This document shows positions 1-64,000 of a stretch of 64,000 bases of DNA, in pieces. The stretch is from Spirochaetia bacterium (GTDB lineage Bacteria > Spirochaetota > Spirochaetia > SZUA-6 > Bin103), in assembly GCA_965208575.1 (NCBI GenBank), contig CBDBOV010000004.1, positions 1,088,001-1,152,000 of the forward strand, in the 5' to 3' direction. The notes under the pieces were generated by a model. The model saw only the letters and a list, made by a program, of their open reading frames with translations. It was not told where the DNA came from and searched no databases. Position 1 is the stretch's first letter. Each line of letters starts with the position of its first letter. The position numbers were made by a program, and so were the translations under genes.

Positions 1-172
1 CGGGAACAAGCGGCCAGTCGGTAGCATTGGGTGGTATGGAACCTCTCGCCACGTCGATGAGGAGGCACGACGGTCACTCCGTGACTCGCAAGACGATGGA
101 AACCGACGCCCAGGCATCGCCCGAGGACCGACTCCTTCCGACCAGGCTCGGTCACCCGGTGGCCGGCACACG

Positions 173-1822
173 ATGAGGGTCGGAGCGCAGCCGGGTCCCG
201 CCGGCGAGCATCCCGGGGTAAGCCTGTGTTATCCCGATGCCGCGCACCCGCCCGCCGGTGCGCGGCTGTCGCGGCAGGCGGCCGCGGACATCGGGATCGC
301 GGCGGTGCGCGGGCGGTTCGGACTGCCGGAAGAGTTCCTGTACGAGTTGTGCCAGGACGTGGACACGATCGGCTATAGGCAGAACATCCTGGCCGATCTG
401 CTGGCGTCGAAGGAACTGTGCGCCGTGTTGCGGGAGGTGCGCCCGATGCTCCGAGAGCTGGCCTACTTCCGCACCACGCGCAAGGAGCAGAGCGCGCCGC
501 TGCAACAGGCGGTGTGGCGGCTGGGCGAACTGGAGACCTACGTGTCGTGCCTGCAGCGGCTGGCGGATGCCGCCGCGCTGCCCGACCTGAAGTCGGCGGG
601 CATGCAGGCGCTGCTCGCGTTCGTGCGGCGGCGGCGCGAAGATCCCGTGTACCAGCGCCTGGTCAAGGAACTGCCCGCGCTGCGCGGCGGACTCAAGCGG
701 CGCGCCAGCGTCAGCATCGGCATCAACCTGGACGATCAGTTGCGGCCCTCCGAGGCCACGCTGCTGGCGGTGCACGACGAGAAGTTCGCCGAGCGCCCGC
801 TGCTGAGCCGCATCTTCGGCGCCGCCACCCCCTATCAGCCGGTGGCCAGCATCAAGCGGGTTGCGGCCATGGGCAGCCTGCTCGGCGACCTGGACCGGAT
901 CCTGGGAGCGGTAGCGCGCCCGCTGGCCAAGGCGCTGGGGCAGTACGTCCGCCTGCAGGTGCAGGATCTGTTGTCGCTGGAACGGGAGATTGCGTTCTAC
1001 CTGGGCGCCGCGCAACTGTTCCGCGCGCTGCAGGCGCGCGGCCTGCCGGTGTGCCGGCCGCGCCTGGGCGCCGCCGGCGAGCGGCACCTGCAGGTCAGCG
1101 GGCTGTACAACGTCAACCTTGCCCTCGGCGCCGGCGAGGAGTCCGCACGCGCCATCGTCGGCAACGACCTGGACATGGCGGCCGACGGGCGCATCCTGGT
1201 GCTCACCGGGCCCAACCAGGGCGGCAAGACCACCTTTACGCGCGCCGTCGGTCTGCTGCAGGTGCTGGCCCAGGCCGGCCTGTACGCACCGGCCGCCTCC
1301 GCCACGGTCAGCCCCGCTGACGTGGTCGACACCCACTTCCCGGTGGACGAACCTGGCCACGCCGAGGGCGGGCGGCTGGCCGAAGAGGCGCGCCGCCTGG
1401 CGTCCATCTTTGCCGCCACCAGCGAGCGCAGCCTGATCCTGATGAACGAATCGCTGGCCAGCACCAGCCCGAGCGAGAGCCTGTACCTGGCCGAGGACGT
1501 GGTGCGCGGCCTGCGGCTGCTCGGTGCGCGCGCGGTGTTCGCCACCCACCTGCACGAGCTCGGCGAGCGCGTCGACGCGATCAACGGCGAAGTGAACGGC
1601 GCCAGCCGGCTGGTCAGCATGGTAGCCGGCATCGAAACGGGCGGGGCCGCCAATCGCGAAAACGGCACCAACGGCGAGGTGCGGCGCACCTACCGGATTC
1701 GTCCCGGCCCGCCGGTCGGCCTCAGCTACGCGCGCGACATAGCCCGCCGCTACGGCATCAGCTTCGACGACATCCGCGCCCAGCTCGCCGGCAAGCAGGC
1801 TGCCGCGCCACCGGCGAACTGA
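173..1822 (+). CDS. MutS-family (domain V only) ATPase
   Basis: Walker A GPNQGGKTT, MNESLASTS (Walker B variant), FATHLHEL and GLSYA motifs; no N-terminal mismatch-binding domain seen; start uncertain. Confidence 0.85.
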   Translation: MRVGAQPGPAGEHPGVSLCYPDAAHPPAGARLSRQAAADIGIAAVRGRFGLPEEFLYELCQDVDTIGYRQNILADLLASKELCAVLREVRPMLRELAYFRTTRKEQSAPLQQAVWRLGELETYVSCLQRLADAAALPDLKSAGMQALLAFVRRRREDPVYQRLVKELPALRGGLKRRASVSIGINLDDQLRPSEATLLAVHDEKFAERPLLSRIFGAATPYQPVASIKRVAAMGSLLGDLDRILGAVARPLAKALGQYVRLQVQDLLSLEREIAFYLGAAQLFRALQARGLPVCRPRLGAAGERHLQVSGLYNVNLALGAGEESARAIVGNDLDMAADGRILVLTGPNQGGKTTFTRAVGLLQVLAQAGLYAPAASATVSPADVVDTHFPVDEPGHAEGGRLAEEARRLASIFAATSERSLILMNESLASTSPSESLYLAEDVVRGLRLLGARAVFATHLHELGERVDAINGEVNGASRLVSMVAGIETGGAANRENGTNGEVRRTYRIRPGPPVGLSYARDIARRYGISFDDIRAQLAGKQAAAPPAN

Positions 1823-1852
1823 GCAGGCCCGTAACTTCCCAAACGCCGTTCC

Positions 1853-2992
1853 CTACGCCGCTGCCGCCGAACGGTCGAAGGTGTCGATAAGCCGCTCGGT
1901 GGAGGCGTCGTACAGGTTGCCGCGGCGCACCCGCAGGTGCACCCGCTGGCCGGTCCGCCACGGCGACACTGCCGCTCCAACGCGGGCAACCAGTTCCTCG
2001 CGCCGGCCCGCGAAGCGCAGGTGAATGAGCGTCGCCGCGCCCTGCGGCAGCACCGCGAACACCTCGAACGACGGGCCCACCGCCTCTTGCTGCCCGGACG
2101 GCACCAGCTCCAGGTCCTCGACGCGCACGTTCATCACCACTCGCTGGCCGTCGAACGCACCGCTCAAGCCGGGCAGCCGGAACGGGCGATCCGGCGCCGC
2201 GGCCGCGGACAGCAGCACGCCTCCGTCGGCCCGCGTGACCGTGGCGGGAACCAGGTTGGATTGCGGCAGGCCGGTCATCTCCGCCACCTGCAGCGTCTCC
2301 GGACGGTGGTACAGGTCGTCGGCGCGACCGATCTGGTGGACCACGCCGTGGAACATGATCGCGATGCGGTCGGCCATCGAGAATGCCTCCGACACGTCGT
2401 GGGTCACGTACAGGGAGGTGGCGCCGATGCGGCGCTGCAGCCGCTTCAGGTCGGTGCGCAGCGCCACCCGCAGCTTGGCGTCCACGTTGGAAAGCGGTTC
2501 ATCGAACAGCAGCACCTCGGGCTGCCCGACCAACATGCGCGCCAGCGCAACCCGCTGCTGCTGGCCGCCGGAGAGCTGGCGCGGGTAGCGTTCCTCCAGC
2601 CCGGTCAGGTCGACCAGCGCCAGCGCCTGCTCCACCGCCAGGGCAATCCGTTCGCGCGGCAGGCGCTGCGTCTTGAGCGGGAACGCCACGTTCTGCATGG
2701 CGGTCATGTGCGGGTAGAGGGCGTAGTTCTGGAACACCATCCCCACCCCCCGGCGCGCCGGTGGCACGTCCACCGCCAGTGCCGCCGAGAACATGCAGTG
2801 GTCGCCGAACGTGATCTCGCCGTCCGTGGGCCGTTCCAGTCCTGCGATGGCGCGCAGCGTGGAGGTCTTGCCGCTGCCGGAAGCGCCGAGCAGCACCATG
2901 AACTCGCCCTCTTCCACGTGCAGGGCCAGGTTGTTCACCGCCAGCACCTGGTCGTAGCGAATCGTCAGGTCGCGCACCGTTATGCTCGGCAT
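1853..2992 (-). CDS. Sugar ABC transporter ATP-binding protein (MalK-like)
   Basis: GASGSGKTS, VFQNYALYPHM, LSGGQQQR, FDEPLSN; start chosen at MPSITVRDL. Confidence 0.93.
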   Translation of the reverse strand: MPSITVRDLTIRYDQVLAVNNLALHVEEGEFMVLLGASGSGKTSTLRAIAGLERPTDGEITFGDHCMFSAALAVDVPPARRGVGMVFQNYALYPHMTAMQNVAFPLKTQRLPRERIALAVEQALALVDLTGLEERYPRQLSGGQQQRVALARMLVGQPEVLLFDEPLSNVDAKLRVALRTDLKRLQRRIGATSLYVTHDVSEAFSMADRIAIMFHGVVHQIGRADDLYHRPETLQVAEMTGLPQSNLVPATVTRADGGVLLSAAAAPDRPFRLPGLSGAFDGQRVVMNVRVEDLELVPSGQQEAVGPSFEVFAVLPQGAATLIHLRFAGRREELVARVGAAVSPWRTGQRVHLRVRRGNLYDASTERLIDTFDRSAAAA

Positions 2993-3011
2993 CGCTCTCC
3001 CGCGGCGCGGC

Positions 3012-3479
3012 TCACCAACAGCCCAGCAGCCGGCGCAGCAGCACGATCTGGCCGACGTGGTAGGAGTTGTGATCCGCCACCACCAGCGCCTCGCGCAGCA
3101 GCGTGTGCCCGGTTCCGTGGGCAAACGGCGTGAACAGGTCAGACTTCGGGTCGGACACCAACTCCACCATCTCCGCGCGGTCGGCCAGGAACCGGTCGAT
3201 GCTGGTCTGCCAAGCGCCGCCGGGCGGGTCGGCGGTGGCCGGCCAGTAGCCGTCCGGAAACTCGGGCGACACGTGGGAGGGGTCGCGGCTGAACTCCAGG
3301 ATGTCCCACTGCGCGATACGCAGGTGCTCCAGTTGCTGCCAAAGGGAGGCCTCCGCCCCGGCCGGGATAACACCGCGCATGTCCTCGGGAACGTCCGCCA
3401 CCGCCCGCTCGAACGGCACGTGCGCCCCACGCCCATGCAGCAGGCTGGCCAGATGCTCTCTTGTCGCCGAGTCGCTCAT
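3012..3479 (-). CDS. DinB-family protein
   Basis: SLWQQLEHLRIAQWDI and ADHNSYHVGQI His motifs; start MSDSATREH. Confidence 0.85.
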   Translation of the reverse strand: MSDSATREHLASLLHGRGAHVPFERAVADVPEDMRGVIPAGAEASLWQQLEHLRIAQWDILEFSRDPSHVSPEFPDGYWPATADPPGGAWQTSIDRFLADRAEMVELVSDPKSDLFTPFAHGTGHTLLREALVVADHNSYHVGQIVLLRRLLGCW

Positions 3480-3604
3480 CGCACATAACATACTACAACC
3501 GGTGCCGATCCGCGGCGGACGGCGTCGGTGATTCTGCGTTGACAAGGGTGTTCCAGCAGGCTGGAGAACGTCGCGGGATGGTAAGAACGTCGCGGGGATG
3601 GTAG

Positions 3605-3675
3605 CTGCCCGACAGGGATTCGAACCCCGACGAACAGATCCAGAGTCTGTCGTGCTACCGTTACACCATCGGGCA
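3605..3675 (-). tRNA. tRNA-Gln (anticodon CTG); CCA not encoded
   Basis: Minus strand: TGCCCGA acceptor stem, GGTGTAACGGTAGCAC D-arm, ACAGA-CTCTGGA-TCTGT anticodon arm, GGTTCGAATCC T-arm. Confidence 0.96.
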
Positions 3676-3779
3676 GTGAACAGGGAGCAATATAGCACAT
3701 CCGCCACCGCCGCGTCAGCACAGCCGGACAGCCGGACAGCCGGATGACGCTACCGTCGCCGGCTCGGTACGCTGGCGGC

Positions 3780-4712
3780 ATGCCGGCCGGAACCCATGAC
3801 GCCTTGCCCGATCCGCGCAACGAGACGGTCCTGATCTACGTCAACGGCGAACTGGTGCCGCGCTCCGAGGCGAAGGTTTCGGTGTTCGACTCGGGGTTCC
3901 TGGTCGGTGACGGCGTGTGGGAGGGGATCCGCCTGCACCGCGGCGTCCTGGTGCACCTCGACGAGCACCTCGACCGGCTGTTCCAGGGCGCCAAGGCGAT
4001 CGCCCTCGACATTGGCCTGACCCGCACCGAGCTGACGGCGGCGCTGCGGGCGACGGTCGAAGCCAACCGGATGACCGACGGCGTGCACGTACGCCTGATG
4101 ATCACCCGCGGGATCAAGCGCACGCCCGCCCAGGACCCGCGCCTCACCGTGAGCACGCCCACGGTGGTGATCATCGCCGAGCACAAGCGCGCCGCCCCGC
4201 GCACCGCCGCGGCGGGCATCCGGTTGTTTACCTCCAGCGTGCGCCGCGGCTCCCCCGACTACCTCGATCCGCGCCTCAACTGCCACAGCAAGCTGCACGA
4301 GGTCATCGCTCTGATCCAGGCGCTCGAAGCCGGCTGCGACGAGGCACTGATGCTCGACATCCACGGCTTCGTGAGCACCTGCAACTCGACCAATTTCTTC
4401 CTGGTCAAACGGGGAGCGGTGTGGACCTCCACTGGCCAGTACTGCTTGAACGGCATCACGCGCTGCAAGGTGCTGGCAATCTGCCGTGCCGCGGGCGTCC
4501 CCGCGCTCGAGAAGAACTTCTCGCTTACCGACGTGTACGACGCCGACGAGGCGTTCGTCACGGGAACCTTTGGCGGGCTCACCCCCGTGGCGGCGGTCGA
4601 CGGCCGCCGCATCGGCGACGGGTCGGGCTCCGGCGCCATGACCGGGCGCCTGCGGGAACTCTACCTGGCGGACATCGAGGCCAGCGTGGCGGCTGCTCAG
4701 GACAGCAGGTAG
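3780..4712 (+). CDS. Aminotransferase class IV (branched-chain amino acid aminotransferase-like)
   Basis: VSVFDSGFLVGDGVWEGIR, LNGITR and ADEAFVTGT motifs. Confidence 0.9.
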   Translation: MPAGTHDALPDPRNETVLIYVNGELVPRSEAKVSVFDSGFLVGDGVWEGIRLHRGVLVHLDEHLDRLFQGAKAIALDIGLTRTELTAALRATVEANRMTDGVHVRLMITRGIKRTPAQDPRLTVSTPTVVIIAEHKRAAPRTAAAGIRLFTSSVRRGSPDYLDPRLNCHSKLHEVIALIQALEAGCDEALMLDIHGFVSTCNSTNFFLVKRGAVWTSTGQYCLNGITRCKVLAICRAAGVPALEKNFSLTDVYDADEAFVTGTFGGLTPVAAVDGRRIGDGSGSGAMTGRLRELYLADIEASVAAAQDSR

Positions 4713-5407
4713 GTGGCGGCCGACCGCGGCCCCACCATGACGTTGAACTTCTCGGCGTACTCGACGCCGCACTCGCGGCCCACCGCGGCGCGCCGCTTGC
4801 GCAGGTTCTCGGCCGCGTTCTCCCAGTGGTAGACGGAGGCGTACAGCTCCATCACCTCCTGGATCTTGTCCATGTGCGGGGTAATGTCGACGTAGTACGG
4901 CGGGAACGGGCTCGCGTCGTCGAAATAGGTGAAGAACGCGAGCTGCTCGGGCCGGTGCGCCGGCAGCGGGGCGACCATGCGCGGCAGCCGGGCGTAGGTC
5001 ACCGCATCCTGCATGAGCTGGCCGAGGTTGCGGTGGTCGGGGTGGCCGCGCAGGAAATTCCAGGTCACGATGGCGTCTGGGCGCACGTCTGCCACCAGCC
5101 TGCCCAGCTCCAGCCCCTCCTCGTGGGAGCGCCCGATGTGAGCGTCCGGGAACGCGAGTTGCCGTATCTCGCAACCGATGATGCGCGCCACCTCGTCGGT
5201 GTGGCGCTTGCGCTCGACCACGATCTCTTCCATCGGCTTGTCGCCGAACAGCGAGGTCATTTCGCCGCGCGTGGCCCAGGCGAGCACCACCCGGTCGCCG
5301 CGCGCCAAGTGGTTGAGGATGGTCCCGAGCACGCTCATCTCGTCGTCGGCGTGGGGAAAGCAGGCAAGAATCGTCTGGGGAGTGCGTTGCGTATCGGACA
5401 CGCGCAC
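4697..5407 (-). CDS. PIG-L/LmbE-family deacetylase
   Basis: FPHADDE and HPDH metal-binding motifs. Confidence 0.9.
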   Translation of the reverse strand: MRVSDTQRTPQTILACFPHADDEMSVLGTILNHLARGDRVVLAWATRGEMTSLFGDKPMEEIVVERKRHTDEVARIIGCEIRQLAFPDAHIGRSHEEGLELGRLVADVRPDAIVTWNFLRGHPDHRNLGQLMQDAVTYARLPRMVAPLPAHRPEQLAFFTYFDDASPFPPYYVDITPHMDKIQEVMELYASVYHWENAAENLRKRRAAVGRECGVEYAEKFNVMVGPRSAATYLLS

Positions 5408-5505
5408 AGCTTACCGGGAGCGCTGGCGCGCAGCTACCACCCCGTGCGCGGCGGCCGCGTCGCGGGCCGGTGGTGTGCTGCCAGGTCAGGTCCGGGACTG
5501 GTAGG

Positions 5506-6522
5506 ATGGCGGCGATGATTCGGTTTGCCCTCTTCGGCGCGGGGCGCATCGGCACGATGCATGCCCGGCACTTGGCGGCGTGTCCCGATGCGCGCCTGGT
5601 GTGCGTGTACGACCCGGTTCCGGGTGTGGCGCGCGCGGTGGCCGAGCAGCACGGTGCCGGCGTGGCGGACACCGTGCAGGCGGCGCTGGCCGCGGGCGTG
5701 GACGCCGTTCTGATTGCCTCCTCCACCGACACCCACGTCGACCTGATCGTGGCCGCCGCGCAGGCCGGCAAGGCGGTGTTCTGCGAGAAGCCGATCGACC
5801 TCATCCTGCGGCGGGTGGAGGAGTGCTGGCGGCAGGTGCGCGACTGCGGCGTGCCGATCCAGATCGGCTTCAACCGCCGCTACGACGCTTCCCACCGCGG
5901 CGTGCGCGACCGCGTGGCCGCCGGCGAGATCGGCGCCCTGCACCAGGTGCTCATCACCAGCCGCGACCCTGAGCCGCCTCCGATGTCCTACGTCCGCGTA
6001 TCGGGCGGCCTGTTCCGGGACATGATGATCCACGACTTCGACCTGGCGCGCTTCGTGCTCGGCGAGGAACCGGTCACCATCACCGCGGCCGGCAGCGTGA
6101 TGATCACGCCGGAACTCGCCCAACTCGGCGACATCGACACCGCGATGGTGCAGATGACCACCGCCTCCGGCGTGCAGTGCCACATCAACTGTTCACGGCA
6201 GGCGGCGTATGGCTACGACCAGCGCCTCGAGGCGCACGGCAGCGCCGGCATGGTGTGCTCGGCCAACCACCTCCAGGACCAGGTACGCCGCTTCTCGGCC
6301 ACCAGCGCCGGAGCCCCTGCGCCACTGCGGCACTTCTTCATCGACCGATACGCCCCCGCCTACCAGGCCCAGCTCGCCGACTTCATCGACGCCGTCGCGA
6401 GCGCGCGCCAGCCCTCCGTCACCTTCGAGGACGGCCGCCGCGCCCTCATCCTCGCCGAGGCCGCGGGCCAATCCCTCGCCACCGGCACCACCATCCCCGT
6501 CCCACCCGAGGCAAACGAGTGA
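5506..6522 (+). CDS. iolG: Inositol 2-dehydrogenase (Gfo/Idh/MocA)
   Basis: GAGRIG, FCEKP, GFNRRYD, SGGLFRDMMIHDFD, YGYDQRLE. Confidence 0.88.
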   Translation: MAAMIRFALFGAGRIGTMHARHLAACPDARLVCVYDPVPGVARAVAEQHGAGVADTVQAALAAGVDAVLIASSTDTHVDLIVAAAQAGKAVFCEKPIDLILRRVEECWRQVRDCGVPIQIGFNRRYDASHRGVRDRVAAGEIGALHQVLITSRDPEPPPMSYVRVSGGLFRDMMIHDFDLARFVLGEEPVTITAAGSVMITPELAQLGDIDTAMVQMTTASGVQCHINCSRQAAYGYDQRLEAHGSAGMVCSANHLQDQVRRFSATSAGAPAPLRHFFIDRYAPAYQAQLADFIDAVASARQPSVTFEDGRRALILAEAAGQSLATGTTIPVPPEANE

Positions 6523-6669
6523 CGGCCCTGCTGGCTGGTTGACGCCCGTAACGTTATAGGGGTATCTGTGATGTCATAGCGTATGTTGTGTCGGATGACG
6601 CGGTCTGAAGGCACGTCATCGCAGATTCGACGCCTCTTCCTGTCGTAAGTGAGTGTGAGGTAAAGTAAT

Positions 6670-6969
6670 ATGAGCGCTCAGATTACACCGGGTGAGATCC
6701 TCATGGAGGAATACCTCAAACCGATGGGGATCTCTCAGAACGCGATGGGCCGCGCGATCGGGGTGGCTCCTCGTGCGATCAATGAAATCGTGCATGGCCG
6801 GCGCTCGATTACCCCGGCCATGTCCATTCGCTTCGGCGCCTTCTTCGGCCAGTCGGATCAGTTCTGGCACGGGATTCAGGTGGAATGCGACTTTCGCAAG
6901 CTGGCCGGAGACAGGCGGCGGCTCATCGACCGCGTCCAACCTGCTTCCACGGTGCGCAAGGCATCCTGA
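6670..6969 (+). CDS. HigA-family antitoxin (XRE HTH), no adjacent toxin
   Basis: [18 protein letters not shown]...[15 protein letters not shown]...FW is the HigA pattern. Confidence 0.88.
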
Positions 6970-7053
6970 CCGGGGGTGACCGGGGGTGACCGGATGCACC
7001 CCTGGAGCCGACGCGGGCATGTGGAGTACACTGGCACTCGTGAGTAGGACTCG

Positions 7054-8394
7054 GTGAAGGGTACTTTCCGGATCAAGGGCGGCTACCCGCTGGCCGGCGA
7101 GGTAACCCCCATCCCCAACAAGAACGCGCTGATGGGCGCGCTGCCGGCCGCGGCGCTGGCGGGCGGCGGCATCACCTTCATGGCACTCCCCGATACGCTC
7201 GACGTGCACACCTACCTGGAGATTCTTGCCCGGCTCGGCGGCGGCGTGACGCCCGCTGGCGACCGCGCCATCCACGTCGATCCATCCGGCATCCGAGCGC
7301 AGGCGATCGATCCTGCCATGGGACGCCGGCTGCGCGGCGCGTTCGCCCTGACCGGGCCGCTGCTGGCACGCCTGGGCTGCGTGGAGATGCCGCTGCCGGG
7401 TGGCTGCGAGCTGGGCTACCGCGCCGTGACCGCGCACCTGGACGGTTTCCGCAAGCTGGGCGTGAGCGTGGAGCAGCGCGACGGCTCGGTGCTGCTGACC
7501 GCGCCGCGACGCCACGAGCCCCACTACGACATCTGGCTGGTCGAAGCGAGCGTCTCGGCCACCCTGGCCCTCGCCCTGTACACCGCAGGGAACGGCTTCT
7601 CGGTCACCATCCGGGACCCGGCCTGCGAACCGCACGTGGTGGAAGTGCTGCGCCTGCTGCGCCGCATGGGCGTAGGCGTGGACGGAGAGGGCACCAACCG
7701 GCTCACCGTCCACGGCCCGGGCCGGCCGCTTGCCGCCGCCGAGTTCGAGGCCGGTCCCGACTACGTGGACATCGCCGGCAGCATCACCGCGGCCGCGGTG
7801 ACCGGCGGCGAGCTGACCATCCGCGGCGGCAACGCGCCCGACCTGATCGACGGCATGGCGCACTGGTTCCGTGCCTTCGGCATCGAGTTGGAGCCCTGCG
7901 GCAACGACCTGCTCGTTTCCGCCCCCGAGGCCCTGGGCATTCGATCCGAGTTGCTGCCGCAGGCGGGTCCGGAGCTGCCCAAGCTGGTGGTGCGCCCCTG
8001 GCCGGGCTTCCCGGTCGACGTGCTGCCGGTAATGGTGACCCTGGCGTGCAAGAGCTCCGGCGCGATGCTGTTTCAGAACTGGATGTACGAGTCGGGCTTC
8101 GACTACGTGCGCGAACTCAACTACCTCGGTGGGGAGATCCTGATATCCGACCCGCACCGCATCATGGTGCGCGACCCGGCGATCAGGTTCCGCGGCGGTG
8201 AGATTGTCGCACCCAACATCATCCAGGGCACCAAGGCGCTGTTCCTGGCCGCCCTCGCCGACCCGGTGGAGACGGTAATCCACGGCGTCGACCTGCTGCG
8301 CCGCCGCTACCCCACCATCTTCGAGACCTACCGGCGGATCGGTGCGCGCATTGATTACGACGGTCCGCCACAGGTGGCACGCGCGAACGCGTAG
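7054..8394 (+). CDS. murA: UDP-N-acetylglucosamine 1-carboxyvinyltransferase (divergent)
   Basis: KNA, LPGGCELGYR (catalytic Cys loop), EPHV, PWPGFPVD; GTG start after AGGA. Confidence 0.85.
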   Translation: MKGTFRIKGGYPLAGEVTPIPNKNALMGALPAAALAGGGITFMALPDTLDVHTYLEILARLGGGVTPAGDRAIHVDPSGIRAQAIDPAMGRRLRGAFALTGPLLARLGCVEMPLPGGCELGYRAVTAHLDGFRKLGVSVEQRDGSVLLTAPRRHEPHYDIWLVEASVSATLALALYTAGNGFSVTIRDPACEPHVVEVLRLLRRMGVGVDGEGTNRLTVHGPGRPLAAAEFEAGPDYVDIAGSITAAAVTGGELTIRGGNAPDLIDGMAHWFRAFGIELEPCGNDLLVSAPEALGIRSELLPQAGPELPKLVVRPWPGFPVDVLPVMVTLACKSSGAMLFQNWMYESGFDYVRELNYLGGEILISDPHRIMVRDPAIRFRGGEIVAPNIIQGTKALFLAALADPVETVIHGVDLLRRRYPTIFETYRRIGARIDYDGPPQVARANA

Positions 8395-8446
8395 CGCGGC
8401 GAGCGGTTCGCTTCACGTCTCACCAATGGAGGTCTCAGTTGACCGG

Positions 8447-9658
8447 ATGACGGCACCATACTCCGATCTCCAACTTGAAGCGATGCTCACCGATCTTGAG
8501 TCGGACCTTGTTGAGCGCAAGGAGTCAATGCAAGGAGACGCACCGACGAAAATCCGGCAGGCAGTGTGCGCGTTCGCCAACGACTTGCCGGACCATCGCC
8601 GGCCGGGCGTTATCTTTGTGGGCGCGGACGATGATGGAAATCCTACCGGTTTGCGGATCACGGATCGACTGTTGTTGCAGCTCGCCGATCTCAAGACCGA
8701 CGGTAACATCGTCCCGCCCCCGTCGCTCACCGTCGCACAGCGCGTTCTCAAGGACACCCCGGTCGCCGTCGTACTCGTTCAGCCGTCGGACACGCCACCC
8801 GTCCGTTACCGCGGGCAGACCTGGATACGGACCGGGCCGCGGAGAGACATCGCTACTTTGCAGGACGAACGGATTCTGAACGAGAAGCGCCGCTACCGAG
8901 ATCCGCACTTCGACGCCATTCCGATACCGACAGCGCGCATTGACGATCTCGACCTGCGCCGCTTCGATGAGGAATATCTGCCCCTCGCCGTTGACGCCGC
9001 GACCCTTGAGTTGAACGAACGTACCGTTGAACAGCGACTCGCTGCCATGAAGATGATCGGCTCCGACGAAAGCCCCATACCGACAATCGCCGGCATTCTC
9101 GTCTTGGGGAAGAACCCTCGCGAGTTCCTCCCGGGCGCATACGTACAGTTCCTTCGCGTCGCCGGAACGGACCTGAGCTACCCGGTTACCGACGAAGCCC
9201 TCTGCGACGGCCCGCTCGTGAACCTCGTCACCCGGCTCGATGACAAGCTGATAGCTCACAACCGGACCGCAGTCGACTTCACCTCTGCCGAGCGGGAGAT
9301 ACGCACGCCGACCTATCCGCTGCCGGCGTTGCAGCAGCTTGCGCGTAACGCCATCATGCATCGCACCTACGAGGGTACGAACAGCCCCGTGCACGTCTAT
9401 TGGTTCGACGACCGTATCGAGATCACCAGTCCTGGAGGACCGTACGGCGCGGTTTCGGTGGCCAACTTCGGACAGCCGGGACTGATCGACTACCGCAACC
9501 CGATCCTGGCAGAGGCGATGCGCGTACTGGGACTGGTGCAGCGCTACGGCGCAGGTATACCAAGTGCCCGACGGCACCTGCAGGAGAATGGCCAACGAGA
9601 GCCGAGTTTCGCAGTCGAGTCGAACTGGGTCAACTGCACGGTGTGGGATCGACCATGA
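8447..9658 (+). CDS. Schlafen/AlbA_2 domain plus HATPase_c_4 (RecG C-terminal-like) protein
   Basis: ESDLVERKES, VCAFAN, GVIFVGADDDG; NAIMHRTY, DRIEITSPGG, YRNPILA, YGAGI. Confidence 0.85.
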   Translation: MTAPYSDLQLEAMLTDLESDLVERKESMQGDAPTKIRQAVCAFANDLPDHRRPGVIFVGADDDGNPTGLRITDRLLLQLADLKTDGNIVPPPSLTVAQRVLKDTPVAVVLVQPSDTPPVRYRGQTWIRTGPRRDIATLQDERILNEKRRYRDPHFDAIPIPTARIDDLDLRRFDEEYLPLAVDAATLELNERTVEQRLAAMKMIGSDESPIPTIAGILVLGKNPREFLPGAYVQFLRVAGTDLSYPVTDEALCDGPLVNLVTRLDDKLIAHNRTAVDFTSAEREIRTPTYPLPALQQLARNAIMHRTYEGTNSPVHVYWFDDRIEITSPGGPYGAVSVANFGQPGLIDYRNPILAEAMRVLGLVQRYGAGIPSARRHLQENGQREPSFAVESNWVNCTVWDRP

Positions 9659-10680
9659 GAACTACACCGGTTCTCACTTTCTTCAACAACAAGGGAGGAG
9701 TGGGCAAGACGTCGCTAGTTTACCACGTTTCGTGGATGCTCGCGGAACTCGGGCACGCTGTTCTGGTCGTAGACCTTGACCCGCAAGCCAATCTGACCGC
9801 TGCGTTTCTTGGAGAAACGCGTCTTGAGAAGCTCTGGGACACCGATTGTGACGATCGCGGAAACACCATCTATCAATGCGTTCAGCCACTCACCGAGGTC
9901 GGCGACATCCGCGAACCCAGGCTGTTTCCGATTGCGCATGAGCTGTTCTTTCTTCCCGGTGACCTTGCGCTGTCGGGCTTCGAAGATCTTCTCTCTTCAG
10001 AGTGGCCGAATTGCCTGGGAAGTCAGAATCTATATCGACCGTTTCGGGTGATCACTTCGTTCTGGCAGGTGATTCAGACCGGTGCCCGGCAGTCTGGAGC
10101 GCAGATTGTGCTGGTCGACGTCGGCCCCAGCCTGGGTGCCATAAACCGTTCCGCCCTCATCGCCACCGACTTCGTGATCGTACCGCTCGCCGCCGACCTG
10201 TTTTCGCGCCAGGGGCTGCGCAACCTGGGGCCTGCCCTCCGGCATTGGCGGTCCGACTGGCAGAAGCGGCGGCAAAACTGGGAGACTCCTTCCTTCCGGC
10301 TGCCAGAGGGGCACATGGAGCCAATCGGCTATCTCATCCAACAACACGGTGTGCGCCTGAACCGTCCGGTCAAGGCCCATGACCGGTGGGCGAGACAGAT
10401 GCCTGCCGAATACGCAGCACGAGTCCTGGACGAGCAACGCCCGTCAGAGAAAGGAGACGCTGACACCGATAGAAACGCCATTGCAACCGTCAAGCACTAC
10501 CGGAGCCTTGTTCCCCTTGCCCGGGAAGCCCGTAAACCCATCTTCGCGCTGGCCCCGGCGGACGGCGCCATCGGCAGCCATGCGGCAGCCTCGCGCGACG
10601 CGTTCCACGACTTCGAAGAACTCACGCGAGAGATCATGCACCGCGTCAAGCGCAGCGAGATCCTGCAGCGCGCCAAATGA
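9655..10680 (+). CDS. ParA/Soj-family ATPase
   Basis: FNNKGGVGKTS, VDLDPQANLT, DVGPSLG; ATGA overlap with the upstream stop. Confidence 0.88.
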   Translation: MRTTPVLTFFNNKGGVGKTSLVYHVSWMLAELGHAVLVVDLDPQANLTAAFLGETRLEKLWDTDCDDRGNTIYQCVQPLTEVGDIREPRLFPIAHELFFLPGDLALSGFEDLLSSEWPNCLGSQNLYRPFRVITSFWQVIQTGARQSGAQIVLVDVGPSLGAINRSALIATDFVIVPLAADLFSRQGLRNLGPALRHWRSDWQKRRQNWETPSFRLPEGHMEPIGYLIQQHGVRLNRPVKAHDRWARQMPAEYAARVLDEQRPSEKGDADTDRNAIATVKHYRSLVPLAREARKPIFALAPADGAIGSHAAASRDAFHDFEELTREIMHRVKRSEILQRAK

Positions 10681-10808
10681 AAGCCGATGCGCCTCAGCGA
10701 GTCGTCCACCGACGGAGCCGGAACGGCTGACAACCGACGCGGCAAGCGCGCCAACGCGAGTTGGCTGGACGCCATCACCGGCCACGGGTATGGTAGGCGC
10801 GCTTCCTG

Positions 10809-11762
10809 ATGGCATCCGAATCTCTGGCCGGCAGCGGCACACGATCCGCCCGCCGCTCCCGTCTGTGGCGCGAGTTGGCGCGCGATTACCAGTTGCACCT
10901 GATCATCGCGCTGCCGGTGATCTGGTTCATCATCTTCAAGTACCTGCCGATGTACGGCGCGCAGATCGCGTTCCGGGACTTCGCCGCCGCCAAGGGCATC
11001 TGGGGCAGTCCGTGGGTGGGTTTGGAACACTTCCAGAAGTTCTTCGATTCCTACCTGTTCTGGCGCATCCTCGGCAACACCTTCTTCCTCAGCATCTACA
11101 CGCTGGCGGCCACCTTTCCGATCCCGATCGTGCTGGCGCTGTCGATCAACAACGCCAACAACCGCCTGTTCCGGAAGGCGGTGCAGATGATCATCTACGC
11201 CCCCTACTTCATCTCCACGGTGGTGATGGTGGGGCTGCTGATCCAATTCCTGTCCACCACGGTCGGCATCGTCGGGCCGCTCATGCTGGCGCTGGGGATG
11301 GAACCGGTTTCCTACATGGGCCGCCCGGAGGCGTTCCAGTCGATCTACGTGTGGTCGCACGTGTGGCAGTTCTCGGGCTTCGGCACCATCATCTACCTCG
11401 CCGCGCTCGCCGGCATCGACCCGGAGCTGCACGAGGCAGCGATCATCGACGGCGCCACCAAGGTGCAGCGCACCCGCTTCATCGACATTCCCGGCATCAT
11501 GCCCACCGCCGTCATCCTGTTCATCCTCACCCTCGGCCAGCTCATGAACATCGGCTTCGAGAAGGTCTACAACATGCAGAACGACCTCAATCTCGAACGT
11601 TCCGAGGTGATCCAGACCTACGTCTACAAGATCGGACTGACCGGCATTCCGCGCTTCTCCTACGCGTCGGCGATCGGCCTGTTCAACTCGGTGATCAACT
11701 TCGTGCTGATCATGGTCGGCAACTGGATTGCCAAGCGGCTCGGCGGTGCCAGTCTCTGGTGA
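10809..11762 (+). CDS. Carbohydrate ABC transporter permease (LplB-like)
   Basis: PMYGAQIAF, SPWVGLEHF, EAAIIDGA motif. Confidence 0.93.
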   Translation: MASESLAGSGTRSARRSRLWRELARDYQLHLIIALPVIWFIIFKYLPMYGAQIAFRDFAAAKGIWGSPWVGLEHFQKFFDSYLFWRILGNTFFLSIYTLAATFPIPIVLALSINNANNRLFRKAVQMIIYAPYFISTVVMVGLLIQFLSTTVGIVGPLMLALGMEPVSYMGRPEAFQSIYVWSHVWQFSGFGTIIYLAALAGIDPELHEAAIIDGATKVQRTRFIDIPGIMPTAVILFILTLGQLMNIGFEKVYNMQNDLNLERSEVIQTYVYKIGLTGIPRFSYASAIGLFNSVINFVLIMVGNWIAKRLGGASLW

Positions 11763-12721
11763 GCAATCTCGTCGCTGCAGGTCCCGCCGGCGCCAGCGCA
11801 GCGCCGCCGGCGCAGCCAACCGCCCGCCGCCGGCGCATCCGCGGCTCGCGCGCCGACCAAGCCTACGACGTGTTCAACGTGATCGTCCTTACCGTGGTCG
11901 CGATCGGCGTGCTCTACCCGCTCGTGTACATCGTCAGCTCGTCGTTCAGCAATCCCGCGGCGGTCACCTCGGGCCGGGTCTGGCTGTGGCCGGTGGAGCC
12001 CTCGCTGATCGCCTACGAGCGGGTGTACAACTACCCCACCATCTGGCGCGGCTACGCCAACACCATCTTCTACACGGTGTTCGGCACCGCCATCAGCGTG
12101 GCCCTGACCCTGCTCGCCGCCTACCCGGTGTCGCGGCGCCGCTTCCGCGGCCGCAACATCTACATGTTCCTGTTCGTGTTCACCATGATCTTCGACGGCG
12201 GCATCATCCCCACCTACCTGGTGGTGCGCGACGCCGGCATGATCAACACCCGGTGGGCGATGCTGATTCCCACCGCGGTGGCGGCCTGGAACGTCATCAT
12301 CACCCGCACCTTCTTCCAGGTGAACGTCCCGGAGGAGCTGCTGGAGGCGGCGCAGATCGACGGCAGCAGCGACATCCAGTTCTTCTGGCACGTGGTGCTG
12401 CCGATCTCCGGGGCGATCGTCGCCGTGAACACCCTGTTCTACGCGGTGTACAAGTGGAACTCCTTCTTCGAAGCGTTCCTCTACCTGAACAATCAGAAGT
12501 TGTTCCCGCTGCAGATCGTGCTGCGCAACATCCTGGTGGTAAACTCGATGGACGCCAGCCTGTTCGCCATCTCGGCCGGCTCCGACGCCGTGCAGGCACA
12601 GTTGCGCGCACTGATCAAGTTCGCGGTGATCGTGGTGGCCAGCGTACCGGTGCTGATGCTGTACCCGTTCGTGCAGAAGTATTTCGTGAGAGGCGTACTG
12701 ATTGGTTCGATCAAGGGATGA
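11759..12721 (+). CDS. Carbohydrate ABC transporter permease (LplC-like)
   Basis: EAAQIDG, YPFVQKYFVRGVLIGSIKG; GTGA overlap with the previous gene. Confidence 0.92.
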   Translation: MSNLVAAGPAGASAAPPAQPTARRRRIRGSRADQAYDVFNVIVLTVVAIGVLYPLVYIVSSSFSNPAAVTSGRVWLWPVEPSLIAYERVYNYPTIWRGYANTIFYTVFGTAISVALTLLAAYPVSRRRFRGRNIYMFLFVFTMIFDGGIIPTYLVVRDAGMINTRWAMLIPTAVAAWNVIITRTFFQVNVPEELLEAAQIDGSSDIQFFWHVVLPISGAIVAVNTLFYAVYKWNSFFEAFLYLNNQKLFPLQIVLRNILVVNSMDASLFAISAGSDAVQAQLRALIKFAVIVVASVPVLMLYPFVQKYFVRGVLIGSIKG

Positions 12722-12763
12722 GCCTCTCCATCCCGCACACATTCAAGGAGGAGGTCACAGAGA

Positions 12764-14428
12764 ATGACCTGTACCGTTCGTAATTCGCTTGTGCTGCTGC
12801 TGGCGCTGACGCTGGCGGCGGCTGGAGCCACGGCCGCGTTTGCCAGTGGCGAGGAGGAAGCAGCCGTCGCCATGGGCGAGCTGTCGCCGCCCGGGGTCGT
12901 GCCGATCTTCGAGGAGAAGGTCACCATGACGGCGTTCGTGTCCTACACGCGCACCATCCTCGACTTCGAGGCCAACGAGATGACCAAGTGGATGGAGGAA
13001 CAGACCAACATCCACTGGGAGTGGGACGCGGTGAACAGCTCCGAGGACGCCAAGGCCAAGTTCACCCTGGTCATGAACAGCGGCGCCGAACTGCCCGACA
13101 TGATGATGGGCATGAGCATCACCCACGACGAGAAGCACCTGTACGGCTCGCAGGGGCTGTTCGTCCCGCTCAACGACATCATCGAAGAGCACGGCTTCTT
13201 CATCAGGGACGTGGTCGCCGCGGCGCCCAACTTCCTCAAGGAGAGCGCCGGGCCGGACGGCAACGTGTACGTGCTCACCGCCTACGAGGAGTGCTACCAC
13301 TGCGGCGTGGCGCAGAAGATGTGGATCAACCAGGTGTGGCTGGACAAGCTCGGCCTGGAGATTCCCACTACCACCGAGGAGTTGCGCGAGGTGCTGCGCG
13401 CGTTCAAGACCCAGGATCCCAACGGCAACGGCGTCGCCGACGAACTGCCGCTGTCCGGGTTCGCCAACAGTTGGCACACGCGCCCGTGGCCGTTCCTGCT
13501 GAACGCGTTCCTGTACACCGACGACAATGACATGCTCAACGTCCAGGACGGCCAGATCGTGGCCGCCTTCGTACAGCCCGAATGGCGCGAGGGGATGCGC
13601 TACGTGCACAGCCTGTTCGCCGAGGGCCTGATCGACGAAGAGATGTTCGTGCGCGACCGGTCGGCGCTGGCGCCGCTGGTGGAGGGCGATCCGCCGCGGA
13701 TCGGCGCCGGCACGGTCGGCCACCGCGGCATGCTCGGCGCCTGGCGCGGCGGTTACGAAGGCGGCTCCGGCGACTTCCGGGTGGTGCCGCCGCTGCGCGG
13801 ACCGGACGGCCACGTGAGCGCCGGCTACTTCCCGCCCGGACCCAAGGTGCACGACAGCGCCGCGATCACCAAGGACGCCGACAACCCGGAAGCGATCTAC
13901 AAGTGGATCGACTTCATGTATTCGCGCGAGGCGTCGGTGCGCAACTGGTGGGGCGTGTTCGGCGTCGACTGGCGCTGGGCGGAGCCGGGCGAGGTCGGCA
14001 TCAACGGCAAGCCGGCGGTGCACACCAACCTGGGCGCCGACGCGGTGTTCCTGGAGCCGCAGCAGACCCAGGCGTGGATTCACTCGTCGCCGTTCTTCAT
14101 GCCCTCCGACCTGTTCGGCGGCTCCAGCGGCGATCCCGACGAGTTCAACTACGAGGGCTTCCTGATCGACTCGTCGCACGTGTACTACGACCACATCCCC
14201 GAAGTGTGGGTGCCGCGCATGGCGCTCGATGTCGACGACGCCAAGACCGTCTCCGAGATCCGCTCGGTGGTGAACGAGTTCGTCTACGAGTCGGCGGCCA
14301 AGTTCGTGACCGGCCGCCTCGACATAGGCGACGACAACGACTGGAACGACTTCCTGGCCGAGCTCGACAAGATCGGCCTGCCGCAGTACCTGGAAATCAT
14401 GAACGCCGCCTACGAGGCCTACAAGTAG
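12764..14428 (+). CDS. Extracellular solute-binding protein
   Basis: Signal peptide ending AFASG, WINQVWLDKLGLEIPTT, DPNGNGVADE; AAGGAGGAGG RBS. Confidence 0.92.
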   Translation: MTCTVRNSLVLLLALTLAAAGATAAFASGEEEAAVAMGELSPPGVVPIFEEKVTMTAFVSYTRTILDFEANEMTKWMEEQTNIHWEWDAVNSSEDAKAKFTLVMNSGAELPDMMMGMSITHDEKHLYGSQGLFVPLNDIIEEHGFFIRDVVAAAPNFLKESAGPDGNVYVLTAYEECYHCGVAQKMWINQVWLDKLGLEIPTTTEELREVLRAFKTQDPNGNGVADELPLSGFANSWHTRPWPFLLNAFLYTDDNDMLNVQDGQIVAAFVQPEWREGMRYVHSLFAEGLIDEEMFVRDRSALAPLVEGDPPRIGAGTVGHRGMLGAWRGGYEGGSGDFRVVPPLRGPDGHVSAGYFPPGPKVHDSAAITKDADNPEAIYKWIDFMYSREASVRNWWGVFGVDWRWAEPGEVGINGKPAVHTNLGADAVFLEPQQTQAWIHSSPFFMPSDLFGGSSGDPDEFNYEGFLIDSSHVYYDHIPEVWVPRMALDVDDAKTVSEIRSVVNEFVYESAAKFVTGRLDIGDDNDWNDFLAELDKIGLPQYLEIMNAAYEAYK

Positions 14429-14534
14429 GACGTTTCGCGGCGGGGGCGAACAACCACGCCCCCGCCGCTCCTGGAACGAACGCGTAACCGGCACATGCTC
14501 TGCGCCGCGGATCGGCGTTTGATAAGATGCTCGC

Positions 14535-15636
14535 ATGTCCGAGCCCGATGGCGCTTCCGGCGATCGCCCTCAAGTCCCCGCCATCCCGTACGGGCTCGCC
14601 TACTTCAGGGGCATCCGGCGGGAAGGCTGCCTGTACGTCGACAAGACGCGCTTCCTCCGCCCGCTGGAGCAGGAGCGGTTCGTGTTCTTCATCCGTCCGC
14701 GGCGTTTCGGCAAGACCTGCTGGCTGTCGATGATGGAAAGCTACTACGACCGCAATCAGGCCGATGACTTCGAGGCGCTGTTCGACGGCACCGAAATCGG
14801 CCGCAACCCCACTCCCAATCGCAGCCGCTACGTCGTGCTGCGGTTCAACTTCTCCGCCTTCGGCAACGCCCTGGAGACGCTGGAGCGGGACTTCGGGAAC
14901 TACTGCCACCTCCAGCTCTCCTACGCGTTGGAAGCGTACCCGGAGTTGTTCCCCGGAACCGGCACGGCAGCGCATCTGCTCGCAGCCCACCATCAACGAC
15001 CAACTCAACGCGCTGTTCCTGCACGCCGCGCGTCGCGGCATCCCGCTCTACGTCCTGATCGACGAGTACGACAACTTCGCCAACACGATCCTGGCGCACC
15101 GAGGGGCGGACGCCTACCACGCCGTCACCCACGGCGGCGGCTTCTACCGCAGTTTCTTCGCCACGCTCAAGACCGGCACCGAAAACGGCAGCGTGGAGCG
15201 GCTGTTCGTCACCGGCGTCTCGCCGGTCACCATGGACGACGTCACCAGCGGCTTCAACATCGGCTCCAACCTGAGCCTGCAGCCCGAGTTCAGCGAGATG
15301 CTCGGCTTCAGCGAGGACGAGGTGCGGCGCCTGGTGGACACCTACCGGAATCTGGGCGTGTTCGACCAGGACGTCACCGCGGCGATGGACACGATGCGCG
15401 AATGGTACGACGGCTACCGGTTCGCGAAGGCCGCCGACAACGTCGTCTACAACACCGACATGGTGCTCTACTACCTGAAGCACTCGGTGCCCAACAAGAG
15501 CGGACCTGACAACCTGATCGATGACAACGTGCACATCGACTACGGCAAGCTGCGCCATCTGCTCACGGTCGGGCGGCGATTGAACGGCAGCTTCGACCTG
15601 CTGCGCCACGTGATCGCCGAAGGGCGGGCGGACAGT
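14535..15636 (+). pseudogene. AAA-ATPase-like / PD-(D/E)XK protein, 5' part (frameshifted and interrupted by a transposon)
   Basis: YVDKTRF, RPRRFGKT, LIDEYD, FVTGVSP, WYDGYRF; extra C in CCCC at 14951-14954; ends at the element boundary. Confidence 0.88.
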
Positions 15637-15792
15637 TGTCGGCTCTCAGATTGATCTGAGCGGAATGGGGGCGGACGTCTCACGATCGACTGGAGTGGAG
15701 GACGGGAGAGTCGAGGTAAACTGACCAGAAAAACAGGGTAGCTGCCCCAGGTGATGAGAACCGGACAGCTACCCTGAACTAAGGACAGCCGA

Positions 15793-16404
15793 TTGGTACT
15801 CCATCTGGCGGTTGATTTCAAGAGACTTCAGGAACAGGGCAAGGAGTATCGGTGGCCGCGGCCGGAGCGCTGCCTGGAGTGCGGTCGGAGGCGGCCGTGG
15901 GGCCATGGCTATGTCGGACGGTGCTTCGATGGCTGCGGCGAGCCGCTGTGGATGAAGCGCTACCGGTGTCCGGACTGCGGGACCGTGTACACGCTGCGAC
16001 CGGACAGCCACTACCGCGGGTTCTGGGCGCCGTGGCGAGTGATTCTGGTAGCCCTGCTGGGCAAGCTGAAGGGTGGTCGCTGGATCGCGCGGGTGAGCCG
16101 ACAGCGGCAGCAGTACTGGCGCCAGGGGTTGCGCCGGCAGTTGTTGCTGGAGGGGGTGACCGCGGTGAGCCGGCCGGGCCAGGTTGCGGCCAGTGCGCTG
16201 AAGGCGCTGGTGGTGCGGTTGATCATCGTCAGTACGCATTCGGTGAGCTACCGCCAGATACGGCGAGTGGATGCCGCCCCCGAGTTGGTGCTGGCGGTGC
16301 CGGTGGTGGGCTTTGCGGGACACCTTGATGGCGTCGGGAGCACAGCAGACAGCGCCCTGAAGGAGCCAGGGAATGAGCCGACACCCAGTCACGGGGCACG
16401 ATGA
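15793..16404 (+). CDS. Zn-ribbon protein (DUF6431-like) of the element
   Basis: CLECG...HGY...RYRCPDCGTVYTLRP; TTG start uncertain. Confidence 0.72.
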   Translation: MVLHLAVDFKRLQEQGKEYRWPRPERCLECGRRRPWGHGYVGRCFDGCGEPLWMKRYRCPDCGTVYTLRPDSHYRGFWAPWRVILVALLGKLKGGRWIARVSRQRQQYWRQGLRRQLLLEGVTAVSRPGQVAASALKALVVRLIIVSTHSVSYRQIRRVDAAPELVLAVPVVGFAGHLDGVGSTADSALKEPGNEPTPSHGAR

Positions 16405-16685
16405 GCACGGTGCTGGTCGCGGGGTGCCGGCTCAGACCGGGCAAGTGGCTGGTGAGCAGTGCAGGAGGACGCCGCCGCGGTGCTGGCGAGCGCCTTTGGC
16501 GCTTGGGTGGCTGTCCGGGCGACGCTGCGGGCAGGGCGCTGGTGGCGCGGCTGATCATGATCGGAGCGGAGAAAATAACGCGAACTGGCGCCTGGGTGAC
16601 CCCAAGCCTACCGGATCTTTGCGGTGATCGGCGAACCAATGGGGAGCAAATTGATGCCACCAACACCCCAGGAGGTTCCTCGATC

Positions 16686-18002
16686 ATGGAGGAAGAGAAG
16701 AAAAAGCGGATCGCGTTGTTCCGGTTCGGTGTGATCGCCGGCCTGATCGGGTATGCGAAGCTCGACCAGGGCAAGCGCGAGGCGCGCATCAAGGACCTGG
16801 CGGAGCAGGAATGGAAGATCCCATTCTCGCTGCGCAGTTCGATCAGCCGGTCGACGATCCGCGACTGGCTGCGGCGTTACGAGCACAGCGGCAAGAAACT
16901 GGAGAGCCTGTTCCCGAAGGACCGCGCGGACGCCGGCGTGGGGCGCAGCATCGATCCCGAGACCGAGTTGGCACTGGTCAATCTCCGGCGTGAACTGGCA
17001 CAGGCGTCGTTGTCAGTGGTGCTGCAGGTGGCGCGCCGCCGCAATCTCCTGCCGCCCGACTTCGCAGCCTCACGGCAAAGCATCTACCGATTGTTCCGGC
17101 GCCATGGTCTGCACCGGCAGCGGCCCGCGACGCAGGACCGGCGGCGCTTCGAAGCGGAACTGCCGAACGACTTGTGGCAAGCGGATTGCATGCACGGCCC
17201 GCGCGTGAAAAGCGACGGCAAGCTGCGCAAGACGTTTCTGTTCGCCTGCATCGATGATCACTCGCGGCTCATCACCGGCGCCCGCTTCTATCTGCGTGAA
17301 AACATCGACTGTTTCCAGGACTGCCTGCTGCGGGCGCTCGAAACGCGCGGTCTGCCACGCAAACTGTATGTCGATAACGGCCCCAGCTTTCGCTCCCAAC
17401 GACTCAGTTACGCCTGTGCATCGCTGGGCATAGCGCTCCTCTTCGCGACCCCATACACGCCCCAGGGAAAGGGTAAAATCGAGCGCTATTTCCGCACCAT
17501 ACGCACCCAGATGCTGCCTCTGGTCAGCGATCACGATACCCTCGAGCAGCTCAACGCCCAGCTTGCCGAGTGGCTCGACCACAGCTACCATCAGCGGCTT
17601 CACTCCAGCACCGGGGAGCAGCCCCTGCAGCGCTATCTGCGCCACCTGGAACTGCTGCGGCCTGCGCCCCAGAATGTGCGTGACCACTTCCGCACCATGG
17701 TGCGCCGCAAGGTCGACAAGGATCGTGCCGTCGCCCTCTACGGCAAGCTCTACGAAGCGCCGGTGGGGCTCATCGGGAACACCGTCAACCTGCTCTATCA
17801 TGAGGCTGATCCGTCCCGCATCGAGGTGTTCTTCGAAGATCGCTCTTACGGCTTCCTCAGTGAGTTGAACCCCCACGTCAACAGCCGCGTGCGCCGCATC
17901 AGCGGCCATGAGACCGAGCTCGAGCCGGCGCCGGAGCCGCCCGCTGATGACCCCCAGCCCGGCCCCCGCGGCGGCCAGCTGTTCGAGGAGTCCGACCGAT
18001 GA
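16686..18002 (+). CDS. DDE transposase (rve core, Mu-like C-terminus)
   Basis: LWQAD, IDDHSR, LYVDNG, PYTPQGKGKIERYF; AGGAGG RBS before ATG 16686. Confidence 0.92.
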   Translation: MEEEKKKRIALFRFGVIAGLIGYAKLDQGKREARIKDLAEQEWKIPFSLRSSISRSTIRDWLRRYEHSGKKLESLFPKDRADAGVGRSIDPETELALVNLRRELAQASLSVVLQVARRRNLLPPDFAASRQSIYRLFRRHGLHRQRPATQDRRRFEAELPNDLWQADCMHGPRVKSDGKLRKTFLFACIDDHSRLITGARFYLRENIDCFQDCLLRALETRGLPRKLYVDNGPSFRSQRLSYACASLGIALLFATPYTPQGKGKIERYFRTIRTQMLPLVSDHDTLEQLNAQLAEWLDHSYHQRLHSSTGEQPLQRYLRHLELLRPAPQNVRDHFRTMVRRKVDKDRAVALYGKLYEAPVGLIGNTVNLLYHEADPSRIEVFFEDRSYGFLSELNPHVNSRVRRISGHETELEPAPEPPADDPQPGPRGGQLFEESDR

Positions 18003-18829
18003 TCGACCTCAGACATGCCTTCGGTTTCCAACGCGATCCGTTCCCCCAGGACGTCCCGATCAACGGTCTGTACCCGATCCCGGGCCTGAAAGCGCTCACC
18101 GAGCGCTTTCAGTATGCCCTCGGGCTCGGCCTCATCACCGTCATCACCGGCGAGGTGGGAGCGGGAAAATCCACTTCCCTGCGCCATGTCACGAGCACCC
18201 TGCACCCCGCCGAATACCGTCTCCTGGCGGTCATCGCCACCACCGGCACGCTGCTCGACCTGCTGCGCCAGATCTGCCTGGAGATGGGCACCCCCCCGCG
18301 CTCCTCACTGGCCGTCCTCAGCCGCACCGTGCGCGACCTGCTGACCGACATCAGGCGCAAGAAGCAGACCCCGTTGCTGGTCGTCGACGAGGCACATCTG
18401 CTCCGCTTCGAGGTGTTCGCACAGCTCCACACTCTCACTCAGTTCGCCTTCGATTCGCAGACCTTGATGCCGATGGTGCTGGCCGGCCAGAGCAGCCTGC
18501 TTGACCGCCTGTTGTTCCATACCTCGCGCCCGCTCGCCTCACGGGTCGTGGGCCGCAGCCACCTCGATGCTCTCTCCCTTGATGACATGCGCGGCTACCT
18601 CGACCACCATCTGCAGCTCGCCGCCGGGCGGGACACCCAGTCCGCCACAGCGCGGCGCAGCGCCGACCTGCTCAGCGACGAAGCCGCCGTCGCCATCCAT
18701 CAGGGCTCCGGCGGGCTCCTGCGGCGCGCCAATCATCTCGCCCGCGGCGCCCTCATGGCGGCCGCTCGCGAGCATTGCTCGGTGGTCGCCGCCGAGCATG
18801 TCCGGCTCGCTGCCACCGAGATTCTGTAG
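17999..18829 (+). CDS. ExeA/GspA-like AAA ATPase (transposition helper)
   Basis: GEVGAGKST, VVDEAH, LAGQ; ATGA overlap with the transposase. Confidence 0.88.
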   Translation: MIDLRHAFGFQRDPFPQDVPINGLYPIPGLKALTERFQYALGLGLITVITGEVGAGKSTSLRHVTSTLHPAEYRLLAVIATTGTLLDLLRQICLEMGTPPRSSLAVLSRTVRDLLTDIRRKKQTPLLVVDEAHLLRFEVFAQLHTLTQFAFDSQTLMPMVLAGQSSLLDRLLFHTSRPLASRVVGRSHLDALSLDDMRGYLDHHLQLAAGRDTQSATARRSADLLSDEAAVAIHQGSGGLLRRANHLARGALMAAAREHCSVVAAEHVRLAATEIL

Positions 18830-18838
18830 GTCGGTTCC

Positions 18839-19153
18839 GTGATCAACGTCGCTATCAGAAAAATCGCCGGCAGCGACCGCGAATACTTCGCCTACGCCAG
18901 GACGTTCGCCGGTCGCGCCACCTACTTCGTGTATTTCCGTGATGACATCTGGGGCGCCATGGTGCTGCACAACTTCACCGACATGCTGCGCGCCGTGTTC
19001 CAGAACTCACCCGTCAAGCTGACTCTCGTCGAACAGGAACTCTCTCTCAAACATCCTGCCGTTCTCGGCTTCCTGAGACAATCTCCTGAGGACCCCTCAG
19101 CACCACCGACAGGAGATCTCGCCCGCGGCCACCGGCAACCCGGTGCAGAATAA
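18839..19153 (+). CDS. Hypothetical protein inside the element
   Basis: 104-aa ORF with globular-looking composition, co-oriented and inside the right end. Confidence 0.6.
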   Translation: MINVAIRKIAGSDREYFAYARTFAGRATYFVYFRDDIWGAMVLHNFTDMLRAVFQNSPVKLTLVEQELSLKHPAVLGFLRQSPEDPSAPPTGDLARGHRQPGAE

Positions 19154-19207
19154 TATGGTGTCCAGATTACCGTGCGAAAAAACAGCAGAATTACGTGAGA
19201 CCCAACA

Positions 19208-19886
19208 CAGTGACCTCGTAACCAGCTTCCCGCAGGCCCGGCTCAACCAGCGCGAGAACTTCCTCTCGCTGATGCACTACTTCGGGCTGCTGAGCATCCG
19301 CGGAGTGGCCGCCGGCGTACCGCGGCTCGGCATTCCCAACCAGACCGTGCGGCGGCTGATGTACGGCTACCTGCGCGACGCCTACCGCGACGTGGGCGTG
19401 TTTTCGCTCGACCTGGTGGAGTTCGACCGGTTGACGCGGCGGATGGCGCTGGAGGGTGAGTGGCGGCCGGCCGTTGAGCGGCTCAGTGCGGCGGTGGCGG
19501 AGCACACCAGCATCCGCGACGACCTGCACGGCGAGAAGGTGGTGCAGGGCTTCCTGGCAGCCTACCTGAGCGCATCCGGCTACTTCGTGTTCCACACCGA
19601 GATGGAGTTGGCCAAGGGCTACGCCGACATCGTGCTGGCGCCGCTCTCGGAGCGCTATCCCGGCATGCGCCACGGCTTCGTGATCGAACTCAAGTACGTG
19701 CCGCGCGGCCCACAAGCCAAGGCGCAGGTACCGGCGCATGCCGCGGAGGCGGTTGCACAACTGCGCCGCTCCCTGGCGGACGGGCGGCTGGCGCGACGCT
19801 ACCCGGACGCGGAGTTCACGGGTGTGGCGCTGGTGTTCCGCGGCTGGGAGCTGGTGCGGAGCGACGAGGTGACGGTCCCTGCGTAG
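19208..19886 (+). pseudogene. AAA/PD-(D/E)XK protein, 3' part (nuclease domain)
   Basis: LGIPNQTV, TEMELAKGYADI, VIELKY. Confidence 0.88.
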
Positions 19887-21780
19887 ACGTCAAGGGAAGC
19901 GGTAGTGAGTCGCCGTTCGTCGGGGGACTTGGTGCGGGCGTGCGACGAACACCTCCCGGAGGCGCCGCTGGGCGTTCGCCGAGCGCGGGTGCCGCCAATG
20001 ACTCTCCCAACTGCTCCGCGACCAGGCTGCGGTAGCGGCTGGTGTTGGCGAGCAGGTCGGCGGCGGCGCCGCTCTCGATGGCCCGGCCCGCTTCCAGGAC
20101 CACCACGCGGTCGGCGCGTTCGATGGTGGAGCGGCGGTGGGCGATCACCAGGGCGGTGCGTCCGGCCAGCAGCCGGCCCATTGCCTCCTGGATCAGCGCC
20201 TCGGTCTCGGCGTCCACCGACGAGGTGGCCTCGTCCAGGATCAGGATCGGCGCGTCCTTGAGCAGCGCGCGGGCGATCGCCACCCGCTGGCGCTGGCCGC
20301 CGGACAGGCGCACGCCGCGGTCGCCCACCACCGTGTCGTAGCCGTCGGGCAGGCCGCGGATGAACTCCTCGGCGTTGGCGGCGCGGGCGGCGGCGTGCAG
20401 CTCCCGGTCGCCGGCGTCGGGGCGCCCGAACAGGATGTTGTCGCGCACGCTGCCGTGGAACAGGAACACCTCCTGGCTGACCACCGCCACCTGCCGGCGC
20501 AGGAAGGTCAGGTCCAGGCCGCGTACGTCATCGCCGCCCACGAGCACGCGCCCGGCGTCGGGGTCGTAGAAGCGCGGCACCAGCCGCGTGACGGTGGTCT
20601 TGCCGGCGCCCGTCTGCCCGGCGAGGGACACCACCTCGCCCGGCTCCGCGGCAAGGCTGAGCCGGCGCAGCACCGGTTCACCGGGCCGATATGAGAAGGT
20701 CACCTCGTCCAGTTCCACCGCGCCCGAGCACGTCGCCGGCACCACCGCGTTCGGCGGGCTGACGATGTCCGGCTGTACCGCCAGCAGTTCGTCCACGCGC
20801 CGGTAGCTGGCCAGGGCGCGGAACAGTACCTCGCCGATGTCCGCCAGCTTCAGGAACGGCTGGTAGATGAAGGTCAGGTAGGCCAGGAACAGGTACAGGT
20901 CGGCCACCGCCAACCCGCCGCCGAGGGCGGCGGCGCCGCCCGCCCCCACCGCCAGGATCACGCCCAGCCCGCCGGTCATCTCCACGATCCCGGAGGGCAG
21001 CAGCGAGCGGTGGGTGGCGCGAATGATGTCGTCGCGGTAGTCGTCCGCCAGCCGGGCGACGCGCCGCGCCTGTTCCGCCTCGCGGGTGAACGACTTGATC
21101 TCGCTCATCCCCTGCAGGCTGTCCTCCACCAGCGCCACCACCTGCGCATAGCGCGCACGCACGCCGCGCCACTGTCCGCGGATGTTGCGGGTGAGCAGGA
21201 AGATCACCAGCGCCGCGACCGGCAGCGGGCTGAGCACCACGAGGGTGAGCAGCGGATCGATCACCAGCAGCACCACGATCATCGCCAGCGGGATGGCGAC
21301 CGCCTGCACCAGCTCCGGGACGCCGTGCGCGACGAAGTCCTCCAGCGCCTCCACGTCGCTCACCGAGCGCGCAATCAGGGTGCCGGTGCGGCTGCCGGCG
21401 AAGAAGCGGTGCGAGAGCTGCTGCAGGTGGCGGTACACGCGCTGCAGCAGGTCGGCCAGCAGCGCATACGCGGCCTGGTGCGAGGTCATGCCATACAGGT
21501 AGCGTGCGGCGCCGCGCAGCACGAACACTCCCACCAGCACGGCGATCACCATGGCCAGCGAGACGCCATCCCCTGCACCGCCGGAGGCTGCGCCGGCGCC
21601 CGCGCCGGTGGCGGTCCCGGCGGATGCGCCGGTGATGGCGGCGATGAGGCGGCGCACGTACAGCGGCGGTATCAGCGTGGTGGCGGCGAACAGCAGTCCG
21701 CTCGCCGCCGACAGACCGATCAGCAGCTTGTGGCCGCGGAACACGTCGGCCACGCGGCTCGGGCGCGGTACGCTACTCAC
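19816..21780 (-). CDS. ABC exporter (fused permease and ATPase)
   Basis: N-terminal TM helices, GQTGAGKTT, LSGGQRQR, LDEATS; start uncertain. Confidence 0.92.
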   Translation of the reverse strand: MSSVPRPSRVADVFRGHKLLIGLSAASGLLFAATTLIPPLYVRRLIAAITGASAGTATGAGAGAASGGAGDGVSLAMVIAVLVGVFVLRGAARYLYGMTSHQAAYALLADLLQRVYRHLQQLSHRFFAGSRTGTLIARSVSDVEALEDFVAHGVPELVQAVAIPLAMIVVLLVIDPLLTLVVLSPLPVAALVIFLLTRNIRGQWRGVRARYAQVVALVEDSLQGMSEIKSFTREAEQARRVARLADDYRDDIIRATHRSLLPSGIVEMTGGLGVILAVGAGGAAALGGGLAVADLYLFLAYLTFIYQPFLKLADIGEVLFRALASYRRVDELLAVQPDIVSPPNAVVPATCSGAVELDEVTFSYRPGEPVLRRLSLAAEPGEVVSLAGQTGAGKTTVTRLVPRFYDPDAGRVLVGGDDVRGLDLTFLRRQVAVVSQEVFLFHGSVRDNILFGRPDAGDRELHAAARAANAEEFIRGLPDGYDTVVGDRGVRLSGGQRQRVAIARALLKDAPILILDEATSSVDAETEALIQEAMGRLLAGRTALVIAHRRSTIERADRVVVLEAGRAIESGAAADLLANTSRYRSLVAEQLGESLAAPALGERPAAPPGGVRRTPAPSPPTNGDSLPLPLTSTQGPSPRRSAPAPSRGTPAPHP

Positions 21781-22163
21781 TGCCCGCCTGCCGTGCAACC
21801 ACGCCGGGCCGCCCGGCGGCGTGGCCGGGGCTTCGCTTCAGCCCGGCCTCGCCGGTCGAGGAAGAACCGCGCCGGTTCGTTCGAAAACGCCGGCGCGGGT
21901 GCGATGCCCGTGCTTCCGCCTTCATGCTCGCTGCCGACCGGCCGGGATGCCCTGCATAGCGGTCCCTCCCCCGGCGTGTCGCGGAGTCATCGAGGCGGCG
22001 CGCTCGGCGGCTGCCAGCTCGACACCGCCGACTCGCCGGACAAGCGGCGTGGTCGCGAAGGCAGCGCAGCGTGGCGCACGGCGCTTCGCCGGCGAAGCGG
22101 CTCCGCGCTGCGGATGGCGCGGCACCGCGACCCGTGCACTGCCCGTTTTTGGGGCTGGCGGCC

Positions 22164-23102
22164 TCACTCGTCGCCAGCCGCGGCGGCCAGGTGGCGGGCG
22201 AGTTGCTCGTGGAAGCGCAGTTCGCTGTTGTCCTGCGGTTGGTAGCCGATCACGCGGCGCGCGTTGGCGATGCTCCAGAAGGCGTGCGAGTTGCCGCTGA
22301 TGCCGTAGAACACCTGGAACGGCACCCCGTGACGGTCGCGGATGTCGGCGGTCTCGATGCTCTTGACGATGAGCTGCACCAGGTCGCGGCGGCTCAGGTA
22401 CACGGCCAGTCCGCGTCGCACCTGGCGCATGTTGCCGAGTTCGGCCCGTTCCATGTCGGTGTCGCGCGGGCCGCCGATGCGGATCTGCACGTTTTCGAGC
22501 GGCGGTTCCCCCGGCCCGCCCTGGGCGAAGATGAACCCCAGGTGCTCGTAGCACGCCTTGGCCCAGCCGTAGTAGCCCACCGCGCGCTCCTGCATGTCGG
22601 GGGTGACCACGTCGCACTTGCCGTCCAGGATCAGCGGCTCGTAGTAGTCGGCGGCGTGGTTGGAGCTGATCATCACCACCCGCCGCACGCCTTCCTCGCG
22701 CGCCGTCTGGAACACGTGGTAGGCCATCTCCACGTTGGCCAATTCGGCCCGGAACCGTCCCTCGCTCTGCCCGGCCACCGATGCGGTGATGCCGCCGAGC
22801 GTGCTGTCCGAGGGCGCCCGCTCGGCCGTGTCGGGTGGCCGCACGAACGCGCAGTGCACCACCGCGTCGGCACCCGCGAAGTGAGCCCGGTAGGCGGCGC
22901 GGTTCTTGTCGGTCAAATCCGCCTCTACGAGCCCCGCCACCGCATTGCCGTCGCGATCCTCCCCGCGCACGTCCAGCGGCACCAGTTCGTAGCGGTCTCG
23001 CAGGCCCTGCAGCATCAACCCGGCAACATAGCCCGCCGCCCCGGTCACCACCACACGCCGCCGCGCCGTTGTTGGGGCGCCACCTCGCTCGTTCTGTTTC
23101 AT
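22164..23102 (-). CDS. NAD-dependent epimerase/dehydratase (uronate dehydrogenase-like)
   Basis: VTGAAGYVA, SSNHA, YGWAK. Confidence 0.85.
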   Translation of the reverse strand: MKQNERGGAPTTARRRVVVTGAAGYVAGLMLQGLRDRYELVPLDVRGEDRDGNAVAGLVEADLTDKNRAAYRAHFAGADAVVHCAFVRPPDTAERAPSDSTLGGITASVAGQSEGRFRAELANVEMAYHVFQTAREEGVRRVVMISSNHAADYYEPLILDGKCDVVTPDMQERAVGYYGWAKACYEHLGFIFAQGGPGEPPLENVQIRIGGPRDTDMERAELGNMRQVRRGLAVYLSRRDLVQLIVKSIETADIRDRHGVPFQVFYGISGNSHAFWSIANARRVIGYQPQDNSELRFHEQLARHLAAAAGDE

Positions 23103-23221
23103 CGGAAGCGGATGATAGCACTCGCCATTGCCCGCGTCACGGGGCGGCGCTGCGTGTGCCCAGCCAGATGGCGATGGCGCGAGCAGGTCAGTCGGCGGCG
23201 GAGCCCGGTCGCTGCGTGCGG

Positions 23222-23320
23222 CGCGATCTCGAGATCGACTACGAGCAGCGCCAGGTCACCGTGGCCGGTCGTGCGGTCCGGCTCACGGCCACCGGGTACA
23301 AGCTGCTGTGCGTGCTCTCC
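23222..23320 (+). pseudogene. OmpR/KdpE winged-helix fragment
   Basis: RDLEIDYEQRQVTVAGRAVRLTATGYKLLCVLS, with no receiver domain or C-terminus. Confidence 0.7.
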
Positions 23321-23408
23321 AGTACCCGCGCACGCGGACGCCGCGGCTACCGCTCACGCCTGCCGCTCCGCCACCGGGCTGCAATCCGCCAGCCGGCATT
23401 TCCGCAGG

Positions 23409-24509
23409 CTACGGCACCACCACCACGCGGCCGTCGATGCTGCCGGCGTGCAGCTCGGAAAACACGTCATTGATCTCGGCCAGGGGCCGGCGCGCGATCG
23501 GCGGCGGCTCGATGCGGCTCTCGCGGCGCAGCTCGATCAGTTCGGCCAAGTCCTGCAGCGTGCCGAGGTGGGAGCCGCGAATCGCCAGCAGCCCGTAGAT
23601 GTAGTCGGCCACCGACACCTTCAACTCGCCACCGAACAGCCCCACCACCACGTGCGTGCCGCCGCGCCGCAGCGAGTCGAGCGCCACTTGCGAGGTCTCC
23701 TGCATGCCGACGAAGTCGACCGAAGCAGCCACGCCGGCGCCGCACTGCTCCTTGAGCCGGCGGCCCGCATCCGGATCGGAGGTATCGATGGTGGCGTCGG
23801 CGCCGTTGGCCTCGGCCAGCGCCCGCTTGTCGGCGCTGATGTCCGCCACCACGATACGCGCATCGGTCATCGCCCGCGCTACGCGCAGCGCGCTCAGGCC
23901 CACGCCGCCGGCGCCGACCAGCAGCAGGGTGTCGCCGGGGCCGATCCGGCCCAGCGTGCCGGCGCTCTCCGGATAGGTGGTAAGGGCGCGCTTCACCGCC
24001 GCGTACCCGGTGATGCCGGCGCACGCATAGGTGGCCGCCACGTCCGCGTCGATACCGTCGTACGGCAACAGGTAGCGCGGGTGCGGCACCAGCAGGTAGT
24101 CGCTGTAGCCGCCGTCGACGCGCGCCCCCAGGTAGCGCCCGCGCTCGCACAGGATGTCCTCTTCGCGCAGGCACGCCGCGCACTGCCGGCAGCCGACCCA
24201 CGGCCACACCACCCGCGGCGACCCGATCGGCACCCCGGCGGCGGCCGGATCGTCCACCTCCGGCCCCACCGCCGCCACCCGGCCCACCGGCTCGTGGCCC
24301 AGGGTCAGCGGCAGCTCCACCCCCAGGTCGGCGAGCACCCGCTTGCGTCCGCCGCCCAGGTCGAAGTAGCCGGTGTGGATGTGCAGGTCGCTGTGGCACA
24401 CCCCGCACGACTCAATCTCCACCAGCACCTCGGTGCCCTGCGGATCCGGCGTCGGATAGTCGCGCCGCTCCAGCGGCTCGCCCCAATCGATCACTTGGTA
24501 ACTCGTCAT
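23409..24509 (-). CDS. Zn-dependent alcohol dehydrogenase
   Basis: CGVCHSD, GHE, CxxCxxCx7C, GAGGVG. Confidence 0.93.
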   Translation of the reverse strand: MTSYQVIDWGEPLERRDYPTPDPQGTEVLVEIESCGVCHSDLHIHTGYFDLGGGRKRVLADLGVELPLTLGHEPVGRVAAVGPEVDDPAAAGVPIGSPRVVWPWVGCRQCAACLREEDILCERGRYLGARVDGGYSDYLLVPHPRYLLPYDGIDADVAATYACAGITGYAAVKRALTTYPESAGTLGRIGPGDTLLLVGAGGVGLSALRVARAMTDARIVVADISADKRALAEANGADATIDTSDPDAGRRLKEQCGAGVAASVDFVGMQETSQVALDSLRRGGTHVVVGLFGGELKVSVADYIYGLLAIRGSHLGTLQDLAELIELRRESRIEPPPIARRPLAEINDVFSELHAGSIDGRVVVVP

Positions 24510-24641
24510 GCCCAGCCTCGATCATTCTGCTTCATCGGAAGTGGATGATAGCACTCGCCATTGTCCGCGTCACGCAACGCCGGCGTGCTCGCGAAATTCG
24601 TGGTACATTGCAGCATTGCACCCTGGTGGGTTGGACCGCGT

Positions 24642-26930
24642 ATGCAAGGGACACGTCATAAGGGCCGGCTGTTCTACACCTACCTGCTCTCGTTTCTGCT
24701 GATCCTCATGGTGCCGGTCGTGTTCAGTACGTTCGTGTTCGGACGCGCCCGCTCCATCCTCACCCAGGAAGCGGGCCGCGCCAACGAGCTGCTGCTGCAG
24801 CAGATGAAGTCGTTTCTCGACACCGTCATGAGCGACGTCGTGCAGCTCAACTACATCGTCGCCAACCATGTCACGCTCGGCGGCATGCTGTTCGAGACGC
24901 TGCCGGTGACCAACGACGAAATCTACCGCGCGTACCGGATCGCCAGCGACCTGTACGACTACGACACCTCCAGCACCGGCAGCACCGATCTGTACGTCTA
25001 CCTCCCAAAGCTCGACATGGTGATCTCTCCGCGCGGCTACACGACCACCGCAAACTACCAGCTGGCGCAGCGGCCGATGTTGGAGTCCGGCTACGACACG
25101 TGGCTCGGGTCGTTCTCCGACGTCACCCGGCCGCGCTTCCGTGCCTCGCAGAGCATGAGTCTCGCCGAGGAGGTGCACGATACCGTCGAGATGGTCACTC
25201 CGCTGCCGGCGCTGCAGCGCACCGGCTCCCCGCACGGCTGGCTGGTGGTCCACATCGCCCGCGACCTGTTCCAGCGCATCTTTGCCGATACCGCCTGGAC
25301 GCCCGACGCTCTGCAACTCGTGTTCCACCCCGAGTTCGGCGTCATCGCCGCGTCGGACAGCGCCGTCGATGACGCCGAAGTAAAGGCTGTCGGCGCGCGC
25401 GTGCTCGGTGCGGGCGTCCTCGACCGGATCACGCTGGGCGGCGAGACCTACACCGCCAACGCACTGCGCTCCGACGTCGTCGACTGGTACTACCTCTCGC
25501 TGGTGCCAGGCGGTCTCTATGCGCAGCGGTTCGCCGGTCTCTACCGGTACACGATCCTGGCGCTGATCGGGTGCGTGATCATCGCCGGACTGCTCATCTA
25601 CTGGTTGGCCTCGGTCCGCTACCGGCCGATCCAGGACCTCATCGCGCTGGTGAAGCCGGACGCAAACGGCACCTTGACGCTGCAATCGGACGAGTTCGCG
25701 CTCATCTCCGGTTCGGTGCAGAGCACTCTGCAGGAGGACCGCCGGTTACGCCGCGAGCTCACCCGCTCGCGGCCGCTGCTGTTGCAGAGCTACCTGCGCC
25801 GGCTGCTCCGCGACGCGGTGCAACCGGCCACCGCCATCGCGACGAGACTACGACGCTTCGGATTCGCGTTCGCGTACCGGAATCTGTACCTGGCGCTGGT
25901 GGAGATAGACCGGCCGGCCAGCGTGTCGCGTGGGTCGCTGGAAGCATTCCTGGACGGATATCGCCCGCCGACCGACATGCAATTCGTCACGGTGCCCGAC
26001 CTTGCCGGCAGAACGGGGCTGCTGGTGAGCACCGCCGAATCCGGTCTCACGCTGGTCACTGCCACCCTTGCCAACCTGAAACGGCAATTCGAGGAGCATT
26101 TCGGCGTCACGTCGGCCGTCGGCGTGAGCGAAGCGCATACGCTGTCGGATGTCGGGCCACTGCTGCTCGAAGCCCGTGCGGCGCTCGCCTACCGGCTGGT
26201 CAAGGGCGGCTCCGATCCCATCGGATTCCCGGAGGTAGTCACCTCCGGTCCCGCCTACCACTTTCCGCTCGAAGACGAGGTCCGGCTGGTCAACTCGATC
26301 AAGGCCGGCAACGAGGCGGATGCCGGCGCCATTCTGGAGTCGATCCACGCCGCCAACTTCGCTCGCACACGGCTGTCCATCGAAATGGCGCGCTGCCTGA
26401 TGTTCGACCTGATCTCGACCATGATCAAGACGATCGAGTCGTTGCACGCCGGCGACGAGGATGAGCAGTTCTGGGCGCGCATCGAGCCGGTGTCCCGCCT
26501 CACCGCCTGCCGCTCGCTGGAACGGTTGCAACAGGAGATGAAGGCGATCCTGGCCGAGGTATGCGGGCACGTACGCGGCCGGCGCACGTCCCACACCGAG
26601 CACCTGCGCCAGGCGATTCTCGACTACATCGCCGAGCATTGCTACGAACGCAACCTCGGTCCGGAAACGGTCGCCGGCCACCTGCAGCGCAACAGCGCCT
26701 ACATCGCCCGCTTCTTTCGCGAACAGTTCGGCGTGGGCATCAGCAGCTACATCAAGAACCTGCGCATCGCCGAGGCGAAGCGGCTCATCGAGAACACCGG
26801 GCTCACCGTACGCGACATAGCGGACCGCACCGGCTTCAGTGACAGCAATGCCCTGATCCGCGGCTTCAAGACGCAGGAGGGCATTACCCCGGGTGAGTAC
26901 AAGGCGTCGCGGCTCGACCGCGCGCGGTAA
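24642..26930 (+). CDS. Membrane-anchored AraC-family regulator
   Basis: Two TM segments, an extracytoplasmic domain and a C-terminal AraC HTH (IADRTGFSD...FKTQEGITPGEY). Confidence 0.88.
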   Translation: MQGTRHKGRLFYTYLLSFLLILMVPVVFSTFVFGRARSILTQEAGRANELLLQQMKSFLDTVMSDVVQLNYIVANHVTLGGMLFETLPVTNDEIYRAYRIASDLYDYDTSSTGSTDLYVYLPKLDMVISPRGYTTTANYQLAQRPMLESGYDTWLGSFSDVTRPRFRASQSMSLAEEVHDTVEMVTPLPALQRTGSPHGWLVVHIARDLFQRIFADTAWTPDALQLVFHPEFGVIAASDSAVDDAEVKAVGARVLGAGVLDRITLGGETYTANALRSDVVDWYYLSLVPGGLYAQRFAGLYRYTILALIGCVIIAGLLIYWLASVRYRPIQDLIALVKPDANGTLTLQSDEFALISGSVQSTLQEDRRLRRELTRSRPLLLQSYLRRLLRDAVQPATAIATRLRRFGFAFAYRNLYLALVEIDRPASVSRGSLEAFLDGYRPPTDMQFVTVPDLAGRTGLLVSTAESGLTLVTATLANLKRQFEEHFGVTSAVGVSEAHTLSDVGPLLLEARAALAYRLVKGGSDPIGFPEVVTSGPAYHFPLEDEVRLVNSIKAGNEADAGAILESIHAANFARTRLSIEMARCLMFDLISTMIKTIESLHAGDEDEQFWARIEPVSRLTACRSLERLQQEMKAILAEVCGHVRGRRTSHTEHLRQAILDYIAEHCYERNLGPETVAGHLQRNSAYIARFFREQFGVGISSYIKNLRIAEAKRLIENTGLTVRDIADRTGFSDSNALIRGFKTQEGITPGEYKASRLDRAR

Positions 26931-27077
26931 GGCGCCGGCGATCCTGCGCAATCGGCGACCCGAGTACCGGATTCGCTATCGGAACCTCGTCATTTGGCGA
27001 CCAAGGTGCGGACTCTCCGATTTACACACTGCCGCCGCGAGCCGGACGATGGCCCATCAACGCTATTGGAGGTTGTC

Positions 27078-28664
27078 ATGAAGAGAACGTTCTTCATTGT
27101 CGCGGCGATCTGCGTCGCCGGTCTCGTGTTCGCGTCTCCATCCGAGGAGTCCGCCGCCGAGGGACCACGCGAGATCACCATCTGGGAGGGGCTGTGGCAC
27201 AACGCATCGGTCTCGGTGGCGAACCTGGCGGAAACCCCGCTCTACCAGGAGGTGATGCGCCGCACCGGCATCGACGTGACCTTTATCCACCCGGCACAGG
27301 GCCAGGAGCGGGAGGCGTTCAACCTGATGATCGCGTCCAACGACCTGCCGGACATGATCTACACGAGGTGGCCCAACGAATATCCCGGCGGTCCGGAGAA
27401 GGCGATCTCGGACGGCGTCATCATCCGTTTGAATGACGTTATCGCCAACCACGCGCCCAATCTGAGTGCGCTGTACGCCAAGCACCCCGACTGGCTGAAG
27501 GCGGCCAAGACCGACAGCGGCACCCACTACATGTTCCCGTTCATCCGCGGCGACGACTACCTGATGGTGTTCTACGGGCCGCAACTGCGCGCGGACTGGC
27601 TCGACCAACTCGGCCTGGAGGTGCCGCAGACGCTCGCCGATTGGGACAACGTGCTTTCTTCCATGAAGGACGAGGGGCTGGTCGAGTACCCGCTGACGTT
27701 CACCAACTTCCGCCGCGGGCGCGGCATCAACGGTCCCGGCAATGCCTTCATCCAGCCGTTCGGCACCACCTGGAGTTTCCACCAGGATGGCCGCGGCAAC
27801 GTGCACTTCGGCCCGTACGAGGACTCGTTCGGCGAGTTTCTGGCGTTCTTCAAGGACTGGTTCGACCGCGGCCTGGTGGACCCCGAGTTCTTCAGCAATG
27901 AGCGCAATACGTTCAATGCCAAGATCCTCAACGGCGACACCGGCGCGTGGACCTCCTACACCGGCTCCGGCATCGGTGCCTACCTGGATGCCAACGGCGG
28001 CAAGGGCACGTTCGACATCGTGGCCGCCCCCTATCCGGTGATCAACAAGGGCGCTACCCCGTTCTTCGGGCAGCGCGACAACCCGGTGCGCGGCAGCGGC
28101 ATGGCGGTGACCACGCAGGCGCGCGACGTCGAGCTGGCCGCCGAGTTTGCCGACTTCGCCTACGGTGAGGAGGGCCACGTCCTGTTCAACTTCGGGCTGG
28201 AGGGAGAGAGCTACGAGTGGTCGACCGAGTATCCGGGATTCGAGGGCGAGCGCTGGCCGGTGTACACCGCCGTCATGAACAGTGACGCTGACGGCAGGAC
28301 CCTGTCGCAGATGGGTGGACTGTATACCCGTTCCTTCTACAGCGGCCCGATCGTGCAGGACCGGCGCTACATGTACCAGTACGCGCGCCGTCCGCAGCAG
28401 CGCAACGCGGTGGTGATCTGGGGGCAGACCGACGCGGCGACGCACATGCTGCCGGCAGTGACCGCTACCCCCGACGAGGCTGAGGAACTGGCCGAGATGA
28501 TGAGCGACATCGAGACCTACGTGGAGGAGATGTTCGTCAAGTTCATCACCGGCCAGGAGCCGCTGGCCAACTTCGACGGGTTCCAGAGCAGGCTGAAGCA
28601 GATGGGCATCGAACGCGCCATCGAGATCAAGCAGGCCGGCCTGGAGAGGTACAACGCCCGCTGA
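27078..28664 (+). CDS. Extracellular solute-binding protein
   Basis: Signal peptide, LMIASNDLPD, RADWLDQLGLEVPQT; GGAGG RBS. Confidence 0.92.
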   Translation: MKRTFFIVAAICVAGLVFASPSEESAAEGPREITIWEGLWHNASVSVANLAETPLYQEVMRRTGIDVTFIHPAQGQEREAFNLMIASNDLPDMIYTRWPNEYPGGPEKAISDGVIIRLNDVIANHAPNLSALYAKHPDWLKAAKTDSGTHYMFPFIRGDDYLMVFYGPQLRADWLDQLGLEVPQTLADWDNVLSSMKDEGLVEYPLTFTNFRRGRGINGPGNAFIQPFGTTWSFHQDGRGNVHFGPYEDSFGEFLAFFKDWFDRGLVDPEFFSNERNTFNAKILNGDTGAWTSYTGSGIGAYLDANGGKGTFDIVAAPYPVINKGATPFFGQRDNPVRGSGMAVTTQARDVELAAEFADFAYGEEGHVLFNFGLEGESYEWSTEYPGFEGERWPVYTAVMNSDADGRTLSQMGGLYTRSFYSGPIVQDRRYMYQYARRPQQRNAVVIWGQTDAATHMLPAVTATPDEAEELAEMMSDIETYVEEMFVKFITGQEPLANFDGFQSRLKQMGIERAIEIKQAGLERYNAR

Positions 28665-28706
28665 CGCCCGCGTCCTTGGAGGCACCGGCTTCGAGTGGGA
28701 TACTGC

Positions 28707-28742
28707 GAAAGCGGCCCGGTGAAATGCCGGGCCGTTTTCTTT
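28707..28742 (+). terminator. Intrinsic terminator-like hairpin between the binding protein and permease genes
   Basis: GCGGCCCGGT-GAA-ATGCCGGGCCGT followed by TTTCTTT. Confidence 0.7.
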
Positions 28743-28764
28743 GCACGTGGTGGGGGATGACGCG

Positions 28765-29736
28765 ATGGCAGAACGCGAGAATACGGTAGTGCCGGAGCTG
28801 CTGGCGCGTCCTCGGTTTCTCGGCGCCGGATATGGCCGCATGCTCAGGAAGGACTTCGTGCGCAACCGCGGCATCTACCTGATGGCGGTGCCGGTGGTGG
28901 CGTTCTTCCTCATCTTCTACTACGCACCGATGTTCGGGCTGGTGATCTCGTTCAAGCGGTTCACGCCGGCGCTCGGGATATTCGGCAGTCCGTGGGTCGG
29001 GTTCAAGTACTTCGAGGACTTCTTCCAGTCCTACTTCGCGGTACGCATCATCCGCAACACCATCCTGCTGAGCGTCCTCAGCCTGATCTGGGGGTTCCCG
29101 GCGCCGATCATCCTGGCGCTGCTGATCAACGAGGTGCGGTCGACCCCGTTCAAGCGCTCGGTGCAGAGCCTCACCTACCTGCCGCACTTCATCTCGCTGG
29201 TGGTGGTGTGCGGCCTGCTGCTGGAGTTCTCGCAGAGCGGCGGCCTGTTCAACGACCTGCGCCGCTGGTTCGGCGCCGAACCGATCTCCTTCTTCCAGGA
29301 TCCGCGCTACTTTCGCAGCTTCTACATCGGCAGCGACATCTGGCAGGAGGTGGGCTGGGGCAGCATCATCTACCTGGCGGCGCTGTCGGCGATCGATCCG
29401 CAGCTCTACGAGGCGGCGACCATCGACGGCGCCGGCCGCTTCCGCCAATTGCGGCACATCACACTGCCCTCGATCGCGCCGACCATCGTGGTGCTGCTGA
29501 TCCTGCGCCTGGGCAACCTGATGACCGTGGGACACGAGAAGATCATCCTGCTGTACAACTCGTCGATCTACGAGACCGCCGACGTAATCTCGACGTTCGT
29601 GTACCGCAAGGGATTGCTCGACTTCAGTTGGAGCTACGGCACCGCCGTGGGGCTGTTCAACTCGCTCATCAACCTGGCGCTGGTGGTCATGGCCAACTGG
29701 ATCAGCCGCCGCGTCAACGAAACCAGTCTCTGGTAG
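28765..29736 (+). CDS. Carbohydrate ABC transporter permease
   Basis: SPWVGFKYF, EAATIDGA, ETSLW. Confidence 0.93.
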   Translation: MAERENTVVPELLARPRFLGAGYGRMLRKDFVRNRGIYLMAVPVVAFFLIFYYAPMFGLVISFKRFTPALGIFGSPWVGFKYFEDFFQSYFAVRIIRNTILLSVLSLIWGFPAPIILALLINEVRSTPFKRSVQSLTYLPHFISLVVVCGLLLEFSQSGGLFNDLRRWFGAEPISFFQDPRYFRSFYIGSDIWQEVGWGSIIYLAALSAIDPQLYEAATIDGAGRFRQLRHITLPSIAPTIVVLLILRLGNLMTVGHEKIILLYNSSIYETADVISTFVYRKGLLDFSWSYGTAVGLFNSLINLALVVMANWISRRVNETSLW

Positions 29737-29745
29737 GCGGCTGCG

Positions 29746-30639
29746 ATGGCTCTGCACAGGCGATCCGCGGGCAGCGTGGTGTTCGATACCTGCAACGTGG
29801 CATTCCTCGCGGTGCTGTGCGTCACCATGCTGTATCCGCTCTACTACGTGTTCGTGGCGTCGGTGAGCGAGGGCAACGAGCTGATGGCGCACACCGGTCC
29901 GCTCGCCGCTCCGCTGGGATTCAGCGGCGCCGCCTACCGGCTGGTATTCAACAACCCGCTGGTAGTGCGCGGGTTTGTGAACTCCATTCACCTCGTGGTG
30001 GTCGGCACCACCGTCAACATTCTGCTGACCAGCTTTGCCGCCTACGTGCTGTCGCGCCGCAACGTGTACTGGAAGCCGGTGCTGACGATCATGGCGGTGG
30101 TGACGCTGCTGTTCGAGCGCGGCCTGGTGCCGTTCTACCTGACGGTGCGCGGCCTCGGCCTGCTCAACAGCCACTGGGCGGTGATCCTGGCGTTCGCCAT
30201 CAGCGCCTACAACATGATCATCATGCGCACCTACTTCACCACCATCCCCGACAGCCTGGAGGAGTCGGCCAAGATCGACGGCGCCAACGACTTCACGGTG
30301 CTGTTTCGGATCATCCTGCCGGTGGCCGCGCCGGTGGTCGCCACCATGGTGCTGTTCTACGGCGTCAGCCGCTGGAATGGCTACTTCTACGTGATGATCT
30401 TCCTGCGCGACCGGTTGAAGTTCCCGATCGCGCTCATCCTGCGCGAGATTCTGATCGCCAACTCCGCCGACACCATGATGGCCGGCAGCGACGCCGGCTC
30501 CATGGGCGACCACGAAAACATCGCCGACACCATCAAATTCGCCACCACCGTGGTCGCCACGGTGCCGATCCTGCTGCTCTACCCCTTCCTGCAGAAGTAC
30601 TTCGTCAAGGGCGCCATGATCGGCTCCGTCAAGGGCTGA
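29746..30639 (+). CDS. Carbohydrate ABC transporter permease
   Basis: ESAKIDGA, YPFLQKYFVKG. Confidence 0.93.
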   Translation: MALHRRSAGSVVFDTCNVAFLAVLCVTMLYPLYYVFVASVSEGNELMAHTGPLAAPLGFSGAAYRLVFNNPLVVRGFVNSIHLVVVGTTVNILLTSFAAYVLSRRNVYWKPVLTIMAVVTLLFERGLVPFYLTVRGLGLLNSHWAVILAFAISAYNMIIMRTYFTTIPDSLEESAKIDGANDFTVLFRIILPVAAPVVATMVLFYGVSRWNGYFYVMIFLRDRLKFPIALILREILIANSADTMMAGSDAGSMGDHENIADTIKFATTVVATVPILLLYPFLQKYFVKGAMIGSVKG

Positions 30640-30837
30640 CCCGGCACGCTCGTGCCCTGTTACGCGCGCCGGCAGTTGCGGTGACGCGGACCGGCGAACA
30701 CGCCCGCCACGGCGCCGAACGGGGAGCACTCTCGATCGTTGCCGCCGAACCGATCGGTCTCGACCCGGCTCCCTGAACCAGGCCGATCGCCGCACCAGGC
30801 GCACGGTGGCTGTCACCACCCTGCGCTGGCGAGCCGG

Positions 30838-31173
30838 CTACGACGGTAGCGCCTGGGCCTCGTGCACTTCGATCTCGCAGCCGTCCTCCCAATCCAGGTG
30901 GGGATGGCCCTGCAGCAGCGCGTGCGCCGCTTCCGCGTTCTCTGCCTGCAGAATCGAGTACCCGACCACCTCCTTGTCGCTCGGCGAGCTGCCCGCAGGG
31001 GTGATCTTGCGGCCCACGCCCAGCGGGGCTCCGAGATCCACCAGCCCCTCCCCGCAGCGCTCGGCCCACTTCATCCACGGCTCCATGCCCGCCTTCATCT
31101 GTTCGGGCGTGGCGTCCTTCATCTTTTCGAACGCCGCCGGCGGCGCGTGGTAGATAACGAGATACTTCTTCAT
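30838..31173 (-). CDS. YCII-related protein
   Basis: LVDLGAPL, VVGYSILQAE, HPHL...IEVHE; AGGAG RBS. Confidence 0.8.
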   Translation of the reverse strand: MKKYLVIYHAPPAAFEKMKDATPEQMKAGMEPWMKWAERCGEGLVDLGAPLGVGRKITPAGSSPSDKEVVGYSILQAENAEAAHALLQGHPHLDWEDGCEIEVHEAQALPS

Positions 31174-31485
31174 CAGGTGCTCCTCAAATCGCGAATACGG
31201 CCGGCGACGCCAACCATGGCCGCAATGTGCGCTTGGTTGACCGAGCGGTCAAGTACCGTCCAGCAAGCATCAGAAAGTCATGGATCGGCGAGCCGCGGCT
31301 CGCAGGGGTGCCCGTGCTTCGCGATCGCGCGGGCGGTGACGAGTAGCGTCGATCCGGCTACCATGCGGCTCCGTAAGCGAGCTGGACAGGATGGCGGCGC
31401 CGCCGGCGACCACGGCCGGCGATTGAATCGAGATACACCCGGCGGCCCGTGGGGAAGCCGGCCCATAGCGGAACAAGGAGGAAGC

Positions 31486-32538
31486 GTGGCGAAGGCGATT
31501 CGGTTTGCAGTGGTGGGACTGGGCAAGGGCAAGGGGCGCTCGGAGGTGTGCCGGCAGACGCCGGGCGCGGAGCTGGCGGCGGTGTGCGACCTATCGGAGG
31601 AGCGCGGGCGGGAGGCGGAGCGCGCCTGGGGGGTGCCGTGGGTTGCCAGCTACGATGAACTGCTCGCCCGCGGCGACGTGGACGCGGTCGGCCTGTGGAC
31701 GCCGAGCGGCTCGCATGCCGGCATGGCGGTACAGGCACTGCGCGCCGGCAAGCACGTGTGCATGACCAAGCCGATGGACATCAGCACCGCGGCGTGCGAC
31801 GCGGCGATCCACGAGGCGGAGTCGCGCGGGCTGCTGCTGGCGGTCGACTTCGAGCAGCGCTTCCGGCCGCACAATCAGCGCGTCAAGGCCGCGCTCGACG
31901 CCGGCGCGATCGGCGCCCTGCTGATCGCCGACCTGCGCATGAAGTGGTACCGGGCGCAGTCCTACTACGACTCCGGCGATCCGGTGAGCTGGCGCAGCCG
32001 GCTCGATACCGAGGGCGGCTCGCTGGCCAACCAGGCGGTGCACTTCCTCGACCTGATGCTGTGGTGGGCGGGCGATCCGGAGCGCGTCGCCGGCCGGCGC
32101 GGCACCTACGGCCACGACATTCAGACCGAGGACGGCGCGGCCGCGGTGATCCAGTTCAAGAGCGGCGCAGTCGGCTCGGTGCTCACCACCACCTGCAGCT
32201 TCCCACACATCGGCTCGGCGCTGACCATGAGCGGCCGCTGGGGCACGCTCACGTGGAACGACAGCGACGGCGTGGTCGACTTCCGGCACCTTCCGGAGGG
32301 GCAGCGCAGCGGCGCCGACGCGTGCCGCGGGGAGGCGGGGCCGACGGCGCAGCCGGGCGACCTGAACGGCTTCCCGGATCCGCCTGCAGTGCCGGACAAC
32401 ATCTTCGCCGACATGGTAAGTGCGTTGCACCGCGGTACCGGCCTGCAGTGCGACGGCCGCGAGGGGCGCCGCACCGTGGCGCTGTTCGAGGCCGTTTACG
32501 CCGCCTCAGACCACGACGCCTGGGTGGAGGTATCCTGA
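31486..32538 (+). CDS. Gfo/Idh/MocA oxidoreductase
   Basis: AVVGLG, GKHVCMTKP, GGSLANQAVHFLD; AAGGAGG RBS with GTG start. Confidence 0.9.
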   Translation: MAKAIRFAVVGLGKGKGRSEVCRQTPGAELAAVCDLSEERGREAERAWGVPWVASYDELLARGDVDAVGLWTPSGSHAGMAVQALRAGKHVCMTKPMDISTAACDAAIHEAESRGLLLAVDFEQRFRPHNQRVKAALDAGAIGALLIADLRMKWYRAQSYYDSGDPVSWRSRLDTEGGSLANQAVHFLDLMLWWAGDPERVAGRRGTYGHDIQTEDGAAAVIQFKSGAVGSVLTTTCSFPHIGSALTMSGRWGTLTWNDSDGVVDFRHLPEGQRSGADACRGEAGPTAQPGDLNGFPDPPAVPDNIFADMVSALHRGTGLQCDGREGRRTVALFEAVYAASDHDAWVEVS

Positions 32539-32542
32539 GACC

Positions 32543-34345
32543 ATGGCCACAACGATTACCACGATCCCGGAACGCAGCCAGATCACCACCGCCGACCGCT
32601 GGGATCTCGGCAGGCTGTACCCGGCCGAGGACTCCTGGGAGCAGGGCCTGAAGGAGTACCAGGAGATGGTGCCGCGCATCGCCGCCTTCAAGGGCACGCT
32701 CGCCGAGTCGGCGGCCAACCTGCGCGCCTGCCTGGTGTTCCTGAACGAGCTGGAGATGCTCGATGAGCGGGTCGGTTACTACGCCATGCTGCGCACCAGC
32801 GAAGATGCCGGCGACAGCGACAACCAGGGCCGCTTCGCGCGCTACCTGAACGTCGCCAGCCGCGCCGAGGCCGAAAAGAGCTACATCACGCCCGAAATCC
32901 AGGCGATCCCGGACGCCGTCATGGAGCAATTCCTGGCCGACGAGACGCTGGCCGAGTTCGCCATCTCGCTGCGCAAGCTGCTGCGCTTCAAGCCGCACGT
33001 CCTGCCCGCGGAGCAGGAGCGGCTGCTGGCGCTGCAGATCGAGGCCAACCAGACGGCGCGCAAGGCGTTCGCGGCGCTCACCGACGTCGACCTGGACTTC
33101 GGCACCGTGGACACGCCCGACGGACCGGTCGCGCTCAGCCAGTCGTCCTGGTCGCAGCTCATGATCCACCCCGACCGCGACCTGCGGCGGCGCGCCTACC
33201 TGCAGTTCTACGGCCACTTCGACCAGCACCGCAACACCCTCGCGGCGCTGTACGGCGGCAGCGTGCAGTTGGACATCTACCGCGCCCGCGCGCGCGGCTA
33301 TGCGTCGGCGCGCGAGGCGGCGCTGTTCCCGGACCGGGTCGAAGCCGCGGTGTACGACAATCTTGTCGCGACCGTGCACGACAACCTGCCCCAACTGCAC
33401 GCCTACTACGGCCTGCGCCGGCGTATCCTCGCGGTCGACGAGTTGCGCCACTACGACGTGTACGTGCCGCTGACCGGCGACGTGCGCGTGCGCCACACCT
33501 ACGACCAGGCGGTGGACGTGGTGATCGACGCCCTCGCTCCCCTTGGCGACCACTACCGCACCACCCTGCGCGCCGGCCTCCTCGGCGGCTGGGTGGACCG
33601 CTACGAGAACAAGGGCAAGCGCTCCGGCGCGTTCTCCTCCGGCTCGTTCGTCGGCGATCCCTACATCCTCATGAACTACAAGGAAGACGTGCTGCGCGAC
33701 GTGTTCACCCTCGCCCACGAGGCGGGCCACTCCATGCACTCCTGGAACAGCGTGCGCCACAACCCGATCCAGCACTACAGCTACACCATCTTCGAGGCGG
33801 AGGTCGCGTCCACCTTCAACGAGCAACTGCTGTTTCACTACCTGATGGAGCGCGCGGAGAGCCGGGAGATGCAGGCGTACCTGATCGGCAAGCAGGTGGA
33901 CGACATTATCGCCACCATCTACCGGCAGACCATGTTCGCGGAGTTCGAGCACCTGACCCACCGCATGGCCGAGCAGGGTGAACCGCTCACCGTCGACTCC
34001 CTGCGCGCCGCCTACCGGCAACTGCTGGAGCGCTACTTCGGTGCCGAGATGGTGCTGGAGGATCTCAGCGACCTGGAGGGGCTGCGCATACCGCACTTCT
34101 ACAACGCCTTCTACGTGTACAAGTACGCCACCGGCCTGGCCGCCGCGGTCGCCCTGGCAGAACGCGTGCTCGCCGGCGGCGCCGCCGAATGCGAGCAGTA
34201 CATGGGGTTTCTGCGCTCGGGCGGATCGCGCTACCCGCTGGAGTCGCTGCGGCTCGCCGGTGTCGACATGAGCAGCCCGGCGCCGATCGAGCAGGCGCTG
34301 CGCGTGTTCGGCAGCCTGGTCGAGCAACTGGAACAACTCCAGTAA
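32543..34345 (+). CDS. pepF: Oligoendopeptidase F
   Basis: GKRSGAFS, TLAHEAGHSMH, EVASTFNE, RIPHFY, YVYKYATG. Confidence 0.95.
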   Translation: MATTITTIPERSQITTADRWDLGRLYPAEDSWEQGLKEYQEMVPRIAAFKGTLAESAANLRACLVFLNELEMLDERVGYYAMLRTSEDAGDSDNQGRFARYLNVASRAEAEKSYITPEIQAIPDAVMEQFLADETLAEFAISLRKLLRFKPHVLPAEQERLLALQIEANQTARKAFAALTDVDLDFGTVDTPDGPVALSQSSWSQLMIHPDRDLRRRAYLQFYGHFDQHRNTLAALYGGSVQLDIYRARARGYASAREAALFPDRVEAAVYDNLVATVHDNLPQLHAYYGLRRRILAVDELRHYDVYVPLTGDVRVRHTYDQAVDVVIDALAPLGDHYRTTLRAGLLGGWVDRYENKGKRSGAFSSGSFVGDPYILMNYKEDVLRDVFTLAHEAGHSMHSWNSVRHNPIQHYSYTIFEAEVASTFNEQLLFHYLMERAESREMQAYLIGKQVDDIIATIYRQTMFAEFEHLTHRMAEQGEPLTVDSLRAAYRQLLERYFGAEMVLEDLSDLEGLRIPHFYNAFYVYKYATGLAAAVALAERVLAGGAAECEQYMGFLRSGGSRYPLESLRLAGVDMSSPAPIEQALRVFGSLVEQLEQLQ

Positions 34346-34632
34346 CGGCGCGGCCGCGCGTCGGCTCGCGGCGCGGCGTGCGCGTGCCGTGGCGGTGTCC
34401 GCCCCGTATCGATGCATCGAGCGGCGGCGCGTCGCCCACGCCGGCCCCGGTCGCGCCCGGCTTGCGGTGGCCTTCCGCACCGACCACGGCCCGGCGTCGG
34501 CGCCGCGCGGCCCGTGCAGGCGCCCGGATGCGGCCCGCGCCGCGGTGGGCGGCCGCCGCGGTGTCGGTACGGTGCGCGCGGGCGCTCGACGGTGCGGTCG
34601 ACCACCTGGAGGTCCGCTATCGCCGCGCTCGG

Positions 34633-36138
34633 TTACGGCGCCCGGAACCCGGCGTCGGCGAGCACACTTTCGATGTCCAGGGCATGCTCCAGGCAGCAGG
34701 AGAGGTCATCGAGCGCCTCCTCGACCCTACGCTCGTATGCCGTCGCCGCCGCGGTTCCGGCGCGGATGCCGTCGAGCCACCGCGCACGATATGCATCGCA
34801 GGCAAACAAGCCGTGCACGTAACAGCCCGCCACGAGCCCGTCGCGGCTTGCTGCGCCGTCCGGGCCGTGGGGCAGATGCACCACCGGCCGCTCGGTGTCC
34901 GGACCCGTGGTCGCTCCGAGGTGGATCTCGTACCCGCTCATCGGCGACCCGGTGCGCGCACACGTACCGGACACCGGGCGGACCGCCTTGTCGCCCGTCA
35001 TCACCGTCTCCACGTCGAGCAGCCCCAGCCCGGCGGCCTCGCCCGGCAAGCCATCGGCGCCCGCCGGGTCGCGAATTACCCTTCCGAGCATCTGGTAACC
35101 GCCGCACACGCCGAACACGCGCCCCCCGGAGCGGGCATGCGCGATCAGGTCATGGTGCCAGCCCTGCGCACGCAGGAACACCAAGTCGCCGAGCGTCGAC
35201 TTGGTGCCGGGCAGGATCACCACGTCCGCGTCGCGTGGCAGCACCGAACCCGGCGCGATGAACGAGAACTCCACTCCCGGCTCCGCGCGCAGCGGGTCGA
35301 AATCGTCGAAGTTGGCGATCCGCGACAACAGCGGCACCACCACGCGCACCCGCCCGCTTCCGCGCCCGGCACTCCCGGCGCCGCCGCCGCCGACCGGTTC
35401 CTCGGGCTGTTGCAGCACCACGGCATCCTCCTGCGGCAGGCGCAGGGCCGCCGCCGACCAGGGAATGACGCCGCGGCACGGCCAGCCGGTACGCCGCTCG
35501 ATGTCGCGCACGCCCGCCTCGAACAGCGCCGGGTCGCCGCGAAACTTGTTGACCGCGAAGCTGACGATCATGCTGCGGTCCTCCGGCTCCAGCACCGCCC
35601 CCGTACCGACCACCGCGGCGATCACCCCGCCGCGGTCGATGTCGCCGAGCAGGCACACCGGCACCCCCGCCCGGCGCGCGAACCCCATGTTGGCGACGTC
35701 GCCGGCGCGCAGGTTGGTCTCGGCGGGGCTGCCCGCACCCTCCACCAGTATCAGATCGAACCGCTCCGCCAGGCGCTCGAAGCTGGCCATGACGGGTGCC
35801 AGCAGCGAGCCGCGCTCGGCCATGTAGCGCGCGGCGTCCACGGTGGACACCGCGCGCCCCTGCACCACCAACTGGGAGGCGCGGTCGGTCTGCGGCTTGA
35901 GCAGCACCGGGTTCATGTCCACCTCCGGCTCAAGCCCGGCCGCGCGCGCCTGCAGTGCCTGCGCGCGCCCGATTTCGCCTCCTCCCGAGCACGCGGCCGC
36001 GTTGTTCGACATGTTCTGCGGCTTGAACGGCGCCACCGCGATGCCCCGCCGCCGCAGCAGCCGGCAAAGCCCGGCCACCACCGCCGACTTGCCGACGTCG
36101 GACCCGGTCCCCTGTACCATGAGCGCGGCCCGCTTCAT
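34633..36138 (-). CDS. cobQ: Cobyric acid synthase
   Basis: QGTGSDVGKS, FKPQNMSNN, EGAGSPAE, IDRGG, GVCGGYQMLG, GYEIH. Confidence 0.96.
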   Translation of the reverse strand: MKRAALMVQGTGSDVGKSAVVAGLCRLLRRRGIAVAPFKPQNMSNNAAACSGGGEIGRAQALQARAAGLEPEVDMNPVLLKPQTDRASQLVVQGRAVSTVDAARYMAERGSLLAPVMASFERLAERFDLILVEGAGSPAETNLRAGDVANMGFARRAGVPVCLLGDIDRGGVIAAVVGTGAVLEPEDRSMIVSFAVNKFRGDPALFEAGVRDIERRTGWPCRGVIPWSAAALRLPQEDAVVLQQPEEPVGGGGAGSAGRGSGRVRVVVPLLSRIANFDDFDPLRAEPGVEFSFIAPGSVLPRDADVVILPGTKSTLGDLVFLRAQGWHHDLIAHARSGGRVFGVCGGYQMLGRVIRDPAGADGLPGEAAGLGLLDVETVMTGDKAVRPVSGTCARTGSPMSGYEIHLGATTGPDTERPVVHLPHGPDGAASRDGLVAGCYVHGLFACDAYRARWLDGIRAGTAAATAYERRVEEALDDLSCCLEHALDIESVLADAGFRAP

Positions 36139-36227
36139 CGCCTGCTATCCTTCCCGGCCGTTTCGCCGGCGCACCGCCACGCGCGGGTCACCGTACGCGC
36201 CATCCCGGGGCAGGTTCGGGCTTGCGT

Positions 36228-37874
36228 TCAACTCCGCTCCGGCGCGCCGGCATCCGCGGCACGCTCGTTCACCAGCCGGTACGCGATGTGGCGGGCAGCC
36301 TCACGGCTCGCGGCGATTCTCTCCTCCGCCACGTCGCCGAGCACGCCAAGTGCGTCCAGCGTCTCGGCGACCGCCCCGGACAGGTTCGCGATGACCACCT
36401 CAGTGTTCTCGTTGGTGGCGATCTCGATGAGCTGGTGGATCAGCATGGCGGCACTGTCATCGATGTAGGTGGCCTCGGCGAAGTCGAAGATTACCGCCTG
36501 GTGGTCCTTGATGTCCTCGCTGATCACCCCGACCAGCTTGTGCGACGAGGCGACCGTGAAACTGCCGCGCAACGCCACCAGGCCGACCCGCGCCGAGAAC
36601 GGGTCGGCTGCGCCGCCGCCCTGTTCGGGCAGGAACGCCATGTCGAGCAGGGGCACCGACACGACGCTGTCGAGCTCCAGGCGCTCCAACTGCCGCGCAT
36701 GCGCCATCCCCGCCGCGATCAACCCGATCGCCACCGCCGTCACCAGGTCGACGAACACCGTCAGGCCGAGCGTCAGCAACATCACGAACAGATGCTCGCG
36801 CCGCATCCGGTGTACGCGGGCGAGCATCCTCCAGTCGACAATGTCCCATCCCACCTTCATCAGGATGCCGGCCAGCACCGCGTGCGGTATCGGTTCCACG
36901 AATCGCCCCAGCCCCAGCAACAGGGCCAGCACCACCACCGCGCGCAGTGCCCCCGATACCTGCGTCGTTCCGCCGGCGCGGATGTTGATCACCGTTCCCA
37001 TGGTGGCGCCGGCGCCCGGCACGCCGCCGATCAACCCGGCCATCACGTTGCCGATGCCCTGGCCGATCAACTCGCGGTCGGCATTGTGGCGGGTGCCGGT
37101 GAGCGAGTCCGCCACCAGCGAGGTAAGCAGGCTGTCGACCGACCCGAGCAGCGCCAGTATGAGGGCCGGCTGGATGGCGCTCACCAGAAAGGGAATCGAG
37201 GGCAGTCCGAGTTGCAATTGCGGCAGCCCGGTGGGTACGGGCCCGATCACCGGCACGTCTCGCAGCGCGAGCACGCTGAGCAGCGTGCCGACGATCAGGG
37301 CCACCAGCGGGCCGGGCATGAACTTCGTCCACCTGCGCGGCCACAGCACGCCGACGAGAAGCGTCGCCAGGGCGATGGCGAAGGCGTTGAGGTTGGCATC
37401 GGCCAGCGCGTCAGGCAGCGCGCGAATCGCGCCCACGGGTCCTCCCAGCGCCGTGGGCGCGCCCAGAAACGGCAGCGTCTGTATCAGCATGACGATGACG
37501 CCGATGCCGGACATGAATCCTGACACCACCACGTGCGGCGTATACGCCACGAAGCGCCCGAACCGCAGCACCCCCAGCAGCACCTGCAGCAACCCGCCCA
37601 GCATGACCACCGTGAGCGCCTCGGACAGGTTGGAGGAGTGGCTGGTGATGATCACGGCCATCGCCACCGCCATCGGCGCCGTGGGCCCGGAAATCTGCGA
37701 GCGCGTGCCGCCGAACACCGCGGCGAAGAACCCCACCGCGATGGCGCCATACAGGCCGGCGGCCGCACCCAGGCCGGAGGCCACCCCGAATGCCAGCGAC
37801 ACCGGCAGCGCCACCACCGCCGACGTGAGCCCGCCGAAGATGTCGCCGCGCAGCTTGTCAAGACTGTACTTCAT
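36228..37874 (-). CDS. SulP-family anion transporter with STAS domain
   Basis: GDIFGG...ALPVSLAFG, SGPTAP, DSLLT, QGIGN, C-terminal STAS. Confidence 0.93.
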   Translation of the reverse strand: MKYSLDKLRGDIFGGLTSAVVALPVSLAFGVASGLGAAAGLYGAIAVGFFAAVFGGTRSQISGPTAPMAVAMAVIITSHSSNLSEALTVVMLGGLLQVLLGVLRFGRFVAYTPHVVVSGFMSGIGVIVMLIQTLPFLGAPTALGGPVGAIRALPDALADANLNAFAIALATLLVGVLWPRRWTKFMPGPLVALIVGTLLSVLALRDVPVIGPVPTGLPQLQLGLPSIPFLVSAIQPALILALLGSVDSLLTSLVADSLTGTRHNADRELIGQGIGNVMAGLIGGVPGAGATMGTVINIRAGGTTQVSGALRAVVVLALLLGLGRFVEPIPHAVLAGILMKVGWDIVDWRMLARVHRMRREHLFVMLLTLGLTVFVDLVTAVAIGLIAAGMAHARQLERLELDSVVSVPLLDMAFLPEQGGGAADPFSARVGLVALRGSFTVASSHKLVGVISEDIKDHQAVIFDFAEATYIDDSAAMLIHQLIEIATNENTEVVIANLSGAVAETLDALGVLGDVAEERIAASREAARHIAYRLVNERAADAGAPERS

Positions 37875-38108
37875 CCGTATGCGCCCTCAAACCGAATATC
37901 CTTTCCGTCATCACGGAGCCAAGCGTACGCCCACACCAACCATCCGACAAATGCCCCCCATGCTGCACCGGCGACCCGGCACCCATCAGTACGTTTCGCG
38001 CAGGAAGGCAAGACGGTCGCGGATCGACACGCGATGTCGTGGAAGCGGCTCCGTCGAGACGCTGGCGGGGGACTATCGGATGAACTCTCGCGGTATCGGC
38101 CGGTGCGG

Positions 38109-38690
38109 CTAGCCGCCGAACGTTCGCGGCCTGAAGTCTTCGGCGTTGGTGATACTCGCGCTGCTGCCGGTCGCCCTGATCACGTACAGCCCGCGCGGCT
38201 CCGCGTACACCTCCGCCGACTCGTCCGCGCGCAGGTACGCCACCGCCCCGTATACCCGCTTGCCCCGGTACCCCGACGGCGCCTCGGACGGAAACACCTT
38301 CAGCGTCTCGATGAAGCGATCGACCTGACTCGCCTTGAGCGTGGTCTTCACTTCCACCACCACCACCTCGTCACCGCCGGCGGCGATGATGTCGATCTCC
38401 CAGCGCGGTGCGCCGTTCCTGCTCTTGAGGCCGCACACCGTGTGGTCGACCTCGATGCCGCGCCGGCTGAGCAACTCGATCAGGTCGCCTTCGACGAGAG
38501 CCTCCACCAGCTTGCTCCACTGACCGTTGAACAGATCCTCCAGCCGGCGCAGTTTACGGTCGGTCTCCTTCATCTGCCGGTCGGTCTCCTGCATGCGGCG
38601 GTCGGTCTCGCGCTGGCTCGCCGAGACTTCACGCAGGATGTTCCAGATCTCCTGCGGGGTTGCGGGCTCCTGCCGTGCGGTGTCAGCCAT
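38109..38690 (-). CDS. Coiled-coil plus PD-(D/E)XK nuclease-fold protein (DUF3782-like)
   Basis: ETDRRMQ/ETDRQMK/ETDRKLR heptads; EIDI...VVEVK. Confidence 0.78.
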   Translation of the reverse strand: MADTARQEPATPQEIWNILREVSASQRETDRRMQETDRQMKETDRKLRRLEDLFNGQWSKLVEALVEGDLIELLSRRGIEVDHTVCGLKSRNGAPRWEIDIIAAGGDEVVVVEVKTTLKASQVDRFIETLKVFPSEAPSGYRGKRVYGAVAYLRADESAEVYAEPRGLYVIRATGSSASITNAEDFRPRTFGG

Positions 38691-38789
38691 TGGATCTTCT
38701 CGTAGCCGAAACATACCCTGCCGGCGTGCCACTGCCAACGCCGACACAACCAACAAGCAAGCGCCAAAACGCGCGCACCCGACCGGGGC

Positions 38790-38892
38790 GACTCAACGAG
38801 GCCGGGACCAATGGTCCCGGAAGGGGTCGGTGTGATACACGATCTCGCCTACGGCGTAGTCGCTTCAAGAAGGCCGCCGTGGAGGCGGTTGA
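38790..38892 (-). ncRNA. Cryptic CRISPR-like mini-array (pseudo-repeat, 37-nt spacer, pseudo-repeat); candidate cas-regulating RNA
   Basis: 38862-38892 GCTTCAAGAAGGCCGCCG-TGGA-GGCGG (16/18 to the array repeat start); 38790-38824 GACTCAACGAGGCCGGGACCAATGGTCCCGGAA (12/15 plus hairpin); spacer matches 38927-38940. Confidence 0.85.
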
Positions 38893-38900
38893 ATCTGTGC

Positions 38901-38930
38901 TTGACCTATCCACGTAATCAAGCTTAGACT
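38901..38930 (+). promoter_or_regulatory. Predicted sigma70 promoter of the cas3 operon
   Basis: TTGACC-18 nt-TAGACT in an AT-rich patch. Confidence 0.7.
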
Positions 38931-38940
38931 ATGCCGTAGG
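38924..38940 (+). promoter_or_regulatory. PAM (TTA) plus partial protospacer for the mini-array spacer
   Basis: TTA-GACTATGCCGTAGG versus spacer 5' end GACTACGCCGTAGG. Confidence 0.8.
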
Positions 38941-38957
38941 TAAAGGGCTATGGTCAA
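38928..38957 (-). promoter_or_regulatory. Predicted promoter of the mini-array
   Basis: Minus strand TTGACC-18 nt-CATAGT; the -10 is weak. Confidence 0.45.
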
Positions 38958-39197
38958 GGCAGAGCTGATTGTCAAAAGCACCGTGACTCGCCAGCGCTCG
39001 TTACGAGCAGCGGCCGGCTCATGGCACGTCGCCGCCGTGGAGGAACGCATGCGCACGCGGTGTGTGCACATAATATTCCACGACGGTGGGAAGTGGGAGT
39101 CGCCCGGTCCGCCCGATCGTGATCAACCTGGTGTCGACGCCGGCCAACCGCTGACAAGCGATGCGCCCGATCAGATTCCGGGTGCCGAGTCGCCACG

Positions 39198-41646
39198 ATG
39201 ACCTACGCTGGATTCTTCTCGGCAGCTTTCGGAGCGAGCGCTACGCCGTTTGCATACCAGCGAGCGCTTGCCGAGCGTGACTGGCCGGAAGCACTCATCG
39301 CACCGACAGGTCTTGGCAAAACTGCAGCGGTAGTTCTCGCTTGGCTGTGGAAACGTGCTACCGCGCCGGAGACTGCGCCACGGCGTTTGGTGTACTGCCT
39401 CCCTATGCGCACGCTCGCCGACCAGACGGCGCGCAACGTGGTGGCATGGCTGCGCCGGCTCGCTCCGCTCCTCGCTGACTGGGAGGCTCGTCTCCCGCGC
39501 CCAGAGACCGACGTCCACGTGCTCAAGGGCGGGGTGGACGAGCCGCGTTGGTACGAACACCCGGAGCGTCCGACGATTCTCATCGGGACTCAGGACATGC
39601 TGATAAGCCGCGCACTGATGCGCGGATACGCAATGAGCCGCTTCCGCTGGCCGGTCGACTTCGCCCTGCTCCACAACGACGCGCAGTGGGTGTTCGACGA
39701 AGTCCAGCTCATGAGTTCGGGGCTGGCGACTTCCACGCAGCTTGAAGGATTCCGGCGCCGATTCGGGACCGCGGTCGACTCTGCCAGCCTTTGGGTCTCG
39801 GCGACGCTGCACCCGGAGTGGCTGCGCACGGTCGATGGGCCGGCCAATCCGACCGTGTGGCGGGTGCCGGACGATTTTCCCGGCGACAAGGAGTCGCCCG
39901 CGGTGCGCAGGCGGATCGACGCGCCGAAACACATCGCACCGTCACGGGTGCGACCGGCAAGCGCCCGGAAGGCGGATCTGAGTGCCTACGTGCGGGAACT
40001 GGCCGGAGAAGCCCTCGCCTGTCATCAGCCGGGTACGATGACGCTGGTGATCCTCAACACGGTCGCCCGCGCGCAGCAGGTGCACGCCGCCCTCGTCAGG
40101 CACGGAACACCGTCCGACCGCCTGGCTCTGGTCCACTCCCGGTTTCGCCATGCCGACCGTACCGAGCAAATGACCAAGCTCCGACAACCGCTTACCACCG
40201 ACGGCCTGATCGTCGTCACCACGCAGGCGATCGAGGCTGGCGTCGACCTGTCCGCCGCCACGCTGATCACCGAACTCGCCCCGGCTTCTTCGTTGGTGCA
40301 GCGATTCGGCCGGGTGAACCGCTACGGCGAGTTGAATGAGAGCGGCGGCGCAACCGTCCGCTGGGTCGATCTTGCCGACATTGATGACACGCTCGCCGCA
40401 CCGTACGAACCGCGGGAGTTGACCACCGGCCGCGCGCGCATTGCACACCTGAGAGATGCCCGGCCGGCGCATCTTTCACCCCCGGCGCCTGAAGACTGCC
40501 GCCATCGCTGGGTAATCCGCGGTAAGGACCTGATCGACTTGTATGACACCGACCCGGACCTCACCGGATTCGACGTCGACGTCTCGCCGTACGTACGCGA
40601 CGCGGAAGACACCGACGTCCAGGTGTTCTGGCGCGACTTCGACCGTTCCGAAGGACCGGTCGGCCAGCCGCCTCCGGGGCACGAAGAGCTGTGCTCGGTG
40701 CCGATCGGACAGGCACGCGACTGGCTCAAGAAGGTGCGGGAGAAGCAGCGGCTGCGCCCGTATCAGGCCGATCCGCAGGCGCGGCGGCGCGGCGGCGCAT
40801 CGCACCACACCTCGTGGGTACCGCTCGACTCCCCCCCGTGGCCCGGTCTTGTGCTGATGTTCCACGTAGGAGCAGGCGGATACTCGTCAGCGACCGGATT
40901 CGACGCCGCCGAAACGGAGCCGGTCGTACCGGTGGGCCGCGCGGAAGAAGATGCTCGGGTAGCCGAGTCGCTCGACACGGATCCCGACAGCGAGCATCCG
41001 GCAGTGCCGCTGACCGCTCATCTCCGGCACGTGGCGACCGAGGGAGAACGGCTGTGTGACGCACTCGGGGTCTCCGCCGGCAACGCCGAGATCGCACTCG
41101 CGGCGCGCTGGCATGACATCGGAAAGTCACACCCGACGTTTCAGGAGCGCCTCGGCGTGAGCGCTACCGGCGCGCTGCTCGCCAAGGCGCCGCACTACGA
41201 CGTGACCCGAGGGCGCCCCTACTTCCGCCATGAACTGGCGTCTGCGCTGGCGTATCTCACCCACGCCGGGTGGGTGCGTGGCGCCGACCTGGTCGCGTAC
41301 CTCATCGCTGCCCACCACGGCAAGGTGCGCATGAACCTGCGTGCGCTGCCGGCGGAATCGCCGGCCACGAGCGCCGATGGCAATCCCGATACGCGCCGCT
41401 TCGCACGCGGCGTATGGGAGGGTGACGAGCTTCCGGAGGTCGACCTGCCGGCCGGCGAGAAGTGGAACGGCGGCGCACTGACCCTGGCGGTCATGGAACT
41501 GGGAGACGATGATCGAACCGGAGCGAGTTGGACCGAACGGACGCGCAACCTCCTGGAACGGTATGGGCCGTTTCGACTCGCATTCCTGGAATCCTTGCTG
41601 AGGGTCGCCGACTGGCGCGCATCGGCTACCGAAGAGGCAAACGGCT

Positions 41647-41657
<11 letters not shown>
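39198..41657 (+). CDS. cas3: Type I-G Cas3 (N-terminal helicase, C-terminal HD nuclease)
   Basis: APTGLGKT, DEVQ, SAT, QRFGRVNR; C-terminal HDIGK, HH, RVAD. Confidence 0.95.
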
Positions 41658-44911
<3,254 letters not shown>

Positions 44912-44924
44912 GTCGCCCGCTGAC

Positions 44925-46646
44925 ATGCTCGCGCTGTCGTTCAGCTTCCCGGCACATCGCTACCACGCCACGCCTTGGGGCCGTCACGTCAACGAAGCGG
45001 ACGTCGCATGGCCGCCGGAGCCGTGGCGGATACTCCGAGCCCTGATCGCCGCGTACTGGCGCAAGGGAACCTGTAATGACTGGTCGAAGGAAGATGCCAC
45101 GAGCCTGATCGATGCACTCGCCGCGGCGCCGCCGATATATCATCTGCCGGAAGGCACCGTGCATGCGCATACCCGACACTACATGCCGGCGCCGACCAAG
45201 ACCACGCTCGTGTTCGATGCGTTCGCTCACCTGCCGGACGGCGCAGCGATCGTCGCGGCGTGGCCGGAGTTGGTACTGGAGCCGCGGCAGTTCGCGCTGG
45301 CCGCCGACCTTGCCGAAGGCATCGGATACCTTGGACGCGCCGAGAGCTGGGTGGAGTGCACCGCGCTTACGAAGTGGGACGTTACTCTGGCGAACTGCCT
45401 GCCGGAGGATTACTCGGGGAACGGATCCGGCGAGATGGTGGGGGTGTTGACGCCGCTCACCGCGTCCGCTTACGCCGCGCGGCGGGCGCGCCTCCTCGGG
45501 CAGGCAGACGCCGACGAACGAGCCGCCGCTCACGCCGCCGCGAAGCGTCCGCCTACCGAAGGAGTGTTGCGCCGGAAGCGGGACCGGACCTTCGGCGTCA
45601 CGCTGCCCGAGCGCCTCATGGATGCGGTTGCGGTCGATACCGCGGACTTCCAGAAGCACGGCTGGAATCGGCCGCCCGCCGCACATGAAGTCAGTTACCG
45701 GCGCGCACCTCTCTCACCCCACCCGCGCCGTCCCGCGGGTCGAAGCGATCGCCCGCTCGATCGCTCCCGCTACACCGTAGCGCGCTATCTGCTCGCCGGC
45801 CGCCCGCAGCCGCGCATCGAAGACGCGGTCAAGATCGGCGAGCTGATGCGCGTAGCCGCGCTTTCCAAGTTCGGCTGGGAGAAGGATCCGCGCACGGGGC
45901 GCGGCAGACCCCTGGCACCGCCGGAGATCTCCGGGCGTGGCGAGGGCAACACGCCGTTGCGCGACGCGCACCACTCGCACGCGTTCTGGCTTCCGGAAGA
46001 TGCCGATGGCGACGGTCTGATCGACCACGTGTGCGTGTGCGCCGCCACCGGATTCGACGACCGCGCGCGAGTGGCATTGGATCGACTGACGCGCCTGTGG
46101 CTGCGGACCGGCACCTCGGAAGATTCGGCTGACCGCGACGGCGGGGGGCGCCGCGAGTGGCGGCTCGCGCTGGAGGGGTTCGGCACCTGCGATGAGTTCG
46201 CGCAAGCGTCCGCTTTGTTTCGCCGCGCGCGCACGTGGCAAAGCGTTACCCCCTTCCTGTCGACCGGCCACCTGAAACGGACGCGGGACGCACGCCAGGT
46301 ACGCCACATGCTGGAGCAGGGCCAACCGGTTGACGGCACCCTGGCGGACGCCACCGGCTACCCGCGCGAAGTGCGCCGTCTGCTGCAACGCCGCGGCATA
46401 CTCGCCGGCCCGCTCGCCGAGCAACTCGAGATCGAAATCCTGCCCCACATCGAGGTACACGGCGCTCCGCGCCGCCCCCTGCAATTCCACCGCTTCCGCT
46501 CCCGCGGCCGCGAAGCTGCCACCGATGCCCACGGAACCCTGCTCCGCCTCCGGTTCCCCGACGAGGTCCGCGGCCCCCTCGCACTCGGCTACGGCTGCCA
46601 CTTCGGCCTCGGCCTGTTCGCCGCCTGCGAGGAGCAGCCCACATGA
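44925..46646 (+). CDS. csb2: Type I-G Cas5/Cas6 fusion (Csb2)
   Basis: YHATPWG, WPPEPWR, YLGRAESW, WQSVTPF, GPLALGYGCHFGLGLF. Confidence 0.93.
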   Translation: MLALSFSFPAHRYHATPWGRHVNEADVAWPPEPWRILRALIAAYWRKGTCNDWSKEDATSLIDALAAAPPIYHLPEGTVHAHTRHYMPAPTKTTLVFDAFAHLPDGAAIVAAWPELVLEPRQFALAADLAEGIGYLGRAESWVECTALTKWDVTLANCLPEDYSGNGSGEMVGVLTPLTASAYAARRARLLGQADADERAAAHAAAKRPPTEGVLRRKRDRTFGVTLPERLMDAVAVDTADFQKHGWNRPPAAHEVSYRRAPLSPHPRRPAGRSDRPLDRSRYTVARYLLAGRPQPRIEDAVKIGELMRVAALSKFGWEKDPRTGRGRPLAPPEISGRGEGNTPLRDAHHSHAFWLPEDADGDGLIDHVCVCAATGFDDRARVALDRLTRLWLRTGTSEDSADRDGGGRREWRLALEGFGTCDEFAQASALFRRARTWQSVTPFLSTGHLKRTRDARQVRHMLEQGQPVDGTLADATGYPREVRRLLQRRGILAGPLAEQLEIEILPHIEVHGAPRRPLQFHRFRSRGREAATDAHGTLLRLRFPDEVRGPLALGYGCHFGLGLFAACEEQPT

Positions 46647-46779
46647 CGAACTGCCAAGGTTGCCGATGCAGACTCCCCGTAAGTGACGGTCGATCCGCGC
46701 ACACTCGGTGGATAATGCGCGCCACTGACAGACACTGGACACGAGACGGCATCCGCGACCGGCCTCCTTGGGTATAGCG

Positions 46780-47280
46780 ATGGCACGCTGGATTGGTCCC
46801 GACCGAGACATCAGCGACGTTCTGGCCGCAGCCGAGCTGTGGCGCGATCGGTGCTTCCTGGGTGGCGGCTCGGTGTTCGGAGACGAGGCCCTGTGGGCGC
46901 TGGAGAATATTCAACAGGTCCGCGAGTTGTGTCCGGCTGAGAAAAAAGAGACAAGCGATGCTGCTTGGGCGCGGCTCAAGCAGCAATTGACCAACGCGAC
47001 GCCTCAGGTGATTCGTATGACCGCAGAGGCGGTGTGGCTGGCGTACCTGTTTCCGAGCGGTCCGCCCGGCGCGTTCAAGCGCCAGCGCTTCATGGAGTTG
47101 TGGGCGCTGTCCGGTGCCGAGCGGCCACGGAGCGGGCACCTGAGCGACTCGGCACTCCAGGGCATAGGAAGTGTCTATGGCGCGCATTTTAGAATCAGCA
47201 ATCCATTGCGCTTTCTGATGGAATTGCTGGAGCGCTGGGCAGCACGACCGACCACGGCGCTGCCAAGAGAGCGCCGGTGA
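46780..47280 (+). CDS. Hypothetical protein resembling the N-terminus of McrB-like proteins, probably truncated
   Basis: AAELWRDRCF...LW...LKQQL...AEAVWLAYLF pattern recalled from such proteins; no NTPase domain follows. Confidence 0.45.
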   Translation: MARWIGPDRDISDVLAAAELWRDRCFLGGGSVFGDEALWALENIQQVRELCPAEKKETSDAAWARLKQQLTNATPQVIRMTAEAVWLAYLFPSGPPGAFKRQRFMELWALSGAERPRSGHLSDSALQGIGSVYGAHFRISNPLRFLMELLERWAARPTTALPRERR

Positions 47281-47386
47281 CTACGAAAGCCAGGAGAGTC
47301 GAGCATCGTTTGGCTTCCGCCGCCGCGCACGTTCCGCAGCGGGGACGCTCGACAAGACGCGGCGTTACGCGCGACTCTCAAGATCA

Positions 47387-48280
47387 ATGAAAGAGACCCG
47401 CCCTCGGAAGGCCAGCACGACCGCGATACTGGTGGCCGCGGTGCGCGCCAGCCACCTCAGGTGGAATCGCGCGCCAATCTTCTCTGACCAGCACGCCATC
47501 GAGCTGGTGACGCCGTTCTGGCGGCTGGTCGCCAACAACTGGTTGCTGAACCGACTCGTGGTCGACGTGCTGATCCGCACGCTCAAGCCCACGCACACCG
47601 TGATCATCCTGCGCATCAGGTACGCGGAGGACCGGCTCCATGAGGCGATCTCGTCCGGGGTGCGGCAGTACGTGATCCTCGGAGCCGGGCTCGACACGTT
47701 CGCCCTTCGCCATCGCGAGCTGGCGGATCGGCTGCGCATCTACGAAGTCGATCATCCGGCATCGCAGGAGATGAAGCGAGAGCAACTTGGCCGCGTTGGC
47801 AGCTCGCTGCCTTCGAATCTACGGTTCGTACCGGTCGACTTCGAGACCGACCGCCTCGACGAGGCACTCATCCGGGCCGGCTTCGACCGTGAAGCTCCGG
47901 CCTTCTTTGCGTGGCTTGGCGTCACGTGCTACCTGACGACAGAGGCCGTGACCGACACGATCGGCCAGGTTGCCGCTCTTGCCGCGCCGGGCAGCCGCAT
48001 GGTGCTCGACTACCGGTATCCGCGGCGCCTTGTTCCCGATGCCAAGCTGGCGCTCGTCGAGAAGATGGACCGATTCGTGGAACGCCGCGGTGAGCCGATG
48101 CTGTCAGAATACGGCCCCGAGGAGATCGACACTGAGATGGAGCGGGCCGGCTTCACGGCGATCGATCACGTCTCGCCGACCGAACAAGTGCGGCGCTACC
48201 TGCAGGAACGCCGCGACATCCCCGAGCCGCCCCCCAACTTCGCGTTCGCCCTGTTCGAGAAGAGCAGCACGAGCAAGTGA
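47387..48280 (+). CDS. Class I SAM-dependent methyltransferase (LCM-like)
   Basis: QYVILGAGLDTFA, YEVDHPA, FVPVDFE, WLGVTCYL. Confidence 0.9.
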   Translation: MKETRPRKASTTAILVAAVRASHLRWNRAPIFSDQHAIELVTPFWRLVANNWLLNRLVVDVLIRTLKPTHTVIILRIRYAEDRLHEAISSGVRQYVILGAGLDTFALRHRELADRLRIYEVDHPASQEMKREQLGRVGSSLPSNLRFVPVDFETDRLDEALIRAGFDREAPAFFAWLGVTCYLTTEAVTDTIGQVAALAAPGSRMVLDYRYPRRLVPDAKLALVEKMDRFVERRGEPMLSEYGPEEIDTEMERAGFTAIDHVSPTEQVRRYLQERRDIPEPPPNFAFALFEKSSTSK

Positions 48281-48363
48281 TCCGTGCTCCCGTTCGCTGT
48301 GGCGCGGCCCGGCGGCTCCACCTGCGGAGCGTCAGGGCGCCGCACGAACGCACCGCGGACGCG

Positions 48364-48576
48364 GACAATCCCGACCGCGAACTGGTCGAGAAGCGAGCCG
48401 ACTACGCGGAGACCGGCATCCCGGAGTACTGGATCGCCGACCCGCGCGACGAGACGATTCGCGTGCTGACGCTGCGGGGCACCGCCTACTTCGAGCAAGC
48501 TGTGTATCGACACGGCAACGCGGCGCCGTCGGCTCTGCTCGCCCGCTTCTCTGCCGAGGTGAGCACGGTGTTCGAC
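48364..48576 (+). pseudogene. Uma2-family endonuclease C-terminal fragment
   Basis: DRELVEKRADYAETGIPEYWIADP; N-terminus absent. Confidence 0.75.
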
Positions 48577-48627
48577 TCCCCGGTGGCCGGCGTGCAGCCC
48601 TTCGTATCGCCGAGCGACCGTGCTGTT

Positions 48628-49242
48628 TCATCCAAAGAGACTGCGGTAATCGCCGCGGAACACCAACGGTTGGAGACGCCTGTTCTCCTGCGTGACCGGC
48701 CCGCCCGACAGAATCTGACGTGCTCGCAGAGCATCGGAATCGTCGAGAAAGCTACCGGTATGGACGAAGTGATCGGGAAAGAGCAGGTCGAACTCCGTGC
48801 GATAGCCGTCGTCAATGATCACGAAGCGCCCGACGTCCGGGTGCGTGTCCAGGTACTGCTTTACTTCGCCTGCGCGGTAATGCGGCGCACCCAGGTGGTC
48901 GCACGTGCGATCAGTGACCAGGTGATCGAGGTCGTGAATGCGGAACAGCGCCTGGAGTTGCGCCACCGACCGCCGTTGCCGCCAATCCGAACTGACCACG
49001 ACCTTTGCGTCGTGGTCGTCGCATAGCGCGCGCAGCCGCGCCACCGCCACGGCGTGCCAGTCATGGACGACGGCTCCCAGGTCGTACTCGTTCACCTCCC
49101 GGTATTCGGCGCCGAACCGCTCGGCGAGGCGTTCCCGCAACGCGACGAGGTCGTGCTTGAAACGCTTCTGGCTCGACGGCGGCTGCAACACTCCGTCGAT
49201 GTCCAGGAAGACGATCCGGCTCGTAGGTGGGCTATCGTGCAT
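48628..49242 (-). CDS. HAD-domain protein (Swiss Army Knife RNA-repair-like, HAD_SAK_2)
   Basis: IVFLDIDGVL, VVSSDWR, RAGEV, FVIIDD. Confidence 0.8.
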   Translation of the reverse strand: MHDSPPTSRIVFLDIDGVLQPPSSQKRFKHDLVALRERLAERFGAEYREVNEYDLGAVVHDWHAVAVARLRALCDDHDAKVVVSSDWRQRRSVAQLQALFRIHDLDHLVTDRTCDHLGAPHYRAGEVKQYLDTHPDVGRFVIIDDGYRTEFDLLFPDHFVHTGSFLDDSDALRARQILSGGPVTQENRRLQPLVFRGDYRSLFG

Positions 49243-49373
49243 CAATAGGTACCATCCCGAGAGTCCTCGGTTGTGCCGCCGCGCGTCAACAACGCGTCCA
49301 ATCCGTTACTCTTGAGGAGCGGGACGAGCCTCCCTGCAAGCCTGCATGATAACTAGTTGACTGTGCAGGTGAC

Positions 49374-52300
49374 GCTTCAATGAGGCCGCCGGAATTCACC
49401 GGCGGAAACGTGGGCGGGTGGCAGATTCGCACGACCATCCCGTTCGGCGCTTCAATGAGGCCGCCGGAATTCACCGGCGGAAACGTCTGGGCAAACGAAA
49501 CGCTGAGGTGCACTTCGTCAAGCTTCAATGAGGCCGCCGGAATTCACCGGCGGAAACCCGACTCACCGCAGGTCGCAAAGCGTTTCGTAGGCTACCGGCT
49601 TCAATGAGGCCGCCGGAATTCACCGGCGGAAACCTCCCCTCGGTGTAGGACGCCCCCACGAGCGACACGCCGCTTCAATGAGGCCGCCGGAATTCACCGG
49701 CGGAAACACGCCGTAGAACCCCAGGTCCTCGTAGTGCCCCTCGTAGCTTCAATGAGGCCGCCGGAATTCACCGGCGGAAACACGCCGTAGAACCCCAGGT
49801 CCTCGTAGTGCCCCTCGTAGCTTCAATGAGGCCGCCGGAATTCACCGGCGGAAACTACTTCTTTTCGACCTTGTGAACCTCTACGTTCGTGAAGCTTCAA
49901 TGAGGCCGCCGGAATTCACCGGCGGAAACAACATCATCGGCGCGCTTGCCGGTTGCAAGCCAATTAGCGCTTCAATGAGGCCGCCGGAATTCACCGGCGG
50001 AAACGACACGCGGCCGCGGTGCTGCACGCGGGAAGCGGCGCTTCAATGAGGCCGCCGGAATTCACCGGCGGAAACCGTGGTGAGCGCCATGCTTGCCTGT
50101 CTGGTGTTCATCATGCTTCAATGAGGCCGCCGGAATTCACCGGCGGAAACATCACACAAAGCCTGCCGAGCGCATGGTCGCTAATCTCGCTTCAATGAGG
50201 CCGCCGGAATTCACCGGCGGAAACCGCATACCTGCTCGGTCGTGCCGTCAGCACGGCGCAGCGTGCTTCAATGAGGCCGCCGGAATTCACCGGCGGAAAC
50301 CAGCTTCCTCGTATGCTGCAGCAGTTAGCAGAATATGTCTGCTTCAATGAGGCCGCCGGAATTCACCGGCGGAAACCAGGTTGCACAGCCCGGCATCCAC
50401 GGGGTGTGCGAAGCTTCAATGAGGCCGCCGGAATTCACCGGCGGAAACGCCGACCCGGAGGTCACGTTCAACACGCGCCCGGCGGGGCTTCAATGAGGCC
50501 GCCGGAATTCACCGGCGGAAACTTGAAGATCATAGACCGAGACGTCGAAATGCGGCACGGCTTCAATGAGGCCGCCGGAATTCACCGGCGGAAACACGGC
50601 ATAATCATCTACCGGAGTAGCGGAATTGGAAACGCTTCAATGAGGCCGCCGGAATTCACCGGCGGAAACTACGCTTAGCTTCCGGGTTCTTAATCCGTGT
50701 AGATTCATGCTTCAATGAGGCCGCCGGAATTCACCGGCGGAAACCATCCTGTACATGATGGTACATTTGAGTACCATTAGGCGGCTTCAATGAGGCCGCC
50801 GGAATTCACCGGCGGAAACACCGATGAAAATTCTGGAGCGCCGGCGCGAACGGCTCCTGCTTCAATGAGGCCGCCGGAATTCACCGGCGGAAACATGTAT
50901 CGCGGCGCCGCGCGCGTCCGATACCTGCACGCTTCAATGAGGCCGCCGGAATTCACCGGCGGAAACCAGCGCTGCGTTTCGATGGCGCTGGCAACCCAGC
51001 CATCGAGCTTCAATGAGGCCGCCGGAATTCACCGGCGGAAACCACCCATAGGCCGACCGGGGTTTGCGCCGGCCCCTTCCGCTTCAATGAGGCCGCCGGA
51101 ATTCACCGGCGGAAACCCCGCCCGGATCTCGGGTGGAAGACAAGATCGCCTGGGCGCTTCAATGAGGCCGCCGGAATTCACCGGCGGAAACACCCGAACT
51201 GACCCGGAGGGTACAGTTGACGAAAAGCCGCTTCAATGAGGCCGCCGGAATTCACCGGCGGAAACGGCTCACAGGACTTGATACACGCCGCGCAACAACA
51301 GGCTTCAATGAGGCCGCCGGAATTCACCGGCGGAAACACCGGGACGGACGTTACCCTGGAGACGGAGACGCACGCTTCAATGAGGCCGCCGGAATTCACC
51401 GGCGGAAACGCGTTCTGGGAACGACTCGACGAGGAGTACGGCAACACCGCTTCAATGAGGCCGCCGGAATTCACCGGCGGAAACCCGTTCGAGCAATTCA
51501 TGGCGCAGCGTGAGGCGCTGCGCTTCAATGAGGCCGCCGGAATTCACCGGCGGAAACTACTATTGTCGCACATCCGTCAACCCCCGTCAACCCCTGCTTC
51601 AATGAGGCCGCCGGAATTCACCGGCGGAAACGTCACCGGACTCGGCGCGTGGATCGACGGCGCGTTCGGGGCTTCAATGAGGCCGCCGGAATTCACCGGC
51701 GGAAACCCGTCCCCTCCGGGATCGGATCACTCCCATCATCCCCGCGCTTCAATGAGGCCGCCGGAATTCACCGGCGGAAACACTGACCCCGGAGGGTCAA
51801 CCAGTGACGAAAAGTCAGCTTCAATGAGGCCGCCGGAATTCACCGGCGGAAACACGCCGTTCAGCGCGACATTGAGCGACTGCCGATCGCCGCTTCAATG
51901 AGGCCGCCGGAATTCACCGGCGGAAACACGCCGTTCAGCGCGACATTGAGCGACTGCCGATGGCCGCTTCAATGAGGCCGCCGGAATTCACCGGCGGAAA
52001 CGTTTCGACCGCCTCAGGATGCCCGCACAGCGCGATTCCGCTTCAATGAGGCCGCCGGAATTCACCGGCGGAAACCAGCGGCCGCCGTGCCAGCGCAGAT
52101 ACTCATTCACCGCCGCTTCAATGAGGCCGCCGGAATTCACCGGCGGAAACCCATCCGCACCACCCTTGTCGAACCGCTGGAGGAGGGGGCTTCAATGAGG
52201 CCGCCGGAATTCACCGGCGGAAACTGCGCCGACGAGGTCGTCCGCTTGTGTGAAGATGACGCCGCTTCAATGAGGCCGCCGGAATTCACCGGCGGAAACC

Positions 52301-54153
52301 AGGTAGTATATTGATAGTGGGCGGTTGACGCCAGCCCGCTTCAATGAGGCCGCCGGAATTCACCGGCGGAAACGCCAGCGGCGGCCCGCTGCTCGGCCGG
52401 GTCCGGCTCGCTTCAATGAGGCCGCCGGAATTCACCGGCGGAAACTCGTAGAGCACCTGGAAGTCGAAGGACACGCGCTCCTCGCTTCAATGAGGCCGCC
52501 GGAATTCACCGGCGGAAACGCACCACGTGAACGGTGACCCCGGCGACAACCGGATCGGGCTTCAATGAGGCCGCCGGAATTCACCGGCGGAAACTTGCTC
52601 CCGATCCTCCGCCTCCGGTGAGGGCTACGTCGGGCTTCAATGAGGCCGCCGGAATTCACCGGCGGAAACCACCTGCGCGGCGCACCGAGCGGTCGCGTGT
52701 ACGAAGTGCTTCAATGAGGCCGCCGGAATTCACCGGCGGAAACTTCACCACCACGGGTGCCTACGCGGGCGGAGTGGCGGCTTCAATGAGGCCGCCGGAA
52801 TTCACCGGCGGAAACGGCACCGACTTCCGCCCGGTGTTCGAGTACATGGAACGCGCTTCAATGAGGCCGCCGGAATTCACCGGCGGAAACGCCGACGTGC
52901 TCACCCTGCGTGACGGTCAGAGACTCCGCGCTTCAATGAGGCCGCCGGAATTCACCGGCGGAAACTCGCGGGTGCCGGGGTGGCGGAGGCGCGGGCGGTT
53001 CAAGTGCTTCAATGAGGCCGCCGGAATTCACCGGCGGAAACCGGAAGACCATAGCCAGCGACGGACGCAAGCTTTTCTAGCTTCAATGAGGCCGCCGGAA
53101 TTCACCGGCGGAAACGCGCTGCGCGATTGGTTGTCGTCAGAGTGGATCACAGACGCTTCAATGAGGCCGCCGGAATTCACCGGCGGAAACTCGGCGCCGA
53201 TAGCGACGCAGCCAACAACCCGAACGGGGCTTCAATGAGGCCGCCGGAATTCACCGGCGGAAACGCCGCGAGGTCACGTGCTATCGCATCGTCCCACCCC
53301 ACGCTTCAATGAGGCCGCCGGAATTCACCGGCGGAAACGGAGCCATCGACGTGGCCTCATGCGTCTCACATTGCCCTGCTTCAATGAGGCCGCCGGAATT
53401 CACCGGCGGAAACGCGGACATCGTAGGGCAAGGGGCCGACGACATCACAATCGCTTCAATGAGGCCGCCGGAATTCACCGGCGGAAACCCACGTGACAGT
53501 TGAAGAGGCTCTGCAACAGGTAAACCAGCTTCAATGAGGCCGCCGGAATTCACCGGCGGAAACCAGTGTTGCCGGCAAGGTTGCGCGCGGGTGGCGCGGC
53601 TGGGCTTCAATGAGGCCGCCGGAATTCACCGGCGGAAACTTGCGCAAGGCGAGCGTCGACGCTTCAGAGGTGTCATTGCTTCAATGAGGCCGCCGGAATT
53701 CACCGGCGGAAACCTGTTCTCGACGCCGACGCGCTTCGCCAAGCTCACCTGGCTTCAATGAGGCCGCCGGAATTCACCGGCGGAAACCTCGACCTGGAGG
53801 ATTCGGAGCGCCGCGTGAAGGTGCTTCAATGAGGCCGCCGGAATTCACCGGCGGAAACCCGTGATGCGCACTCAATACCGCTGCTCCGCCTACCCCGCTT
53901 CAATGAGGCCGCCGGAATTCACCGGCGGAAACTCATCGGGGCCGGCGGAGCCCTCGTCGGCGGAATCGTCGGCTTCAATGAGGCCGCCGGAATTCACCGG
54001 CGGAAACATCGACCGCCTCATGAGGAAGGGCGCCACTCTACAGGCTTCAATGAGGCCGCCGGAATTCACCGGCGGAAACTGGCGCAGCAATCCGACCAGC
54101 AACGCCAGGCCTCCTGGGCTTCAATGAGGCCGCCGGAATTCACCGGCGGAAAC
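49374..54153 (-). CRISPR. CRISPR array: 65 repeats of 36 bp and 64 spacers of 35-40 bp (hand count)
   Basis: Repeat on -: GTTTCCGCCGGTGAATTCCGGCGGCCTCATTGAAGC; the ATTGAAGC 3' end and the leader next to cas2 give the orientation. Confidence 0.99.
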
Positions 54154-54359
54154 GGACGGCGATCAACTCTTCGCTGTGCGGGGAATTATTGAGCACAATG
54201 CGAGCGCTGAAGCACGACCGTTGATGGCGGGGAAGCATTTTCGAAACCTCTTGGTATTCTAATCCATATCTCTGTGTATGTCAAAGACCTGGCGCCTTGC
54301 GAGCGGTCCCTTGGAGTGCGCGCGGCACCGGAGCGCTCGGTCGGCGGCGGCAGCGGCCA
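54154..54359 (-). promoter_or_regulatory. CRISPR leader with sigma70 promoter
   Basis: Minus strand TTGACA (54284-54279), 17 nt, TAGAAT (54261-54256); AT-rich. Confidence 0.85.
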
Positions 54360-54650
54360 TCACACGATGACGGGCTCCCGCTTCAGCGGATGGAATGGTT
54401 TTCCCAGACTGGTCACCCGCGGTTCAATGGAGTCGGCGACGCCAATGTCGACCAACACCACATGATCCGCATTATGATCTATCAGACGGTCCAGATTGGC
54501 AAGCAGTTCGGCCTGCCGGCGGCGGTTCAATCGGCACTGGAATACGGAAAGCTGCACCCACGCGCCGTAGCCGTTCATCAGCTTGAATACCTTTCGCCAA
54601 CGCCGCTGATCGGCGATGTCGTATGCGACGATGAACAGATGCTCTTCCAT
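54360..54650 (-). CDS. cas2: Cas2
   Basis: IVAYDIADQRRW, VQLSVFQC. Confidence 0.96.
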   Translation of the reverse strand: MEEHLFIVAYDIADQRRWRKVFKLMNGYGAWVQLSVFQCRLNRRRQAELLANLDRLIDHNADHVVLVDIGVADSIEPRVTSLGKPFHPLKREPVIV

Positions 54651-54655
54651 CGGCG

Positions 54656-56455
54656 CTAGCGGGTCGTGAAGTTCGGATACGCGGGGATCTCACCGAGCAT
54701 GAATCGGCCCAGCAGGCGGGCCTGGATCTCCATGAGCCGGCGGTAGCTTACCCGGTACCCGAATAGCGGGTGCACGATCTCGTGGCCCAGGCGGCGCTCG
54801 AACGCGCCGATCAGGTGGCGCCTGCCGTCCGGCGTCAGGGCGACGGCCCCGGCGGCGGCCCTGAAGTCGGATGCCTTCACTTCGCCGTTGTTGATTACCT
54901 GCACCACCACCGAGTCGGCGAGCAGCGGTCGAAACGGCTCCATGAGATCCAGGGCGAGGGCGGGACGGCCGTAGCGCGGCTGATGAAAGAGACCGCGAAA
55001 CGGATCGAACCCGACCGCGGCGAGCGTCACGGTCCAGGCTCGGACGAGCAACGAGTACGCGAACGACAGCAGCGCGTTGACCGGGTCGGTTGGCGGGCGC
55101 CGGTTGCGCTTCTCGAAGTCGAACGCTCCCTGCCCCTCGCGCATCCCCTCGCTGATCATGGCCCCGAACACGCGGAAGTAGCGCGCGGCGGCGGTGCCCT
55201 CTACGCCGAGCAGCACCGACAGCGACCGGCAGCGAGCCACGCGCCTGCTGTCGTCCCGGAGCTCGATCATCACGTCGTGGCTGCTGGCGGGGCCTTTCCA
55301 GTTGCGGCGCAGCAGAGTGCGGGAGTTGAGGATCTTGGCCCGCACCAGGTCCTTCGCGAACCGCAGACACACGTCCTCGTCGAAGCTGGCCCGATACTGG
55401 GCGGTGCGCAGTTCCACGTTCTTGTGTCCGTTGCCAACCGTGTGGCCGTAGAACCAGCCGCCGTGGCTGTGCCAGGTAACCGGAATCCCCCGCCACATCA
55501 ACTCCTGCAGGCAAGGCGTGGTGACGTACACGCTGCCCATCAGCACCACCTGCGAGGTCTCCGGCAGGCGGGCGGTAGTTACCTTCTCGTCCTTGACGCT
55601 GACCACCAGGTTTTCGCCCGACTTGGCCACCCTTGCGCCGCGCGCCTGCACGTACAGCGGCAGCGCATCGGTCCCCGGCACCGCAATCGGCCGCGGCGCC
55701 ATTTCTGGACGCGACAGCAGCCGCAGGTGGTTGATCTCATCCGGCAGGCAGATGTTCACCAGTGAGCAGCGCGGACACTTCGGGCTGTCCTCCAGCGGCG
55801 GCGGGATCACTCCCTCGGCCGCGACCCGCCGCAGCCCGGCAACCGCCTGCTTGGTGGCGGACACCAGTTCCTCGTCGAACGGCACCCGAACGCGCTCGCG
55901 TCCGGCTACGAAGTAGAGTACGCCCTCGTCACATCGGTACCCCCGGTCACGCAGGATCAGGCCCTGAACGCACAGTTGCACCCGCTCCGGTTCGTACGCG
56001 CCGCCCTTCACGTGCGGGCGCTTGCCGCGCTTGTAGTCGACCGGTACGACCCCACCATCCGCCACCTCGATCAGGTCCATGCGCGAGATCAAGCCGAGCC
56101 GCTGCGACGACAGCGTGACCGACCTGGCGTGCAGCTTCTCGTACTCTCCGGCGTCGGCGGCTGCCGGCAACGACCCGCCACTTCGGTCCACCCTGCGGTG
56201 GGCGTGCCTTCCCTCGACCGTGTCCGCCGAGTCCGCCCACTCACCCTGCACCCACTCCAGGTACGCCAGTCGCGGACAGTACGCGTACTCATTGACCATG
56301 CGCGCCGGCACCAGCGGGGGTGCCTCACCGGGAGCCGGGAACGCAAGTTCGCCTTGGCGCGGCGGGGCGTTCCGTTCGACTTGTGCCTTCCGGTCGCCAA
56401 CCAGCCGCGGTGCGTCGTGTGCAGCAGCGGCACGTCTATCATCATTCCCGCTCAT
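54656..56455 (-). CDS. cas1: Cas4-Cas1 fusion
   Basis: Cas4: YCPRL, DYKRG, QLC, CPRCSL..IC; Cas1: GVEG, RNRRPPTDPVNALLS, LALDLMEPFRP; start uncertain. Confidence 0.95.
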   Translation of the reverse strand: MSGNDDRRAAAAHDAPRLVGDRKAQVERNAPPRQGELAFPAPGEAPPLVPARMVNEYAYCPRLAYLEWVQGEWADSADTVEGRHAHRRVDRSGGSLPAAADAGEYEKLHARSVTLSSQRLGLISRMDLIEVADGGVVPVDYKRGKRPHVKGGAYEPERVQLCVQGLILRDRGYRCDEGVLYFVAGRERVRVPFDEELVSATKQAVAGLRRVAAEGVIPPPLEDSPKCPRCSLVNICLPDEINHLRLLSRPEMAPRPIAVPGTDALPLYVQARGARVAKSGENLVVSVKDEKVTTARLPETSQVVLMGSVYVTTPCLQELMWRGIPVTWHSHGGWFYGHTVGNGHKNVELRTAQYRASFDEDVCLRFAKDLVRAKILNSRTLLRRNWKGPASSHDVMIELRDDSRRVARCRSLSVLLGVEGTAAARYFRVFGAMISEGMREGQGAFDFEKRNRRPPTDPVNALLSFAYSLLVRAWTVTLAAVGFDPFRGLFHQPRYGRPALALDLMEPFRPLLADSVVVQVINNGEVKASDFRAAAGAVALTPDGRRHLIGAFERRLGHEIVHPLFGYRVSYRRLMEIQARLLGRFMLGEIPAYPNFTTR

Positions 56456-56617
56456 GAGATCGAACCGTCACCTCCTGCGTACGACCGGCACTCTGCCTCT
56501 ACCCCAAGTCTCGGTCACCGCGCACCCACCTTGAGCCGACGTGCCGGCTGGATTGCCGTGGGGCGCGGACCCGGAACGCGCGCGATGATGTAGACTGGCG
56601 CCGCGGAGGTGCGGCGG

Positions 56618-57721
56618 GTGAGGATTACGAACGTCAAGGTGGATCTGTGCAGTTGGGAGACCGAGCCGTGGAAGACCGGCGTTGGCGCCGCGTTCGGGGG
56701 TCAGGTGCAGCTCGGAGTCGTGACGGTGGAGACCGACGCCGGCGTCAGCGGCAACGCGTTCCTGGGCTCGTCGATGGTCGGGGCGGAGCATTCGGCACGC
56801 GCGCTGGTCGAATTCGTAAAGCCGCACCTGGTGGGCGAGAACGCGCAGGACATCGGGCGGCTGTGGTGGCGGATGTGGAAGCTGAACCGCTCGGTGTCCA
56901 CGAGCGTGATCGGCGCCATCGACGTGTGCCTGTGGGATATCAACGGCAAGGTAGCCGGCCAGCCGATCCACCGCCTGCTCGGCACCTGCAAGGACTCGGT
57001 GCCGGCCTACTCCAGCACCGCATACCACGCCACGCCGGAGGAGTACGTCGAGGAGGCGCTGCGCTTCAAGGAGATGGGCTGGACGGCGCACAAGCTGCAC
57101 CCGCACGGCGAGCCGCGGGCCGACGTGGCGATCTGCGCGGCGGTGCGCGGCGCGGTGGGCGGCGACATGGTGCTGATGCTGGACTCGATGTGGGCCTACC
57201 AGTACGCCGATGCGCTGCGCGTCGGACGCGCCGTCGAGGAGTTGGACTACTACTGGTACGAAGATCCGCTGGTGGAGGAGGACGTCTACCACTACGTCAA
57301 GCTCGGCCAGAAGCTGGACATACCGATCATGTCCACCGAGTTCGCGCCCGGCCGGTTCTACGGCATGGCGGCCTGGATCACCCGCTACGCCACCGACATC
57401 CTGCGCGGCGACGTGGCGGTTACCGGCGGCATCACTCCCCTGGTCCGCCAGTGCCACTTGGCCGAGGGCTTCAACATGCGCTGCGAAATACACCACGGCG
57501 GCAACAGCCTGAACAACGTCGCCAACCTGCACGTCACCATGGCGGTGCCCAACTGCGAGTACTACGAGTTCTTCCCCTGCACCGGCGCCAACATGTACGG
57601 CCTGGTCGAGGACATAGCCGTGGATGCGCAGGGCCGCGTGCACGCCCCGACCGCGCCGGGGCTCGGCTACCAGATCGACTGGGACCTGCTGTACCGCAAG
57701 CGAACGGCTACGGTCGAGTAG
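56618..57721 (+). CDS. Mandelate racemase/muconate lactonizing enzyme family protein
   Basis: AIDVCLWDINGK, KLH, LMLD, WYEDP; GGAGG RBS with GTG start. Confidence 0.9.
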   Translation: MRITNVKVDLCSWETEPWKTGVGAAFGGQVQLGVVTVETDAGVSGNAFLGSSMVGAEHSARALVEFVKPHLVGENAQDIGRLWWRMWKLNRSVSTSVIGAIDVCLWDINGKVAGQPIHRLLGTCKDSVPAYSSTAYHATPEEYVEEALRFKEMGWTAHKLHPHGEPRADVAICAAVRGAVGGDMVLMLDSMWAYQYADALRVGRAVEELDYYWYEDPLVEEDVYHYVKLGQKLDIPIMSTEFAPGRFYGMAAWITRYATDILRGDVAVTGGITPLVRQCHLAEGFNMRCEIHHGGNSLNNVANLHVTMAVPNCEYYEFFPCTGANMYGLVEDIAVDAQGRVHAPTAPGLGYQIDWDLLYRKRTATVE

Positions 57722-57738
57722 CCGGAGGGGCAGCGAGC

Positions 57739-58466
57739 ATGAACGTCACCATCGTCGCCGCGCTGCAGGAGGAACTGGATGCGTTCGACGGCGCGCACGA
57801 CCTCGCGCCGGTTGGAGAGCCGGGGCCGTTCGCCGCGTTTCGGTTCCGGACGGCGCCGCCGTGGTGACACTGCTGCGCGGCGGCGTCGGCAAGGCGAGCG
57901 CCGCGATGGTGGCGCAATACGCGGTCGACCGCCTCGCCCCCGACTACCTGGTGATGACCGGCATCTGCGGCGGCCTTGGCGACCGCCTGGCGCTGGGAGA
58001 TGTCGTGGTGAGCCGCGACTGCGTGCAACATGATCTGGACGTGACCGCACTCGGCTTCCCGCTCGGCCAGGTACCCTTTACCGAGCATCGCTTCCTCGCC
58101 GCCGACCCGCGGCTGGTCGAGCTGGCGCTGGCCACGCCGGTACCGGGGCAGCGGGTGGTGGCCGGGCGCATTCTCACCGGCGACCAGTTCATCAACGCGA
58201 CCGACGCCGCGCGCATGGAACGGCTGCGCAGCCTGGACGGCGACGCGGTGGAGATGGAAGGGGCGGCGGTCGGCCTGGTGGCAACGGTGAACCGCATACC
58301 GTTCGTGATCATTCGCTCCGTGTCGGATCACGCCGACGGAGCAGCGCCCGTCGACTTCCGCGCCTGGCTGCGCCGCGCCGCCGCCAACTCCTACACCGTC
58401 TGCGCCGGCATCCTTCAGGGGCTGACCACCGCGGCTGCCCGTTCTCCCTCGCACCACGACAGTTGA
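57739..58466 (+). pseudogene. mtnN: MTA/SAH nucleosidase with a frameshift near 57845 (real or sequencing error)
   Basis: Frame 1 MNVTIVAALQEE; frame 2 GVGKASAA, TGDQF, VEMEGAA, RSVSD. Confidence 0.8.
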
Positions 58467-58526
58467 CCGCGACGGGGAAAACGCCGACCATAGCGAAACA
58501 CAGCGACCCGACACGGAGGTATCGAC

Positions 58527-59660
58527 ATGCCCATGACCGGCGCGGCGCCGATTGCGGCTCCCGGCTGGACGGCCAACAAGGAAACCGGCGTCCGCATCGT
58601 GGACTGCGACGTGCACCACAGCTTCGAGAGCCCCGAACAGCTCCTGCCCTACCTGTCCAGGTTCTACCAGGAGCACCTGTACGACCAGGGCGTGCACTTC
58701 GCCGGCGGCGGCTACCCCAACACCCCGCTCCGCAAGACCCGCAACGACATCAAGGATCCCGACCTGAAGCGGCGCGATTTCAATTTCACCCTGGAGTTCA
58801 CGCAGCGGGAGTTGCTCGACCCCTGGAACATCGACCTGGCGCTGCTGACCGGTTCTCCGTCCGACATATACGGCGCCGCCGGCCTGCCCGACCCCGACTA
58901 CGGCGCCGCGCTGTGCCGCGCGTTCAACGATTACACCATCGAACACTGGCTGGAGCGCGACGAGCGCGTGGTGCACGCCATCCTGGTGGCGCCCACCGAT
59001 CCGGCGCAGGCGGTGGCCGAGATCAACCGCCTCGCCGGGCGCAGGGACACCGTCGCCGTGCACGTCCCGCTGAGCACCGCAATGCCGTTCGGCAACCGTT
59101 TCTTCCATCCGATCTGGGAGGCGTGCGCCGAGCATGGCCTGCCGGTGGTGTCGCACATCGGCGGCGGCGGCCCGACCGGCAACACCATGACGCCGGTCGG
59201 CTATCCCACCTACTATATGGAGACGCGCATGGCGCGCCCGGCGGCGGCCAGTGCGCAGGCGGCGTCGCTGATCTGCGAGGGCGTGTTCGAAAAGTTCCCG
59301 ACCCTCAAGTTCGCGTTCATCGAGGTGCAGCAGCTCTGGGCGGTATCGGTGATGTGGCACATGGACTTCGACTGGAGGGCGATCCGCGACCAGACGCCGT
59401 GGCTCAAGCGGCTGCCGAGCGAGTACTTCCGCGAGCACATCCGCGTCGGCACCCAGCCGATGCACGAGCCCGCGCGCCCCGAGCAGTTGCAGCAGATGCT
59501 GGACATGCTGTGCGCTGACGAGACGCTGATCTTCTGCAGCGACTTCCCCCACTTCGACCAGAACGACCCGGTGACCGTGCTGCCGGGCATCTCCGACCAC
59601 ATGCGCCGCCGCATCTTCTCCGACAACGCGCTGGAGATGCTGCGCATGCCCGGGAACTAG
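58527..59660 (+). CDS. Amidohydrolase (Amidohydro_2)
   Basis: VDCDVH, GVFEKFPTLK, FCSDFPHFD; GGAGG RBS. Confidence 0.9.
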   Translation: MPMTGAAPIAAPGWTANKETGVRIVDCDVHHSFESPEQLLPYLSRFYQEHLYDQGVHFAGGGYPNTPLRKTRNDIKDPDLKRRDFNFTLEFTQRELLDPWNIDLALLTGSPSDIYGAAGLPDPDYGAALCRAFNDYTIEHWLERDERVVHAILVAPTDPAQAVAEINRLAGRRDTVAVHVPLSTAMPFGNRFFHPIWEACAEHGLPVVSHIGGGGPTGNTMTPVGYPTYYMETRMARPAAASAQAASLICEGVFEKFPTLKFAFIEVQQLWAVSVMWHMDFDWRAIRDQTPWLKRLPSEYFREHIRVGTQPMHEPARPEQLQQMLDMLCADETLIFCSDFPHFDQNDPVTVLPGISDHMRRRIFSDNALEMLRMPGN

Positions 59661-59665
59661 GCGCC

Positions 59666-60070
59666 GTGGCGACTGCCGCCGACGGACGCGCGCGGCGGGT
59701 GGTGGTCGGCAAGGTGTCGGAGATCCCGGTGGGCGGGCGCAAGCTGATCGTGCCGTTCCGGGGCCGCGCCGGCATCGGCGTGTTCAACGTGGGCGGCACC
59801 CTGTACGCGCTGCGCAACATCTGCCCGCACAACCTCGGGCCGCTGTGCACCGGCCACGTCAGCGGGCGCTTCGTTGCCAGCGGCCCGCCGTCGCGCAACG
59901 GCGCCACCCTGACCATGGACCGCGACGGCGAGATACTGCGCTGCCCGTGGCACAACTGGGCGTTCGACATCACCGACGGAAGCTGCCTCGGCGACTCCCA
60001 CCTGCGCGTCAAGACCTACCCGGTTTCGGTGGAAGGCGACGACGTAGTGGTTTCGTACGCCGAGGAATAA
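59666..60070 (+). CDS. Rieske [2Fe-2S] protein
   Basis: CPH...CPWH. Confidence 0.9.
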   Translation: MATAADGRARRVVVGKVSEIPVGGRKLIVPFRGRAGIGVFNVGGTLYALRNICPHNLGPLCTGHVSGRFVASGPPSRNGATLTMDRDGEILRCPWHNWAFDITDGSCLGDSHLRVKTYPVSVEGDDVVVSYAEE

Positions 60071-60075
60071 TCCCG

Positions 60076-60306
60076 TCAGCGGCCACCGCTTCGGGAGGCC
60101 TCAGAGACAACGCGCGTCACGTCGCCGATGGGAACCGACAATGTCGTGTCCTCCAAAACGACGCAATCGCTGAGATCGGGCGTGAGTACGACTACGACGT
60201 GTCGGGACGCGTGCCCGTAGACTTCCCTTACCTTGGCGCGGACGGTGGACTGGTTACCCCAGGGAATCTCGACGATTTCATCATACTTCGGCTCGCTGTC
60301 CTTCAC
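60076..60306 (-). CDS. Small hypothetical protein (76 aa)
   Basis: GTG start after AAGGAGAGGA, directly downstream of the HEPN-like ORF. Confidence 0.55.
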   Translation of the reverse strand: MKDSEPKYDEIVEIPWGNQSTVRAKVREVYGHASRHVVVVLTPDLSDCVVLEDTTLSVPIGDVTRVVSEASRSGGR

Positions 60307-60319
60307 AAGTTCCTCTCCT

Positions 60320-60835
60320 TCACCACGGACTGGCGATCTGTAGCTCGCCAGCAAGCCCGGTGGCGACGACTTGGTCCAGCTTCTGTACAAGCCTGCTCAT
60401 GGTCGACTTGTACGTGCGGTAGGAAGACACGGTCGCGGTGATCCTCCGCGACTGACGCAACGCACCTACCTCGCTCTCGTTGCCATGCACGACAGCATTG
60501 CGAAATGAGACGAGCAGTTCAAGGCGCCGAAGGTCGCGGTCAGCGTTGCCGTATAGACCCTGTAGACCGCGAACGATGTCCAAACCCATTCGCCCGAAGT
60601 CGTTCTTCAACGCGTCTCGTCGGGGATTCCTTTTGTCGAGCGCTCGATTCTGCCGCAACAGGACTCCCAGCGTGCGACGCTGGGTGGCGGTCGCGTGGGA
60701 CAAGTATACATCGGTCGCTTCGTCGTGAAGCTCTCGGCAATAGACTTGGAACTGTCCCACCAGAGCGACAAACAGGCTCCGATTCAACTGCTCGGTGTCC
60801 CAACGTCGTCCTCGCCGGGTTCCGCGCGCGTCCAT
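60320..60835 (-). CDS. HEPN-like protein, possibly 5'-truncated
   Basis: RNAVVHG (Rx4H) motif in a helical protein. Confidence 0.65.
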   Translation of the reverse strand: MDARGTRRGRRWDTEQLNRSLFVALVGQFQVYCRELHDEATDVYLSHATATQRRTLGVLLRQNRALDKRNPRRDALKNDFGRMGLDIVRGLQGLYGNADRDLRRLELLVSFRNAVVHGNESEVGALRQSRRITATVSSYRTYKSTMSRLVQKLDQVVATGLAGELQIASPW

Positions 60836-60864
60836 CTCGCTGCTTCTGCCTCCGACTCGCCGAC

Positions 60865-63183
60865 CTATCCGACTTCGCTCGTCGAAGATGGCGTGGTCAC
60901 GTGGTGCACTGATGGATTGGAGCGCTGCTCCCGGCCGAGCAGTTGGTAGAGGCGGTGGTAGAGGCCGCCGGCGGCGAGCAGTCTGCCGTGTGTGCCGCGC
61001 TCGACGATACGGCCGCGGTCGAACACCAGGATCAGGTCAGCCGCCATGATCGTGCTGAGCCGGTGAGCGACGATCATCGCCGTGCGGCCGGTCACCACGC
61101 GCGCCAGCGCCTCCTGAATCAGCGCCTCGGCGTGGGTGTCGAGGTGGCTGGTGGCCTCGTCCAGGATCAGCACCCGCGGATCCTTGAGGATGACGCGGGC
61201 GATCGCCAGCCGCTGCTTCTCGCCGCCGCTGAGCCGGTAGCCGCGCTCGCCCACCACGGTGTCGTAGCCGGCCGGCAGCGCGCTGATGAAGTCGTGGATG
61301 TTGGCGGCGCGGCACGCTTCCTCGATCCGCCCGTCGCCCGCTTCCGGCGCCGCGTAGCGCAGGTTGGCGCGCACCGAGTCGTGGAACAGGTAGGGTTCCT
61401 GCGTGACCATGCCCACCTGCCTCGCCAGCGACTCCACGGTCAGCGAGCGCAGGTCGCGGCCGTCGAGCAGGATCTGGCCCTTGACCGGGTCGTACAGGCG
61501 CGGCACCAGGTAGGTGAGCGTGGTCTTGCCGGACCCGCTCGGCCCCACCAATGCCACCGTCTGGCCCGGCGTCACCGCAAAGCTCACCTCCTCCAGCGCC
61601 CACTCGCGCGCCTGGTGCGGTGCCGGCTCACGCGGCCGGGCGCCGCCGTCCGTCCCCGCATCGCTCGATCCGCCGAGCACCGCCGGCCGCCAGGGACCTG
61701 CTTCCGCCGCACCGTCGCCCGCGTCTTCCCCGTGCACGTTTCGCCGGCGCGGGGAGATCACGGCATCGCTCCTGCCGCGTGCCGAAGCCCGCCCGTCGCC
61801 CGCGCGGTCCCGGTACACGGGGTCGGAGACCGCCACCGGCTGCCAGGGACTCGCGGCGGTATTCCAATCGCCCGATTCCGCGTGGGGGCTGCCCGTACCG
61901 GCGCTGCCGGCGGCCCGCTCGCCGCGCGGACCGCCGGCGCCTTTCCCGTCCGGCCGGGAACCCGCGGCGTCCGTGGGCGAGCCGAATCTCGCTCCGCTGA
62001 ACGCCATGTCCTCGGCGCGCGCGGCGCGCTTGGCCTCGCTCAGCAGCAGGCGTCCGTCGCGCTCGTAGCGGAAGCTCACGGCGCGGAACTCCAGGTGCCC
62101 CACGGCGTCGGCCAGGGGTGCCGCGTCCGCCGCCTCCTCGATGTCCACCGGCAGGTCGAGCACCTCGAACACCCGCTCGAAGCTCACCAGCGACTGCGCC
62201 ACCACCACCGGTACGTTGCTCAGCGAACTCAGCGGTCGGTACAACTGCGTCAGGTAAGCGCTGAACGCCACCACCGTCCCGATGGACAGCGCGTCGCGGA
62301 TCACCAGGTGGCCGCCCACCAGGTAGATCGCCGCCGTGCCCACCGCCGTCGCCACGCCCATGAAGATGAAGAAGCGGCTCGCCACCACCGCCTGGCGCAC
62401 GCTGCCGTCGCGCACCGCCCCCGCCTGCTCGCCGAACCGGCGCTGCTCCTCCCGCCGGCGCCCGAACAGCTTCACCAGCAGCATGCCGCTGATGTTCAGG
62501 GTCTCGTTCATGATCGCACCGAGGCGCGCGTTGTGCTCCATCAGCTTGCGCGACGCATCGCGCAGCGCCCCGGCGAACCGCTTGCCGAGCAGCAGGAACG
62601 CCGGCAGCACCACCATGCCGAGCAGCGTCAGCCGCCACTCCAGCGCCAGCATCACCGACAGGGTCGCCGCCACCGAGACCACGTTGGTGACCACGTCCAC
62701 CAGCGTGTTGGTGACCGCGTTCTGGGCGCCGGCGACGTCGTTGTTGAGCCGGCTCACCAGCTCGCCGCTCTTGTTGGTGGTGAAGAAGCGCAGCGACATG
62801 CGCTGCAGGTGGCTGTACAGGGCGCTGCGCAGGTCGAAGATTATGCCGGCGCCAATCGCCGCATCCAGCGCGCGCTGCCAGATTCGCAGCAGCGCGTTCG
62901 CCACCGGGATGGCGATCAGCACCGCTGCCAGCAGGTTGAGGCGCCGCACGTCGCCGGCCGGCAGCGTGCGGTCGATCAGGTCGCGCAGCACCAGCGGCGT
63001 CAGCAGGCCAAGGCCGATGGTGGCCAGAATGATGGCCAGCAACAGCAGCATGCGCCACCAGTAGGGCCGCGCGTAGCCAAGCACCCTCCGCAGCAGCATG
63101 CGAGTCACCTGGGGGCGCGGGTTGTCGTCGCCGTGGCGCAGCAGGTACCGGTAACCTCCGCGTTGGCCATACATGCCCGCCAT
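60865..63183 (-). CDS. ABC exporter (fused permease and ATPase) with a long low-complexity insert
   Basis: TM domain, GPSGSGKTT, LSGGEKQR, LDEATS. Confidence 0.92.
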   Translation of the reverse strand: MAGMYGQRGGYRYLLRHGDDNPRPQVTRMLLRRVLGYARPYWWRMLLLLAIILATIGLGLLTPLVLRDLIDRTLPAGDVRRLNLLAAVLIAIPVANALLRIWQRALDAAIGAGIIFDLRSALYSHLQRMSLRFFTTNKSGELVSRLNNDVAGAQNAVTNTLVDVVTNVVSVAATLSVMLALEWRLTLLGMVVLPAFLLLGKRFAGALRDASRKLMEHNARLGAIMNETLNISGMLLVKLFGRRREEQRRFGEQAGAVRDGSVRQAVVASRFFIFMGVATAVGTAAIYLVGGHLVIRDALSIGTVVAFSAYLTQLYRPLSSLSNVPVVVAQSLVSFERVFEVLDLPVDIEEAADAAPLADAVGHLEFRAVSFRYERDGRLLLSEAKRAARAEDMAFSGARFGSPTDAAGSRPDGKGAGGPRGERAAGSAGTGSPHAESGDWNTAASPWQPVAVSDPVYRDRAGDGRASARGRSDAVISPRRRNVHGEDAGDGAAEAGPWRPAVLGGSSDAGTDGGARPREPAPHQAREWALEEVSFAVTPGQTVALVGPSGSGKTTLTYLVPRLYDPVKGQILLDGRDLRSLTVESLARQVGMVTQEPYLFHDSVRANLRYAAPEAGDGRIEEACRAANIHDFISALPAGYDTVVGERGYRLSGGEKQRLAIARVILKDPRVLILDEATSHLDTHAEALIQEALARVVTGRTAMIVAHRLSTIMAADLILVFDRGRIVERGTHGRLLAAGGLYHRLYQLLGREQRSNPSVHHVTTPSSTSEVG

Positions 63184-63301
63184 TGTTGCGCCGGTCGGCC
63201 GTTTACTCAACCGCGCAACCCCGAAGCGCCAACGATCAAGTGACCGGTTGCGAAGTGCGCCGAGGATTGACAACAGCGTACGTATCTGCGAAAAGAGTCA
63301 G

Positions 63302-63520
63302 GTGCCGCTACGCTACTCCCACCATGCGATGGAGCGGATGGGGAGCAGGGCATCACTCGCCGGATGGTCGAAGCCGTGGTGGCGGCTGCGCAGACGGTGA
63401 TCCGCGGTGCCACCGCCGATGAATACGATGCGGACGTGGAGCACCGAAGAATGCGCGTTGTGGTAGCTCGCCGGGATACACCACTCGTCACACCGTGTAC
63501 TGTCCAGGAGGAGGCCCGCG
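63302..63520 (+). pseudogene. DUF4258-like toxin, frameshifted
   Basis: LRYSHHAMERMGSR / GITRRMVEAVV...MRVVV / TVY spread over three frames. Confidence 0.65.
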
Positions 63521-63766
63521 ATGCAACTTCGGTTTGATTCCGATGCAGATGTGATCTTTTTGGCGCTCCGCGCGGCAGAAGGAGGGGAAGCCGGCGGGAA
63601 GCGCCTTGACGATGCGCGGATCGCCCACCTGGATCGTGCCGGACGCGTGTTCGCGTACGAGTTTCTGCGGGTCAGCCGCGGTGTTTCGCTCACCGGAATC
63701 GACACGAACGAGGCCGGCCGCATCCGTGAAGCGATCAAGCCGATCGTTCAGCTCGCGGTCGCCTGA
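63521..63766 (+). CDS. DUF2283-family protein (putative antitoxin)
   Basis: RFDSDADVIFL...LDRAGRVFAYEFL; AGGAGG RBS. Confidence 0.8.
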   Translation: MQLRFDSDADVIFLALRAAEGGEAGGKRLDDARIAHLDRAGRVFAYEFLRVSRGVSLTGIDTNEAGRIREAIKPIVQLAVA

Positions 63767-63930
63767 GGTAGGCCGGTCGGGCCGGAGGCGGTGCCGCAGG
63801 CGGCGACTTCGCGGCACTGGCAGGTAGCTCAACGAGACGGTGGCAGAGGGCGCCCGGGCGGCCGGCAGTTCGGCGTGACGGGCATTCTCCAAGGTCCACG
63901 TTGTCCCGGCGTACCTCACGAGGCTGACAG

Positions 63931-64000
63931 ATGGATCACAACGAACGGATGGCGCTGGTGACGGGTGGCGGCTCCGGGATCGGGCGCGCCTGCGCGGCGG
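63931..64000 (+). CDS. Short-chain dehydrogenase/reductase, partial (runs off the window)
   Basis: MDHNERMALVTGGGSGIGRACA. Confidence 0.8.
   Translation, partial: MDHNERMALVTGGGSGIGRACAA

Follow-up and report, generated by a model that had tools for sequence, protein, structure and literature searches.

Two degenerate copies of a CRISPR repeat flank a single spacer shortly upstream of the effector genes of a CRISPR-Cas system in a 64,000-nucleotide stretch of DNA from a Spirochaetia bacterium (hereafter the window; all positions are counted from its first letter), which raises the question of what so small an array is doing there. The sequence-only reading, an earlier interpretation made without database searches, had taken it for a hidden mini-CRISPR that is directed against the promoter of its own cas operon. 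The follow-up described here leads to the same kind of answer: the mini-array is probably a CreR-type, that is, Cas-regulating, crRNA-like gene of type I-G that would autorepress the cas3g operon.

The CRISPR-Cas locus in the window is of type I-G, as had been assigned earlier, and all four effector models of this subtype (Cas3g, Cas8g/Csx17, Csb1/Cas7g and Csb2) score above their NCBIfam cut-offs. On the plus strand, cas3g (39198-41657, 748 bits), cas8g/csx17 (41647-43968), csb1/cas7g (43958-44911) and csb2 (44925-46646) make up an interference operon (39198-46646) in which neighboring genes overlap or are separated by 13 nt. To our knowledge, type I-G, formerly called I-U, is the least studied of the type I subtypes. 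The main CRISPR array (49374-54153, minus strand) has 65 repeats and 64 spacers of 35–40 nt and is the sole array of the 6.5-Mb genome. An AT-richer, leader-like stretch (54154-54300, minus strand) separates it from the adaptation genes on its far side, where a 603-aa open frame contains a cas1 match (54677-55657, minus strand). The whole array gave zero matches against a phage collection, and a search of all 64 spacers against their own genome returned nothing beyond chance matches of 17–23 nt.

In the minus-strand sense, the main-array repeat reads GUUUCCGCCGGUGAAUUCCGGCGGCCUCAUUGAAGC (36 nt, 65 identical copies), and it is composed of a 7-bp hairpin, 4 nt and then 8 nt ending in UUGAAGC, with a fold of −14.8 kcal/mol. 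According to the available text of the I-G structural work, cleavage by Csb2 falls 4 nt beyond the 3′ side of a 7-bp hairpin, and a handle of 8 nt remains at the 5′ end of the RNA; the complex uses a TTN PAM, and one guide base in six is flipped out (Shangguan et al., 2022). The last two points agree with what the sequence-only reading had stated. An I-G repeat of Methanosarcina barkeri likewise has the 3′ end AATTGAAGC. The layout of the repeat fits the reported Csb2 cleavage, which makes the minus strand the most likely reading direction of the main array and also of the mini-array.

The mini-array lies upstream of cas3g, at a distance of 300–400 nt, and is separated from the main array by 10.5 kb, in good agreement with the earlier figures of about 300 bp and 10 kb. 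Both pseudo-repeats are present as had been described, although their ends had to be corrected, from 38790 to 38789 for the one that ends at 38824 and from 38892 to about 38897 for the one that begins at 38862. Read on the minus strand, the 5′ pseudo-repeat (38862-38897) consists of a weak hairpin, CCUU and an 8-nt handle, CUUGAAGC (38869-38862), which is identical to the AUUGAAGC of the repeat at 7 of 8 positions. It is followed by the pseudo-spacer, or guide (38825-38861, minus strand), whose 37 nt are, as had been claimed, a normal length given the 35–40 nt of the array spacers, and by the 3′ pseudo-repeat (38789-38824, minus strand), which comprises CCUU, an 8-bp hairpin (38820-38802), CCUC and then GUUGAGUC. 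The order of a hairpin, 4 nt and 8 nt ending in UUGAAGC is common to the repeat and the pseudo-repeats. A search for the 19 nt at the start of the repeat, with up to three mismatches allowed, gave 66 matches, against a chance expectation of 0.10; 65 are within the array and the sole other one is 38862-38880. Beside the mini-array, a minus-strand gene (38109-38690) encodes a Hjc/NERD-like protein, no counterpart of which was found by tblastn next to the mini-array in 11 related loci.

The two pseudo-repeats differ in how well they have kept their structure. The hairpin of the 5′ pseudo-repeat, in which CCGCC (38888-38884) pairs with GGCGG (38878-38874) over 5 bp, is weak (−10.2 kcal/mol, z −1.65), and 14 of 200 shuffled sequences fold equally well, so that processing by Csb2 on the 5′ side is uncertain. 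The hairpin of the 3′ pseudo-repeat reaches −15.4 kcal/mol, compared with the −14.8 of the true repeat. In an alignment of 12 sequences, 84% of its cells are paired, the best score is obtained at zero slide, and four of the eight pairs have changed on both sides in a compensatory way. By analogy with the reported cleavage, Csb2 is predicted to cut between 38798 and 38797, which would give a mature RNA of 72 nt that extends from 38869 to 38798.

In a gapped alignment to the 36-nt repeat, the 5′ and 3′ pseudo-repeats retain 25 and 24 identical bases, respectively. Degeneracy of this extent would suit a functionless, decayed end of an array, or a stray pair of repeats, the spacer of which resembles a promoter by chance; the preservation of the 3′ hairpin through compensatory changes speaks against such a remnant.

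Further evidence comes from what the guide matches. Its nt 1–14, GACUACGCCGUAGG, correspond at 13 of 14 positions to a protospacer-like target on the plus strand (38927-38940), with the only mismatch at nt 6, and pairing is lost after nt 14, positions 15, 16 and 18 being unpaired too. Directly 5′ of the target stands the PAM-like trinucleotide TTA (38924-38926), and the target overlaps by 4 nt the −10 box of a predicted sigma-70-type promoter of cas3 (38901-38930, plus strand; TTGACC at 38901-38906, N18, TAGACT at 38925-38930). The sequence-only reading had pointed out each of these elements, and all of them are found in the sequence, the promoter as a prediction. A consensus scan of 38600-39300 gives three promoter-like sites, compared with 0.1 in shuffled sequences, and among them TTGACC-N18-TAGACT is the sole plus-strand site predicted upstream of cas3. 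A candidate promoter of the mini-array itself is predicted on the minus strand (38928-38957; TTGACC at 38957-38952, N18, CATAGT at 38933-38928), and its −10 box is located inside the target. The footprint of a full-length guide would extend to 38963.

No other site of the genome matches as well. Among the 337,772 TTN sites of the 6.5-Mb genome, the target alone agrees with the guide at 12 of the 12 non-flipped positions of nt 1–14, the runners-up being two sites with 11 of 12 and 54 sites with 10 of 12. The match between the guide and the target at the cas3 promoter is thus not due to chance, which counts against a decayed remnant as well.

The same complementarity can be described in another way, as an inverted repeat with arms at 38848-38861 and 38927-38940 (14 nt, 93% complementary). 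It is the best inverted repeat of the intergenic region, and the conserved core of the target in the clade described below, GCCGTAGGC, is partly palindromic, as might be expected if the two arms formed the site of a dimeric regulator or a hairpin in RNA or DNA, and if their link to the pseudo-repeats were incidental. Neither an operator nor a hairpin explains, however, why one arm always follows directly after UUGAAGN and the other after TTN. As for a hairpin in RNA, a transcript from the predicted minus-strand promoter would start downstream of the target arm and would therefore not contain both arms.

Whether such a pairing is kept in other genomes was followed through a Cas3g search, which returned 80 loci. 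The four closest ones (L001–L004), recorded as Spirochaetia MAGs and with 71–79% identity in Cas3, show the same arrangement; the 5′ ends of their spacers differ and the targets match accordingly. Because the spacers differ, these loci are not assembly duplicates of one sequence. In addition, 92 genomes of the same order were searched, eight of which have the cas3g type of the window. Two of them, G002 (L112) and G008 (L113), both of which carry the mini-array, were added to the sample. An intact guide-target pair is present in seven of the eight genomes with this cas3g type (the window, L001–L004, L112 and L113), and the pairs in this clade form four variants that differ in sequence or in register. 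In the register shared by the window and G008, nt 3 of the guide co-varies in spacer and target, being C/C in the former and T/T in the latter. In the other five pairs of the clade, the conserved target core GCCGTAGGC lies two positions further in, and the target G that is paired in the window falls on position 12, where it is mismatched.

The eighth genome, G005 (L114), has kept the mini-array, but a duplication of GCTTC shifts the spacer out of register, and this disrupted version in a relative can be counted in favor of decay. A match of L099/L114 as a target was rejected, as it is a self-overlap that arises from the tandem duplication of GCTTC. The mini-array was found in none of the 15 loci with a second, longer cas3g type of the same bacterial family, and in neither of two loci of a third kind.

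Outside this clade, four distant loci have unrelated guide-target pairs of their own. Two of them (L037 and L056) are gammaproteobacterial MAGs with a layout like that of the window, whereas in the other two, L014 from a Bryobacterales MAG and L018 from Roseomonas genomospecies 6 ATCC 49961, the mini-array and cas3 share one orientation. The genomes of L056, L014 and L018 contain arrays whose repeats end in CCTCATTGAAGC, as in the window. The sequence-only reading had named co-varying pairs of spacer and promoter upstream of homologous I-G cas3 genes as something to look for, and such pairs exist in these four distant loci in addition to the seven genomes of the clade. The members of the clade are kin to each other, and the independent support, therefore, amounts to about five lineages and not to eleven.

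The frequency of such pairs was assessed in the 900 nt upstream of cas3g of 78 loci and the window (79 regions in total), L072 and L073 being left out as they have almost no upstream sequence. A pair was counted when the 18-mer after TTGAAGN agreed at no fewer than 13 of 15 positions with a TTN site in its own region, positions 6, 12 and 18 being ignored. A plain count of 18-nt matches that disregards PAM and register proved too noisy to be of use in this GC-rich DNA. The 79 regions contain 56 TTGAAGN handles, of which nine give a pair, compared with 1 of 560 in a cross-locus control that sets spacers against the regions of other loci. When the PAM filter is removed, there are 11 matches, nine of them with TTN against a TT background of 0.043, one of the remaining two being a TCG site and the other a direct repeat; the TTN at the targets could partly stem from AT-rich promoter sequence rather than from selection for a PAM.

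The positions of the mismatches are more specific. In a register test on the 79 regions, which is free of the bias that comes from choosing pairs by their match, nine loci are recovered when positions 6, 12 and 18 are ignored, as opposed to 0 or 1 for each of the five other registers. In the 11 pairs (those from nine of the 79 upstream regions and from two further clade genomes), agreement at the non-flipped positions amounts to 146 of 165 cells, with 2–4 different bases per position, as opposed to 6 of 33 cells at positions 6, 12 and 18 and 4 of 22 at positions 6 and 12 taken together. The pairing is not perfect elsewhere: nt 1 of the guide is mismatched in 3 of the 11 pairs (L002, L003 and L004), and L001, L003 and L112 have non-flipped seed mismatches at nt 3, 5 or 8. 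In every pair, complementarity is over by nt 17–18.

Judged by sequence, this 6-nt register is the pairing pattern of type I Cascade. Five paired positions followed by a free one are what the structure of I-G Cascade predicts, and no protein operator or hairpin would yield such a pattern; a regulator site or hairpin, which gives no reason for mismatches at 6, 12 and 18 counted from the handle, is accordingly considered very improbable. A decayed remnant is more improbable still, as it would have to accommodate the enrichment of 9/56 over 1/560, the co-varying pairs and the recurrence of mismatches in the 6-nt register across lineages. What the sequence-only reading had put at its center, namely a crRNA-like guide that pairs through its seed at a cas promoter beside TTN, is in turn supported by the co-variation, by TTN at 9 of 11 matches and by the 6/12/18 register.

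The place of the target relative to the promoter is also constant. In all nine loci with the layout of the window, the predicted −10 box on the plus strand has its end close to the start of the protospacer, from 7 nt before it to 4 nt within it. A promoter-like site on the minus strand that overlaps the target is seen in three of the nine (the window, L001 and L004), and in L003 such a site lies about 24 nt beyond the target.

In the window, the target is separated from cas3 by 257 nt, which hold an ORF of 83 aa (38950-39201, plus strand). Its status is uncertain: its stop codon overlaps the ATG of cas3 (ATGA), its GC3 is 0.65 compared with 0.74–0.77 in the cas genes, no NCBIfam, Pfam or PADLOC family and no usable atlas match was obtained for it, no word-sharing homologue was found among proteins of 45–146 aa, and its AlphaFold model, with a mean pLDDT of 43.5, is not a confident fold. 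An ORF of 63–83 aa occupies the gap between target and cas3 in four of the nine loci with this layout. Apart from that of the window, these are an ORF of 75 aa in G008 (35% identical to it), one of 63 aa in L056 (a weak relative), and one of 70 aa in G002, which by eye looks unrelated, all at the same place. A profile built from the ORFs of the window, G008 and L056 gave three matches in 1.84 billion proteins, two of which are close to the ORFs of G008 and L056, and the third of which consists of six tandem copies of a unit with the common motif QRS...SW...HIIF.

This ORF bears on the question of what the promoter is for. In toxin–antitoxin modules of the CreTA/CrePA type, the guide acts as an antitoxin, and if the mini-array were part of such a module, the promoter under its control would serve chiefly to express a toxin, either the 83-aa ORF or an RNA in the 257-nt leader, so that the loss of Cascade would poison the cell. 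The divergent layout of guide gene and target promoter is like that of creTA and crePA, as far as these are described in the sources available, and the ORFs in four of the nine loci, the weak relatives of the window ORF at the same place and the overlap of its stop with the start of cas3 fit such a module. On the other hand, L001–L004, in which the target is only 70–133 nt from cas3, have no counterpart of the ORF, the one in L112 appears to be unrelated in sequence, and the absence of any match to a toxin or other family, together with the deviating GC3, does not support a toxin. A toxin that is co-transcribed with cas3 would, moreover, be induced each time the system is induced. The short gap and the missing ORF in L001–L004 imply that the conserved partner of the guide is the cas3 promoter, and a toxin module is for these reasons regarded as unlikely.

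The preferred reading, that of a CreR-type guide gene, draws on the anatomy of the mini-array, the genome-wide uniqueness of its match, its conservation with covariation, the TTN beside the targets, the mismatches in a 6-nt register and the constant placement of the target by the −10 box and start. The steps of its action, from transcription through Csb2 processing, loading into Cascade and repression to relief, are inferred by analogy with CreR in types I-B, I-E and V-A. The mini-array would be transcribed on the minus strand, in the same sense as the main array, and Csb2 would cut 4 nt 3′ of the hairpin in each pseudo-repeat. The product, an RNA of about 72 nt with the CUUGAAGC handle, the 37-nt guide and the 3′ hairpin, would be loaded into I-G Cascade, made up of Cas8g, seven Cas7g and Csb2. 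The complex would then recognize TTA at 38924-38926, and nt 1–5 and 7–14 of the guide would pair with the bottom strand of 38927-38940.

Seated on the −10 box and the start region in the promoter of cas3g-cas8g-cas7g-csb2, Cascade would block RNA polymerase. With pairing that ends at 14–17 nt, the R-loop would be incomplete, and the chromosome would thereby be spared by Cas3. As long as free Cascade is plentiful, the output of the operon would fall; competition for Cascade from ordinary crRNAs, or its inactivation by an anti-CRISPR, would raise it again, as with CreR elsewhere. The circuit may even exceed plain autorepression, though this extension is put forward tentatively and is rather doubtful. 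The −10 boxes of cas3 and of the candidate guide promoter, located on opposite strands, overlap in the target, and one complex might thus silence the protein operon and the guide alike in a two-armed feedback. In the window, in G008 and in a distant gammaproteobacterial locus, moreover, the first cistron upon de-repression would be a fast-evolving small protein, translationally coupled to cas3, which could be a Cascade-guarded toxin or a new accessory factor of type I-G.

To judge by publication titles, type I-G systems are coming into use as genome-editing tools in bacteria, among them Bifidobacterium; no description of how I-G expression is controlled was found in the available literature. 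If the proposed circuit is correct, a Cascade parked on its own promoter would explain the restraint of a system that keeps Cas3 near Cascade. The natural pairs would, in addition, supply data on the seed and PAM rules of type I-G and a design for I-G transcriptional silencing by short matches, given that they retain pairing over 14–17 nt with positions 6, 12 and 18 free and never extend it further. With guide-target pairs from at least five lineages, the circuit is directly testable with reporters.

Among known systems, the closest is CreR, for which autorepression was demonstrated experimentally in types I-B, I-E and V-A (Liu et al., bioRxiv 10.1101/2023.03.10.532045). The preprint also mentions creA-like mini-CRISPRs that were found by hand for types I-D, I-C, I-E, I-F and I-U (Figure S7 for I-U), most targets of which adjoin an effector promoter. 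The sequence-only reading had left it undecided whether such an element was already described for I-G, and the answer is divided: I-U elements are mentioned there, while neither an experiment on I-G autorepression nor I-G guide and target rules were found in the parts of the literature that were accessible, the supplements of which may name I-G or I-U examples. Every sequence-level feature of CreR that was tested is present in the mini-array, the promoters being predicted. Like CreR in the available account, it has the form of a degenerate mini-CRISPR whose two pseudo-repeats keep the handle (5′ copy) and the hairpin (3′ copy), only the 5′ end of its pseudo-spacer matches a PAM-flanked site at a cas promoter, and most loci have no evident toxin partner. 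It differs from the CreR of I-B, I-E and V-A in its subtype, in Csb2 as the putative processing enzyme and in that the targeted operon begins with cas3. A further difference from CreR is the overlap between the target and the candidate promoter of the guide gene, which hints that the guide limits its own synthesis as well.

Mini-arrays were also surveyed by Shmakov et al. (PMC10120712), in whose accessible text they are reported for a fraction of 0.04 of 235 CAS-I-G loci, compared with the 9 of 79 cas3g upstream regions (and two further clade genomes) found here. Regulatory targets are named there for types I-E, I-F1, I-D and I-B, and that of I-F1 was shown by a reporter assay (PMC10120712). 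The mini-array of the window resembles those in being a standalone pair of repeats with a conserved spacer that is partly complementary to a cas promoter. With the CreA of CreTA and CrePA modules (I-B in haloarchaea, I-F in Acinetobacter), it would share partial pairing, PAM dependence, repression that does not lead to cleavage and divergent genes, as these are described in the sources at hand. However, CreA silences a toxin RNA or protein, whereas the conserved target here is the promoter of the cas3 operon, and the 83-aa ORF, as a possible toxin, occurs in some loci only. The tracr-L of Streptococcus pyogenes is likewise a natural guide, which matches the promoter of its own system over 11 bp and brings about autorepression of cas9 and no cutting (PMC10120712). 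In contrast to the present case, it works with a class 2 single-protein effector and a guide derived from tracrRNA, with no Cascade and no 6-nt periodicity. Autorepression by the guide of a mini-CRISPR is thus already known in kind, and what is added here is a probable type I-G case, together with its guide-target pairs.

In the bacterial family to which the window belongs, a genome commonly has two or three cas3g genes of type I-G that differ in kind, as seen in an order-level search. Among the loci of this family, the mini-array is limited to the cas3g kind of approximately 820-850 aa, which is that of the window, and none was found at 15 loci of the approximately 950-aa kind (among L082-L096). 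One clade member, locus L114 of genome G005 (G005:C110:118-238), has a mini-array in which GCTTC is tandemly duplicated where the handle, the 8 nt directly before the spacer, meets the spacer itself. Because of this duplication, the conserved block ACGCCGTAGGC is no longer in register with the target, and this copy may therefore be decaying.

The Roseomonas genomospecies 6 ATCC 49961 locus, L018, carries its own mini-array (L018:2745-2860), which runs in the same direction as cas3, and the target of its guide (L018:2276-2296; 14/15 match, guide positions 6, 12 and 18 being ignored; PAM TTC) is located at a distance of about 480 nt on the upstream side of the mini-array and about 725 nt from cas3. 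This target adjoins a TTGACG box and a long hairpin, and the mini-array of this locus may control another gene.

In the window, the product of the gene adjoining the mini-array (38109-38690, minus strand) is a protein of 193 aa that weakly matches Hjc/NERD-type nucleases; the gene contains 2.5 copies of a 21-nt tandem repeat (38557-38609) that codes for ETDR-rich heptads; the gene was looked for beside the mini-array in relatives and is not conserved there. The interval between csb2 and the main array (46768-49315) is occupied by non-cas genes, which include a SAM-dependent methyltransferase (TIGR00027; 47387-48280) and an ORF with a match to Uma2 putative endonucleases (48277-49026). The adaptation gene cas1 is located on the opposite strand, on the far side of the array from this interval.

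A small ORF is situated between the guide target and cas3g in the window (38950-39201, plus strand; 83 aa), in L113 of genome G008 (137-361, minus strand; 75 aa) and in the gammaproteobacterial locus L056 (2706-2897, plus strand; 63 aa). Sequence conservation among the three is weak, and the stop codon overlaps the cas3 start in the window and L113. A profile search of 1.84 billion proteins returned only three matches, one of which is built from a QRS..SW..HIIF-containing unit present in six tandem copies. Loci of Gemmatimonadota and Latescibacterota without a mini-array (L005, L006, L007 and L009) have a 65-aa ORF immediately 5' of cas3g (L005:2807-3004, plus strand, and the corresponding position in the other three), for which no Pfam family was found. 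Its end overlaps the cas3 start, and its sequence (MNVSKEENTRLTPSTVKLKRLIG...LTPYEIKLLR... in L005) differs from that of the small ORF of the window.
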